The position numbers and the translations under genes are program-made. A DNA stretch of 63,298 bases, filler included, from Neolecta irregularis DAH-3 (lineage: Eukaryota), in assembly GCA_001929475.1 (NCBI GenBank). It is 4 parts of 4 records of this genome, joined end to end, with 100 filler letters (N's around TTAATTAATTAA, not from the genome) between each part and the next. Parts side by side here need not be neighbours in the genome. Positions count along the whole stretch, not along the records: positions 50,421 to 63,298 come from LXFE01000522.1; 3 more parts are not named here. One strand, written 5' to 3'. The notes beneath the pieces were generated by a model that was not told the DNA's origin, searched no databases, and was given only the letters and a program-made list of their open reading frames with translations. This document shows positions 1 to 63,298 of this stretch, piece by piece; within the stretch, counting starts at the first letter, position 1; each line of letters starts with the position of its first letter.

Positions 1-130
1 GAGCGGGTATAGTGTGTTGCCAACTGACGAGGATTCTGGGTTGTTTGGAGATGAAGAGGATGAAAAAGAGGATGATGTCTAGTGTCGATCTTGCTAGTTA
101 AATTATGCAGGTTATCATTGATTGTTAATT
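1..130 (+). repeat. Second copy of the VPS10 3' end and 3' UTR (matches 30627-30753 with a 3-nt insertion)
   Basis: Direct sequence identity; encodes SGYSVLPTDEDSGLFGDEEDEKEDDV* versus ...EEDEEDDV*. Confidence 0.95.
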
Positions 131-140
131 NNNNNNNNNN

Positions 141-2022
141 GAGGTCCGCCGGTAGCTCGCCTTTCTCTCTCCGTCTAATGCCAGCGGCGCCCTCGTAAAG
201 GCAATGGCCATATGCACCCGCCACTCCTTCCTCCACATCTACAAGGTATTCCCCCCCATCCTCAATCGCTCACTCAGCCCGTCCTTTTGCTGGCCCTCGA
301 GGAATACTTTAGAGCCCCCCACGTACAAACGCTCGCAGACCTCTATACTGCTGTCAATTCAATGAACGTAGACCACATCCCTACCCTCTCCCCCTGGGAA
401 CAGTTAATCCTCCTCATGTCAGACAACAAGGACATGTTTAGAGAACGCTCCTATATACAGCCCCTCCACAGAAACGATCTCACAGACGACAGAGCCACCC
501 TCTTCCCCATCGGCGGTCAAACTACCCCCGTCAACGACATATTCCCAAAAGACACTCACGAGTACGAAACTAAAGTCGTTTACAACGGAATAAACGTCCC
601 CATCAGAGTCCCCGTAGCTACCGCTCCAGGCGTCGTCGGTGACGTAGATTCCCCATTTCCCCATATATTTGACTCCTGCTCAGTGCTCAGTCATCACCCT
701 CATAAACACCTTTTCAAAAGCCCATCTAGCAAACCCCTTGCCCTTTCCATACCATCCCTACCTCACAAGCAGCGGGCCCTCAACCCATCCAATCATCGTC
801 CTGCTAAACGCCCTATTAACAGAACAACGAGTCATGTTTCTCGGCCACGGCTTGCCTTCTGGTGTCGTTGCAAATCATGTCTTGGCTGCTTGTGCTCTGG
901 CAAGCGGATGCACAGGTCTCCTCCGCGGCTTCACTGAACGAACATTTCCATACACAGATTTATCAAAAGTGGACTCTCTTCTCTGCCTGTATATCCCTAT
1001 TTTCTTTTCTACTAACAAAAAACAGCCCCGGCTTCATCGCAGGCGTAACCAACCCAACTTTTGAAAATCATCCTTCCTGGTGGGACGTCCTCTGCAACAT
1101 CGAAACCGGGAGAATCAAAATCTCTCCTGAAATAGAAATGCCTACTCAACTAGATAAAATGAACCGCTACTTTCCAAACGGAACCCCCTCTAGCGATCTT
1201 TTGCGTATGGACACTTTGGATAACGCTTTCATGGACGAGGTACAGTTTCTGTTTTTCTGTTTTTAATTTAGATATATACAATGATTCAATCACATTCTGG
1301 AGAATCTGCAGTTCGAGCTCGATGGAGAGACTGGATTTTGAGATTCATTCAAATGGCCTCGGCGTATGAAGAACTCGCATATGGATCATCAGCAGTATTA
1401 CATACAGATACTACCAATTTTGTCATTCCAGGCCAAGGTTGGGTATGGTCTGACGATAATACGAAATTACGAGATTTAACCGTAAATATGATGCGCTTTG
1501 AAGGATGGAAGAAAACTGCTTCCTATCGTTTTAGAATTTTGGTATCCTTTATTATTTTTACATGCTGATAAAAGGATACGGTTGCTCTTTGTAAACGGCC
1601 TATTTCAGTGTGCGATGTAGATCACCATTTTGAACGTTTGCGAAGATTAAAAGAGATTCCAGCTAGTGAAGTATCCCAGTTCTTCTTTACTCTTCGAGAT
1701 AACGTGACTGAAATTGAACAACTTAATGAGGTATTATCACGTAATGAAGAAATACTAAATGCTCAAGTTGTTGTGTAGTCTTCCACAGCATAAAGGAGGA
1801 TTGAGTCCTCTTGCCCTGGGACTTTTTCACCCGGATTTCAATGTAAGACAAGCCGTTGTCGATATCTTGGAACGTCTTGAAAGACATATTGTACGTTTGA
1901 CATGAGAAATGTGATTTTTAAATAGCTAGGCTGGACGGCATTTTATCAATGCCATGAACCGTTTCCAAAAACTTGCCTTGATACGATTAAAACAAGAAAA
2001 AGGACCTCCTATAGTAGGATAG
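141..2022 (+). CDS. mesA: MesA/Afi1-family polarity axis stabilisation protein (DENN-like), 5'-partial at the gap, multi-exon
   Basis: Motifs [83 protein letters not shown]; spliced stop TAG at 2020-2022. Confidence 0.8.
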
Positions 2023-2041
2023 ACAACTACTGGTATACAGA

Positions 2042-3244
2042 TTAAAGATTCCGGGCATGCGTTGTAACCCAGTCTAATACATCATTCATAACTATAAATC
2101 GGTCGTTTCCAGGTTCATTGTGTACTAGATAATCAACTTTGATAAACATACAATTTCTCACATTCGTGGAAATACCCAGGATATGTCTTGAATGTTTTAT
2201 CTTTTGACGAAATATTCCCAAAGAATTGTTTGCTTGCTTCGTAGGAATTGACCTGTGAATTAGCGGAAACCATTTTAAACTCTCGCCTTGTCTGCGTCTC
2301 CGTGAAGTATAACTATTGGCTTTGTAATAGCCTTTGCGCTCTCTGGCTTTAAAAGGTTCATTCCTCTAACTAATTAACGATCGAAAAAGCTCGCAAATAC
2401 CCGACCAACATGTCACCCACACCTTTAAGAGTCCCAGTACGATGACATAGACTATCGAGATCAATTGAATCCATTTTAATGAAAAGGAAGACATACGGAT
2501 CATTCTTGTATTGTTCCACTACAGTCTGATCGCGAGAGATATCTTGTGGTTTAACTATATTTCTAAGTTGAAACGAGCCCATCATCTTTGCGGCAACATT
2601 CGCCATGGTAAGAACTATTGAAGATACAGTATCAGAAAGTTCGATCAATGGTGCCATAGAAATGTAGCCATCGATCAAATGACGATGAGGTCTACGAATA
2701 GCATATTCAAGTACAAGTGCACCACCTGAAAAAAGTTACTGGTTTTTTTTTCAAAACCTGGATATACCCATTGAATGACCCTGCAAGAATAAAGGTATAC
2801 CTTCTTTTTTGGTCATTAGAACGGCATCATCAATATCTTTTAAAGCGAGGGCCCAACCACCAGTAACACCATACTGAGATTTCGTCTTTGCAGTCTTTCC
2901 AAAACCGCGTTGATCAAATGCAAATATTCGAAGACCCTTTTTCGCAAGGAATTCAAAAAACTGTTGATATCGATCGATATGTTCTGCAAAGCCATGTATA
3001 AAAACTATATCGGCGATAGGAGAACTTTCTGGGCTCCAGGTTCGTTTGTAAAACTAGATTTAGTGATGAACTGGGTTAGAAGGCAGGGTACGCTTTCGTC
3101 CAGCATGGTCGTCTAGAGAGGGTTAGCGGTCATGACCCCGCACTTGGACGATAATCACAAGCCGTCCCGAATCTCGCCACATCACGTTTCGCCGGTTAAA
3201 GGCAGGATATACTTGAAATATACTTGATGTAGTGAAATACTCAT
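2042..3244 (-). CDS. Monoglyceride lipase-like alpha/beta hydrolase (YJU3-like); start approximate
   Basis: Manual translation gives VFIHGFAEHIDRY, FAFDQRGFGKT, LFLQGHSMG nucleophile elbow and C-terminal HNEP. Confidence 0.85.
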
Positions 3245-3366
3245 ACCCACTGTATAATTAGCCGAGAAAGCAAAAGTAAATACAAATCACATGACGGGGA
3301 ATCGCCACCACCAAAACGAGTCACATGCCCGTAACCTTTTTTCAATTCGATATCTTGACACTAATC

Positions 3367-3672
3367 ATGCTGCGTGTAAACCGTATCAGAATGTTGTTTG
3401 GCAGGCGCTACATCTCGTCATCGACACCAAATGAGGGACTTACCAAAGGAGGAAAAGCAATTTACGAAAAATTGTCCAAGGAGTTTCAACCTAGACGTCT
3501 TCGAGTTCTGGACATCTCGGGAGGATGCGGACAAATGTATTCAATAGATATCGCTTCGACAAAGTTTGAGGGACTGAATAGAGTCGAGCAGCATCGACTT
3601 GTTAATGACCTATTAAAAGATGAGATCAAGGGATTTCATGGGTTACAATTGAAAACAGAACCAGCATTTTAG
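3367..3672 (+). CDS. BOL3: Mitochondrial BolA-family protein (BOL3/Aim1-like)
   Basis: VLDISGGCGQMYSIDIAS..F.GL..VEQHRLVN..LKDEI..HGLQLKT; Arg-rich presequence. Confidence 0.9.
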   Translation: MLRVNRIRMLFGRRYISSSTPNEGLTKGGKAIYEKLSKEFQPRRLRVLDISGGCGQMYSIDIASTKFEGLNRVEQHRLVNDLLKDEIKGFHGLQLKTEPAF

Positions 3673-3764
3673 ACATATTTGTCAAGGGATTTTATTTGTG
3701 TAATCAGTCATATTTTTGTCATTCTGCCCCTAAATCACCCACATCCTGTTGTCACAAACACCAT

Positions 3765-4553
3765 ATGGACCTGACTGAAAATATTCGCGCAAAAATCGAC
3801 GATATCAGACGCTCAAAAACCGCGCGGTACACATCAACTTGCGTTACAGTACAAGATCGGATCTCTAAACTTACTCAGCTTTCTGCTAATTTTTATTCAA
3901 AACTCGAGGACGCGCTTGAACAAGAAACAACCTCGCTTAAACCAGCCAAATCTAACTCCCCTGTATCAAAGAGAGACTCTACCGAAATAACTTTTCAAGC
4001 TGATGTAAACGATAGAAGTAGTACTGGGGCAACGGAAATAGATCACGAGGAAGGACATTACCTAGACCCCGTTCCAGTCACATACGACCAGTACATCACG
4101 GGAAACTACAAGCAGAATCACCACAACGGAGAAGAAGCAACAGTCAAGCATTTTACCACCAACCACCCAGAATCGCAGGCTATTATACCTACTACCGATT
4201 CACATTCCAAATCAGATGTCGTATCTCTCCAACAGGATGCATTCGCTACCTCTGCCCTACTCGATGAAAACCGAAAGAAATTAATCGCCATTCGAGAGTG
4301 TTATGCAGATACTTTAGCTCGTTTAGATCGATTAGAAAATGATCTTACCCGAATAAGTAAACAATATGAAAAGGAAGAACAAGCTCGTTTAACAAGCTCT
4401 ACAAATTCCTCACCCATATCGAAAAAAAGGAAACGGGAAGATGATGATACCTTGAAACATTCTCGGAAAATTAACAAGGTGGTTCAAATGTCGGTTGGAT
4501 TCGTTGCCGGTGCAGCCGTCGTTGGAGCAGTAACGAACGGCCACTTTTGGTGA
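3765..4553 (+). CDS. Hypothetical coiled-coil protein with NLS-like KKRKR and C-terminal hydrophobic anchor
   Basis: Intronless 262-codon ORF; C-terminal VGFVAGAAVVGAV. Confidence 0.6.
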   Translation: MDLTENIRAKIDDIRRSKTARYTSTCVTVQDRISKLTQLSANFYSKLEDALEQETTSLKPAKSNSPVSKRDSTEITFQADVNDRSSTGATEIDHEEGHYLDPVPVTYDQYITGNYKQNHHNGEEATVKHFTTNHPESQAIIPTTDSHSKSDVVSLQQDAFATSALLDENRKKLIAIRECYADTLARLDRLENDLTRISKQYEKEEQARLTSSTNSSPISKKRKREDDDTLKHSRKINKVVQMSVGFVAGAAVVGAVTNGHFW

Positions 4554-4871
4554 TATTTCGCTGCGGGAACGGTTGGTCATGAATATAAGGAGTTTGGTTG
4601 TACATAGCAATTCCTTTGTCATCTTTTCAATATGAATTCTTGGCCATGATCAGTGGGGTTAACCTCTTGCGAATAAACATATGCGAAATGATCGTTACAT
4701 ATCCTTGTCGTCGTCCGTGATGAGGTCTATTCGCCTCTTGATTGTGTTGATTATAGAATCGGATATCTAGCCTTCGTGTTTGTTAAGCCGGTAGGAAGCT
4801 GAATCGATGAAAATTTCCAAGACATTACCAGAATATTACCAGCATGTAAGGGTACAAGCACGCCTAGCCTA

Positions 4872-5789
4872 TCAAACCTTTGAGATATATCCGCATAGTT
4901 TCCACAATATAGTGAAGAGCCTCTTTGCCGCTGATCCAGATGTATCCAAAACAGTCAACTCCACATTGTCCATGGCCTTTCGTTCTTTGCATTTTTCTAT
5001 CATATCTCGACCTAAGAGATTCCACATTGAAAATATTAATGTCACATTTTGATCGTCAACCTGGAACTCATCCCATGTATAAGGAATATTCTCGGTCCAA
5101 TCCAACAAAAAATGAAAATTGTGTTTGGTTTGCTTTATAATTTCATCGTCTGACTTGACGTTGCGCAACCATGAAGGTTCTGTTTCAAGGATGGAGAAAA
5201 GTTTCAATCGAAGCAAATTAAGAATGTAATCCGGCATATCTTCTCTCCATATGACACGTGAATTTAAATCTTGGGGAATTGCTCTTTTATATTGGCCTTT
5301 ACCCAAGAAAGATATGATATCTTTCTTTGGCTGGATCCAGCGTCCTAATCCTGTGGGTTTATCCATAGATGAATGAAGACCATCTGGGAGAATCCATAAT
5401 TTATTGGTATCAGCATTTCGAATAACTTGAAACCTTTGTAGAAGAGCTACAATTTAGAAACTACGTGTATGATGGTGATATACCAGACGGTAGTAGTTGT
5501 TGAGAGAACACATCACGACGTATTGGAGAAGAAATTAAATGAGCTTGCTGTTAGTGTATCGCACCAAGTGCATTCTACCGAATGGATTTAGAACGAGCCG
5601 CTCCTCTGCTGGTGTCAGACCCTCCTTATTTCCATGGAATTTCGGCGCTAGTCCCTTGGAAGGTCGTGGTGATGGATATACAACTGTAGGATCCAGGAGC
5701 ATTGATTTTGACTGAAGAGGTTTCGGATTATAACTTACTTTACTCTTCCGCGATGAAATTATGTTTTTCAAAGGACAGACGGCTTTCAT
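4872..5789 (-). CDS. Hypothetical protein, multi-exon
   Basis: ORFs 5535-5789 and 4872-5366 joinable through GT-AG introns. Confidence 0.55.
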
Positions 5790-5903
5790 ACTGACGTAAA
5801 TAAATCTGGTTGGCCAGTTTTATTTTGGTGTGACAGATCTGTTGTCTTAAACTTGAGGCTTTCGGAAACTACTATGTTCTGGACTCTGAAACCGTAACTG
5901 CGA

Positions 5904-6544
5904 ATGATCCCTCGGCCGAATTTTTCGAATGCTGCATCATCCTATTACTTACACAATGCTAGACGATATAATTCGTCGTACAATCTGCAGGATGGTTTGA
6001 GAAAATTTATGAGATGTGTTCCACAACCAGGTGCGAGAACAAAATGGATCAAAGTCATTTACATCAAGCCGTCATAATTACAACTTGCTGCTCTGAAAAT
6101 CACAAGATACGTCGTGGGATTACTGTGTCTTCGTTTAATACTCTTTCGATGGCTGAACATCCTCTGGTCAGTTTCAATGTTCAGCTTCCTTCTCGATTCG
6201 CAGAACTGCTTCGCCAGTCGTCCAAATTCATTGTCAACTTCCCAAGAGCATGTAGAGAACATGCTGCTCTTGCACACACCTTTTCAATCGCTGGATTCAA
6301 AATAGAAGAAAGAATCGGCGATCTTTTCGAATCTGCCAAATGGAGTGCCACCAAATTTGGTCCTTTAGCTTTAACTGATGCTTTGGGCCGATTGCACTGT
6401 GAAGTTGTGGAAAGAATTCCAGTGGAAGATCATGAACTGATAATTGGGCGAGTGAAGTCTATATATGATCTTTCCGAAGATGCAGACGAGGACGCACTGA
6501 TATATGCCCATCGCAACTATTGTGCCCTGGGGGAAAAACTCTAA
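5904..6544 (+). CDS. Flavin reductase-like FMN-binding domain protein
   Basis: LRKFMRCVPQP/AVIITT, RGITVSSFNTLS..PLVSFN, DHELIIGRV, LIYAHRNY. Confidence 0.85.
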
Positions 6545-6708
6545 AGCAAACTTGGGAAAGTGTACGGGAGACTCGGTCAAGCTTAAGCAAAATGATAACC
6601 AAAGTGAATTGCTATTGCTGCATGATATTTAATACAGGAGTCAGCATGCTACAGATGAATACCGGAGACTGCATGTTACAGATGGAGATATGCAGAAGAA
6701 TACAAGAT

Positions 6709-8674
6709 CTAAGGATTGAACGAAGCACGATTTTCAAGCAAGATCGTCGAAGGAGGAAGATTACCAAATTGCGATCCATCAAGGATTTCTTGAGTTGATC
6801 TTTCCACCCTAGAGATTTGTTCCAAAAACTCCTGTTCCAGTCGCTTCCTTCGCCTAGTAATCTCGGAACGTTGTTTTCGGCGAGCAAGGATCATTGCAAT
6901 ACCCTGGACGTCGGGATTCTCTTTAAGACGTGCGATATCAGCGGACAATTTCCGATTTCTGACAGCCAGCTTATCCTTTCGTGAAGAAAGAGCAGAGTTC
7001 TCATTTGTAATATCTTTGAGCATTCGATCGACCTGCGATATTCGACATTGTACCTCACTTTCTATCTTTTCTTGATTGGCCTGGGCAGTTTCCCATCTTA
7101 TTTTCGTCCAACTCTCAATGTCTTTTTGATTTATAATAGCTTGACGTAAATTTTCAATCTCAGTTTGCAAAATATGCAACTCTTCTTCTATTCTTCGGAC
7201 AAATTCTCTCAGGAATAAAATTCTTCTATGGGCCCGCTCCTCTCCTTTATCCGTGCCGCCACATTTCGATTTCAAGCTTTCGAGCTCTCCACGCATCAAT
7301 GAAATTGTCTTGCTGTTATCTTTCCGTAGTTTCTTCATGCGTTGACGATTCTCATTTAGTCGAGCGGATTCTTGATGCATTTCTTCTTGACATAAAGTGG
7401 TAGTTTGTTCGGGAGAGGCTTCCTGAAATACATCATTCGGATTTACGTGTTCTAAGTGTGAGTTTTAAGTCTAAGACTGATATAAAACCTTGATCAGGTG
7501 TGGTACGGAAATTAATACACGTGTAAAGATCAGGAAAATCAGGAGATGTAATTTCGATTGAGTACTCGGTAGCAGGATTCAAGCCTAGAATGGCCAGTTT
7601 TCGGGTTTGAACAAGCTTGCTTTCGGAGATAGCATCTGCAGCCTCATCGTAGTCTTCTGAATCCTGGTTGATTATCGAGATTTGAGACCAGGGAAGATTA
7701 TCAACTGCAACCACCAGTCGATTTAGAACGTCAACAGATGCATGCGACGCCAATGCTACATCTACATGTCCAATGTTATGAACCCAAAAGATTGGACTAT
7801 CCGAAAATCCATATTTCTTTGCTGCAGATGTCTCATTCTGGCCCAACTTGCTTCGAACAATGGTGCCAGCGAGGAAGCTCCATATCGGTTGATATATCGA
7901 ATGATCCGTCAGGGCTGCGGTACAGGATTCATTATCTGAATACGAATAGCTCGACGATTCGGGATCTGCAAATTGATTTTTGTGAAGTCGTCCACAGATG
8001 GTGTCAAGGAGGAACGTCGCTAGGATATGGAGCGCAGCTATTTGCTGGCAATAATCTAATATAGAGGTCTGAAGCCGTTTTACAACATCGATGAAGGTCA
8101 ATTCCGAGCCGGGAAGCCACATTGTGCCGATTGCAGGAGACCGGGTGCTTTCGTGAATTTTAAAAGCGTTTCGAATAATCCTTACGCCTGCCACGATGGT
8201 AGTACATAGACCAACTGACTTCGATCCCCCTCCTGCAAGACGCGTGGCAAACACCACATGTGCAAATTCAGATAGCAAGCACTTCAAAGACGGCCAGACA
8301 AGGGATATAGTGACAGTAATGACAACATCTGCCAGCAGTATTGTTGTTATCGACGGAGTGTATGTACGGGAGAATGACGGGAAGGCTGGGGAGGTCGGAG
8401 ATGATGGGACGAAAGTGTAGCAGACGTAAATCATATGCAACAAGGTATAGAGGAAGACGGGCAGGTTCAGAACGACGAGGAGGAGCGCAAGTGAGTCGAA
8501 CAGAGGAAGATGGGGTACGAGACTTGCAGGAATCGAAATTCTCGGAGGAATCATCTCCTCGAAAATAGTTGGCTGCAAGCGAAAAATAGTTGGCGAAGAT
8601 TTTTGAGAAATGCGGCTTGCATTAAGCAGGCCGTGGGGTTGCTCTTGTGGCGACCGGTGATTGGAAATCCACAT
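6709..8674 (-). CDS. acrB: AcrB-like ubiquitination-network protein (N-terminal TM segments, FN3-like region, coiled coil); start approximate
   Basis: DSLALLLVVLNLP..TLLH, LGLNPATEYSIE, long coiled coil with GGTDKGEERAHRR. Confidence 0.65.
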
Positions 8675-8855
8675 ATCTGAGTACTGCAGAGGCCAGATCA
8701 ATTTCTGCGATGCGAACAGACCGGCAAAGCAAGGCTGTGGTGGTATGTTACAGACGCATATGCAACGAAGAAAATAGCAGGTGTGCTGATTTGGCGGTGA
8801 ACCAGCTTTTTAATCATTGTTTCATCTGGGCCGTTCCTGTTCTCCCACCGCCGAG

Positions 8856-9224
8856 ATGCTAAGACAGTCTGCGAAAATCGTGCTAAAGCGCAGCAGCAGG
8901 CGCACTGCCGAGCCTCCGTTGTTCAAGCAGACAGTCGTTCTGTCAGACGGAAGCACCTTTACGTTGCCGTCTACATCGCCCAGACCCGTTGTCAGATCGA
9001 CCAAAGACGTCAGGAACCACCCGCTCTGGAATCCTACAGACGCGCGCAGTTCCGCAGAAGCAGACGAATCAGGCCGTCTAGCTCGGTTTAAAAGCCGCTT
9101 TGGGGGGCAATATACAGCAGACGAGCAGCAGACCAAAGAGGACAATCCCATGGACTGGATGTGTGATGATTCAATAGCAGCTCCTTCGGAGGGCTATGAT
9201 CCAAAGAAAGGCAAGAAAAAGTGA
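8856..9224 (+). CDS. MRPL36: Mitochondrial ribosomal protein bL31m
   Basis: FKQTVVLSDGSTFTLPSTSP....STKDVRNHPLWNP, GRLARFKSRFG. Confidence 0.85.
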   Translation: MLRQSAKIVLKRSSRRTAEPPLFKQTVVLSDGSTFTLPSTSPRPVVRSTKDVRNHPLWNPTDARSSAEADESGRLARFKSRFGGQYTADEQQTKEDNPMDWMCDDSIAAPSEGYDPKKGKKK

Positions 9225-9334
9225 CAGCGCATGTGCAAATATAGAGACAGGATCTGTAATTTCTTTTGTAGATATTCTTTATGCATTCATGTGGTGCCTC
9301 GAAGGATTGGAAAACTAGCCATACGATCATTGAC

Positions 9335-11241
9335 CTACCGCTCATTCCCATCCTCCAAAGTATTAACCTCGCGGTCCAAAGTCTGAATGTATGTCTCCCA
9401 GTGTTCTATGACCTGAGTTTTAGCACTCCTTTCTTGGATCAACTCAATACCTCCTTCTGCGCTTCTACGGCGCTTTCTAGGTAGATCTCCACACTTGCCT
9501 TGAAATCTTCTACTTTCTCGACGTCAAATCGATCCAACTCCTGTTTCAATAATTTTCCGACTTCCTCAAACTCAAGCCTTAGTTGATTGCAGCGTCTTTC
9601 AGTTTCAACTCCTTCTGCAGTGAGTTGAGACAATCGATCTGTCTGAGTCTTCCCAGAGCGATGTAATTTCTCCACATGTTGTCGACGTTTATTCAAATCA
9701 CTTTCTGCATTTTGCCACGTCAGAAAGACTTTTTGCCGAGATGCAAAAGCGACCTTGATACTGCCGACAATGCGTACGTATTCATCGATTGTATTGCCAA
9801 GGGTCAGGATATCCTGCTCGGCATGACGTTCATAGAGTTCTTTAATCCGTATTTGCACATCAGCTAGCGCACCGAAACAAATCGACAAGGATTTGTTGAG
9901 CTCTACCAGTGATAAATTCTCCAATGCTATGCTGAATTCATAACTGGCTTCCGCGAGATCTAAGATCAAAAAGGTCCACATACATTTGCATTCCATACCC
10001 TTTCTTTGCAAGACAACAATATCAATTGCTTTCGAAAGAGCCTTCAACTGAAGTTCAAGCGAATCCAATGCAATTTTTCTGTGTTCAAAGTACTAAGATA
10101 TCATTATCATCCATTTTATATGGGTCACCTCGTCCTGTTCAATGAATTTCCCACTGAATGAGCCACCAGTCAAGGCCCCTCCGATTGAACTTATGATTCC
10201 CTTACTTTCCGGCACAAATCCTTTTTCTTTTTGCTTGACCTTAATCTGTTAATCTTAAGTCGGACGGAACCATACATCAACATTGAATGTTTCAGATTCA
10301 AGGAAAAGCTTCAAGTCCATATCACGTTGTAATATGGGATGTGAAACGGTCTTGGTAAGCATCCGCTCCAGAGCCATTCGGCGACTTTCAACAAAGTTAT
10401 CGCCAAATCGCCCTGTTTATTAGAATATAAACAATGCAAATGTGAGGTACCGACAGCTTGCTTCTCTGGGATCGGAGGAACGATTGCCCCTGGGTGATTT
10501 GAGGTAAGAGAATTATATAGCCATAAGAAATCTTTGTACCGTCGAGATACGAAGAATTCTTGCTGTTTGTAGGCCTTCGAATTCGTCTATTATTAACAAT
10601 TGCCCCCAAACACGAGGAATGTACTTTTGTAGCTACTTTATAAACAGTGTGAGAGGAGAGAGGATCTCCGATCCTATGAGGATCACCGACAGAAATTTTA
10701 AAGATAGGATTTTCAGCGGCCTTGTCCAACGGGATATTAAGAGCTCTCCGAATATTTGGAGTAGGACTTGAGTGCGTAGTGCTCGTTCGTGATTTTTCTG
10801 GTGTTTGTGCTATGGGAGAATGCACAGATCCTTTGCTAGGCAGAGGAGGAGCTTCAGTAACTGGAGTTGTGTCATTTAAGGGCCCTAGAGGTCCAGCATC
10901 AAGGTCGAGGTTTTCCAACTTTGAAGAAATATTTAAACTGGGTCTCCTGCCCGCCGACCTTCGAATGCTTGACTTTGTAGTACTACGAGCGGACGGCAGA
11001 TTCGATGATCTCGGAACACGGTCTGGGGATTCAGGGACCCTTTCTCCCCTTACGGGATGCGGTGAATCGATGTTTGAAGATTCTACAGAATGAGTGGATT
11101 TAAAGGTTTGTGGGTGTCACGACCTGCCTGTGCACCAGGTTGGCTAACAGGCTTCGATTCGAGGGTTGCTTTGGACTCCGGATTGCTCATTGAAGGAGCA
11201 TCTGCGAACGGGTTGTGATCATCAAACCCAGGAAATGACAT
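9335..11241 (-). CDS. VPS5: Retromer sorting nexin (PX-BAR)
   Basis: FKISVGDPHRIGDPLSSHTVYKV PX start; BAR domain LGNTIDEYVR, ELDRFDVEKVEDFKASVEIYLES, VIEHWETY. Confidence 0.9.
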
Positions 11242-11423
11242 GGACCTATGTCGGTTCTGCGACTAAGGTGGTAATTGAGGGTCGTGGTTAATCGGAAGAT
11301 AAGGTCGCGATTATCAAACACTAAATGCCCACAGGAAGGAAATCTAGATAATATCGTATTGACAGTATACACTAATCATTTATTTCTTCACGTCTATGCT
11401 CTGCGATTGTATACTCGTCTGTT

Positions 11424-12622
11424 TTATTTTGCAGCAGAAATTTCAACTCCTCCAGTGGCTCCCAATATTCTTTTTATATCTCCGTAGATGGCAAATTGAC
11501 CTGCAGTCAGTGTTCCCACCTAAACTCGTCAAACCAAATCTTACAGGAGTAAATACCATTACGATACGAGCACCGAGACCACCAAATGAGCCCTTGATCC
11601 CGAGTTCCTTGGCGATTTTGAATAATCTAGAAGTTGTAGACTCGCCAGGAAGGCCTCTACATAATCAGGAAACCATTATTGGTAATACACTACCGAGTCT
11701 TGTTGATTTTACTCAGCATGGTATCGGCAGGTTGTGAGATGATTGCCGCCGCAATACCAGCTGCCAACCCCGAGCCCAAGTTGATAGCTGTGTTGGCCCC
11801 ATTGGAAAGTTCAGATTTTGGAGTTGCAATGCGTTTGTAAATTAGTTCAGAAACTCGTTCGTAAACGACAAACTAGGTCGAGGTCAGTAAATATCATTGG
11901 TGTGAAAACCTTGGCCATAGTATATGGGACCTGTTTGAATAAAATTGGGCCAAAGCCAGAATAGAAAGCTCCAATCCCTTCCTGGGAATAGATTTTCCCA
12001 AAGCCGGAGATGAGACCGCTAGCAAACGTTGGTTGAGAGACGAGACGAATGCGAGTGGCTTCGAGGGGGCAGAGAGCGATATCAGCAAAGAATTCGGCCA
12101 TTGCTGAGGAAGCAAGGTAGACCGCAGTCCGATTGTTGATAGCGGCCTCCACACCAAGGATATCGATCCAGGTCTTTTTGAACAATTCATATCCTCCAAA
12201 TTTGAAGCCACCTTGGCTGAAATGTTAGAATTTCCTTCAACAATCGTTTCGTACAGAAAATATCCTGCTGCAGTCGGGCCAAATCCAGTCAAGAGTGCAC
12301 CAGCACCTTCGGTTGAGACGACGGATCTGAATGCATGAACCATCCCCTTGTTGTACTTGGCAGGGTCTAACTGAATTCGAGTTTTCACGCTATTCATTAA
12401 ACAATGCAATCAGGCAATCATTTGCGTACACATCGACTGGTGTCAAGGCACCGTGGGTGATTGAACAACAGACAGCACCTAAAAATGTCTCAGTGACTTG
12501 GCGCGACGATTGCGAATTTATATACCAGCAAATGCAAATCGAGCATATAAATCAAGGCCTGTATGTCTTGTACCAACAGCCTCAACAGCAGCGATCTTGG
12601 CTTCCTGGATTTTTCCAGACAT
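11424..12622 (-). CDS. MIR1: Mitochondrial phosphate carrier
   Basis: [58 protein letters not shown]. Confidence 0.95.
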
Positions 12623-12786
12623 GAGAGAGCCGGAAGATTAATAAAAGAAACTGGATTAAGGGGGGTTGGAGGTGAAAATATTCAATTGCGATCTAGTTCA
12701 GTATTCGCCGGCCCCACCCGATATCCCGAATATATAACACATGGGTTACATGACAACTTCGCCCATGCGCAAAAGATCCACGACAT

Positions 12787-13084
12787 CAGCTGCCCATATC
12801 ACCATACTCAAGTCTTTTCCGCCTCCGAATATTCATCTCTGTCAGGTCAAACTTGGCAATTAGTAAACTACAATAATATCAAAAATCCGAAGTTTACGAG
12901 CACCAGCTCCCTTTCCCGTATAACCACCAAGCCCAGACCCACCTCCATAGCACAGCCAAACCTCTTGGTCGTATTCAAATAAACAAGCGTCGTTCGCACG
13001 ATCATGGCCAGCCACAACTTGAGACACATTCGCAGCCGCAAACCCTTTCAATGCCCCAGAGTTATATGTTGGAGGCCCGTCCTG
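12787..13084 (-). pseudogene. Remnant of the C-terminus of a DCR2/SIA1-like calcineurin-type metallophosphoesterase
   Basis: GPPTYNSG..VAGHDRANDAC..WLCYGGGSGLGGY..RKLRIFD then KRLEYGD; no room for the N-terminal domain before the TFIIIA 3' end. Confidence 0.6.
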
Positions 13085-13353
13085 TCGATTTAGAAATTAT
13101 CCATATATCTTTTACATCAATGAGCACCATGTTCGTAACGATAGCAGCATTAAATACACAATCCACTTTCCAAGCCCTCATTATCCCTGTGGAATCTCGC
13201 TCTTGCGCATCATCATCGAAAGAGAAACAAATTATCACAACCTATTCTCGCCCTTTGTAAAAACAATCCCTCTACCATGCACGTTTTTGTTTCTCAAAAA
13301 ATGAATTACAATCGAAGCAAGATAATTTTCGACTAGTGATGTAATCAGGCTAA

Positions 13354-14577
13354 CTAATTGGCGTCGGTCCGGTGAACGCTGTCGATATGTCTAGTTAAAT
13401 CATACTGTCTTGAAAAGCGCCATGGACAACTCTTGTACAAACACTGTATTTTCTTCCCGAGAGATTCATATCCCACCCCCGTTAATTGACCAACTATATC
13501 CAACGTCATAGTGCCCCTGTTTTTATCACTTTGGGGCTGGGTGGGAACGGAATGAATAGTATGGGACCGTTGAATATGGTTGTCCAGCAGCTTTTTGTAA
13601 CCAAATGCGCGGGAACAGTTTTCAAACGGACATGTGAATGGTTTTGCTTTCTCGTGGACGGCTTGAATATGTGTTTTTAATGCATGTGGCTGGACAATTA
13701 GATGTACTAATATCATGGAAAATACCCTTGTGAAGCTCTTTGGACAGTTTATCATCGGACATTTATGAATTCTGCGATCGTCGAGAAAACTTTCATGGAC
13801 TGGAAAATGTTTGGCCAAGCGGCGATAACTGGCGAATAGTTTGCCGCATTCAATACATTTTGGCGGATGAGAATCAAGGATGTGGTCTTGGAGTTCATGT
13901 TGGCTATGGAAACCATCTGTCAGGGTACAGTTGTCGTGTAGACACAAGTATCGGGGTACCACTGGATGAGCGGCAACCATATGGTTATTTAATTTCCATT
14001 TTGTAGAAAACGATTTATTGCAGTCGGTGGATGTACAGTGGTACGGTTTGACATGCGTATGCGAATTCGAAATATGGTTTCGTAATTGATCTTGTTTTCG
14101 AAAAGCTTCGGCACACGGCGGATACTCGAGACACTAAAAAAGATTATGTCTCTTTTGGCAATAAATAAATATATATACCCGAAACGGACGAGTTTCAAAG
14201 TGGAGTCCTTGATGCCGTTTGAGATGTTGGTTTGTACGGAATGCTTCGGTACAGTCGTTGATTCGACATGGATAGGGACGTTCTTGGGTATGTGAACGTA
14301 CATGTGCTTTCAAGTGTGCCGCGCGTAGAAATGCTTTATCGCAGTTTTCCCAATCGCAAACAAACGGACGCTGCCTATTAATTTTGACCAAAAATGAAGT
14401 ATACCTGTCCTGTGTGCGATCTTTGGTGTTCTTCAAGGCGACAGGGTCGGGTATAGGCCTTTCCGCAACCTTCATATTGACAGAAATATGATTTTTCACG
14501 AGGTTTACCTGTTTGTTAGCCTACATGTGAGAGTAACTACCTTGGGAAGGGACCTGCAGCAGATTTAAGGATGGCAT
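13354..14577 (-). CDS. PZF1: Transcription factor IIIA (nine C2H2 zinc fingers)
   Basis: Spliced translation gives 8 tandem C2H2 fingers, a long spacer and a 9th finger (CLYKSCPWRFSRQYDLTRHIDSVH), the fungal TFIIIA layout. Confidence 0.85.
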
Positions 14578-14675
14578 AGGAGAAGCGGGGCGTAAAATAA
14601 TCTTGGACACACGTGCGAGGTTAAAAAACTTTGGTAGCGCAGGCACGTGTAGCCACCGACCCGACCACCTGCGAG

Positions 14676-15174
14676 ATGTCTGACGATGGCGACGATGGGT
14701 ATGTTTATAGTCAAGTTATACTAAAAGACAGATTCAACGACCGGTTCGAGGATACACTGCCAGAGGAGGAGTTTGACCCGCCTCCAGTGGAAGATGAGCT
14801 TGAAGGGGAGCAGGCGAACGGGGTGAACGGGACCAGTCAAGTTCTTGGGCAGGATGCAGTGAAAAGAAATCTATTTGCCAACAACAAGGGAAAGGCTGTG
14901 CCGGAGAACGAGAGACAGACTACGCCGTACATGACGAAGTACGAACGGGCAAGAATACTTGGCACACGGGCACTTCAGATCAGGTATCGTGCCGATTGTG
15001 TGTCTCCTGCTTAGTGCCAGTATGAATGCGCCAGTGCTGGTGGATCTCGAAGGAGAGACAGACCCGCTGCAGATTGCAATGAAGGAGTTGTCGCAGAAGA
15101 AGATCCCGCTGATTGTTCGGAGGTATCTTCCAGATGGAAGCTATGAGGATTTCCGGGTGTCAGAGCTGCTGTGA
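14676..15174 (+). CDS. RPB6: RNA polymerase I/II/III shared subunit RPABC2
   Basis: [62 protein letters not shown]. Confidence 0.97.
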
Positions 15175-15220
15175 TGTGTATGAAAAGAGGTGTATTATGT
15201 ATAGGGTCATGCATTGGGGT

Positions 15221-15766
15221 TCAGGGGTCGTTACCTTCGGAACCAGCCAAGATGTCTACAAAGCTTCTATAATGAAAGGTGTGTTTACGGCTTTTGAGAT
15301 CTGCGAACTGCGCAAGGGCAGCATCGACGTCGGACGGCGTCATTCTGTTGCCCTCGTTGATCAGGGCGTCCTTGAGATCAGCGAGATCCGCCTTTCCTGA
15401 GTCGGAGTCGTCAAACGCGGCGAATGCGTTGAGGAGGTTGTCGCGGGCGGAGAGATGTGAGAGATGGGCGGACATGGCAGTGAGATAGGCGGCAAAGTTG
15501 ACAGGAGACGGGAGGAGTGAAAGCATGGAGTTTAGCTCATTGTCGGTCGGGGAATGGCCTGGTTGAATATAAGCAGGGGCAACGAAGGAGGGCTAACCGA
15601 GAGACGAGAGAATCTGGCGCAGATCTGCAAACGAGATGATGCCATCTGCGTCCTTGTCGATGCAGTGAAATGCCTCGCGCAGCTGTTGCAATTGAGGTGC
15701 TGCAAGTGCAACTGCACGCTGGGGAAGTGCAGGCAGCGAGCGGGACGCAGTGTTGATGTTGGTCAT
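15221..15766 (-). CDS. rlc1: Myosin II regulatory light chain-like EF-hand protein
   Basis: QLQQLREAFHCIDKDADGIISFADL, VNFAAYLTAM, LLNAFAAFDDSDSG. Confidence 0.75.
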
Positions 15767-16212
15767 TGTGATGTTTGGAGGTTCCCTTTCAGATAAACAC
15801 TGCATATATGCCATCATTCAAGCATCTATTACTCGCAGAAGAACTCTATATCGCACGCAGGAGTTTCTAGAAAATTAAGTTTCTGATCCTTGTTATTGAC
15901 ACATCCCGTCAACTATCATGCAAGCATCCTCCATGTAAAGAAACCTCCATATCAACTATATTTGGATCCAATATCTATGACTTCAATTGTCAAATGTAGC
16001 ATTGCTGATTCCTTGCTAGTCCTCAAATTTATCGTAGAAAGGTGCCCAGCGTATATGCCATGCGCTCTCGGCAAACGCGAAAATGAGTTGGCAATAGATC
16101 CGCCAATACACCTAGTAATGTTTTTGCCTGGACTGTAAAGAGCTACAGGGAAAAATGGTGCGCATTTTTATACAGACAAATAGCCCTTAATTAGCCCCAG
16201 GAGGACGTCATC

Positions 16213-16230
16213 GAAGATTCTCGAATTTTC
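16213..16230 (+). promoter_or_regulatory. Perfect four-unit heat shock element upstream of HSP90
   Basis: GAAgaTTCtcGAAttTTC, followed by TATA-like CATATAA at 16254-16260. Confidence 0.9.
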
Positions 16231-16306
16231 TCTGAAACTCTCTCGCCAGACCACATATAATGCACCACCAATCCCTTTTCCTCCCAATACCATCTTTGTC
16301 TTCACC

Positions 16307-18719
16307 ATGTCTGAAAAACAAGAAAATGCTGAAGTCTTTGCCTTTCAGGCCGAAATCAATCAGCTCATGTCGCTGATTGTATATCGTCTTTGACTAACCC
16401 TCTAATCGCAAGGTTAACACTGTTTACTCCAACAAAGAAATCTTTCTCAGAGAGTTGATCTCAAACGCCTCAGATGCTCTCGACAAGATCAGATACCAGT
16501 CTCTCTCTGACAAATCCCTCCTCGAATCGGAACCAGAGCTCTATGTTCGTATCATTCCTAACAAGGAAAATAAAGTTCTGTGCATTCGTGATACCGGTAT
16601 CGGTATGCCATCCTCTTGGATTTACATTCGACTAATCTTGTAAAGGCATGACCAAAGCTGATTTGGTCAACAACCTCGGAACCATCGCCAAGTCTGGCAC
16701 CAAGGCGTTTATGGAAGCCGCCATGTCTGGTGCCGACATTTCTATGATTGGTACTGCCTCGCCTTCACACATCCTCACACATAGGTCAATTCGGTGTTGG
16801 CTTCTACTCGGCCTACCTTGTCGCAGACAAGGTACAAGTCATCTCAAAACACAACGATGACGAACAATACATTTGGGAGTCTGCTGCTGGAGGAAGCTTC
16901 ACTATCACTCTCGACACAGTCAATCCTCCCCTGAAGCGTGGTACTGAAGTTCGACTTTACATGAAAGAGGATCACATTGAATTCCTCGAGGAGAAGAAGG
17001 TATACTGTCATCCGCATGTGCACGCTCATTATGCTAGATCAAAGATATCGTCAAGAAACACTCCGAGTTCATCAGCTACCCAATCCAGCTCGTTGTTACT
17101 AAAGAAGTCGAAAAAGAAGTTCCCGCAGACGATGAAGAGAGCATCGAAACTGAAGGCGAAGATAAAAAGGCCAAGATCGAAGAGGTCGATGATGAAAGTG
17201 AAGAAAAGAAGAAAAAGCCGACCAAGAAAATCAAGGAAACCACAACTGATACGGAAGAGCTGAACAAAATGAAGCCTTTATGGTACGTGTCCATTCCACA
17301 CCGTGTTTAATATGTAGGGCACGAGCTCCAGCTGATATCTCTCAGGAGGAATACGCCAGTTTCTACAAGTCTATCTCCAACGATTGGGAAGATCATCTTG
17401 CAGTCAAGCACTTCTCCGTAGAAGGCCAGCTCGAATTCCGAGCTCTCCTCTTTATTCCTAAGCGAGCTCCCTTTGACCTTTTCGAGCAAAAGAAGAAGAA
17501 GAATAACATCAAGCTCTATGTTCGTCGAGTTTTCATCACTGATGACTGCGAGGACCTCATCCCCGAATGGCTCAGCTTTGTCAAGGGTGTTGTCGACTCG
17601 GAAGATCTCCCCCTCAACCTTTCTCGAGAAAGTATGTCAATTTATCATTTCATATTTAACATTACTAGTGCTTCAACAAAACAAGATTCTCAAGGTCATC
17701 AGAAAGAACATTGTCAAAAAGACTCTCGAGATGTTCTTCGAAATTGCTGAAGACAAGGAAAACTTCAACAAGTTTTATGAAGCCTTTTCTAAGAATATTA
17801 AACTCGGCATCCACGAAGATTCGCAGAACCGAAATAAACTCTCAGAGCTCCTTCGATACCACTCTACTAAATCTGAAGAAATCACTTCGCTAAAGGATTA
17901 TGTTACCAGAATGCCGGAAATCCAAAAAAACATTTATTACATTACTGGAGAATCTCTATCTCAAGTCCGGACCTCTCCGTTCCTCGAAATCTTCAAAAAG
18001 AAGGATTTCGAAGTGTTGTTTCTAGTTGATCCTATCGATGAATATTCCGTTCAACAATTGAAAGAATTTGAGGGCAAGAAACTTGTGAATATCACAAAGG
18101 AGGGTCTAGAACTCGAGCAGAGCGAAGAAGAAAAGGCTAAATTCGAACAAGAGAAACAAGCTTATGAAGATTTGTCCAAGGTTTGCAAGGAGATACTCGG
18201 CGACAAGGTTGAAAAAGTTGTCGTCTCGCAAAAGGCTGTCGACTCTCCTACTGTCTTGTCTACCAGTCAATTCGGATGGTCGGCCAACATGGAGCGGTAA
18301 ATCCTCATAAAATGAGTTTTCGCCAACTGTTTAGAATAATGAAGGCTCAAGCGCTCCGCGATTCGAGTATGTCCTCGTACATGGCATCAAAGAAAACGCT
18401 TGAACTCAACCCTAACCATCCAATTATCAAGGAACTGAAGAACAAAGTTGCTGCTGACAAAAATGACAAGACTATTAAAGATCTTGTCACTCTCCTCTAT
18501 GAGACTTCGCTTTTGACTTCTGGGTTTACACTTGACGATCCAGCTGTGTTTGCCGGTAGAATTGTTCGGCTCATTTCACTTGGGCTGTCGATTGGTATGT
18601 GATCAGTCATATTGCTGACGCTGATATCAGATGAAGAAGTTGTTCCGAACGAGGAGGAGAAAATTGAAGAAATTAGCACTGAAGACGCTAAACGTTCTAA
18701 AATGGAGGAGGTTGACTAA
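16307..18719 (+). CDS. HSP90: Cytosolic Hsp90 chaperone, multi-exon
   Basis: [60 protein letters not shown]-terminal MEEVD*. Confidence 0.99.
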
Positions 18720-18817
18720 TTGAATGTTAATTTTCCTCTGTTGTCTCTCTGTTCATTATGTTCGTAGATGGGTTGTCTAGATAGTGAAAAGTGCATCTTT
18801 CTGCCGCTTGTTGAACA

Positions 18818-19805
18818 TTATTTCTTTTCTTTCACTTCACTTGCCTCACGTTTCTCCAACACTTTATCTATCAGTCCCAATTCTAGAGCTTCCTCTGGGA
18901 CCATAAAATAATCCCGTTCCATCCATTTTTCTCGCAATCAGCAGTGTATCGGGCAACAAGGTACCTATTTCAGCCAATTCGTGACTTTTACTAGCATGTT
19001 TTTGATAAATCTTATTAAGCCGTTCTCGAGTCCTCAATATCTCTTTAGCGTGGATTGCAATATCACTAAAAATGGTTAAACCGAGAAATAATTTAAACAA
19101 ACCTAGCTTGTCCCGAATATCCCCCAGAAGGCTGATGGATCATAATACTAAACTCAATCATTTATAGGTGTATGTGCACATACCTTGCATTTGGCAAAGC
19201 GAATCGCTGGCCCGGTGTCCCTGCAACCAAAAGAAGACTTGCCATAGACGCAGCCTGACCAATACATAAAGTCGACACGGGAGATTGAATATACTGCATC
19301 GTATCATACAACGCCATTCCTCAACGTCAGTCTAACCGCACAGAAGATTAAGTATACCAGCAGTCACACTTCCTCCAGGAGAATTGATATAAAGGTAAAT
19401 AAGTTTCTCCGGATCCTGCGATTCCAGAAAAAGTAACTGGGCAACAACCACTGCTGATAAGCCATCGTGGATCTACAATTAACTATTGGAAAAACGTTTA
19501 GTCTGGATACAGGTCCATTTAACACTATTATCCGTTCTTTAAGCAATCTAAGAAAAGTCAAGTGAATGATTAACGAAGAATTGATACCGACTGAATATAT
19601 CAAAACTATTTATCGACCGGCCTGTTTGTTCGATGACAAAAGGAACAGGAATATCTGCTGTCACAGATTCGAATTGATTTCCAGCAGTACAAGACGACGA
19701 TGACAATGATAGGGGTGGTGCAACAGTATACATGAATCCCCTGGTCTTTCCATGTCCCGCACACGATTTAGAAAACGAGACTAGTACTCGACGACCAAGA
19801 AACAT
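18818..19805 (-). CDS. clpP: Mitochondrial ClpP protease proteolytic subunit
   Basis: [58 protein letters not shown]. Confidence 0.92.
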
Positions 19806-19907
19806 TGCGCGGTATCGTGAAAACGTTGAATCTAGGTCGCAACCAAGTTATAGTCACGTGCGACGCGGTTGGAATAACTAGTGTCGGCATCTCTCGACGT
19901 TCGAGAC

Positions 19908-20235
19908 ATGAAGAGTTTGAGGTATCAAGTTATCAATGTATATAAACAGGTATGCGAGAGATATATTTTCTTAAACTGATTAAGGCAGTTGTTGTTTCTA
20001 GGTAGGGATTGGCATCAAGGATATGATGTTTTTCGAGCAAGATTGAAACGATCGTTTCAATCAAAGAGTGGCCTCACCGATGAAGCAGATATACGGAAAG
20101 CATTGGAAAAAGCAGAGTACGTAAAGAAAGGTGTGTGCTCAAAACACAGACTGAATTTTCATCATTCTAGAAATTGAGACCCTGTATTATTTGAAACGGT
20201 ATCGTCATCTCAAGCAAATTTATGGGCTCGGGTAA
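19908..20235 (+). CDS. LYR-motif protein (LYRM5/ETFRF1-like)
   Basis: LRYQVINVYKQ/LLFLGRDW..GYD.FR.RLK..F, AEYVKK/EIETLYYLKRYR. Confidence 0.85.
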
Positions 20236-20309
20236 TACAAGTACCTAGTCATGAATAAAATCAAGTCACATTAAAAATCTCATAACAGTAGAGGACCTTT
20301 CCTACCTAC

Positions 20310-21983
20310 TCAATATTCATCTTCCTCCTCGGGTTGAGCGGATTCCTGGGCGACTTCTTCGTAATCCCTCTCTAGGGCAGCAAGATCTAAAGAATTGACA
20401 AGAGAACAATCAGTTCAGACATACCTTCACGAGCTTCAGAGAACTCACCTTCTTCCATACCTTCACCGACGTACCAGTGAACAAAAGCTCGCTTAGCATA
20501 CATAATATCGAATTTCCGATCCAATCGTGCCCATGCTTCGCCAATAGCGGTAGTATTAGCACTTGAAGATCAGTAACTGGAATTCTTTTGGTAAATACAG
20601 CATAGTGACTTGACGATCAACCACAGCAAGATCGCCGCCTGGCACAGGAACCGGTTTTTGATAATTAATGCCAACTTTGAATCCAGTCGGACACCAATCG
20701 ACAAACTGAACGGTTCGTCGAGACCTGATGCTTGCTATAGCTGCATTAGTGTCCTTTGGAACAACGTCTCCACGATAGAGAAGAGCGCAAGCCATGTAGT
20801 AACCCTATCAAGTTAGGCAAACTATGCATGAAGATGCTACATTTCGTGGATCACAAGCAACCAATTGACTTTGAGTTTCGAAGCACTGATAAGTGATATC
20901 TTGAACATGATGGGCTTCGTGGGATGCTTTTGCTTTGGAAACAATTGGACTCATAGCCATACAAGGGAAATGAACCCTGGCAAAGGGAACCAAGTTCACC
21001 TGGAATTCGTTAAGATCGACATTGAGACTTCCATCGAATCGTAGGGAAGCAGTAATACTTGACACGACTGTATATTAAAAGTGCAATGTCGTGGCAGCAT
21101 ACCCTGAGCTACCAATCGGTTGAGCTGAACATAACCTGGATGCGCAATGTCCAAGTTCTTCTTGGCGATATTATAAATGGCCTCGTTGTCAACCATAAAG
21201 GTACAGTCACTATGAGTCAAAGTAGAATGTGTTGTCAAAACAGCATTATAAGGTTCCACGACGCTAGCTGAAACTTTTGGGGCGGGATATACTGCAAATT
21301 GAAGTTTAGACTTTTTGCCATAGTCGAGTGCAAGACGTTCGAGCAAGAGAGCACCAGTGCCTGAACCACACCCGCCACCAAAAGAGTTGAAAACCATAAA
21401 TCCTTGTAGACCACTACATGCATCCACGACTCTACGAATGCGGTCCATTACGATATCGATTATTTCTCTGCCGACGGTATAATGGCCACGAGCATCTGAA
21501 GAGTAAGAATTATAAAACAGGAGTATACAATTGTTTGCAGCATCCTCTTTTCCCGAGATGAGTTGTTCAGGGTGGAAAAGCTGTCTATAAGGGCCGGTGC
21601 GAATTTCATCAATGACACTAGGATCAAGATCGAGGTAAATTGCTCTGTAATCAGATGGATCTTGCAACAAACAAACCGCGGGACGTATTTTCCGTTTCCT
21701 GTGATTAGCTGGAAAGATGAAATAAGATGTACCTGTTTCAGAAAAGAAAGTGCTGAAAGAACCATTTGATTCAGCAGAGGCATCAGAGACACGTCCATCT
21801 ACCTGTAAAGTTAAAAGCAATAAGATAAGTGTATATACCCCGAGACCATGTTCGAGACAATAAAGCTACAATTGGAAGTCATCCCATCTGTATCCAGCCC
21901 AAAGGAGAAAAGGTTACCTCCCAGCAAGAGTTACCCAGTTGGCAACCCGCCTGACCAATGTGTATACTAACGACTTCTCTCAT
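20310..21983 (-). CDS. Alpha-tubulin, divergent isotype
   Basis: [62 protein letters not shown]-terminal EEEDEY*. Confidence 0.95.
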
Positions 21984-22585
21984 GATAACTCGTGCTCAAG
22001 ATGGATTTATGCGGTGATGACACAAGTTGGATGGTTGAGTAAAAGATAGGGGACATTCACACGTCCACTTTTATCTAACTTGTCGACCGCCATCTTTATT
22101 TTCGGATTTAGCTAATTAACATAGCATGGGAGAGATGATTAATATATGTCTGTTGTGATTTAATGTAGGCGTATTATCTATGAATGTGGATACTGCATGG
22201 TGAGTGATATGCTAGAATACAGTTTTAGCTGATAAACGAATTAAATACTATATATTCATCACATCAATAACCCATCATATCAATCATTTATCACATCAAT
22301 CAGTCATCACATAGGCATTCATCAATTATCACATAATCATTCTTCACATCAATTGAATTTTCACATACAGCAATAGTACTTTTTGAAACTGTATTGTCCA
22401 GCGTAATACAACATGCAATATAAACAGTAGCAAAAAAGAATCAGAGCCGTCCAATGTTTCCCTCCATAAATAATAATTGAGAAGAATATCAATTTAGCAA
22501 GAGTTGTATAATATGAAGCATAGGTACGCGCTCGAACAAGATTCAACTTTGGGGAACAGACAACTTTTTGGAATCTAGTGATGGA

Positions 22586-23587
22586 TTAGGCACGGCGGAT
22601 GTTCCAGAGGACTGTGACTATTTCTTTGACTGTGGAGATCACGTCGAATGCGCTTTCTATCCAGCCTATGGGAGGGTCTTCATCTATATCGATCCATTCT
22701 ACGGGAAAGTCTTGGAACAAAGCGGCTGGATGGTCCTGGAACAATGCGGCTGGATAGTCTTGCGAGTCCATGTCCACCAGAGGATCAGGCTGGTGATCCT
22801 CCTCTGCGTACCAGGGGTGGTCTTCGAAAAAGGCCAAGCGCGGCCGGGGTGTTTCTGGGGAGTGGATGTCCTTCAGGCGGGTTGAGGGGAGTTTTGCGAT
22901 GATTGTGTTGTGGTCATCCTTGCAGTCGAGGGCGATGCACTGCTCTACGCGGTCGTTGAAGTGGATGTGCTTGCGGGGGCTGGGCGTCTGGGAGCCGCTG
23001 GTGAGGGTGGAGGCGAGGTCGGAGGGGGCAAGGGAGTCTGCGGAGGGCCGCCGGTCGAGGAGGGCCGTGGCGGCCAGGTTGGTGGCAGACGCATACTGGC
23101 GCAGGCCGAGGGCGGCGAAAGACTTTTTGAGGATCGGCTTCGGGCGGCGGAACTGGCGGACGACGAAAGCCGGCTCCGGATCGAACCGCTTGCCGGGGCT
23201 GAACAGCGGGCCGTACAGCCAGGTGACGTCATGGTCCTTCAGCCTGGGGTTAGCGGGCTACAGACACGGCTACCAGTTGAGGGTGTGCGGGCTGACGGTG
23301 GGCAGGCTGTGGATGTGCTTTGCCCACGAGCGCCAGGCGGCGTTCTCGAGCCGCCGCGCGTTGTGGTACGCGTGCTTCTCGCTCGTTACCTGCCGCCACG
23401 CACTAGAGACGTCGCGCGTCGTCCACGGGTGCGAAAAGTAGTCGACATGGCGGCTCGGCTCCGGTCGCAGGGCCAGATCGTCGGTCGCGGGCGGGGTCGA
23501 GGGCGCGGAGGAGGACAGCGACAGCGTCGAGCAGGAGAGCACCGGGCTGAGACAGGCGAGCGGGCACCGACTGTGCTCGCTCGGCAT
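22586..23587 (-). CDS. REG1: Reg1/Hex2-like PP1 regulatory subunit (DUF1752)
   Basis: PSRHVDYFSH.W, RLENAAWRSWAK, LNW/LKDHDVTWLYGPL after a GT-AG intron, KPILKK, RKHIHFNDRVEQCIA (RVxF-like PP1 site). Confidence 0.85.
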
Positions 23588-23685
23588 GGAGTGGAGCGGT
23601 GGAGAGTGGTGTGGAGGAAAGAGTAGAGTAGCGAGTGCGGGGTAGAGTGTGGATGCGGGGTGCGTGCATCGATAGTCCACCTCAT

Positions 23686-23796
23686 ACCCCTACTAATACC
23701 ACTATTCCAAAAGTAATACCCCTACTCAACTTCCACTAATACTCAAACTTCCACTAATGCCCCCTACTCAACTTCCACTAATACCCTCTATTACCC
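23686..23796 (+). repeat. Degenerate tandem repeat (CCCCTACTCAACTTCCACTAAT-like units)
   Basis: AACTTCCACTAAT seen three times, with CCCTACT variants. Confidence 0.7.
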
Positions 23797-25338
23797 ACAC
23801 GCCAACTTTTCTGTTCCAGCCAACACGCCCCTAATATCAGCATCGACTACCATCCAGCATACATCGGATCCCACGCAGGCAGCACTACCGCCGTCCCCTC
23901 GGTCCACTCCCGCTCTATTTCCCCCGGACAGTCTTTCACCCCGCACACAATCTGGTAGCAGTACTCCGTCATCCAATCGTCAGACATCACAAAAAACCCC
24001 TTCTCGCCCCGTTCCTCCCCCCACGAGTTCTGCACCCGCCATCGCACAGCCTTGCCATCCACCACATGCACCCCCGTCAGCACCATTGCATGGCTGTTTG
24101 ACGAATCATTTGTCTGGATCCGGCTGCCCTTGTCCATCCCAAGCACCGTGTTGAACGCCAGACTATAGTCCACCAACCCCGTGTCCATAATCCCCGCCTT
24201 GCGGTCAGAACTCGCCCCCACGTCACATCCGAAAAACACTGGCTGCAGTCAGCAACAGACCTCTTCTTACGCACCCGATTAGTCTTTATCATCTCAATCG
24301 CAATGTCCTTGAGCATCTGTGCCCCAACATTGATATACGTCACACACTACCAGTCAGCTCAAATATGCCATTCCATACCCTGCCACCCCGCACATTCCCC
24401 AACCGATCAATCGTGTACTTTTTTCCATATTCGTGCCGCGGATCATTCATCAGGCTCAGTTGATCATTAATATCATAGCCACTCATCTTGTAAAAGTCCA
24501 AAGCATTCGTTTTGACAGAATGAAACACCTCGTCCTTGTCCACGTACTCCCAAGTAAACTCCTCCTGTGGCTTCGGCGGCCGTCCCAGCGCCGTAACTAA
24601 AATCCCGTAAATTTCTTGCACCATCTTGGACTTTTCTGCAGCTCTCTCGTTAGCCGCAACAACCCGCAGTATTATCGTAAACTCGCGAAGCTTGGAAGTA
24701 ACAAGTCGATTAATCATCCCGCTCATCGACGCATTAAATGAATCCGGGTACAAATACTGCGGCAAAAGACCATACTTGTTCAACAAGTTGTTGAGCATAT
24801 CATATTGTCCTCCATCCGATACTGGATCCTTGAGAAGATGCTGTACAACCCGATCATCCAGATCTCGATCTGCAAGCTCGATCATACTCTCCAAAAAATC
24901 TACAGTAAGCAGATTGCCAACCACTATCTCCTTACAATTCGCCTTTTCAAATTTGTCCCAAAAGAATAAGTACGATTGACTAAATTGAAATGTCTTGAGT
25001 TCAAACTTTCTCATCAAATCAATTCGAATAACATTCGTCATAGCAAATAGCCAACATCGTCCCGAAGCCTTTTGATCTACAACAGGAGAACCCTACTGTC
25101 ACCGCCACCCTCTGCAATTAGAAGATACCTCTATATCAATTTTATTAGAGAAAATCTGTTGTTGTTGGATGATTGAATCGCGTTGTCTGACAATTGAATT
25201 GAAATCATTGAAACACACAGCAGACATCGCCAATCTATCTTGTCAACATTGATACACTGCCACAGGAAACCTATTCTTGGCGCTGTCAAGGAAATCTTGC
25301 TCCCATTTCACGACAAGTTGTAAATCGATTTGTTCCAT
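23791..25338 (-). CDS. LAP3: Bleomycin hydrolase / cysteine aminopeptidase (peptidase C1B)
   Basis: QKASGRCWLFA, FSQSYLFFWDKFEKAN, SHAMVLTGV, WRVQNSWG, LPAWDPM. Confidence 0.95.
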
Positions 25339-25804
25339 TTGTATCAAGCGTGTGTGTAACTGGTGTGTATCGGCAGTAATCAAGGGGCAAGGCCAAAGTA
25401 GGAACCCACATTCTTTAATTTATTTACTTTTTCGTCCCGGTAAACAGGTTTATTTTTTATATCCCTGTTTTCCTCGCAAACGAAATGCAGGTTGTCGATT
25501 CGAAAGGATATCTCCGGTATACATGTCGATATCCCAGTGTTTTCAAGATATTGCATATCGTCTATGTTGATGCATTAGTTCCCAGAATGATAAGTTTGAT
25601 ATTACCGGTATGGTTATGGCAGACCAAAACCACCCACTCGCAGGCAGACGGGATCCTTCCATAATTTAATTGGTTCATGCCCAAACTAACGCGTAATCAC
25701 GTGATTATAACCTACCTGCGCAACTTTTCCACACCATTGACCTATTATACATACATTCAAGGACCCCAAAACAAAAGACTGATATACGTTCAAGTACTCG
25801 GGAA

Positions 25805-28800
25805 ATGCTGTTGCGGGGTTGGTTCGCCTTACCCAGTTTCACCTTTCTCTTTGCCATATATTACCCCACATTCGCTCATGATCCTAAAATTTCAAAAACA
25901 GAGTTTGATAATTTACCTTCTGGGTACGTGTACCTCGATGACAGCTCTGTATCCATTCTTCAATCAACTTTGCGCTGATTTAGGTTATTTTTTATCATGA
26001 TGGGGTTATGAGGAATGTGTATTATTCAACGGATGAAGGATCCTCGTGGGATCGTGTAAAAGGTGTACCGGAAGGAGAAGCTATTTCGTTTTACGAGCAT
26101 CCAAATGACAATAAGATGGTACGATTCACCTTTGGCCGTTTACGGACTCTAGGCATTTATCCTTGGCCCATCCCACACCCACTATAAAACTACAGACCAA
26201 GGAAAGTCATGGTCTAAATGGACTACGGAAGTACTCCCATCACTTACTATGCCTCTTGTATTCAATGCAGAGAAACCGGAATATATCCTATTTCTTGGCG
26301 AAACGTGTAAACCTGATTCTAGCTGGTTTGGCGAATCATGCAGGGATTCTGTATTTTAATTATTCGGATGTTGGTTGACGATAGGTTTATTATACGCAAA
26401 ATTCATTCTCTTCAGATCCAAAATTGATGCTTGAAAATGTTGGATCATGCACATTTGCCCAAACTTCAAAAGATTTCAAAAAGGCCTCTGCAGAATCAGT
26501 GTTTTGTATCCAACAAGATCAAAATTCAAACGATCAGTACCCTGAGAACCAGCGACTAGTCTCTTCTGATAACTGGTTCGTCGATATGACCGAAATTAAA
26601 GGAGACAATGGCCGAGTTTTGAGAGGATTAATTGGAATTGGATCTGTTCAAAAATTCCTCGTAGCAGCATCTAAATCCTCTGGAACAGATGAAATGGCTC
26701 TTTATGTTTCGGACGATGGAATAATTTGGGATAAAGCAGAATTTCCAAATAACCATGCAGGAATTTTCGAGGATGCGTTTACGATTCTTCAATCCAGACC
26801 TTTTAGCATTCAAGTCGATGTCGCTAGTGGATCATATTATCATTCCACTGGTACTTTTTTCAAAAGTAATTCCAATGGCACATATTTTTCGAAAAGCTTG
26901 GATCATACCAATCGGAATAATATGGGATTGGCAGATTTCGAACAAATTCAAAATATCGAGGGTATCATTTTGATGAATGTAGTCGACAATTGGAAAGAAA
27001 TTGAAGAAAATAAACACGCCGAAAAAGATTTGCAGAGTCGTATTTCTTTTGACGATGGTATGTATAATCCCTTTTACGTCTAATTAACTGGGAGGAAATA
27101 CATGGCAGTCACTTCGAGTAACGGAGTCGACTAAAAATAAAGAATGTTCTGAAAAAAGTCCGTGCGATTTACATTTATGGTCAGTCACAGCTCTCAAGAA
27201 CACTGGTACAATTTTCTCCAGTCCAGCACCTGGTATCGTTATGGGAGTTGGATCGATAGGCAAAGTCCTTTTACCTTATGAAAAATGCGACCTATTTGTT
27301 TCTTCTGATGCCGGAGAAACATGGCGCTTGGCTCGTCCGGGTGCGCACAAGTATGAATTTGGAGATCAAGGTAGTATCCTGGTTGCTATTCCAGACGGTG
27401 ATTCGACTGACACGCTCTACTATTCATTCAACTTTGGCAAGGACTGGCAAGTTCTCATATTATATACCTTTTGACTTTTTAGGGTATCCCTTGACCTTGG
27501 AACATCTATTCAACCGAAAATCCTCACAACCGTTCCCGACTCGACTTCAACAAAATTTACATTGCTCGGATCAGTAGGTGCCAAGACTTTTGTACTTGCC
27601 ATTGATTTCGATGGTGTTGTCGATCGCAAATGCAAGTTAAACGAAAAACATCCCAAGGATGGAGATTTTGAGAAATGGTACGCACGGGTTATTGACGGTC
27701 AACCAAAATGTCTCATGGGACATAAACAGTATTTCTGGAGAAAAAAGGCTGATAGCAATTGCTATGTTGGTGAGAAATACAAAGATCCTGTTCCAGAAGA
27801 AGAAGATTGTCCTTGCACCGACGACGATTATGAATGGTATGAGCAATGTTGGTGATTATTTCTCACAGTACCAGCGACTACAACTTTATTAAAAATTTTG
27901 AAGGAAAATGTGCTTCCGTCGGACCTGAACCTGTCAAAAAGGGGCAATGTAAAAACCCTGGCGATAAATATCTCGGGTTTAGTGGTTATCGCAAAATACC
28001 TGGAAATACTTGTAATTCAAAAAAGGGAATCACAAAAGATGACCCCGTGCAAAAGGACTGTGAAGATTGTCTGTTTTGATTACCTGATATGAACTTACAT
28101 TTGTAGCCCGTTTTCCGAGCGGAAGTGTTCAACATATCGAGAAAGAGTTTAAAGGTCGAATGAAAGATTATAAATATTTAGAACGATCAGACACGTCTAG
28201 TGGGGATGATGAGGCATGCAATCGTCTCGTCATTATCTAATACTTAGACTGTCATTTTGCAAACTAATCGTAATGAAATCTATCTGTCGCATGACCATGG
28301 TGGTACTTGGGAACAAGTCCTCAAAGACGAGGAAGTAGTCGCGATGATTCCCCATATATATTTCAAAGATTGGGTCTTTTTCCAAACTGCAAAACACGTA
28401 TACTACTCCAAGAACCGCGGAAAACGCATAGAAAAAATGAATATTCCTGGACCGCCTAATATCCTTTCAATCGATCTCTTTTCCTTTCACCCTAAACATA
28501 AAGACTGGCTTATTTACACTGCTGGAAAAAATTGCGCAGATTCCGAGAAAAAATGTCGTGCGGTGGCTCATTATACCAAAGATGCGGGAAACACTTGGAA
28601 GGAATTAAATGACTATATTCGAAACTGCATGTGGAGGCAAGACTCTAGATATCAGACTGAAGAAGCACTCGTCTTTTGTGAAAAGTATGAAAAAGATGAT
28701 CCGCAAACTCGAAATAATCCTCTAAACTTGATATCAACGGTGGACTTTTTCAAAGAAACAAATGAGCATCTTAAAGATATTGTTGGTTTTGCATTATTTG

Positions 28801-30705
28801 AAGAGTTTGTGGTTGCTGCAGAGGTAACTTGGTAGCTAAAGTGTTGCTGACCCGGGTAGGTTGACAAAGGTACCGATCTTCTCAAAATGCAGATCTCAAT
28901 AGATGGCAAGACATTTGCACAAGCTCGTTTTCCACCTGATTTTACAATGGGAAATGGACAAGCATATACTATTCTTGACTCGGTTACAAATTCTATTTTT
29001 ATGCACGTTACGACGAGCTCTCGATTAGGTTCTGAATGGGGTGTTATACTCAAGAGTAATTCGAATGGAACTGATTATGTTGTTTCTTTGGATTCAGTTA
29101 ATCGAGATGAAAAAGGTTATGTCGATTTTGAAAAGATGCAAGGGATTGAAGGGGTTGCTGTTGTCAATGTTGTCATGAACACAGCTGATGCTGTCGGAGG
29201 TGCCAAGAAAAAGTTGAAGACTATGATTACGCATAATGATGGTGGCGAATGGACTTTTCTCACCCCGCCGAAAAAAGATGCCCAAGGAAACAGTTTTGAA
29301 TGTTCTGGAGGGGTGAGACATTTATTCCTCCATTTTCTAAAGTTAGCTCGAGAAATGTTCTTTGAATCTTCATGGCTATACAGAAAGAAAGGATGAACGG
29401 GATACTTACTCGTCTGGCTCTGCTGTGGGTTTAATGATGGGTGTTGGCAATGTTGGTGAATCATTGTCTGCCTATCTTGATGGTGATACGTTCTTGACGC
29501 GAGACGGTGGGATGACTTGGTCTCAGGTGCACAAGGGTGCCTATACATGGGAATATGGCGATCAGGGCGCGATAATCGTAATTGTTATCGACGATAAACC
29601 TACCGATAGCGTTCTCTATACTCTGGACGAAGGAAAATCATGGACAGAATACAAGTTTAACCAAGATAAGGTGAATGTTGTGGATATCTCCACGTTACCA
29701 TCGGACACCAGTCGCAAATTTCTGCTCTTTACACGTGCAAGTGGCCAAGACAATTTCGGTACTGTTCAATTGGATTTTACGGGCTTGACGGACAAACAAT
29801 GTACCCAATTATGTTGCCAGAAAAGTGTTAATCTTGTAGGTAGCCTGAAGCCGGATAATCCTGATGACGATGATTTTGAACTTTGGACTCCTGGCCATCC
29901 ATCCAACGAAGACAAGTGTCTATTCGGTCATCAAATTCAATACAATCGAAAGATTCCCGATCATTTATGTTACATTGGCCCCAAGATTGCTCAACCTCAT
30001 ACGATTCTCAAGGACTGCGCTTGCTCGAGACAGGATTTTGAATGGTATGTGAAATAATAGTCTGATTTTTGACCTCGAGTGACTATAATTATCGACGAGC
30101 ATCTGATGGATCATGCGAACTAGCACCTGGTGCGCAACCTCCCGATCACCAAGAACTATGCAAAACGAATAAAAGCACTGTAGAATGGTACGAGCCTACT
30201 GGTTATCGCAAAATACCCCTTTCAACGTGTGTCGGTGGCAAACAACTTGATAAGAGCAGCTCGCATCCGTGTCCAGGGAAAGAACAAGAATATAAAGAGG
30301 GTAGAAAAGGGCTTTCTGGATTTGCATTTTTCTGGATTTTTACATGTTGCATTGCGACTGCTTTCGGTACTGGATGGTGGTTTTGGAATAGGTCGCATGG
30401 AAAGTTTGGGTAATTCGGATTACTGTTATGGAACTAATTGGGGTAGCCGTATACGTCTTGGAGAAGAGCGAGATCCACCGGGGTATATTAGGGTACCTAT
30501 TATTGTTATATCTGCAGTGATTGCAGTTGTTGCGGCACTGCCTTTGATTGCGCAAAGTGTATATTCTTGGGGGAGAGCCAAGGTTACAGGGCAGAGAAGG
30601 TATACGACTCGTGGATCTTTTGCACGGAGCGGGTATAGTGTGTTGCCAACTGACGAGGATTCTGGGTTGTTTGGAGATGAAGAGGATGAAGAGGATGATG
30701 TCTAG
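25805..30705 (+). CDS. VPS10: Vacuolar sorting receptor Vps10 (two VPS10 domains, TM, acidic tail)
   Basis: Signal peptide MLLRGWFALP; repeated SxDxGxTW boxes; KSNSNGT..DFE twice; GYRKIP 10CC modules; TM and YSVL tail. Confidence 0.95.
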
Positions 30706-31068
30706 TGTCGATCTTGCTAGTTAAATTATGCAGGTTATCATTGATTGTTAATTGATATTATCTCGCTTCGGCAATCATCGGTCAATCATAACCATATCAA
30801 TTAATTGACATCTCTCATAATCATATCAGTCGATCATAGCCATACGAGTAAGTATCATGTACAATTCATCTCAGTCAATGAAAATATTCAATAATCAGCA
30901 GCAACGCCAGATGGGCCTCTAATCAAGTGAAATGAAAAATGAAAGGCAAAATGAAAAAAGAACCACGTACACCAACCAGATCACCAAGAAAAAAGAAAAA
31001 CAAATCACATATATCACATCTCCAAGAAGAAAGAAAAGAAATCACAGCACCAAGGAAGAATAAAGAAA

Positions 31069-31695
31069 TCACTTTACGACACGTCTCCACAACCTTTTTA
31101 TTCTACCACCTGAATGTTTTTGTTTTTGTCTCTGTCTTGATTCACATAAATCATCTGTATTGCGCATATTCTGTGGAGTTAGGGTGAGACGGAGTGTTTG
31201 TTCTCGAGAGGTGACCGAGGTGATTGTATATCGCCCGTCTGTTGATATTCTGCGGGATGATTCGTGGGGGAAGCCGTATTCGAGGACTTCATCGAACTTT
31301 TTGCGGGAGGTGTATATTTGAAGTTTGAGACGAACTTTTGGATCGTTGTAGTACTGTGGGAGTGAATCAGAACGGCGTCTGGGAGGAGCATTGTGGGACA
31401 AGGCAGGGATGAATGGCTCCGAGGCGGATCTTGGGGGCCATCTTTGTCTTTGCTTGTGGGGGCGGGCGGGATCAGAATTGAAGTCAAAGTCGAGATCGAG
31501 AGGGGAATGAGCGAGGGGAGAGATCAGGTCAACGAGGGAAGAGGGGATGTCGTCTGTGGTTGGGGCTTCTGAGACGAGACTGAGGCGGTTTGTAAAGTAG
31601 GCCTCGTCTGCGGCGTCGAGGACAATGTGCTGGCGGGGCAAGGCGGGATTGGGCGTGGGCGGCCTGTTGGTGGATGAGGGCGAAGCAGAGGCCAT
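31069..31695 (-). CDS. Conserved fungal hypothetical protein
   Basis: 208-aa ORF with YYNDPKVRLKL...KKFDEVLEYGFP and REQTLRLTLT, resembling an uncharacterised ascomycete family. Confidence 0.65.
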   Translation of the reverse strand: MASASPSSTNRPPTPNPALPRQHIVLDAADEAYFTNRLSLVSEAPTTDDIPSSLVDLISPLAHSPLDLDFDFNSDPARPHKQRQRWPPRSASEPFIPALSHNAPPRRRSDSLPQYYNDPKVRLKLQIYTSRKKFDEVLEYGFPHESSRRISTDGRYTITSVTSREQTLRLTLTPQNMRNTDDLCESRQRQKQKHSGGRIKRLWRRVVK

Positions 31696-31818
31696 TGCTA
31701 GCTGTTCGTGAACAGAAAAGAGCTTTCTCTGCAGGGCTGGAGGCAGTTGGGTGTGTGGTGGGAGAAGGGGAGGATACAGAGTGGGATTGTCTGGTTTGTC
31801 TGGTTTATCTTTGGGGAG

Positions 31819-31918
31819 NNNNNNNNNNNNNNNNNNNNNNNNNNNNNNNNNNNNNNNNNNNNTTAATTAATTAANNNNNNNNNNNNNNNNNNNNNNNNNN
31901 NNNNNNNNNNNNNNNNNN
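31819..31918. other. Assembly gap with artificial TTAATTAATTAA six-frame stop linker
   Basis: N run-TTAATTAATTAA-N run. Confidence 0.98.
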
Positions 31919-33146
31919 CACGGGTGATACTGTTAATAAGACTCGATTCGAAAGCGCCAGTTTCGACCTTGGATCTTGAATTCTCCCGGAACGAAGAAGT
32001 TTCTTGAAAATTTCCATATATGCTAGATAGCACTGCTGTTACAAGATCTCGATAAAACATTTGGTGTTGGGCAAATGGAAAGAAATCTTTTCTTGGGAGA
32101 TCTTGAAAGAGCGCATGTGCTACAGTGATGAATGCGATTGTTTCAGGATTCCGAAGGTCGACAGTAATGAAAGACCTATTTAGGCATCATAGCTTGCGGA
32201 TTAACACGACGGATGGCCTTGTGAAATATCTGCCTCGCATGGGTCCTCTGGTCTGTGTTGATAACATGTTTGGTTGATATCGTAACTTGGTTAATATGGT
32301 CTGCTGATTTAATTTGCCATAATATTTCATAATTGCCAAGGCCGAATGAAACGATAAGAATGTACAAGTCTTCTGCTCGCTGGATCATAGAAAACATCTT
32401 GACCAGCATTCTTGCTGAATATCGCGAGAAAGGTCAATAAGATATTGTCAAACCTTTCTGGGAAGGATTTTGAATCAACCGATATCTGTGCCCATGATTT
32501 TACAGCGTCCATGATTTCGCGGTCCGAAAGTTGGTGGTGACCGGACAGTTTATTAGAAAGCTCTTTTCCAAAATTTACGATATTTGGTGGTTCACCAGAT
32601 ATCGCAATTTTGCAGACACGTAGAACAGATTGATCTACCTGTATTTCTTGGGGAGATCTTGGGGCACTTTCGATGCCAAAAGCCAAAAAATATTGTCGAT
32701 CATTCAAACAAGGTCAGTCCAATAAGAGTCCATATTTAGTTAGAATCCCACTAGCCCAAACTCCTTCAGGCTTTTCATCATTGTTAGAAACCCTTGTAGA
32801 AAAGTCTTGAACTTCAACTCGTTCTGGCAGACGTGGCCTAGTTATTATATTTTAACAACCTCGAGATAAGAAGGAATAGAGCGAGAGAGCCACTCTGTCT
32901 CAGATCTGGCATAGATGTAACAATTCGAGTCTGACGATTCTCCAAGACAAAAGATTAGTATTGTAACAACCGGCATTGTTTTGCACATTCTTCTAGTGCG
33001 TCGTCCCAATCCATATACGGGAGAATGAATAGTTCGGTTTGGTCTTTGACAAAACCCCTCGAAATCGCTTTGAAATACTCGAGATCTGATGCCACGCAAG
33101 TGAGAGTACAAAGCGTGATCAAACAGAAGAGCTTTGGAAACATCAT
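31919..33146 (-). pseudogene. Fragmented orphan gene with signal-peptide-like start
   Basis: Chain of overlapping minus-strand ORFs with frameshifts and an in-frame stop (GLLLD*PCLNDRQYF). Confidence 0.4.
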
Positions 33147-33489
33147 ATTGGATAAGTAGAAACTAGGGCGACCCATGTGGATTGAGGGGCGGAATTTGCG
33201 GCCAACAGAGAAAAAACTTTCACAAACAGCTTGCCCAATCCGTCGTCAGTGTTCTCTGGCTGGTTTCAGGACATGGATCAATTTCCTAATAGCGCGGTGT
33301 CGCAGAGCCTGCGTCGGTGTAGAAGCCTTGGCAGAGAGCTCGGGCAGCAGCGCGCAGGGAGGCGGTGAACGCGGAGCCTCAGTTCTGAGCGGCGGCGAAG
33401 AGTGGCAATTCAGCGGCGGCGGGTTCTGCAGTGGCGGGGTCGGGCAGGGAGGCCTTTGTGGGGACGAGGGCAACCATTGGAGAGGGGCG

Positions 33490-33609
33490 GAGGCAGGAGA
33501 GGAGGAGGCAGGAGAGGAGGAGGCAGGAGAGGAGGAGGCAGGAGAGGGGGAGGTAGGAGAGGGGGAGGCAGGAGAGGAGGAGGTAGGAGAGGGGGAGGTA
33601 GGAGAGGAG
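33490..33609 (+). repeat. 15-bp purine-rich minisatellite GAGG(C/T)AGGAGAGG(A/G)G x8
   Basis: Direct reading. Confidence 0.95.
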
Positions 33610-33752
33610 GAAGGCAGAATCTTACCCCACGCTGAACCCTCAAACCACACCGCCTCTGCCCGTATAAACCCCAGCTCCACCAAGCCTCCATCCGCGCCAG
33701 CTCCCCTTCGCCCTGAAACTCCAATTGATCACAATCCTAATAATCAATCGCG

Positions 33753-36143
33753 ATGTACGACGAGTGGGCATATCATTTCCCACAGACCTTTATACACTCT
33801 GCGAAAAAAGAATCAAAGACAACATCAAAAAAGGACAGTATATTTCAAGGGCGGACTAATTGGTAGGATGAAGATGTTTATACGCCTGAGGTGAAGGAAC
33901 AAAAGACAAGAGATCCGCCTAAAGGGGAGGACTTGAGAAGGGTCAAATCATATGAAACATTTTGTCCGACCAGCAAAGTTGATACCTCTGAACCTTGGGA
34001 GAAGGAAACGGTGGACGATTCAAGTGGATGGGTGGAAAATATAAACAATCCCGACCAGTATTAAGAGTGATTCCGCACAGTTAACTCTATGTAGGAGTTA
34101 CCGGATCTCTGCGCTTTTATGTGTCGAAACATGTCAACAACTAATTTCGAGTGCAAAACAAGCTATTCAATCACTTCAAACCTTGAAATCAGACTATATT
34201 CAAGTCCGGGAACAAACTTCAAGTTTCCAAAATTCGTGTGAGACATTAATGACTGTTCAAGTATTCTTTTTCCAACTTTAAAAATTCTTATTGAAAGAAA
34301 CGGTATTCGGAATTATCAGACGCTATAGCAGATCGACTCAAGATATTTAATTCATTAGATCCAACGATCCGGAAATTAAACAATGCTGATATCACTTTTG
34401 TCGAAACGGATGAATTCAAAGAAATGCTGAAAAGCCTAGACCAATCTCTTGAATTTCTTTCAACTCATGTAAATCTTGCAAATTAGATAAAGGCTAACAA
34501 CTAGAAACAATTCCACGATTCCGAATTTTATTATTCGCATTTTCGTCAGTGTATGACTCGTTCGTTGACTTTAATTCGTCTTTATTTGACTGCATCGCTG
34601 GATATTGATACCCATGAAGAACCGGTACTACCTCTAAAGTAATTTCTAAAGATAGGCTGAAGATATGCCGTTTTATACAAAGTATACAGTCGCTTCATAT
34701 CAATTGCGTCCATTCGCAATGGAAATAGAACAACGATGTCAGCACCAAGAATACATTTCTCTTCTTAAAGATTGTTACGCAGCTTACTTTTCTGCGCGTC
34801 AGAAATTTATAGCGCCCATGATTTCAAAGTATATAGCGGGCCACGTTCAAGAGAAACATTTAGTCGCGTTTGTATGTGTTTTTGTGGTTTTGATACTAAT
34901 CAGACTCGAATTATTTTATCGTATGTGAGGGGAATTTTATCGGATGAATTCGATTTATTCTTTCAATTTTTCGATACTGGAGTGGAGGATTTAATGTATT
35001 ATCTGGATTTATTACAGGCTAAGTACAGGACGTGGTTTACGTATTTACTGAGTCCTGTTTATAATCACTTGCGACCTCGTACAATTCATCAACTCGACCT
35101 ATCGATTCTGTGCGATTTATGCATATTACTACAAACGCAATTTATTAGAGATGAAGAAGGTATCGATGGTATTCAGCCTAATCTAATACAAGAACTGATT
35201 ACACGAGTTAATGAGAAAGTACTTGATTTCGGCAGATTAATTCGATCGGTGTTACAAGATGCCCAAACACGAGTTATTTTCAGGACACAGCAAACTATTG
35301 AGAAAGATATTCGTAAATTTATGCCGACTGAACCAGATTTGGACTATCCCGCCAAACTCTTTGAGAGAAAACAGATCCAACAGGATGACGAGTTTGATAT
35401 TTCGCATTTATTAATTGGTTGGTATCCTACTATGCGGAAATCGGTATGGATTTTATCGAAAATATATCGGCTTGTGAATGTGAGAATGTGAATTTCTGTT
35501 TAGCTAATGGCAGTCTGTCGTATTTGACGATTTGGCGCACGAGATAACTCACGTTTGTACTCATTCATTGATATCAGCAGCTATTCGGATTGCTCAACTC
35601 CATTCGAATACGGATAGTCGTTTATTTCTGATACATCACTTGTTATTACTGAAAGAGCAAATATCGGCGTTTGATATAGAATTTATCCGTCCTCGAGTTG
35701 ATATTGAATTCTCATGGGGTGGAAACAAGTCTGAAAAGTTATTTTCCCCTAGTGGAATCTTGGAGTTTGCGTCGAGTGGGATTCCTCGAGTTGTAGAGAG
35801 TATGTTTGACGCGAAGGAGGAGTTGGATGAAAAGTTGCGCGAGGCGATTAATGGGTTTACATTTGATGAAAGTGAGGAGATGATGAGCATGTTTAGGGAT
35901 GAGTTGTGTAAAGAGGGGACGATTTCGATTGAAGAGATGACGGCGGCATCAAAGGAACGGGCAAGGATGGTAAAAAGGAAACTTGAGGAGTATATTTCGG
36001 ATTCGCGAACAAGGGAGATACTAGAGGGTGCGATCAAAACTCTTGTGGCTGAACAGCTGGAGATGATAAAAGATAGAGCGAAAGAGGCAAACCGTCAGTT
36101 ATGGGAGGATACGCGGACATTGACAGAGGGATTGTTTGAATGA
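33753..36143 (+). CDS. COG3: Conserved oligomeric Golgi complex subunit 3
   Basis: FRQCMTRSLTLIR, LLKDCYAAYFSARQK, LQDAQTRVIFRTQ, WYPTMRKSVWILSKIYRLVN, LFLIHHLLLLKEQI; start inferred. Confidence 0.92.
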
Positions 36144-36791
36144 ATATAGAACAGCCTATCTGCGAGAATCACGATACAGCTATACCATCCATACACATCG
36201 AACTAGACCAGAGCCGGCCGCGGTGACCGTCTGGAGGAAACAGGAACCGACACTACTCTCCACCGCCACCCCTGATAGGCGCATGACCGCCTGCGCTGGA
36301 GAAATACTCGCCGTTGGTGGTTCAGACTTGAAGAATGAAATGCTACATTCACAAAATAACAAAAATTGCTAACATAAATTGATTTCTATCTGACTGTTTC
36401 TTCAGTTTCTATTATTTATTGTGGAAAGACCTTTAACTAACTTAAGGGCAAGAACAACAAACACAGTACATTAGAGTAGCATAGCAGAGTAATAGAAGTA
36501 AAATGCGCGCACCATAGGTAGACGCTTACAAAGAGTGACAAAATAAGAGAACGCGAAACCACGAAACACTAAGGGCCAGGTGAGTGGGTTGAAGGACTGT
36601 GTTGAAATTTGGTTTGGCAGTCAATATCTCATCAGCGGTGCCACACGCCTTATGTCACCAAGGAGAGGTGATCTATGTGGCAGTGAGTCGTCACTAACAA
36701 GATGACGGCCACTGTCCACCTGGTTCTAATTATATACAAGTGCCTAGTGCTTGGGCTATGTGGCCCTATTCCACCGGGATATGATTGTACC

Positions 36792-36891
36792 NNNNNNNNN
36801 NNNNNNNNNNNNNNNNNNNNNNNNNNNNNNNNNNNTTAATTAATTAANNNNNNNNNNNNNNNNNNNNNNNNNNNNNNNNNNNNNNNNNNNN
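36792..36891. other. Assembly gap with TTAATTAATTAA linker
   Basis: N run-linker-N run. Confidence 0.98.
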
Positions 36892-37170
36892 GGGTACTCT
36901 GTGACCCGTCTTGGCGCACAGAAAATTTTGTATCATCTTGGAGTTGAAGGACTGGGTAGTCCCATTGATAACGCAATAGCATGGATGCTCAAGGAAGACA
37001 AGATGAGGGGTTATTCTATCATTCCTCCTGTCATTGGGGACTACAAAGTCAGCGATATTCGGAAACACTCGGATATTCAGAAGGAGGTTCTACCTGCTGG
37101 TAAAAATTGGAATGTAGAAGATAGCGTTCGTGATCATATTAGGGAGACGTTGAGCGCTTTAAGTATTTAG
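36892..37170 (+). CDS. 3' fragment of an unidentified gene
   Basis: Frame open from the gap to a stop at 37170. Confidence 0.35.
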   Translation, partial: GYSVTRLGAQKILYHLGVEGLGSPIDNAIAWMLKEDKMRGYSIIPPVIGDYKVSDIRKHSDIQKEVLPAGKNWNVEDSVRDHIRETLSALSI

Positions 37171-37760
37171 GATGCATTCGCTAGCTACCAGATTGACCCA
37201 AATGTCATGCATGGTATTAGATAATTTTGTCAAATTCTGGTTTTTCTTTGCATTCAGCACTACACAATGTGCAATTTTTATTTTGTAATATTCATTGAGA
37301 TATCATGAGAAAGAAATACTGCCACCATTTATTACAACATTTTGGCAAATTTGAATTTGACATTATGAGGGGGAATTTTCAAGTCATAAAGTTTTTGCCT
37401 ATCAAAACAAGGTGGAATGTAATGAGAGTCAAGAGATTATATTCCAATTTTAAGCGCGCGTTCGGTGCACTATTTTCTTGGAATAATTGTTGTCGGGTCC
37501 TCCCAAATTCCTCGAAAATAAAAAACTGGTACACAACTGTTTTTTCTTTTTTCGCGATGACACCTGAGAGGAGAAATCTCCAAAGTAATAAAATTTGGCG
37601 AGCACCGAACGCACCCTAAGAAATTCGGGAAATACTTTCAAAGTGCTATTCAATTCCCTATAAACAATCTACTTAAATTTGATCCGTATTATTCCGAGCC
37701 TCTTGATTAGAGAGTTCCGAAAATCTCCACCCAAATTTCTCCATCACCAAACAGAAATAT

Positions 37761-39510
37761 ATGACTTTGGTGATAACAGCTCGATCATTACGCAATAGTC
37801 CAATCAAGGTCTCTTCTTGGACTCTAATCCCTCAATGTCTTCGTCGCAAGTCGAGTCATCGTTGTCATCGCTCGGCTACATATCGACTTTCTAGATCTTA
37901 CATGCCGGTATTTCTGGCATTGGGATTCGGCTCGGTCCTCGGTCTTTCGTTCACTGTTCATGAACTTCATGCAGAAGAAAGACAGGACCTGCTGCTGGGC
38001 GCGAATAAAGAAGATATCAAACATCCTCGCATAACGAATTTATGGGAAAGACCCGGCGTATATGTCTGGGGTTCCAATAAGTATCAAACCCCCGAGTATA
38101 GGAATTTATCTATAGGGAAGGCTTGCTGGATCCAGAGACGAAGAAGGACTGTCTGATAACCGCTATTTCGATGAAAGCCTTTGAAGGACAAGCGTTGCGG
38201 GATTTATATTTGGGGGAGAACTATGGAGGTCTATTAATCTTTGAGACTCACATCCTCATGTTGAAGTGGTCGTGAATGCAGATGGTGACTTGATTCAATG
38301 GGGCAGCGCGTATTCGAACGGGGAATTACCAGAGAAGACCCTCGCTGGGAAGAACATCATGAAAATTTCAATCGCGTATATTCCTATTGATATTTCTGAT
38401 TAACTTCATAGTCTAGACCGTATATTTGCTCTTTCTAGAGATGGGAAGGTGTATGTAATGCCTCTTTCCAAAGATGCACAGCAAGCTAGTTCAATGCCTT
38501 CAGAGTCATCATGGATACCATTTCTTGGCTCGATGGCAAAAACATCTTTCCAAGTTTTGGATATCCCATTACACTGGGGTGAAAAGTAGCTCTAATGCCT
38601 ATTTCCTTGTCTCATTTTCCAGGATTTCAGATATCACCACGAATACTTCGATGTCATTGTTTGCTACATCAAAGGGCCGTCTTTTCATTCAGTATCCCAA
38701 CACGAAGCCCACAGAAGTTAAATCTTTGAACGATGTTCAAATATCGCAGGTAACGAGCGGGGACAGTCACGCACTAGCTAGGTCCACCAACGGTAAAGTC
38801 TTTACCATCGGCTCAAACACGTTTGGGTAAGCATATCTTCTAAACCGCTTTCTGAAATGGTAGTCAACTAGGCCTTGAGTACAGTACAACAAACGTATCC
38901 CAAAATGAATTAACTCAGCAACCATTATCTACGCTCTACCTTGGACAGTCATCACGAATATGCACAGATGTCTCAGCTGGCGGAAATACAACATATTTTA
39001 CTGTAATCTCACCAACCGGTGGCATCGATGTCTGGGCATGCGGATTTGGCCAAACTGGACAGCTGGGAAACAATGCTTGGACACAGGCCCAAGGCCTACC
39101 TGTTAAACTTGGAAAGATAAGTGGATTATCAGAATGTATTTTCCTTTCTATTACGAGAACTATCCTGGATAGATATTGAAAAACTACACAGTTCGATGCC
39201 AATAATCCCACGATATCTCTCGACGAGCTCATCGCATACCTTCATTGTCCTAGATTCATCGGCTTCTGGATTTGGAAATGATGTCTATGCAATTGGCAGT
39301 AATTATGATTATCAACTGGGTACTGGGAAGAGAAATAGTATTAATTCACCAACTGCAATACCAGGGCTCGACGGAGGACGGATGCAGTTAATGCCCAAAC
39401 GAAAAATGAAATGCAAGACTCCAAATGGCAAGATGAAAAATATGAATGTTGAACAGAGAATTTGGGCAGGAAAAAAGGTCAGTGTCATCTATACAGCTGT
39501 TGTGCAGTGA
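37761..39510 (+). CDS. FMP25: Mitochondrial RCC1-repeat protein (Fmp25-like)
   Basis: Presequence and TM; WERPGVYVWGSN, SGDSHALA..GKVFTIGSNTFG, WACGFGQTGQLGN, GSNYDYQLGTGKRNS, GRMQL. Confidence 0.8.
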
Positions 39511-40061
39511 TTCGCGTTCCATAGAAACCTGTGTGTGTCGTAGAAGACGAGATTCTGCTCTGTCTGAAGCTTGTAAAGTTGAACTCTATATTGCCTCGAG
39601 CCAAGTCAGTTAGGCCGATGAATACCTTCAAATAATTTCATGTACTGAGTGTACCATTCGCCGAAATCCAAGTTAACGGATGGATTATATTTGACTGGAT
39701 GAGCCTGGAGGAAGAGGGGAAAGAAAGGTTGACAAATCAGTTTGTAGAACTCTATGGGGAAGATAAGTGCTTCAATTTCGACGGGTCGCTTCGGAGGGAG
39801 TTGATCGTTATTTGTCCACTCATTCTGGTGTTTGATAGGCTTCCCAGTAATAAAGATGTCAAGCTGCGATCCAACTGGCTTATATTTTCGCTGCTGAGCA
39901 GCAACACCGGTGCCTCCTCATCCTTGTTCAGATTGTAGTTATATTGTCGGACGCAGATATCAGGGCACACAATGCCAATCCAGAACTCGGGAAATAAAGC
40001 ACAATCTCAAATATGTAGCTCTCAAATTATTCGTTTCTTAAAAGGCTATATCTTTCAGAGT

Positions 40062-41908
<1,847 letters not shown>

Positions 41909-42335
41909 TAATGTTGCGAGTACTGTATAGGTATCAAGGCTTAATTGGCTGATAGAACGGCGAAGGTTGCGAGTTGGGACACAGTAAAACCGTGTAGAAA
42001 TTTGTGGTTGGTCCAAAGATGTCTGAAACATTGGTTCAAAGATGTCTGAAACATAGATCCAAAGAGAATCCATCTATTACACAATCTTTTAGAATCCTAG
42101 GTTAAGAATAGAATACGCAAAAGTCAATGAACGACTCGAACCACAAGTGCAAAAGTGTTCTGCTGCGCAACTTATGATTTCATTCGAAGAAAACTATTGG
42201 AGCTGTACGTTTTTTACAATAAAAGTATGTCATCGATAAGTATCTTTAAAGGAGTTCAATTAAACTGGGTGAAGCGAATCTGGAGGTTATAAAGTTGCCC
42301 GATTTTGTTTTACTACTGGGGCAAATTGTCCAAGT

Positions 42336-43870
42336 ATGCGATTCGCTCTCTTTCTCATTTCTCTTTGTACAGCTGGATTTGTTCATGACTGATCTGTAGC
42401 TTGTCTGTCTCTTGCAACACTACCCAATGATCGATTGCCATCTGAAGGGTCCGGAATAGTCCATCTCGCAATCTTCAAAAGAGTCCCTGATTCGCCTTCT
42501 TTCAACCTCTCGCGTACTGTATGCTCAATCGTCTCGTCGCAAAGGAGATACCTAGGTACTACAAGACGATTGGAAGGCAACAGGGTCGTTAGGAGAGTGG
42601 ATAGAGGGAGTTGGGATGGCAAGTTGAACAGAGTTGGGAATGATGATTCGTGGTAGTCACATTGAGCTGAACTTGTCTTGATGAACAGGGTCGGAAAGAT
42701 GAATATCGGAACACCTTGGCAGGAAGTCGAATTCGAGTTTGATACTATGTCGGCTTCCACAATTATAGAGATCGGAAATGAAGAACTCGGTTCCCTATTT
42801 CGCCATACAGAAAGTTCAAGTTTGTCTCGCACCGAGCAATATGTCTTTCAAAATTCAGAGGGTGTGCTCGGGGATCTTTATGCCCAAAGTTTATGAAACA
42901 GGTGATACAACTTGTCGGATTGCAACAGATATCATGTCTGTTTGGGGTCTACCTATTACAAAGCAATCATTCGGTATATGGCTGGATTGGAGATATTTCA
43001 TTTGATTTTTCAGCACTATGCAAATCATCGCCTACAGATCTCAGCGGAAATCCATATACAGGAGTCTCCGGAGGGTAACTTTCCGTCCATTCCTATCTCT
43101 TTTAATCAAAGACTGATTGGCCTCGCTTTTCCATCAATATCGCAACTCCCTTCCTCACACTCACCATTCTTGGATGTTCTATCGATGGAAAACGTAATGG
43201 CCTCTCCACTCTTTAGTTTTCGAATAAGCCGGTTGGCAGACTCTCATTCTTTGTTTTAATCATTCAGAGACACTATCTTCCCAAGTACGATCACTCTAGG
43301 GGGAGTAAATAATGCTATTATTGGCTCATTTTATTGGACTCCAGTTGTAACCGAGGGTTATTGGCAAGTATTATTCCAAGCGATCCGTCTTGATAAACAA
43401 GCCATACTAAAAGATATGCACGCTATTATCGATGTGCGATATTATTAACCATAAATATTGATTCAACTAGATATCTACCACGGCGATAATTGCACCGCCT
43501 TCCTATGTACGCAAATTCTACGAAATGATCGATGGTGCAAGACCTCTCAATGAAGGACTATGGGTATTGCCATGTAAGTCCTATCCGTCCTTCCTCTAAG
43601 CTTATACGAGGCGACGCAAAGATAGAGCTATCATTCCGCCTTTCAAATCAAGACTTCCCTTTCTCGCAAGAATCCTTCATTCTCGGAGTAGACCAGTCTG
43701 GGATGTGTGTGGGTGCTATTGCTGAAAGTTCGTTGAAAGAGGATGTTTGGATCATCGGAACTTCTTTTCTCAAGAATGTTGTCACTGCCTTTGACGTATC
43801 TTCCTCCTCAATGTGATTACTCATTAGATAGTACGAGAATACAAGAGTTGGGTTTACGTGGTTCATGTGA
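42336..43870 (+). CDS. Secreted pepsin-family (A1) aspartic protease homologue with altered catalytic motifs
   Basis: Signal peptide, MNIGTPWQ..EFDTMS, GLIGLAFPSIS, WTPV..GYWQV, AIID/ISTT, WIIGTSFLKNVVTAFD. Confidence 0.8.
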
Positions 43871-44193
43871 TTTCTTTGTAATTATATCGTCGATTTCATT
43901 AGAATTTACGAATATAGAACTATATTGCAACCTATTAGCAGAAATAAACCGATGAAGTCGATCCCACTAATATTCAATGGATTGTGAGAAACAGCTTCCG
44001 TTCGTGGGGAAAAATTCGACATGCAAAAATCTGAAGTGATGTTTGAACGTGGTACTCAGAGTAGATCCAGAATAAGAATAATCTTTTCTGAAAATCGGGT
44101 GGCTGTTTTTCATGAAAAAAAGAACCTTTCATTCCCAACAGAATTCACAATGGAAGAATGTAGTTGCTTTTTCCTGTTTACATTTCGTTTGGC

Positions 44194-46636
44194 CTAAACC
44201 TCTAAACTTTGAAGTAATTCTACCACATCCGCCCAGCCCTTTGTATCTTCAAATTTATGCTTTCCACGGCCTTTGAGGCTTCGAAGAGTTCTGAAGGGTT
44301 AACGTTTTATTTAATAAAACTTGAAACATACGTCTTGGACTTGTACATCCAGTCTTTACAAACAAGACCCCCCATCCGACCTTCCTTTTCCCCGAGTTCT
44401 CGATATGAATCAATAAGAGATTTCGAAATAGCAACGGCATTTTCCCACGCAACTTGATCACCAGCGACATCAAGTCTTGAAATGCAACACCGGTAGGCTT
44501 TTACTTGGGCATCAAGGGCTTCGGCAAATTTATTCTTTGCGAGATATATTTTTCCAACAATCCTCCACAAACGATCATCGTTCGTGATAACCGGTTGAAC
44601 TTGCTCGATGACGAATTTTGTTGCGTAACGAAATAGAAAGCTGTCATGATCTTCCTCGATCGCAATTGAAACAAGTATATCCAAAACCTCGACATCAATG
44701 CCCGTCTCTCCCTTCTTCAACTCTAATATTCTTTTCAAAGAACGCAGGGCCTCGTTATAATCCTTAATATCCATAGAAATGTACAAGTAGTTCTCCCACA
44801 TGCGCCAGCTGTCCCACTTCTTACTCACAGCATTATTCAGAGCTCGAAAAGCATCAGGCGTTTTGCCGAGTTTAAGTAAGGCAGAAGCAAGATTCGACCA
44901 GGCTTCTGAATCTTCAGAATCAATGCTAACTACTCGAGTAAACGATTCCGCTGCCGCTTTGAATTCTTTAAGCGATAGGTGAAGACATCCCAATGAGTAC
45001 CAAGTCGGTGAATGTAATGGCGCGGCTTTCAGACTTTTTTCATACGCCTCTTTTGCAGCTTCTAGATTGCTTTGAGCAAGCTCGTATTTTGCGAGTGATC
45101 GCTGGGCTCGAGCATATTGATTATGACTTATCTCCCAACTCTTCCGCCAGTGGTCTGGTTCTTGCTCCAAGTCACCCAAAAGACACCACAATTTTGGTGT
45201 CTGCTTTCGTAACAACTCAGATTTGAGGACTTTGATAGCTTTATCTTCGCGACCCATGGCAGCGTAGCATAACGCTTGTTCCTCTCTCATTTCCAAGCGT
45301 TCGAATATTTCCATCGCTGAGGTAACAGCGCCGAGATTTGCGTATCGCGTTGCAAGCTCCTTTTGCAATTCCCAGGATGATGGCATTAACAGATAGCTCA
45401 AAAACTGGAGGCGAGGAAAGACTTCATCATCTTGTGTTGGCGGTAGAAATGATCCAAAGGGGACTAAGGAGTCGACGAGCGCTTGTAATTGCAATACGCT
45501 GCGTTCCGCTGTCCTTGACCGGTGGGCCTCGCACCTTGACCGGAGTATCAAGGCCATTGTGTAGATGGACCAGTTTCCGGAATGGGTCAATACTCGCTCT
45601 GCGAATGGAGCTACTTCTTCTATAGTCAAACCGTCTGCTGGGTTAGTGTTTTTAATGAGTTGAGTTTGTCCGAGCAAGATGCATTTTTGGAGATCATTTA
45701 GCTGATCCTCTTTTTCAGGTTGGGTAAAGGCGATTTTGGAGAGAAGAGTGTCATCCTCAAGCTCAATCTCTTTTGGTGCAGATGACGAAGAGGATGTCTT
45801 TTCGGGAGATCCAGAGGCGTGGACTACTAACTGACTTGTTTCGTTTATCTGAAATTTGGTTCGTTTTCCAAGACGACCGGTTAATTCATAAGAAAAATCT
45901 AGTAAATTGGTCGCTTTATCGAGACACCTTTGAGCTTCGACATTCTTCTGGTAGAAAGCATAGATACAGCTCTTCTCAAGCTCCCATCGGACAGTGATCT
46001 GGAGGTCGTCATATGAGTCTATATCCCGATCTATCTCCGTAATCTTCTCCAGTATTGACATCTGTAAAGACGGTACAAAATCATCTAAAACACGCTGATG
46101 TGCAAAATCGACTCTCAGTCTCCAGATATTGGAATTCGCAACCTGAAGCAACCTCTTTGCAAGATATAGAAGGTAAGGGTGTGGCAATAGACGATACACT
46201 TCCTCGCCGTCTACCGATAAAGATGTTATCACTCGGCCTTTAGTATCTTCATCCCGTTGCTTCTCCGGCAATAAGTTCCATGTGTCAAAGGGAATATGGG
46301 GACCCGTATAAGCAGATTGTATGAAAAGGTTCAAACAAGTGATACCGAGCGCTAGGCATTCGTTGAGCTTACTCGTTGATATTGAAGAATCGAGGAATTC
46401 CGGAAATGAGACATTTTGCCTTTCGGTACCGAGTAGATTCTTGAATCGGAGAGATAAAAGGGTGTCTAGTGTATAGTAGGACTTGTCTGTCGGAGAGTCA
46501 AAGGTAGATAGAAAATCTGACTGAGTCATCAGAGCGTAGTGCAATCTAGCTTTGCGATTTGAAGGAGCCAAATGAGATTCATCTGCAACAAAAATTTCAG
46601 ATTTTTCCAATAACAGGTTCTACTTTGAAAAAACAT
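44194..46636 (-). CDS. EMW1: TPR protein Emw1/TTC27
   Basis: LTGRLGKRTKFQ, NWSIYTMALILRSRCE..RTAERSVLQLQAL, TPR repeats, WRMWENY. Confidence 0.9.
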
Positions 46637-47019
46637 CCATATTACTATCTCTATTTTTCTAGTGTTAAAGAATATATATCATTACCTTCACTGAAAATGA
46701 TACTCAAGAGTTGCAGACAATGTTTCTGGAATCATGATAATAAGTGCGAATGCTGAGATAAGACTGCCGCGCGGATCCTAAATAGCTATATAAGTGGTAT
46801 CCTGGACACAGACAATCGAATGGACATCGGTGCGATATAGCGGTGAATGATAATGTGTTGGTTCATATGTCAGGCACTAACACTAGACTGATAGATTCCA
46901 TCCAGAACCATTGCCGTACAATGTGTTTCGCTGATATCGAATAATTTGCGCAGTGTCAGTTTTGAGGGCGGTTATTTCTTAGGTGTTGCTTTCAAACTTC
47001 AAAATCAGTCACTTTGGAA

Positions 47020-47738
47020 ATGCCTGAAACTCATGCTCGAGATCGGTCACCACCACGTCATCCGAGAGGTTTTGATAAGGACCGAAGAAGATCGCGGTCG
47101 CCCGAACGTTCCAGTCGTCGGGAAAGATCACTGGGTACTGATGGACAAGGCGGTGATGAAGAGCTAAAGAGGTCGCGATCGCGTTCCAAAACTCCTGAAA
47201 AACCGAATTTTGGGTTGTCCGGGAAGCTTGCCGCCGAGACGAATACTGTGAATGGAGTTGTATTGCTTTATAATGAACCGGTGGAAGCAAGGAAGCCGAG
47301 GCATGGATGGAGACTACACGTTTTCAAAGACGATGACCAGATTGGTATTTCTTGGTGTCTTGTATAATATGACTGATCCTCTAGATGTAATAGAAATTCA
47401 TAGTCGGAGTGCCTACTTATTTGGACGAGAACGTCTGGTTTGTGATGTGCCAGTAGACCATCCCAGCTGTTCAAAGCAACATTCAGTAATACAGTTTCGA
47501 GAAGTACAAAAGAAGAATGACGTGGGGAATATAAAGAAATTAGTTTTGTAAGGATCAGCTAATTGCATCAAGTTGATTGTCTAGGCCGTACATTATTGAT
47601 CTTGGAAGTACGAATGGAACAATAGTCAATGGAGATAAAATACCTGCCCAGAGATACTACGAGCTTCGGGAGCGGGATCTGATAAAATTCGGGACGTCGA
47701 CAAGAGATTATATTCTTCTGCGGAATGATACAACCTGA
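47020..47738 (+). CDS. PML1: FHA-domain RES-complex splicing factor (Pml1/SNIP1)
   Basis: RS-rich N-terminus, KPNFGLSGKLAAETN, YNEPVEARKP, YLFGRE..HPSCSKQHSVIQFR, IDLGSTNGT. Confidence 0.92.
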
Positions 47739-47848
47739 ATTAAAAAAGAATATGCCAGAGTATCATAACTGACATCAACAATAACAAACATTATGAGAAC
47801 CAAATATGAAAACCATTACAATGCAATGACAAGTCTTGAGAACCTTTT

Positions 47849-49274
47849 CTAAACCGCGACATCCGTCCTGTAGCCAATCTCAAAGCTCTTTCCATCTTGA
47901 TTGAATCCAGCGTAAACTGTCTTCAGGAAAGCAGCACCAAGAATATAATAATTGGCACCACCGTTACTTTGAACCGTTCCAGTACACCATTTTCCATCAT
48001 TAGAGAAGGGCGAGAAGAACATTTGCGATTGACTCAAGGAAAAGTACTGACCTCCGATAAAAAACTTGAGGATTCGTAAAGGCCCATTTGTGTTTTTGCA
48101 GGGATACGTCCATGCTCCGCTACCCTGCATCTTTCCTCCAAGAGCTGCGTAAATGACTTGACATTGTGAATTATCCAGTAAGATCAAAGTCGTTCCGGTA
48201 TCAACTATCGTAGGCTTTGAATTCATTTTAATTGTCTTGCTGGCAATTGAAAAACTCGGAACGTTAATCTGCCACCATGTTTCTGCTGTTAGAGGTACAG
48301 TGTACATCTTTTTATTTTTCACGACAGATAAATCGTATCCGCCAAAAGACCATTTGCCGCCTGGCTGATCTGCTGCGCCATTAGGATAAACCGACGAAGT
48401 GACAAGTTGAACGCCGAATTTAGAAGCGGAGATGGCACCGGAGGCTCGTAGATTGTCAATCAGAGTATTCTCACCTGTTTCAATTAGTGCTTCGTCAGAA
48501 ACAAAGGAATACCATGGCCCAAAGATTTGAATCCAAGACCGACAATCGAATCAAAATCAGGATTTTGATTAATAGATGTTACGAGGCCGAATTTCTGAGT
48601 AACTCGCCCAATATTGATGACATCGGTAGCATACTGATAATTGACATTGGTTCCATCTCCATAAGATGTCGAAGCAGTTTGCGAAACCCGTCGATATGAA
48701 GAGGATTTTTGGGGGTTATAGATGTTATGATTGGCGGCTACACAATTCGAACACAAAGTGCTTTGAATCCAAAGGGTTGCCGACCCCGTGTCGAAAAGAC
48801 CATTAAATTGCGGCTCATTCTGTCCCATAGTGAACTTGGATAGGAACTAACGTTTGAGAAAATTGAAAGTGTTATAATTTCATACCATCGAATTCCATAG
48901 GTGATTGACAATTGTTAAAGGTAGTAAAGAACGTTTCTCCAGAGATTCCCGCTTTTGTTCGTAAGTTTGGCGTCGTTGCAGCGCATGGCTCAAGTCTTGG
49001 GTTATATTCGCGGTGTAGTTTTTATTTATAATAATGGGGAGCTCCAAAATTCCATCACCACGTTTGCTATTAACGGTCAAACAACGCTCGTTTGAAGAGG
49101 CCTACACAAATCCAAATGGACCTGTCTCGCCAGAAGTAGCAGTGGATGTACTAGGTTCCCTGTTTAGCATTAGAACAAAATACCAGTTGCGAGGACATAC
49201 TGAACAGCTGATGCCAGGCTTTGTTCGACTGCAAGAGAGGTGATTATAATGAAAAGTGATCGAGCAAGTTTCAT
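47849..49274 (-). CDS. Secreted pepsin-family aspartic protease
   Basis: Signal peptide MKLARSLFIIITSLA; intact LFDTGSA and IVDTGTT; YILGAAFLKTVY. Confidence 0.92.
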
Positions 49275-50320
49275 TGCGAAAAGAATAATGATTTAAAATT
49301 GAACGAGCCAACTGAGCTGTCCATCGACGGTATTTAAAAGATCGACAAGCCCGTGAACCCGTCATTGTGCTATATCCAAACACTGCGATGAAGAAGCGGG
49401 ATATTTCCGCTTGCGGGTGTGGCAATCAGCTCAAAAATACCAGCCACCGCCATTTTCCCTAATGCAGAGTGCTATTCCTCCGCCAAGCGTTCTCCTTCCG
49501 GTAGAGGCTGGTTAATCATGGAGCAATGGTCCAACATGGCTGGTTTTGCATTTCCAAAAATCCGACTTTGGATATTCACGGCAACTTTATCCGAACCGAT
49601 CGGCAGTTGATTTTGCCACCCGTCGTGATGTGGAAATTATCCGGAACAGTTAGTGAATGTGGGTGAGAGGGCCGAGGTTGAGAAAGTGGCCCTCAACCTT
49701 TCCCGGATCGAATTAGTAGGCCTCTTAGAAAATTCAATGTCTATTCGGATAGCGATAGTGTTTTCTACAAATCTTTCAAATATGTACTGAGAATCGAATC
49801 AGCCGATGTGTTTAGAGAAAAGCATGATGGCATCAAGGGTCGTTTCCGGGTTATGGATATTCGGACATCGATATTGTATTAACATTACGCAACTCCACCA
49901 GATGCCTTGCCAAGTTCTTTTATTATATTTAGCCATCAATAACTGAAACTGCATTACACCATCGCTGCTGGATTGGCATTTCGATTTTCGCTGCAACAAG
50001 GCAACTTGTCCTCCATAGCAAATCCTCTCTCATCAGAGAGATACTGCTTTTCCTGTCGGCCAATAACGGCAATGAATCCATCACCATGTAACGGATGCCT
50101 TTTGTTCCAATTAGAGAACATCTCAATTCTCACACTTGGTGAAAGATGAAGCTCAACATTGATGAATCTGTTCATCTATGCTGACGAGGAACTAAGGCTG
50201 CGTTCGCCAGCCACACCAAAAAAATATCTCCACTTTCTAAAACAGGGAATATCATACTTGTTGGTGGAAATTAACATTTTGCGAACTTTATTCTTCATAA
50301 ACGCCACTAACCGCGTTCGC

Positions 50321-50420
50321 NNNNNNNNNNNNNNNNNNNNNNNNNNNNNNNNNNNNNNNNNNNNTTAATTAATTAANNNNNNNNNNNNNNNNNNNNNNNN
50401 NNNNNNNNNNNNNNNNNNNN
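50321..50420. other. Assembly gap with TTAATTAATTAA linker
   Basis: N run-linker-N run. Confidence 0.98.
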
Positions 50421-50693
50421 ACAGTCATATGTAATTCCTTGATTTCGTATGTATACAGTCATGTGTAATTAAATTAGATTTCGTATTTATACAGTCATGT
50501 GTAATTCCTTGATTTCGTATGTATAGTCATGTGTAATTCCTTGATTTCGTATGTATAGATGTGTAATTCCTTGATTTCTTGCAAGTCCTCGATTTCGTAT
50601 ATATAATCATGTGTAATTCCTTGATTTCTTGTAAGTCCTCGATTTCGTATGTATAGTCATGTAATTCCTTCATTTCGTACCAAGTCATGTGTA
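50421..50693 (+). repeat. AT-rich minisatellite, about 30-bp unit AGTCATGTGTAATTCCTTGATTTCGTATGTAT
   Basis: About 7-8 degenerate copies running into the gap. Confidence 0.92.
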
Positions 50694-50727
50694 CAAATAT
50701 TCATCGTTCAAATACAACCATCTCCAT

Positions 50728-51783
50728 ATGCCTCCTGCAAAACGAAGAAGAACTCTAGTACCCTTTGTCAGGCAATATACTCTGATCCCTAGAACCCAAC
50801 TCAATCCGCAAACTATCTAGATGTGACACCTAGACGTCGACAAACGGAAGGACACGTTTCGGATGGCTCGGACGATTCAGAAAGATTACCACACTCTAAA
50901 TCACAGTCTAATGTTGGGCTCGTCTGTATACTGCTGACAGTAGATCGCAGGTGCAAGATTACTAGTGCGCTATTCGTTGGCCAAGGAATTCACGCATACA
51001 CCCTTCACTCGAGACCAAGCCAACAGTACAAAAACCAACATCAATACAACTAACTCTCAGCTCTCCTGAAAGAAGTTGGCCTCCAGAGGAGTTTCAAAGC
51101 AGTCAAAGACGAAGCAAATAAAATCATGAAAGATGCCTTTGGAATGGAAATCGTCGAACTCGACCCGAAAGAACGATATTTATCTGCTCCTCAACAAAGA
51201 AAAGGTACCACCTTGTTTGCCAAAAACACTTATTGATTCAATAGTAGCTGCTAACTCGCACTCTCAAAAAACCCCAGGCGGAAAATCAGGCACTGTGAAA
51301 TTCTTTATTGCTAGAAGCATTCTTGCGCAGAGATTCAGGGATGCGGTGATTCCTGTAGACTCTGAAGCCGAAGATCTTGGAAAAATCTTCTTAATTGTAT
51401 CGTTGGTATATCTCAATAAAACCGAGATGCCAGAAGGTTATTATTCGACTTGAAATACAAAGTTGACTCGGATTTAGATATTCTCATTCGATATCTGGAT
51501 AAATTTATGCCAGAAGAAGGCGCCAAATTGTTTTTGAAGAATCGTATGATATCGGGGAAATACCTCGACTATCACAAAGACGTCAATGGAGATTTGATTT
51601 ATCATGTGGGACCTAAAGGAAAGGTATTGATTGATTCATCATGTGGGACCTAAAGGAAAGGCATTGATTGATTCGAAGCAAATGGTAGGATTGATGCATG
51701 AAATATATGGAGCATCTGCACCCGAAGATCTCGCGAAGCGCATCATGGATGCGATGGGCGTTGAAGAGCACATTAATGACTAA
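50728..51783 (+). CDS. NSE3: Smc5/6 complex MAGE-domain subunit Nse3
   Basis: RLLVRYSLAKE..TPFTRD, ANKIMKDAFGMEIVEL, GKIFLIVSLVYLN, YHVGPKG. Confidence 0.78.
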
Positions 51784-51830
51784 TTTATGGATTTGGTGTA
51801 CATTGCCTCATGTTTTATTCTTTAATTCTA

Positions 51831-52360
51831 TCAGATCTTTGTGTGCCAGTTTTCAGTATGGGTAACTTTACATGTGTGACAAGGGCAAATGAAAGCTTCA
51901 ATAGGCCTACCAATACTGGAAGATACTTCTGGATTTCGTTGAATAAACTTGGAAACCCATTTACGTCCAAGGGGAATATTGTCTCCATTCATAACCAAAA
52001 TTCTTGTCGCCATTTCTCTCATACGGGTATGTGAGGGAGGATATCCTTGCATATCTTGTTCAAGTATCCATTGAACAAGAAACTCCTCTTGTGGTGGTGT
52101 CAATCGCTGGTTATTTTGTTGGCTAATTGGACGATTTGTTAGGCCCTGGATTCGCTCGATTAGTGTAGATTGTATGATTCCATATGCGGCCGCTAGGGCT
52201 TTTTGCGAGGTAAATGTTCCCGAATCGAGATCTTCAATAGCTGATTGAATTATTCTTTCACGGATATCCATTTTAAAAGAGCTGGTGGTGGAGAAAAACC
52301 TTTATTCATTATATATATTATATATTTATATGGTGTCGGAATGGGGGGTGTCGGTACGTA
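51831..52360 (-). mobile_element. Truncated pogo/Fot1-like (Tc1-mariner superfamily) DNA transposon
   Basis: HTH-psq and CENP-B-type HTH (ALAAAYGI..STL..R, QRLTPPQEEFLVQWI, LGRKWVSKFIQRNP); no DDE domain; TIR-like end TACGTACCGACACC..CCGACACC. Confidence 0.88.
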
Positions 52361-52565
52361 CGCCGCTGAGCTTATTGTATCCCTCAAACGCATGGCAAGG
52401 CCCAGGCAAAGATATCAAGCTGGAACATTATAATATTTAAGGAATTGAGTATAGTACATAAAGGGAGCGGATAGTCATTCTCGTATCTAAAGCTAGAAAT
52501 AATCTTGAATTATTCCTACAGAGGTCTCACTCACACTTGGGTTACAACTCTCACTCTACCATAAA

Positions 52566-53625
52566 ATGTCTACGCAAATACCGCCTGGTGAAATTGGCTT
52601 TGGTCTCATGGGAATGACTTGGAGACCTACCCAGACTCCAGATGACCAGGCATTCGCAACTATGAAAGCTGCAATTGAACGCGGTGCGACGTTTTGGAAT
52701 TCCGGGGAATTTTACGGACAACCAGAACCTACATTGAATCTTCAACTACTCAGTCGATTCTTTACGAAATATCCAGAATATAAACAAAAGGTCTACTTGT
52801 CCGTAAAAGGGGCCGCAAACCTCGAGACTCTTCAACCTCAAGGGAAACCGCAAGAGGTTCGAAAGAGTGTGGAGAACATCATCAACGTCGTTGGTGGAAA
52901 ATACATTGATATGTTTGAATGTGCTAGAGTTGACAAGAGTGTGCATGTCTAGCCCTTTAGGAAATACTCTTATTCCGCAGTCCTATTGAAGAAACTATCG
53001 GTGAACTCGCCAAATTAGTCAAAGAAGGCAAGATTTCCGCGATATCGCTATCGGAATGTAATGCAGGGACCATTCGACGAGCGAGTAAAGTCCACAAGAT
53101 ATCTGCAGTTGAGATTGAATTCTCTTTATGGAGCACTGAAGCTCGAGATAATGGAGTTCTTGAAGCTTGCAAAGAACTAGATATTCCAGTCGTCGCTTAC
53201 AGGTTTCCTCTTCTTTCTTCTGGCTTGTGCAGGATTTATTTGATAGTCCCCTCGGACGAGGATTTCTCACAGGTAAAATCACAAAGTTTGAAGATATCCC
53301 AGAGGGCGATTTTCGTCGATATATGCCTCGATTCCAACCACAAATGTTTGACCAAAACATTAAACTTGTAGAGAAAATCACGACTTTGGCTCAAAAGAAA
53401 AATTGTACACCAGCTCAATTGGCCCTCGCCTGGATTCTTCATCAAGATCAATGGATAATTCCCATTCCAGGATGTACCACTCCAGAACGATTACATGAGA
53501 ATATGGACTCGTTAAAAATTTCCCTGTCAGAGAACGATATGAAAGAAATTGAAGAAGTTTTGGCTACTTTTCATGTAAAAGGTGAACGATATCCAAATAG
53601 TGCCAAAATACATCTCTGGGGTTGA
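52566..53625 (+). CDS. Aldo-keto reductase (pyridoxal reductase-like)
   Basis: IGFGLMGMTW, FWNSGEFYG, LSVKG, IDMFECARVD, SPLGRGFLTG, TPAQLALAWI, IPIPG. Confidence 0.93.
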
Positions 53626-53647
53626 ATATCTCTAGCCATCCAGCCAG

Positions 53648-53761
53648 CAAAACTTCTTCAATTTCTTTCATATCGTTCTCTGACAGGGAAATTTTTAACG
53701 AGTCCATATTCTCATGTAATCGTTCTGGAGTGGTGCATCCTGGAATGGGAATTATCCATTG
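53648..53761 (-). repeat. Inverted duplication of AKR coding sequence 53449-53562
   Basis: 114-bp reverse-complement match with one mismatch. Confidence 0.95.
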
Positions 53762-54300
53762 CTGTGCTATGCAATATCTCGTTCCCTTTAATGCTTCAGT
53801 GGATTAGATGACCAGGACCTCGCGATACACTAAGCCGTTATTCCTATCCTTTTCACAGTGAAAGTAGCATTGCAAGCCATGCAATAGTAAGGTCAAATAT
53901 ATATCCAGCAAAAGCGCCAGTTAGATCTTTAAATTAAAGATGTTGAATCTACAGTAATGTAGAATTGACATCGTAATAACATCTACAGCTGTTTTCTACA
54001 GCATTGGAAACACTTGATGGTTGACTTGTAGAATCCATGAATTCAGGGCATACTTCATTATAGAACCATTCAAGGAGTCGTACTGCCGTTTAAAATAATA
54101 AAAAGTCATACAATCGAGGGATTGTTCAAGGGTTTGTGTGAATTTCAATTATAATATATGGCTGGACAAGGGCCAACAGAGAAGGTACATTTACAAAAGA
54201 TATGATTATTTTTTGGGTCGAATTCGAGGCACAAGTGGATGTCGTAATGCTGTAGTCATGTATAGTGGTAACCCTCAAAATAAAATTTCCCGACCTTGAC

Positions 54301-55318
54301 ATGACTTTATATCATATGGACCTTTCAGCTTCTGTACAGGGCCTTCGAGAGCAACTCGAAATGCTCAATCTTTCGACTAAAGGACATAAAGATGTTTTAA
54401 GACGACGCCTTCGTGAAGCGAGAAAGAAATCTCAAAAGCATGTTCATTTCAGGACTGATGGTCTTGTTGAGGTTATTGATGACAATTCGCCTAGGGCAAT
54501 CAGAAAGCACCAACCGAATGGCTTGGATTTGAAGCAATTGTGAGTGAATAAAATTGTGGTAATTCTTTGGTTGACTTGAAGCTGAGACGATATCTTTTGT
54601 TTATGGATTTCGAAGCCACTTGTATTGAGGGACATGGCCGTAATTTCAAACACGAAATCATCGAGTTTCCGTGTTTGATATATGATATTGAGCAGCAAGT
54701 AATCATCGACGAGTTTAAAACACATGTACGACCTTTGGAAAATCCAATACTGTCAGATTTTTGCATTCAGCTCACGAATATCCAACAGGTATGTTTCAAC
54801 CGGGACAACTGACCTTGTAGAGCGACGTAGACCAAGCTCCTACATTTTGTGAAGCTTTGGAGCTGTTTGAAAGATTCTTGGACAAGCATGAATCCTTGTT
54901 CGACCCTTCAATATTCTCTGTGCCTGTATCGCAGAGGTCACGGCAGAGGAAATGGTCTGGAATTGAGCGCAATTGGGCATTTGCCACTGATGGTCGATGG
55001 GATATTGAGTTGTTTCTTATTCAGCAAATGGGCATTGAGAAATTACCATACTATTTTTGTGGACCATACGTTGATGTTCGAGGGCTGTTTTCGGATTTTC
55101 TGCGCGAAAAACGTTGTTCCTTGGTCAATATGCTTAGGAAATGGGACTTGAAATTTGAAGGAACTGAGCATTGTGGGCGAGATGACGCATTCAACCTATC
55201 AAGAATAGTCTCTCGGCTCATTCAACAAGGATGCATTGTAGAGGCCAATCGGTGGATCCAACCTGACAAGACCCGGGGATGGATAATACCACGAAGATAT
55301 CCGCGTTATAAAGAATAA
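54301..55318 (+). CDS. ERI1: ERI1-like DEDDh 3'-5' exoribonuclease with SAP domain
   Basis: SAP LREQLEMLNLSTKGHKDVLRRRL; MDFEATC, EIIEFP, VRP..NPILSDFC.QLT.I.Q, TDGRWD, FEGTEHCGRDDA. Confidence 0.9.
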
Positions 55319-55385
55319 ATACAAAGCAAAAATGGCCCGCCAGATTAATACATATACCAAACTCTATACCTGTGAATGAAGTGCA

Positions 55386-56138
55386 TTACTCGTCACTCTC
55401 AAGAATTCCGTCCACCAGCTCTTGTAGCGGTTCGAATTCTTTCATTTCGACCAATCTACATATATTGGCAGGGAGTAGTAAAGGGAAATACTTGAATTCA
55501 CGACAAAAGAGGAAAAAATGCTTGAAGCTGGTGTTGAGATGGGGTTCGAGGCCCAAGGCGGTGATTACGGCGAAGTGGGCGCAGTAGATATGGCTATAGA
55601 CGCGGCTCATGCGCCTGCACATTGTTTTGACAATACTCAAAAAGGTCGGAGGGAAAGAGACGCCTGGCTTGGAGGGAAAGATGCGGTCGTCGTCGACGAT
55701 GATTTGGATGTAGCGGAGGAGGTTCTCGATATATTCCGAGGCGGGCAGTTTTGTGGGTTTCTTATACTTGTTGTTGTCCTGATAGTAGTACTCGTAGCTG
55801 GGATGAGCAGATGAACTGGGAATATCGTACCGTGGGCCTGCATTCATAATGGGACACGTCTCGGGGCCACAGACTTCTGCAACAGTGGCATAGAGCATGT
55901 TTGCATGGTTGTAAAAGTCGACGACTGGTGGTTAATAACAAAAGCTCCACAGTTCCTCACCATTCACCGCGAGCCATTCATCGACATCTTCACCCTCAGG
56001 CAACTGCACTGCCCGGCTTAAATTGCCTGGACCAAGGGAATACCGCGCAAATTCGCGTAGACGTGACGGCGCAGATCCCGGAACAGCCAGAGCAGGGCGG
56101 AATACGCGTGGGCGGTTGTGAAGTGCAAAGAAGGACAT
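55386..56138 (-). CDS. MOB1: MOB kinase activator Mob1
   Basis: VQLPEGEDVDEWLAVN, VDFYN, CPIMNAGPRY, RVYSHIYCAHF, LEPHLNTSFKHF. Confidence 0.92.
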
Positions 56139-56362
56139 GGAGTTGCAGTAACAGAACGAATATGGTGGAGCATCACACCAAGTACTCGCAGACACCCTAT
56201 ACTCCGAGATCATGCTCCAGAACTATATGCCAAACTGTGGGGATGTGCTCCAAAACTACTTGCTCAACTATATAAAAACGTTGGTTGGACACGGGACTTT
56301 GTTCCTTCCTCACCACCGACAAATCGCCCTACGCCGCCTGCTTCCTTTACCCTGCTGGTTCA

Positions 56363-57109
56363 ATGTTGCGCCGCGCCTTTGCACTTTCAGCTCGCGCTCG
56401 CTCATTTGTGCAGACAGAAATCACCCCGAATCCACATGCGCTCAAGTTTGTACCCGGAACTCAAATTCTGCCCCCTCAATCGCCGTCCGTTCAGTTTCTC
56501 GCCAGTAGAGAAACTGTTTCTTCGCCTCTTGCGCGCAAATTATTTGCCGTCGACGGAGTGCGTCCCTCGTGTGATTCTGTCGTGACCTTCAGGTGCGCTC
56601 CATCTTCTATGGCCCAGACTTTATCACCGTTGAAAAGCAGCCAGAGTCACACTGGGCCCATCTCAAACCAGAGATTTTTAGCGTCATTATGGAGTACATT
56701 TCATCGGGCCTCCCCATCCTCGCCCAGGTTGACCAGCCTATGGATACTCGCGTCGAAGACACTGACTCAGACGTAGTCGCTATGATCAAAGAGCTGCTCG
56801 ATACAAGAATTAGGCCTGCTATACAAGGTATCTCACAGCCCCATATCCGTGCCCATGATTCTAGAGGACGGAGGTGACATCGAGTACCGCGGCTTTGAGA
56901 ACGGTTACGTCAAGCTCAAGCTTCGCGGCGCTTGTCGGTCCTGCGAATCCAGCTCTGTTACTCTGAGAAATGGAATCGAGAGTATGTTAATGCATTATAT
57001 ACCCGATGTTCAGGGTGTGGAGCAAGTCTTGGATCCCGAAGAAGAGATCGCACTCAAGGAATTTGAAAAATTTGAGAGGGAGAAAGAGGCTAAAGCTCAA
57101 GCCAGGTAA
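56363..57109 (+). CDS. NFU1: Mitochondrial Fe-S carrier Nfu1
   Basis: [61 protein letters not shown]. Confidence 0.96.
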
Positions 57110-57397
57110 GCCAACAAGTAATTAACTTGTAGCACTTGCATTTGTTTAGGGAGGTTTGTGTTTGTTTGTCACTGCAACGCTAGTCGCGGACAATTTCTAA
57201 TACTAGTTGACGGAAATAGAAGTAGTCCGTGTGTGTAAGCTGTGATCTGCAGCAGAGGCTGCCGCAACCAGAAACCCAACCTTGTCCTTGTCTCCTTTTT
57301 TGTTCAGGAGAACGGCATAGACATCTCCATTTGCCGCAGTCTGACTAATGGTCGCTTAAGCCGTTATATCAGGTCAAGCCAGATCTGTGGAACCACA

Positions 57398-58853
57398 ATG
57401 TCTGGTTTCGTTCTATATCTTATATTCATTCTACCTGCTTACTTTCGTTCAACTCATGCCTTTTACTGTCTCGATCGCCTTAATCCTCTCGAATTCTCAC
57501 AAGCAGTAGTTGTCGAATGTTCGCCGCCGTCGCGTAAACGCAACATTACTCCAAGTCCCGACAATTCTATCTCTGCAGGCCTTAAAAATGTCCTCAAATT
57601 CCCCGCTGCAAATATCAAGACACTGCCCGTTCTACCCCAGCCAGACGGCAATGCAAAATCCATGATCCATATGGATGTCTCCTGTCACGATGGAGATAAT
57701 GCACTATGTGCAAATGTCAAATCGGCTCTAATTAAAACGGCCTCAACAATATCTCAGGAATATCTTCATGTTCGCCAAATTTTAATTCTAATAGGTAATA
57801 GCGTTCTCACAACCGCTCATGGTCAATGTAACCTTGCTCAGCTTTTGCGATCGTTTGGGAATTTGCAATGCAAACTTGGATATTATAACCAGCTTAGGTG
57901 AGAATCTCGCATAGATATACTGATATCAAAAAGGTTCTGCGGCACCTGCTCGTACCATTCCACTAGAGGACGAAGACAATGTTATCCGGTTTTATCCTCA
58001 GGCGCTAATCAAACAATTCAACCTAACGTCTGCCTTACTTTACGGCCCATATGATATCCAGGCCATATTTAATTCGGATTCCGAGTTCTCTTTCGATGAC
58101 TCGATTACAACAAACCAGTCTGATTTCCGTTACGTTTCTCTCCATGAATTAATCCATGGTCTTGGATTCACCAGCGCATGGGATGACTACGTTAATACGG
58201 CCGATCCTGTCAGCATTACCCCACATCTTTTGTTTGTATACCCAGATCCATCAAAACATAATGTCCATTTTGCTGGGTTTATAGAAAACGCATTTGATCG
58301 GTTTATACAGACGCCTACTGGCTCTTTATCTCAAAAAGCAGCCCAAATGAACCATGATTTTGGTCCTTCGACGGATTTCATTAGCGATGACGCATTGCTT
58401 CGAAGTTATCAGAACTCCCATGCATGGGACATCGGAAAAGATATACTGGTAGAAGCTTCGACCGCAAATACATTCAAATTCGATGGCAAAATCGTGCTTG
58501 AGACGAGTATCAAATTTAAAGCAGGATCTAGTGTTTCACATGTTAGTGCTGATCTCTATTCGTCTACCCAAGATTTCCTGATGCGGCACGTACAACAGCA
58601 AGGATCTACTCTCGAAGAATGTATACAAAAGCATGGTGATCCAGTCTACGGTGCATTCGGTCCTGGCCTCCGGGCAGTACTAGGGAATCTCGGATATCGA
58701 GTTCGCGGAGGAATCCCAACAAATGATCCTTCAAGGAAGGATTCGACCCTGGATTCGTCCAAAATCACACTTAAAGCATCTAGTCGATCTGATGCACAAA
58801 GAGGAGCCAGTTGGGTTACCTTGTTTCTTGGCCTTTGGCTGCTGTTGTTATAA
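57398..58853 (+). CDS. Secreted, probably GPI-anchored zincin-like protein (HEXXH)
   Basis: Signal peptide, GSAAPAR, FYPQALIKQ, DIQAIFNS, HELIHGLGF at 58143, GSSVSHV, hydrophobic C-terminus. Confidence 0.75.
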
Positions 58854-59694
58854 TCAATCTTGGTTTTTTAGACCTATCGCCCTTTTCCTGGAATGGGTGT
58901 AGTATAATTTCTACTGTTAATATTATTTTCTATCTCACAATACGTTGATACAATAAAATCATAAAACTCGCCGGCCATCGGAAGAGTTCCGGATCTTCCC
59001 GACCCTTGTTCATTTGCCATAAAAACTCGGCAAAAAGTTACCCTGACTTTCCCTCCACCAAGTTTCCCCTCTAAGTAAAAACATGGTATTCCTATTCCAT
59101 CTTGTCTGCTGCTAATTTTGAGCCCGAATCTAAAGGTGACGTCACCGCTGGTGCAAAACTATTCAAAGTAATAAAATAAACAGCTTTTTTGACAATTTTT
59201 GACCACCTCAGCAACGATGTCAACTTTGCCACACATGCAAAAAAGGCGAGGCACATAAAGTTGGTCCGAATTTGCATGGACTCTTTGGTCGAAAGTATTC
59301 AAGCCACATCTTGTGAAAGCGATTAATCGATCAGAACCGGACAAGCTAAAGGTTATTCATATACTGAGGCCAATATATCGAAAGCGGTCGTATGGAACGA
59401 AGACACTTTATTCGAATAGTATCTTCCATACCACTTGAATTTTCTCATTCCTAGTCTCTTGAATCCGAAAAAATACATTCCTGGAACGAAAATGGTTTTT
59501 GCCGGATTCAAGAAACCCCAGGATCGTCACGATGTCATAGCGTTCCTCAAGGAGGAAACGGCATAGATCTACGGTACAAGGCAACATGGAAAATCTCCTC
59601 TCAATATTAATCATAATAATACAATATGCTTTGAAATAACGCCCCTTAGCCTTATCTCCAATACCAAAACTCCTATTAAAGAATTTCAGTGTAT

Positions 59695-61997
59695 TCACTT
59701 CAATCCAAAACCCTGGCTACCGTCGACAGCGTCTCGGAATTTTGATTCAAATTTTCCAAGTGTACGATAACGATAAAGACAGATTTGATTAAAGCACGTG
59801 TGCGCAATCGGAAGGCGATTGCTGTCATCCCCGAGTATAGATATCTTGAACATCATATTCGCACTGCCGGTTGCTGGTATCCGATCTGATCCCGTGATAA
59901 AACTCAGGATTTTTCTTTGATATGCTGCTTCGACATTGGACCAAAACGACCAAAACCAAGAGATGACACTCTCTTTTTCCGGGTTGAGCGTGCCGTCATA
60001 TGTCGCGACGGCACACAAATCCAAAACGTTCAGTGGATCTGGAGAACCGATGACCAAGGCCTGAATCTCTTCCGGGCGAAACAGCGATAATGCGTTCCCT
60101 CCACATACATGATAGAATCCGCGTTTGAACGGTTCGAATTGTTTGGCAATCGAGGTATCCAATAGGAATACAACATATTTCTCCGCATAGTCTTCCTGTC
60201 AACCGAAAGTCATAAATGGAAATACCGCGGCGGTTCTCATTTGTTACAGGTATCGATTCTCCACCTGGACATAACGGATGTCGTTCAACCATTTCAAAGA
60301 CTTCCAGTTCTCCGATAAAATCGCGACAGAACATGGTTTCAACATCGCCTTCATATTCAAGTAATTGTTTCAGACCTCTGGCCAACCCAGGTCTTATATC
60401 AAGCAAATCATCTAATGAACAAGGCTGCCCCAACAGCTTTTTGTACATCGCCAAAGGTAGCGGAATATCCAGGATGGTCGAATTGTACATTGCCAATCCA
60501 AGCACCAATCCGAGCAAATAAAAATTATCACTGACTTCGAATGTGAATGGATTGAACCAACAATAGCAGGCATCTTCGTCACGCGTAAACATTCCTGAAG
60601 ATAAGAAAACCATAGTGAAAGATCATCATACCATACTGTGGATCGAAGATTTGTCGGCATAACAAAAGAAACCACTCCTTTCGTAATCCACCTGCATCAA
60701 CACCATCTTCTCCGATAAACTCAATCCTCAATCCCTTCTTGATTTCCATTTCGTTTCTCCCAAGCTGGGCGAGTGAATCTTCGATGATACACGATCTTCT
60801 GACCTTGAGAAGGAGGTGTGGATGAACTGCCCTTCGTTGAAAAAGTGTAGTAAAGAAGGCCTGAAATCAAATGATCTATATAGAAGCAGAAATATACCTC
60901 GCGAGCCTTCAATTCCATCTGACGTTTGGCGTCATATTCCATTATTGAGATTTTGGAGCCAATCGACAAAAGAAAAGGATATTGACAAAAAGAGAATTTC
61001 TGCAATCTCTGTTCCCAGTTGGCAAAATCGTTGATGAGATCCACGTAGTCTACAAGGGTATTATAGAACGAGTTGACAGGTATGATGGGACTCTGGAGAT
61101 TCGCAGCAACTAAATGTCAATCAATGATGATGTATGCAAGTACAAAAGAGAGCAATTGTTCGAGCTGCACAGCGAATTTTCCAGTCGCATGAATAGCTAA
61201 GAGAGGCTTCATCTGATCTTCCAGAAAGATGACGAGAAAGACGCGCAGAGATGAATCCATTCAACAAGTCCAGGCGCGTTTGGAAGATATCTGCAGGAAG
61301 CTTCGCGAACCAGCTGACGAGAAGATGATGCGATTGATTATCGAGATTACTCAAGTATCCACATAAACGCTTCAAAATCGACTGTGCTGTCCGACTTGAT
61401 CGATTCATTAACAAATGGTTTTCAAAAATAATTACTAGCACACGAACATCTGATGGTTTCCGAAGATCACGGGTAGGACGACGAAGAAGGGCGTCGATGG
61501 AAACTAAAAGCGGTCTGGTTAGAGGCTCGGGTATGAGTCTGTAGAATTCGCGCACATCCTCCAACGAGATTCCCGGATCGTCAGGAGAAAGTTCTTGATC
61601 CTTAAATATAAGAATTTCAGAATTACAGGCTTATACATTGAGGAAGCTCGAGTTCAGGGTATCTAGGGACGAAAAAGACCGCAGAATTAGATCACGTATA
61701 CACGTGTCATCCCCTGTGTTTTGGAATATCGTCAAATGTTCCTTCAAGCTGTTCAAAGAGAGTGCCTGGGTCATTCCTGAATCTATTTTCAATACTAGAA
61801 ATATGGTGAGTCGGACATACGGTGTTTGTTTGATTTGATATCGTTGACTGTTGAGCATATCGTACCTGCCATCAATTTGATCCATCAAAGTCTGTGAATA
61901 TACATTTAAAACATGAGATACCAGTTGGGAATCGCAGACTGGAATCGCAGCAAAAACAACGCCCAATAACGAGACCCGTCCTTGTCTCAGGTTCCAT
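59695..61997 (-). CDS. HUL4: HECT E3 ubiquitin ligase (Hul4/Mug30-like)
   Basis: FSFCQYPFLLSIGSK, GVDAGGLRKEWF, LGLAMYNSTILD, FITGSDRIP, RLPIAHTCFNQ. Confidence 0.88.
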
Positions 61998-62108
61998 TAA
62001 ATACAAGCGTGGTTTTCCCGCGGATTGCAGTGTGCCACGCGTGTTGCATACAAAACTCGGATGGTGGTTAAACGTGATCCGATAGCGTCACCTCACTCAA
62101 AATTCAGC

Positions 62109-62931
62109 ATGATCCAGCGGTCACCTGCAGAAATTTCGTATTTATCGACGCTTCTAGCTTCTGGCCAGAGACCAGACTCGCGAAAATCTTCAACATTTCG
62201 GCCGGTGACAATCCAAACGTCTGTGCTTCCTGCCGCTTTTGGGTCGAGTAGAGTTTCAGGACCAGCAGGCGAGATCATAGTCGGAATAAAAGCGCAAGTC
62301 GCCCCAGTTGGTGAATATCTGGTCTCCGTCGAAGTGTTTGTGTCGGGGAACTACTACATACTTATATTGTAGGGACGGCCATAAGGATGACGATCCCTTA
62401 CCGCTTCTCGTGAATGAGACTTTGCAACGACATATTCGTGCTTGTCTACCTCCAAAGACCCTTCAAATAACGACAAAATCTGCCTGGGTTGTCTATATAG
62501 ATGTCTATATTACTTCTTTCGATTCTCACCCACTCGAATTAGCATCACTTGCTGCTGTTCTAGCCCTCAGAGACACACGCTTACCTCAAACCATAATAGA
62601 AGATGACGAATACACGATATATGACGATTGGGAATCGGCCACTCTGATTCCAGGTATCGAGAACTTGGGGGCCCTCTCCATTGCCAATTGCTATCAATCT
62701 TTGATATTCTTCGATGCTTCCGCGGAAGAGGAGTTGGTATCGGATTTCCGGATAGCGGTCGGTGTCAATGGTCAGGGCTCTATAATTCTCACTCAATCGC
62801 TCCAGAGCCGTCGAGCTTTGAGGGCACCAAACATATCAAAAGTTTTAGAAAATGCTCGGGAAATCGCCTGCGAAATAGGTCATGTTGCAAAAGTTGGAGG
62901 TGGGGAGGGGACTGGCCTCTGGGCGAATTAG
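62109..62931 (+). CDS. RRP42: Exosome RNase PH-like subunit Rrp42
   Basis: SPAEISYL, RPDSRK..FRP, GSSRV, IVGIKAQV, WVVYIDV..S.DSHPL, FFDAS.EEE. Confidence 0.82.
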
Positions 62932-63063
62932 TCAAGTATCTTTCTTTACTCTTTCGTCAAAGGCAGGGTGCCCAGTATAAGCCTGATTACAATGCAATCC
63001 AATTATAGTTATATTCACTTATCGCCATTTTCCAATACAACCGAATCTTTGGAATATATTTAG

Positions 63064-63180
63064 CGCGCGTTTGGTACGCACCACATTTCATAAAATATGG
63101 CTTTTTAAAAAATTGGAATTTCAGGCGCGCGTTTGGTGCGCACCACACTTTATAAAACAATTAGGCGCCTGTTTGGTGCG
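63064..63180 (+). repeat. Three spaced copies of GCG(C/T)GTTTGGT(A/G)CG-like motif
   Basis: Copies near 63064, 63127 and 63165; the first two extend about 30 bp (..CACCACA(T/C)TT(C/T)ATAAAA). Confidence 0.7.
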
Positions 63181-63298
63181 GAGTGACATAACGTGGGAAA
63201 ATAACCCACTGTTAGATTCTCAGCTTGGACAGAGAGGTATGCGACAACGCACAAGAAGCAGCTATTTAATATAGTTCATTCATTTATAGCAGTCACAC

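What the first reader, a model, noticed from the sequence alone, without database searches (positions are those of the whole stretch)
51601..51674. Possible intron birth by tandem duplication inside NSE3
Seen: a 37-bp tandem duplication (51601-51637 / 51638-51674) differing at one base, AAG|GT in copy 1 and AAG|GC in copy 2. Unspliced, it frameshifts the gene before its C-terminus. Removing 51624-51660 (GTATTG...CTAAA..GAAAG, 37 nt, the local intron size, with a branch-like CTAAA) restores GPKGK|ALIDSKQM...HIND* exactly. Known: duplication of an exonic AG|GY site is a proposed but rarely observed intron-gain mechanism, and Nse3 is essential in yeasts. Inference: a very recent intron gain.
Basis: partly seen in the sequence, partly recalled or inferred. 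Interest (0 to 1): 0.85.

Follow-up and report, generated by a model that had tools for sequence, protein, structure and literature searches.

The report
Newborn intron made by exon duplication
A 37-base stretch of a fungal chromosome-maintenance gene (Nse3/MAGE, Neolecta irregularis) was copied head to tail, and transcripts lack exactly one copy, so this looks like a very young intron made from exon sequence, a route long proposed but seldom seen.

Summary
Bases 51601-51637 and 51638-51674 are a tandem duplication that differs at one base: 51625 T against 51662 C. It lies near the 3' end of a MAGE/Nse3 gene of Neolecta irregularis.

Read through, the frame ends at a TAA at 51651-51653 and the last 40 residues are lost. 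Removing 51624-51660, a 37-nt GT..AG segment, gives exactly the deposited protein P0001. That protein maps to the DNA with this intron only.

An independently built contig of DNA run X1 carries both copies with no differences. Contigs of run X2 skip three neighbouring introns exactly, and also skip 37 nt here while keeping the C form.

Introns in this gene are 35-41 nt, and the published genome-wide mean is 42 bp. The spliced protein is colinear with its homologues across the junction.

Best reading (0.8): intron birth by tandem duplication of an AG|GY exon segment, as in Rogers' model. Precedents exist in fission yeasts, a vertebrate gene and potato, so this is a new member of a known kind.

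Still open: X1 and X2 are different samples, only contigs were seen, and no close relative is available to show the unduplicated state.

The parts
50728..51783 (+). Coding region of the MAGE/Nse3 gene (deposited protein P0001, named NEOLI_003600 by its source), 7 exons
   Evidence: P0001 is 100% identical to exon 5. P0001 maps to the window in one way only, with 6 introns. Pfam MAGE PF01454 matches residues 54-236 at E 5.8e-25. A profile of 26 homologues hits solved MAGE-G1/NSE3 chains at 1.2e-27 to 2.5e-22.
51601..51637 (+). Copy 1 of the 37-bp tandem duplication. Its first 23 nt are the end of exon 6 and its last 14 nt are the start of the new intron.
51638..51674 (+). Copy 2 of the duplication. 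Its first 23 nt are the end of the new intron and its last 14 nt are the start of exon 7.
51624..51660 (+). The new 37-nt GT..AG intron, made wholly of copied exon sequence
   Evidence: Its removal gives P0001 exactly. A contig of X2 skips 37 nt here. Of the 25 equivalent joint positions, this is the only GT..AG on the + strand.
51625..51625 (+). T at donor position +2. This is the only difference between the copies; its partner in copy 2 is C at 51662.
   Evidence: It is one of only 3 of 222 single substitutions that turn a perfect C-form duplication into a canonical 37-nt GT..AG intron.
51662..51662 (+). C in copy 2, the second base of exon 7 (codon GCA, Ala236). The X2 contig carries this form.
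51650..51654 (+). Branch-like CTAAA. Its fourth base lies 7 nt before the last base of the intron, the same spacing as CTAAC in intron 51026-51060.
   Evidence: Read from the sequences. That it acts as a branch point is inferred.
51651..51653 (+). TAA that ends the frame if the 37 nt are retained
51594..51599 (+). TTGATT microhomology just upstream of copy 1, repeated at 51631-51636 and 51668-51673. It marks the likely slippage or misalignment site.
   Evidence: The mechanism is inferred.
51661..51780 (+). Exon 7, the last 40 residues. They are conserved in homologues and align to the end of the solved MAGE-G1 domain.
51026..51060 (+). Intron 3, 35 nt, GT..AG, skipped by an X2 contig
51205..51244 (+). 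Intron 4, 40 nt, GT..AG, skipped by an X2 contig
51437..51477 (+). Intron 5, 41 nt, GT..AG, skipped by an X2 contig
50758..50792 (+). Intron 1 of the deposited model, 35 nt. No X2 contig covers it.
50926..50965 (+). Intron 2 of the deposited model, 40 nt. It conflicts with an X2 contig that covers 50944-51025 unbroken. An acceptor at 50943|50944 fits that contig and the homologues better.

Best explanation
A 37-bp piece of the penultimate and last coding stretch of the Neolecta irregularis Nse3/MAGE gene was duplicated in tandem, probably by slippage or misalignment at a TTGATT microhomology. The unit holds an AG|GY site. The GT of copy 1 (51624) and the AG of copy 2 (51660) therefore bound a 37-nt segment of the normal local intron size, with a CTAAA at the usual distance from the acceptor. 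The spliceosome removes that segment, so the mRNA and protein are the same as before the duplication. The intron consists of 14 nt copied from the start of exon 7 and 23 nt copied from the end of exon 6. The copies differ only at donor position +2. Either the ancestor read GCA and a C-to-T change in copy 1 upgraded a weak GC donor, or the ancestor read GTA (Val, the majority residue in homologues) and a T-to-C change in copy 2 removed the duplicated donor at the start of the new exon. Shown here: the duplication, its presence in a DNA-run contig, a transcript-type contig lacking one unit, and colinearity of the protein with homologues. Inferred: the slippage mechanism, the branch point, the direction of the T/C change and the recency.
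For: The duplication is 36 of 37 identical with no indels. Retaining the 37 nt stops the frame at 51651-51653. Removing 51624-51660 gives P0001 exactly, and P0001 maps to the DNA in only this way. The X1 contig (word depth 442.8) covers 50700-51830 with 0 other letters and 0 gaps. The duplicated form has 30 words of 31 bases that occur in neither one-copy form, and no repeated 31-base word, so a word-graph contig cannot run through it unless reads contain the junction. X2 contigs skip 51026-51060, 51205-51244 and 51437-51477 exactly (GT..AG). Another X2 contig (word depth 220.1) skips 37 nt with 24 ambiguous letters. Of the 25 equivalent cuts, one is GT..AG on the + strand. The intron size fits: 35, 40, 35, 40 and 41 nt for the other introns of the deposited model, and a mean of 42 bp at 4.3 introns per gene in the genome paper's supplementary table (PMC5309816). 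In 41 of the first 43 non-self homologues the matched stretch runs through the junction to at least residue 254. In the alignment of 25 of them there is no indel at the junction and the tail is conserved. The single difference is one of 3 of 222 substitutions that create a canonical intron from the C form. No close paralogue is on record: 1 protein at E<=1e-30, which is P0001 itself.
Against: X1 and X2 are different samples (S1, S2) of one study and carry different organism labels. The genome paper speaks of fruiting bodies in the plural. So the RNA could come from a haplotype without the duplication. X1 may be the very data the assembly was made from, so it controls for the assembler but not for the reads. 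Only contigs were laid. They cannot show the share of retained transcripts, and they drop rare variants. X2 is labelled 'DNA?' by guess; that it is cDNA is my inference from the three exact intron skips. X2 contigs break with a one-base gap at 51538/51540, which might be a variant in that sample. The branch-like CTAAA departs from the YTRAY-type motifs of the other introns, and there is no pyrimidine tract. No relative closer than 33% identity was found, so the polarity (gain) rests on the internal repeat alone. The truncated protein would still keep nearly the whole Pfam MAGE match, residues 54-236, so a truncating allele might be tolerated.
Confidence: 0.8

Rival explanations
1. The duplication is a real but unspliced frameshift allele, polymorphic or heterozygous, in the individual(s) used for DNA. 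The one-copy transcript contig comes from a haplotype or individual without the duplication.
For: DNA and RNA-type contigs come from different samples S1 and S2. The source material is described as fruiting bodies, plural. The one-base gap between X2 contigs at 51538/51540 may mark a second haplotype. The truncated product keeps Pfam MAGE positions 1-202 of 207.
Against: X2 contigs show 0 other letters against the window over all pieces laid, about 780 bases, so there is no sign of a diverged haplotype. The only difference between the copies sits exactly where it makes a canonical donor, which is 3 of 222 by chance under the C-form ancestor. The segment has local intron size, GT..AG ends and a branch-like motif at the usual spacing. 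The lost 40 residues are conserved in homologues and belong to the solved MAGE domain. X1 shows no one-copy joint, although contigs can hide a minor allele.
Confidence: 0.11
2. The duplication is an assembly artefact: two alleles or an unmerged overlap written in tandem, while the genome has one copy.
For: The window is a draft of short contigs joined by linkers, assembled from short reads with Velvet. The two copies differ by one base, as two alleles would.
Against: A second, independent contig set of DNA run X1 has the same two copies with 0 differences. The path needs 30 junction-specific 31-base words, and no word is repeated there. The site is 1.2 kb inside its contig, not at a join. The same reads may underlie both assemblies, so read-level artefacts are not excluded.
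Confidence: 0.04
3. The mRNA keeps both copies, and the one-copy cDNA form was made in the tube by reverse transcriptase jumping between the direct repeats.
For: The skipped segment is flanked by 24 and 12 bases of exact direct repeat. From recall, not from a call, that is the setting in which template switching is known to happen.
Against: The one-copy form is the contig that was assembled, at word depth 220.1 against 309.4 for the upstream exons, and no X2 contig with both copies was laid. Such artefacts are usually a minority (recalled). The deposited annotation also uses the intron. Contigs cannot prove that a retained form is absent.
Confidence: 0.04

Closest known systems
[quoted passage not shown] 2011, PMC3265369; abstract seen, and described in passages of PMC4974935)
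   Same: An exon segment holding an AG|GT-type site is duplicated in tandem. The donor comes from one copy and the acceptor from the other. The spliced mRNA and the protein are unchanged.
   Different: Here the unit is only 37 bp and equals one whole intron. The copies are still 36 of 37 identical, whereas the ATP2A1 event is described as nearly half a billion years old. The second copy reads AGGC, not AGGT. No bench re-enactment exists for this case.
Fission-yeast introns in SPOG_01682 and SOCG_00815 made of 24-nt tandem exon repeats (Zhu & Niu 2013, PMC3629103; passages seen)
   Same: The subphylum is the same (Taphrinomycotina). Both are short exon-derived tandem repeats with an AGGC proto-splice site in the unit. 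The repeats are not fully identical, and support comes from a spliced transcript.
   Different: In those cases the introns span two or four 24-nt units in repeat arrays, and one EST disagreed with the annotated intron. Here a single clean duplication of one unit gives one intron, and the donor copy has become AGGT.
Potato RdRp intron gained by tandem duplication (Ma, Lan & Niu 2016, PMC4974935; passages seen)
   Same: A recent tandem duplication created a new intron, and the source sequence can still be identified.
   Different: In potato the duplicated piece crossed an existing intron-exon boundary, so most splice signals were inherited from an old intron. Here every base of the intron was exon before.
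Introner-like elements and transposon-derived introns in fungi (cited in passages of PMC4974935 and PMC3629103)
   Same: They are also a source of young introns in fungi.
   Different: Those are multi-copy mobile sequences inserted from elsewhere. Here the unit occurs only at the two tandem places in the window and is a copy of the flanking exons. The whole genome could not be searched.

Membership tests
Intron gained by tandem genomic duplication (Rogers model) | The intron together with adjoining exon sequence forms a head-to-tail direct repeat whose period equals the intron length. | tested here: met
   The period is 37 and the intron is 37 nt. 36 of 37 intron bases match the flanking exons when the intron is split after its 14th base.
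Intron gained by tandem genomic duplication (Rogers model) | The repeat unit carries an AG|GT (or AG|GY) site that supplies the donor in one copy and the acceptor in the other. | tested here: met
   Copy 1 reads AAG|GT and copy 2 reads AAG|GC. The donor is at 51624 and the acceptor AG at 51659-51660.
Intron gained by tandem genomic duplication (Rogers model) | Splicing restores the pre-duplication coding sequence. | tested here: met
   All 25 equivalent 37-nt removals give one and the same product, which is the one-copy C form. The protein is colinear with 25 homologues, with no indel at the junction.
Intron gained by tandem genomic duplication (Rogers model) | Transcripts of a genome that carries the duplication lack the segment. 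| tested here: inconclusive
   An X2 contig lacks exactly 37 nt and an X1 contig has both copies. They are different samples, and only contigs were seen.
Intron gained by tandem genomic duplication (Rogers model) | Relatives show the unduplicated, intron-less state, which would give the polarity of the event. | not testable with these tools
   The best non-self homologue among 1.84 billion representatives is 33% identical. No eukaryotic relative's DNA is held, and no whole genome is held for this window.
Spliceosomal GT-AG intron of the local (Neolecta) type | GT..AG ends, a length near the local norm, and a branch-like motif a few bases before the acceptor. | tested here: met
   The ends are GT..AG and the length is 37 nt, against 35-41 nt in the same gene and a published mean of 42 bp. 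The fourth base of CTAAA lies 7 nt before the intron's last base, as for CTAAC in intron 3. The last letter of the motif departs from the Y seen in the others. Branch use itself was not tested.
MAGE / Nse3 (Smc5/6 complex subunit) | MAGE homology domain above Pfam's curated cut-off. | tested here: met
   PF01454 scores 88.7 bits against a cut-off of 25, at E 5.8e-25, over residues 54-236.
MAGE / Nse3 (Smc5/6 complex subunit) | Sequence likeness to solved Nse3/NSMCE3 chains. | tested here: met
   The profile of A1 gives 5hvq_D MAGE-G1 at 1.2e-27, 9lwi_E NSE3 homologue at 1.7e-27 and 7qcd_E yeast Nse3 at 2.5e-22. P0001 alone is only weakly similar, E 0.08-0.27.
MAGE / Nse3 (Smc5/6 complex subunit) | It binds Nse1/Nse4 in the Smc5/6 complex and is essential. 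| not tested
   No binding job was run. That Nse3 is essential in yeasts is recalled, not taken from a call.
Assembly artefact (false tandem duplication) | Junction-specific words are absent from an independent assembly of the reads. | tested here: not met
   The X1 contig runs through both copies with 0 differences, and 30 junction-specific 31-base words are required for that.

The most novel reading that the evidence does not exclude
This is an intron caught within one substitution of its birth, and that one substitution lies at donor position +2. It would thus record selection acting on a newborn splice site, either by upgrading GC to GT or by removing the duplicated donor from the new exon. 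More broadly, in a genome whose introns average about 42 nt, any slippage duplication of some 35-45 bp that includes an AG|GY is at once a complete intron. Small exon duplications could then be a steady, ongoing source of introns and help explain why Neolecta stays intron-rich (4.3 introns per gene).
Probability: 0.25. Interest if true: 0.8.

Novelty: new member of a known kind. Interest (0 to 1): 0.6.

Why it matters
Where new spliceosomal introns come from is an old open question. The papers read here stress that few recently gained introns have an identified source sequence (PMC4974935 and PMC3629103, passages).

This case is unusually clean. One duplication makes one intron, and every intron base can be traced to a flanking exon base. 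The copies are 36 of 37 identical, and the single difference lies at the donor. It also sits in a lineage with very short introns, where no pre-existing pyrimidine tract or long spacer seems to be needed.

It gives a directly testable system. The duplicated and unduplicated forms, and the GT and GC donor forms, can be compared in a minigene. Population samples could show whether the intron is fixed.

The intron is already in the public annotation as an ordinary intron. I found no paper that describes its origin. I saw listings and abstract openings only, plus passages of PMC8476143.

Tried and rejected
- **Whole genome.** None is held for this window. A genome-wide count of the unit, of paralogues and of similar duplications could not be made.
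- **RNA runs.** The run search listed no holder that is on record as RNA. X2 is labelled 'DNA?' by guess.
- **Word-based protein search.** With P0001 it found only P0001 itself at E<=1e-5 among 868 candidates. The full HMMER scan was needed to reach homologues.
- **First splice-path scripts.** They returned nothing because I had the ATG one base off. Searches replaced them.
- **Ab initio intron harvest.** One search was too noisy. A stricter one gave 26 single-solution candidates, of which by eye only about 11 (30-42 nt, with a YTRAY-like motif near the acceptor) look like real introns. I use them only as loose context.
- **Other duplication-born introns.** I tested 32 rows in all. These were the new intron, the 6 other annotated or alternative introns of this gene, and 25 of the 26 candidates. 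I left out 51026-51088, a false variant of the transcript-confirmed 51026-51060. Only the new intron shows the signature, at 36 of 37. The next best is 0.46, in a doubtful 63-nt candidate.
- **Other tandem repeats with periods not divisible by three.** The repeats at 42008-42065 (period 23) and 31013-31072 (period 28) look intergenic.
- **27-bp repeats.** Those at 6631-6684 and 26842-26896 lie in open frames and are in-frame, so they are not introns.
- **Earlier notes of this scan.** There are none for this genome, and the three returned by word search did not bear on this case.
- **Folds.** No structure or complex prediction was run, because the question did not need one.

Full report
**What the window is.** The window is a string of draft contigs joined by a linker of 44 N, a 12-base stop-in-all-frames word and 44 N. 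The linkers lie at 31819-31918, 36792-36891 and 50321-50420. The last contig, 50421-63298, is 12,878 bases long. That equals the 'longest contig' recorded for protein P0001, which its sources name as a hypothetical MAGE-domain protein NEOLI_003600 of Neolecta irregularis DAH-3. The genome paper (PMC5309816) describes a 14.5-Mb assembly with an N50 of 16 kb and 44% GC (main-text passages). Its supplement gives Illumina reads assembled with Velvet, DNA and RNA from wild-collected fruiting bodies, MAKER gene models, 4.3 introns per gene and a mean intron length of 42 bp (searched by term). No whole genome is held for this window.

**The observation.** Tandem Repeats Finder gives 51594-51674 with period 37, 2.2 copies, 95% matches and no indels.
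- Copy 1 (51601-51637) and copy 2 (51638-51674) differ at one base: 51625 T against 51662 C.
- The hexamer TTGATT precedes copy 1 and recurs near the end of each copy, so the edges of the duplication share microhomology.
- This is the only period-37 row among the 15 tandem-repeat rows of the whole window.
- The 24-base core occurs nowhere else in the window.

**The gene.** Exon translations hit Pfam MAGE (E 6e-07 and 0.023).
- The deposited protein P0001 (275 aa) hits MAGE over residues 54-236 at 5.8e-25.
- A full HMMER scan of 1.84 billion representatives found 132 proteins at E<=0.001. Only P0001 itself is below 1e-30, and the best other is 33% identical.
- A profile of P0001 plus 25 of these matches solved MAGE-G1, human NSE3 homologue and yeast Nse3 chains at 1.2e-27 to 2.5e-22.
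- So this is the Nse3-type MAGE gene. That Nse3 is essential in yeasts is recalled, not tested.
- Guided by P0001, the DNA admits exactly one exon-intron solution. Its introns are 50758-50792 (35 nt), 50926-50965 (40), 51026-51060 (35), 51205-51244 (40), 51437-51477 (41) and 51624-51660 (37).

**Effect of the duplication on the frame.** Read through, the frame 51420..51653 ends at a TAA at 51651-51653 after nine altered residues, and the last 40 residues are lost. Removing 51624-51660 restores the frame to the stop at 51781-51783.
- In 41 of the first 43 non-self homologues, the best matched stretch runs through the junction (residues 235|236) to at least residue 254.
- I aligned 25 of these 43, choosing those whose match reached residue 264 or beyond. 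One such row, P0038, was overlooked, and 17 rows with shorter or split matches were left out.
- That alignment has no indel at the junction, and the tail is conserved.
- In the profile match to MAGE-G1, the segment after the junction aligns to the end of the solved domain.

**Read-level evidence.** One search for runs found two holders from one study. X1 has all sampled words and may be the source of this DNA. X2 has 47% of the words, comes from a different sample and carries a different organism label. Both are labelled 'DNA?' by guess. Both are kept as contigs. Laid on 50700-51830, they show the following.
- X1 has one contig over the whole stretch with 0 other letters, 0 gaps and no joints. 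It therefore contains both copies.
- X2 has one contig that skips 51026-51060, 51205-51244 and 51437-51477 exactly, all GT..AG. It is therefore derived from spliced RNA.
- A second X2 contig (word depth 220.1) joins 51600 to 51638, skipping 37 nt, with 24 letters that fit either side.
- No other letters differ anywhere in X2's pieces.

I listed the 25 equivalent positions of that joint. All give the same product. One (51623|51661) is GT..AG on the gene's strand. One (the tool's 'cut +12') is CT..AC, which would be a minus-strand intron and does not fit a plus-strand gene. The contig continues with the C of copy 2, as splicing at 51623|51661 requires.

The duplicated form has 30 words of 31 bases that occur in neither one-copy form, and no repeated word. 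A word-graph assembler could therefore not have written the duplication unless reads contain the junction. That Logan's graphs use 31-base words is recalled; the tool text mentions 31-letter words only for its index. This weighs strongly against an assembler artefact. It does not control for the reads themselves, since X1 may be the assembly's own data.

**Does it look like a local intron?** Its 37 nt sit inside the 35-41 nt range of this gene and near the published mean of 42 bp.
- Donors in this gene begin GTAC, GTAT, GTAC, GTAC and GTTA; the new one begins GTAT.
- The other introns carry CTGAT, CTGAC, CTAAC, TTGAT and TTGAC a few bases before the acceptor.
- The new one carries CTAAA, with the same 7-nt spacing to the intron end as CTAAC in intron 3 (read).
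- The nearer AG at 51654-51655 abuts that motif and is not the one used.
- A rough harvest of single-solution introns elsewhere in the window (26 candidates, about 11 credible by eye) shows the same style, including AAG and GAG acceptors and one CTGAA-type motif. This is loose context only.

**Origin and age.** The intron is 14 nt copied from the start of exon 7 followed by 23 nt copied from the end of exon 6, so 36 of its 37 bases match. None of the 31 other annotated, alternative or heuristic introns tested shows such a pattern; the best reaches 0.46. Because intron bases away from the splice signals are free to drift, 36 of 37 identity implies a young event. This is an inference, and no absolute date can be given.

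The single difference is at donor +2, and two ancestries fit it.
- **Ancestral codon GCA.** A perfect duplication would offer only a GC..AG intron, and the observed C-to-T is one of 3 of 222 single substitutions that create a canonical 37-nt GT..AG intron without changing the mRNA.
- **Ancestral codon GTA.** The duplication was a canonical intron at once, and the later T-to-C in copy 2 changed Val to Ala and removed a second, identical donor at the start of the new exon.

Homologues have V at this column in 14 of 25 rows, then M 3, A 2, I 2, T 2, K 1 and L 1. At about 30% identity, that leans only weakly toward GTA.

**Rivals.**
- **(a) Unspliced frameshift allele.** The RNA would come from a one-copy haplotype. 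This is possible because S1 and S2 differ and the material was several fruiting bodies. A one-base gap between X2 contigs at 51538/51540 may hint at a variant. Against it stand the zero differences over about 780 bases, the telling position of the only substitution and the intron-like anatomy. I give it 0.11.
- **(b) Assembly artefact.** I give it 0.04, for the reasons under read-level evidence.
- **(c) Reverse-transcriptase jumping between the repeats.** I give it 0.04, because the one-copy form is the assembled contig at a depth similar to the neighbouring exons, though contigs cannot show a retained minority.

**Comparison with what is known.** The mechanism is Rogers' 1989 tandem-duplication model.
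- Passages of PMC4974935 list the vertebrate ATP2A1 intron (Hellsten et al. 2011; abstract of PMC3265369), two fission-yeast genes and, as that paper's own case, a potato RdRp intron.
- Passages of PMC3629103 describe the fission-yeast cases: 24-nt exon repeats with an AGGC proto-splice site, with definite sources found for only 2 of 62 gained introns.
- The present case belongs to that kind, in the same subphylum as the fission yeasts.
- It differs in being a single duplication whose unit equals the intron, in its near-perfect preservation and in the donor-site difference.
- I found no paper on this locus or on duplication-born introns in Neolecta. Searches returned 16 and 7 papers, seen as listings and abstract openings. 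Passages of PMC8476143 only mention the genome as a data source.

**Verdict.** It is a new member of a known but sparsely documented kind. It is interesting to people who study intron origins because it is so clean and testable, but the mechanism itself is not new.

Noticed in passing
window 31819-31918, 36792-36891, 50321-50420 (and N10 at 131-140): The window is not one molecule. Contigs are joined by 44 N, a 12-base stop-in-all-frames linker and 44 N, so gene order across these points means nothing.
   Followed up: partly
window 50926-50965 versus 50913/50922-50943: Intron 2 of the deposited model conflicts with an X2 contig that covers 50944-51025 unbroken and starts exactly after an AG at 50943. 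An exon starting at 50944 also gives a better match to the conserved motif of homologues. The public model is probably wrong here, or the site is alternatively spliced.
   Followed up: partly
window 51538-51540 and 51760-51773: X2 contigs break with a one-base gap at 51539 and a 12-base gap at 51761-51772. The first could be a variant in that sample and the second a 3'-end effect. Neither is explained.
   Followed up: no
window 51831-52301 (- strand): An ORF with a Tc5/pogo-type transposase DNA-binding domain (PF03221, E 1.3e-10) lies directly 3' of the Nse3 gene, tail to tail.
   Followed up: no
window 50423-50679: An AT-rich tandem array (periods 32, 50 and 80; 88% matches) lies at the very start of the contig, ending about 50 bases before the gene's ATG. 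It may be why the contig ends there.
   Followed up: no
window 6631-6684 and 26842-26896: Two 27-bp tandem duplications (85% and 82% matches) lie in open + strand frames and repeat nine residues in frame. Small exon duplications may thus be a recurrent mutation type here, of which only the out-of-frame one needs splicing.
   Followed up: partly
window 33489-33617: A 15-bp unit is repeated 8.5 times (92% matches) in a G-rich stretch. I did not check whether it is coding.
   Followed up: no

Follow-up and report, generated by a model that had tools for sequence, protein, structure and literature searches.

A local inverted duplication of the coding end of a PLR1-type aldo-keto reductase gene in Neolecta irregularis, probably made by one-step template switching

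In Neolecta irregularis DAH-3, a PLR1-type aldo-keto reductase (AKR) gene, hereafter PLR, is followed by an inverted and nearly perfect copy of 114 nt of its own coding end. We find it probable, with some reserve, that this is a young local inverted duplication, produced by a one-step template switch, that it has no selected function so far and that it lies in what is probably the 3′ UTR of the PLR1 gene, which is intact. Within this explanation, the path of the switch, the young age, the location in the 3′ UTR, the formation of dsRNA and the lack of function are what we infer. The locus lies in a window of 63,298 nt, the whole stretch of DNA that was analysed, and all positions below are those of the window (Table 1).

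Table 1. Features of the PLR locus and its surroundings, in window positions.
Feature	Position	Strand	Basis or remark
Tc5/pogo transposase fragment, upstream of PLR	51834..52220	-	PF03221, E 1e-10
Terminal-repeat-like end of the Tc5/pogo relic, about 190 nt before PLR start	52337..52374	.	Alignment with the ends of elements on C3066, C71 and C3919
PLR exon 1	52566..52942	+	Gene model; PF00248; alignment with fungal PLRs
PLR predicted introns	52943-52980 and 53203-53246	+	Boundaries of intron 1 placed by alignment to homologues
PLR exon 2	52981..53202	+	Gene model; PF00248; homologue alignment
PLR exon 3, C-terminus intact and conserved	53247..53625	+	100% to P0001; homologue alignment
Left arm	53449..53562	+	38 whole codons of the PLR CDS, residues 254-291 of P0001
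Loop, 85 nt	53563..53647	+	Final 20 codons, stop and 22 nt post-stop
8-bp direct repeat, first copy	53625..53632	+	Flanks insertion; 8 nt or more by chance 1.07%
Probable first switch point	53633..53647	+	4 nt complementary to 53563-53566, then 11-nt stutter-like filler; switch reading inferred
Right arm	53648..53761	-	Reverse-complement copy of 53449-53562, 113/114
Probable return point: 11-nt filler	53762..53772	+	No source within 52337-55300, ≤2 mismatches
8-bp direct repeat, second copy	53773..53780	+	Same 8-mer as 53625-53632
First poly(A)-signal-like hexamers post-stop, candidate 3′ end region	53896..54102	+	Motif scan; motif presence, not use
eri1, next gene, SAP and DEDDh 3′-5′ exonuclease	54301..55318	+	PF02037, PF00929; 100% to P0121, named eri1

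A repeat search ranked the two arms as the top inverted repeat of the window (114 nt, 99% complementary, 85 nt apart), and direct comparison gave 113 identical positions out of 114; both agree with the original prediction, which had also placed the stop codon in the loop. The sole mismatch, at 53475 (T in the gene, C in the copy), falls at the third position of a Cys codon (TGT/TGC), where it is synonymous. In RNA it gives a U-G pair, so that the 114-bp stem claimed earlier is unbroken over its whole length and present in the assembly. The stop codon occupies 53623–53625, and the right arm begins 22 nt later, a spacing that had been proposed beforehand and is borne out by the gene model.

At the assembly level, the inverted repeat is confirmed. 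The locus is single-copy in the genome assembly (G000): a search with 52500–54100 returned nothing beyond the locus and the inverted match to itself, and a 24-nt pattern taken from the arm, searched genome-wide with as many as three mismatches allowed, matched the two arms and nothing else. The spacer downstream of the copy is unique in G000 as well. No match to the arm of at least 17 nt was found elsewhere in the 733 kb and seven other AKR loci that were searched, so that no target in trans is evident in this DNA.

The host gene had been called an AKR; PF00248 and its homologues narrow this to a PLR1-type aldo-keto reductase, that is, a pyridoxal reductase by predicted activity. The gene model built here has three exons and 325 codons, with a PF00248 match in every exon. 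The domain is full-length in the protein, whose closest named relatives are pyridoxal reductases. Exon 3 is identical to P0001, which is named pyridoxal reductase of N. irregularis DAH-3, and the full-length protein shares 47–54% identity with eight fungal-type homologues, several of them bearing that name. The C-terminus, encoded in the loop, aligns with nine homologues; the gene is therefore complete, and the loop lies in its native orientation. The start of P0001 lies 14 codons later and its intron 1 differs, giving EILLFRS where homologues read VD-x-VP; the predicted intron 1 of Table 1 fits the homologues better.

Among the AKR proteins of eight of the nine AKR-bearing contigs, the next-best was only 30% identical to PLR, which therefore seems to be the only PLR1-type gene, and apparently the sole such copy in the genome. 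The same comparison, over those eight contigs, speaks against a second PLR paralogue as donor of the copy. Repeat-directed mutation was considered as well, as the one difference between the arms could be a C-to-T change in a CA context; a single site is no proof, and CpG is not depleted in the gene (CpG observed/expected 0.96, versus 0.92 overall). Reading the copy as an antisense exon is unsupported: on the minus strand an AG precedes the copy, but no GT follows it.

Two hallmarks of template switching were found at the locus. An inverted, near-perfect copy lies within a few hundred bases of its source (113/114, 85-nt loop), and the return to the original strand is marked by the 8-bp direct repeat, with a 4-nt primer site at the other joint. 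Template-switch events can yield inverted plus direct repeats, as described in a study in which two switches, of 28 and up to 83 nt, are both shorter than the 114-nt arm seen here (bioRxiv 10.1101/2023.04.19.537475). The first 11-nt filler, before the copy, is made of near-tandem 4-mers, and for neither filler was a template found nearby. A shared word of at least 8 nt occurred in 1.07% of 20,000 random pairs of windows set equally far apart, and in 1.03% of 10,000 composition-matched pairs; since the 8-mer had been spotted by eye before the test, a value of about 1% overstates its strength, and the repeat is suggestive only.

In the proposed sequence of events, synthesis would have halted just past the stop codon and been re-primed on the opposite strand at 53563–53566, with stuttering that produced the first filler. 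The 114 nt of coding sequence would then have been copied backwards, before a return 8 nt behind the point of departure left the second 11-nt filler and the direct repeat, for a net insertion of 148 nt. Read-through transcripts would form a 114-bp stem cleavable by Dicer, with some siRNA and a mild damping of PLR1 as plausible by-products. A 23-nt loop pattern, used to look for an independent copy of the locus, had no match among metagenome contigs, and neither a second isolate nor a close relative was found; the pre-insertion state is therefore reconstructed rather than seen.

Fold-backs were surveyed in 733,149 bases of G000 (32 sequences, about 5%), a non-random sample composed mostly of long contigs with RNAi, AKR or kinase genes. 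They are not common in the sampled sequence, in which long contigs may under-represent them. Twelve inverted repeats of at least 20 bp within 1.5 kb were detected, with arms of at least 40 bp in eight and at least 80 bp in two. Eight of the twelve belong to repeat families or are ends of elements: six recur on other contigs, and two form one element, which has at its start the end sequence also seen in the Tc5/pogo relic upstream of PLR. The remaining four, with arms of 22, 25, 53 and 114 bp, are single-copy in the sample, the PLR repeat being the longest single-copy one in the 733 kb.

A long inverted arm was found in none of 80 homologous metagenome loci (the best 80 of at least 600; 39–54% identity, most 39–43%), and six of these loci held self-palindromic spans of 44–80 nt, with arms of about 40 bp at most. 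Together with its rank among the single-copy repeats, this points to a young one-off at PLR rather than to a common artefact or a conserved element. The arms differ at one site, so that the repeat is young or homogenised. The probable lack of function is read from this youth and non-conservation, the homologues compared being distant.

The RNA of 53430–53800 is predicted to fold at −219.1 kcal/mol (z −25.2), and none of 100 shuffles did as well. It thus holds the long near-perfect stem of 114 bp that is expected of an hpRNA or endo-siRNA precursor, in a genome that encodes the two proteins also expected, Dicer and Argonaute. A check of the genome for both had been proposed with the original prediction, and RdRP genes were found besides. 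The one Dicer-like gene, on contig C2718, carries helicase motifs, a dimerisation domain and two RNase III domains. The genome search gave 12 Piwi matches on five contigs and 13 RdRP matches on four (C3998, C71, C313 and C891), some of either kind with internal stops, of which the RdRP locus on C891 has many. By comparison with S. pombe, which has a single RNAi set, the Neolecta toolkit is larger.

The 5.8-kb contig C1759 (L043) bears two diverged Argonaute genes tail to tail; a third lies on C1235, and a decayed relative of one of them on C1168. The opposed pair on C1759 was considered as a further fold-back and set aside, as the genes are diverged paralogues (75% over 68 nt).

A scan for nine poly(A)-like hexamers detected none between the stop codon and the copy. 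One variant, AATACA, occurs earlier, 18 nt short of the point where the stop codon ends; downstream, hexamers start 271 nt after the stop codon and include ATTAAA at 53933 (+308) and AATAAA at 54097 (+472). As these lie only beyond the copy, the copy is probably in the 3′ UTR, where the original prediction had put it, and transcription through it is the likelier case. The longest predicted helix depends on where the transcript ends: 11 bp for an end at 53647, 53 bp at 53700, and 113–114 bp for longer transcripts. With Dicer, Argonautes and RdRPs encoded, and no poly(A)-like signal before the copy, the hairpin of the PLR1 mRNA is a plausible Dicer substrate, and the insertion probably makes a Dicer-competent stem in that mRNA.

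From such a substrate it is some way to active self-silencing, in which the PLR1 mRNA would be both precursor and target, Dicer would cleave the stem, Argonaute/RdRP would reduce PLR1 output substantially, and chromatin silencing might reach the promoter of eri1. We consider this unlikely, although the unbroken stem, the Dicer, Piwi and RdRP genes and the adjoining eri1 all favour it, and the stem may also disturb 3′-end processing. The gene is intact, apparently single-copy and free of CpG loss, the repeat is very young and not conserved, and no trans target came to light in the 733 kb and seven AKR loci. The experience with S. pombe bears on both sides: hairpin siRNAs are reported not to silence protein-coding genes stably in the wild type, and weakened poly(A) signals, which would speak for self-silencing, are reported to enable siRNA-directed silencing (PMC8253403). 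Post-transcriptional loss of the hairpin mRNA would be a separate route from stable silencing. Self-silencing by the PLR1 hairpin is putative, and the original interpretation as a whole is partly supported.

The gene next to PLR gives this idea a further twist. The best PDB matches of the eri1 protein are ERI1, and eri1 starts 539 nt past the right arm, on the same strand as PLR. Fission-yeast Eri1 is a negative regulator of heterochromatin assembly, according to a title cited in PMC8912903. One could picture a self-targeting RNAi allele at its birth, in which the PLR1 mRNA would be diced in cis and the siRNAs or chromatin marks would reach the promoter of eri1, at a distance of 539 nt, and damp it as well. 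As Eri1 is a limiter of RNAi, damping it would give a cis-linked positive feedback on silencing strength. We regard this scheme as very unlikely, and the adjacency of the two genes may be due to chance.

The opposite outcome, a real DNA repeat that is inert at the RNA level, would arise if the mature mRNA ended before the copy or early in it, so that little dsRNA was made. The AATACA hexamer and the short 11-bp helix of a transcript ending at 53647 speak for it. It would require, however, a 3′ UTR of at most 22 nt, and a transcript reaching 53700 would already hold a 53-bp helix; moreover, given the way Pol II terminates, the nascent RNA would contain the copy anyway. Its chance of being correct is small.

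Slightly smaller still is the chance that the repeat is an artefact of assembly or library, either a fold-back chimera or a mis-resolved repeat. G000 is indeed a fragmented short-read assembly (14.18 Mb in 4,542 contigs). An artefact would nevertheless need two novel joints, both with non-templated fillers, and a base difference between the arms; the 733 kb show no excess of fold-backs, and the reading frame is correct through the loop. A published N. irregularis assembly was made from TruSeq paired-end DNA at 199-fold coverage with Velvet, in a description that mentions no amplification step (PMC5309816), and we assume G000 to be comparable. In such a graph, many reads should support both joints, and only the direction of the loop could be ambiguous, which the reading frame settles. 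A look-up of 335 sampled words in sequencing runs pointed to two runs and to no RNA run: a share of 0.98 was present in run X1, a possible source of this DNA, and 0.75 in run X2, above the exon-only share of 0.52. These shares are no evidence on the joints: the words spanning them make up 1.8% of the query, as much as the shortfall in X1, and other missing words could account for that shortfall just as well.

A footprint of transposon activity is very improbable; the end of the flanking gene would have been copied while the break left by an excision was being repaired, and the 8-bp repeat would be a target-site duplication. The repeat does flank the insertion, and DNA transposon relics are common in the genome, with one about 190 nt upstream of PLR, but the ends of the insert share just a 4-nt inverted match, the flank is single-copy, the target-site duplication of Tc5/pogo is TA and not 8 bp, and the opening of a hairpin leaves arms that abut, with no 85-nt loop between them. 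A MITE or other non-autonomous DNA transposon was rejected, as dispersed copies are absent, one arm is host CDS, and the 8-bp repeat flanks the right arm only, in an insert whose ends share 4 nt. Two further classes were discarded. Small inverted triplications resemble the PLR insertion as replication-error products of similar scale, with segments of about 150–160 bp and a short spacer and junctions; they are described as DUP/IN/DUP structures with three copies, whereas PLR has two copies and only 8 bp directly repeated (PMC13334657). As to known miRNAs in Rfam, nothing exceeded its gathering score; the best match, MIR8562, reached 94.4 bits against a cut-off of 211 and scored similarly on both strands, as any long hairpin would.

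The probable template-switch duplication has one of its closest likenesses in the hairpins described by Monttinen, Frilander and Loytynoja (bioRxiv 10.1101/2023.04.19.537475): a local inverted copy made in one step, a perfect stem, possible direct repeats and a transcribed host gene. Theirs are primate miRNA stems with a preferred length of about 35 bp, enriched in introns and proved by ancestral reconstruction; the PLR stem is 114 bp long, has one coding arm and is known from the derived allele alone. In budding yeast, inverted repeats are reported to cluster in 3′ flanks (PMC2908449), and inverted repeats are also reported to expand by template switching near promoters (PMC13100816), so that the class is already known in fungi. 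A literature search, run on titles and the openings of abstracts with most subscription papers outside its scope, retrieved no account of the PLR locus, nor of any fungal gene that naturally carries its coding end a second time in inverted form.

Plant small-RNA genes such as MIR161 and MIR163 are said to be born by inverted duplication of their target gene (the model of Allen et al. 2004), and rice Lgc1 and Antirrhinum niv-525 are reportedly natural dominant silencing alleles made by inverted duplication. The original prediction had likened the PLR hairpin to such a birth; the likeness is fair as regards raw material and breaks down in that the hairpin is not a separate locus. Lgc1, niv-525 and maize Mu killer come with genetic proof of silencing, whereas PLR keeps a complete ORF and its silencing is putative. 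In Mu killer, as might be the case here, read-through over an inverted gene copy makes a hairpin RNA; that hairpin is about 4 kb long and silences a transposon in trans (PMC3440606). The Drosophila hpRNAs Nmy and Tmy (PMC10292708), like the plant MIR model, share with PLR a young long hairpin homologous to a coding gene in a host with Dicer and Argonaute. They are, however, separate non-coding loci with trans action and proven small RNAs, whereas at PLR the intact gene itself supplies one arm and no second target is evident in the DNA searched. At most, then, the PLR hairpin would work like a hairpin-RNA precursor of the Mu killer or Nmy/Tmy kind.

Should the hairpin be transcribed and diced, the locus would be a snapshot from the wild of the first step in the birth of a small-RNA gene by inverted duplication, in a lineage near the fission yeasts for which the literature search found no small-RNA study. 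It would then allow a direct test of whether a perfect dsRNA stem derived from its coding end can be tolerated by a gene that is still intact, and of whether siRNAs made in cis break through the resistance that coding genes show in S. pombe, where the hairpin cassette is small enough to be rebuilt. If it is not diced, the locus is still a clear single case of a long template-switch insertion, of modest interest.

Other repeats were noted in the window and in the survey. The Tc5/pogo end family makes short inverted-repeat elements on C71, C3919 and C3066 (177-bp arms, two pieces). A 37-bp tandem duplication in the upstream gene (51594–51667) is another duplication that is both small and young, within 2 kb of the hairpin. 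At 63063–63157, the 33-nt end of another repeat family is present twice; inverted pairs formed by this family occur on C1203 and C318. Positions 1–130 of the window, set off by a 10-N gap, recur at about 98% at 30627–30753, close to the other end of the same contig, possibly a scaffolding quirk; the other long repeats of the window are accounted for by the 100-nt N spacers with a stop-codon core (31819–31918, 36792–36891 and 50321–50420).

A second single-copy long hairpin was seen at C2625:40183–40323 (L046:183–323), with 53-bp arms (49/53 identical) and a 35-nt loop, between a NudC-like gene, named by eye from its translation, and the next ORF. All four differences between its arms are transitions, three of which give G-U pairs on the minus strand, and its fold has a z of −14.9. 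It is a candidate for an older small-RNA precursor.
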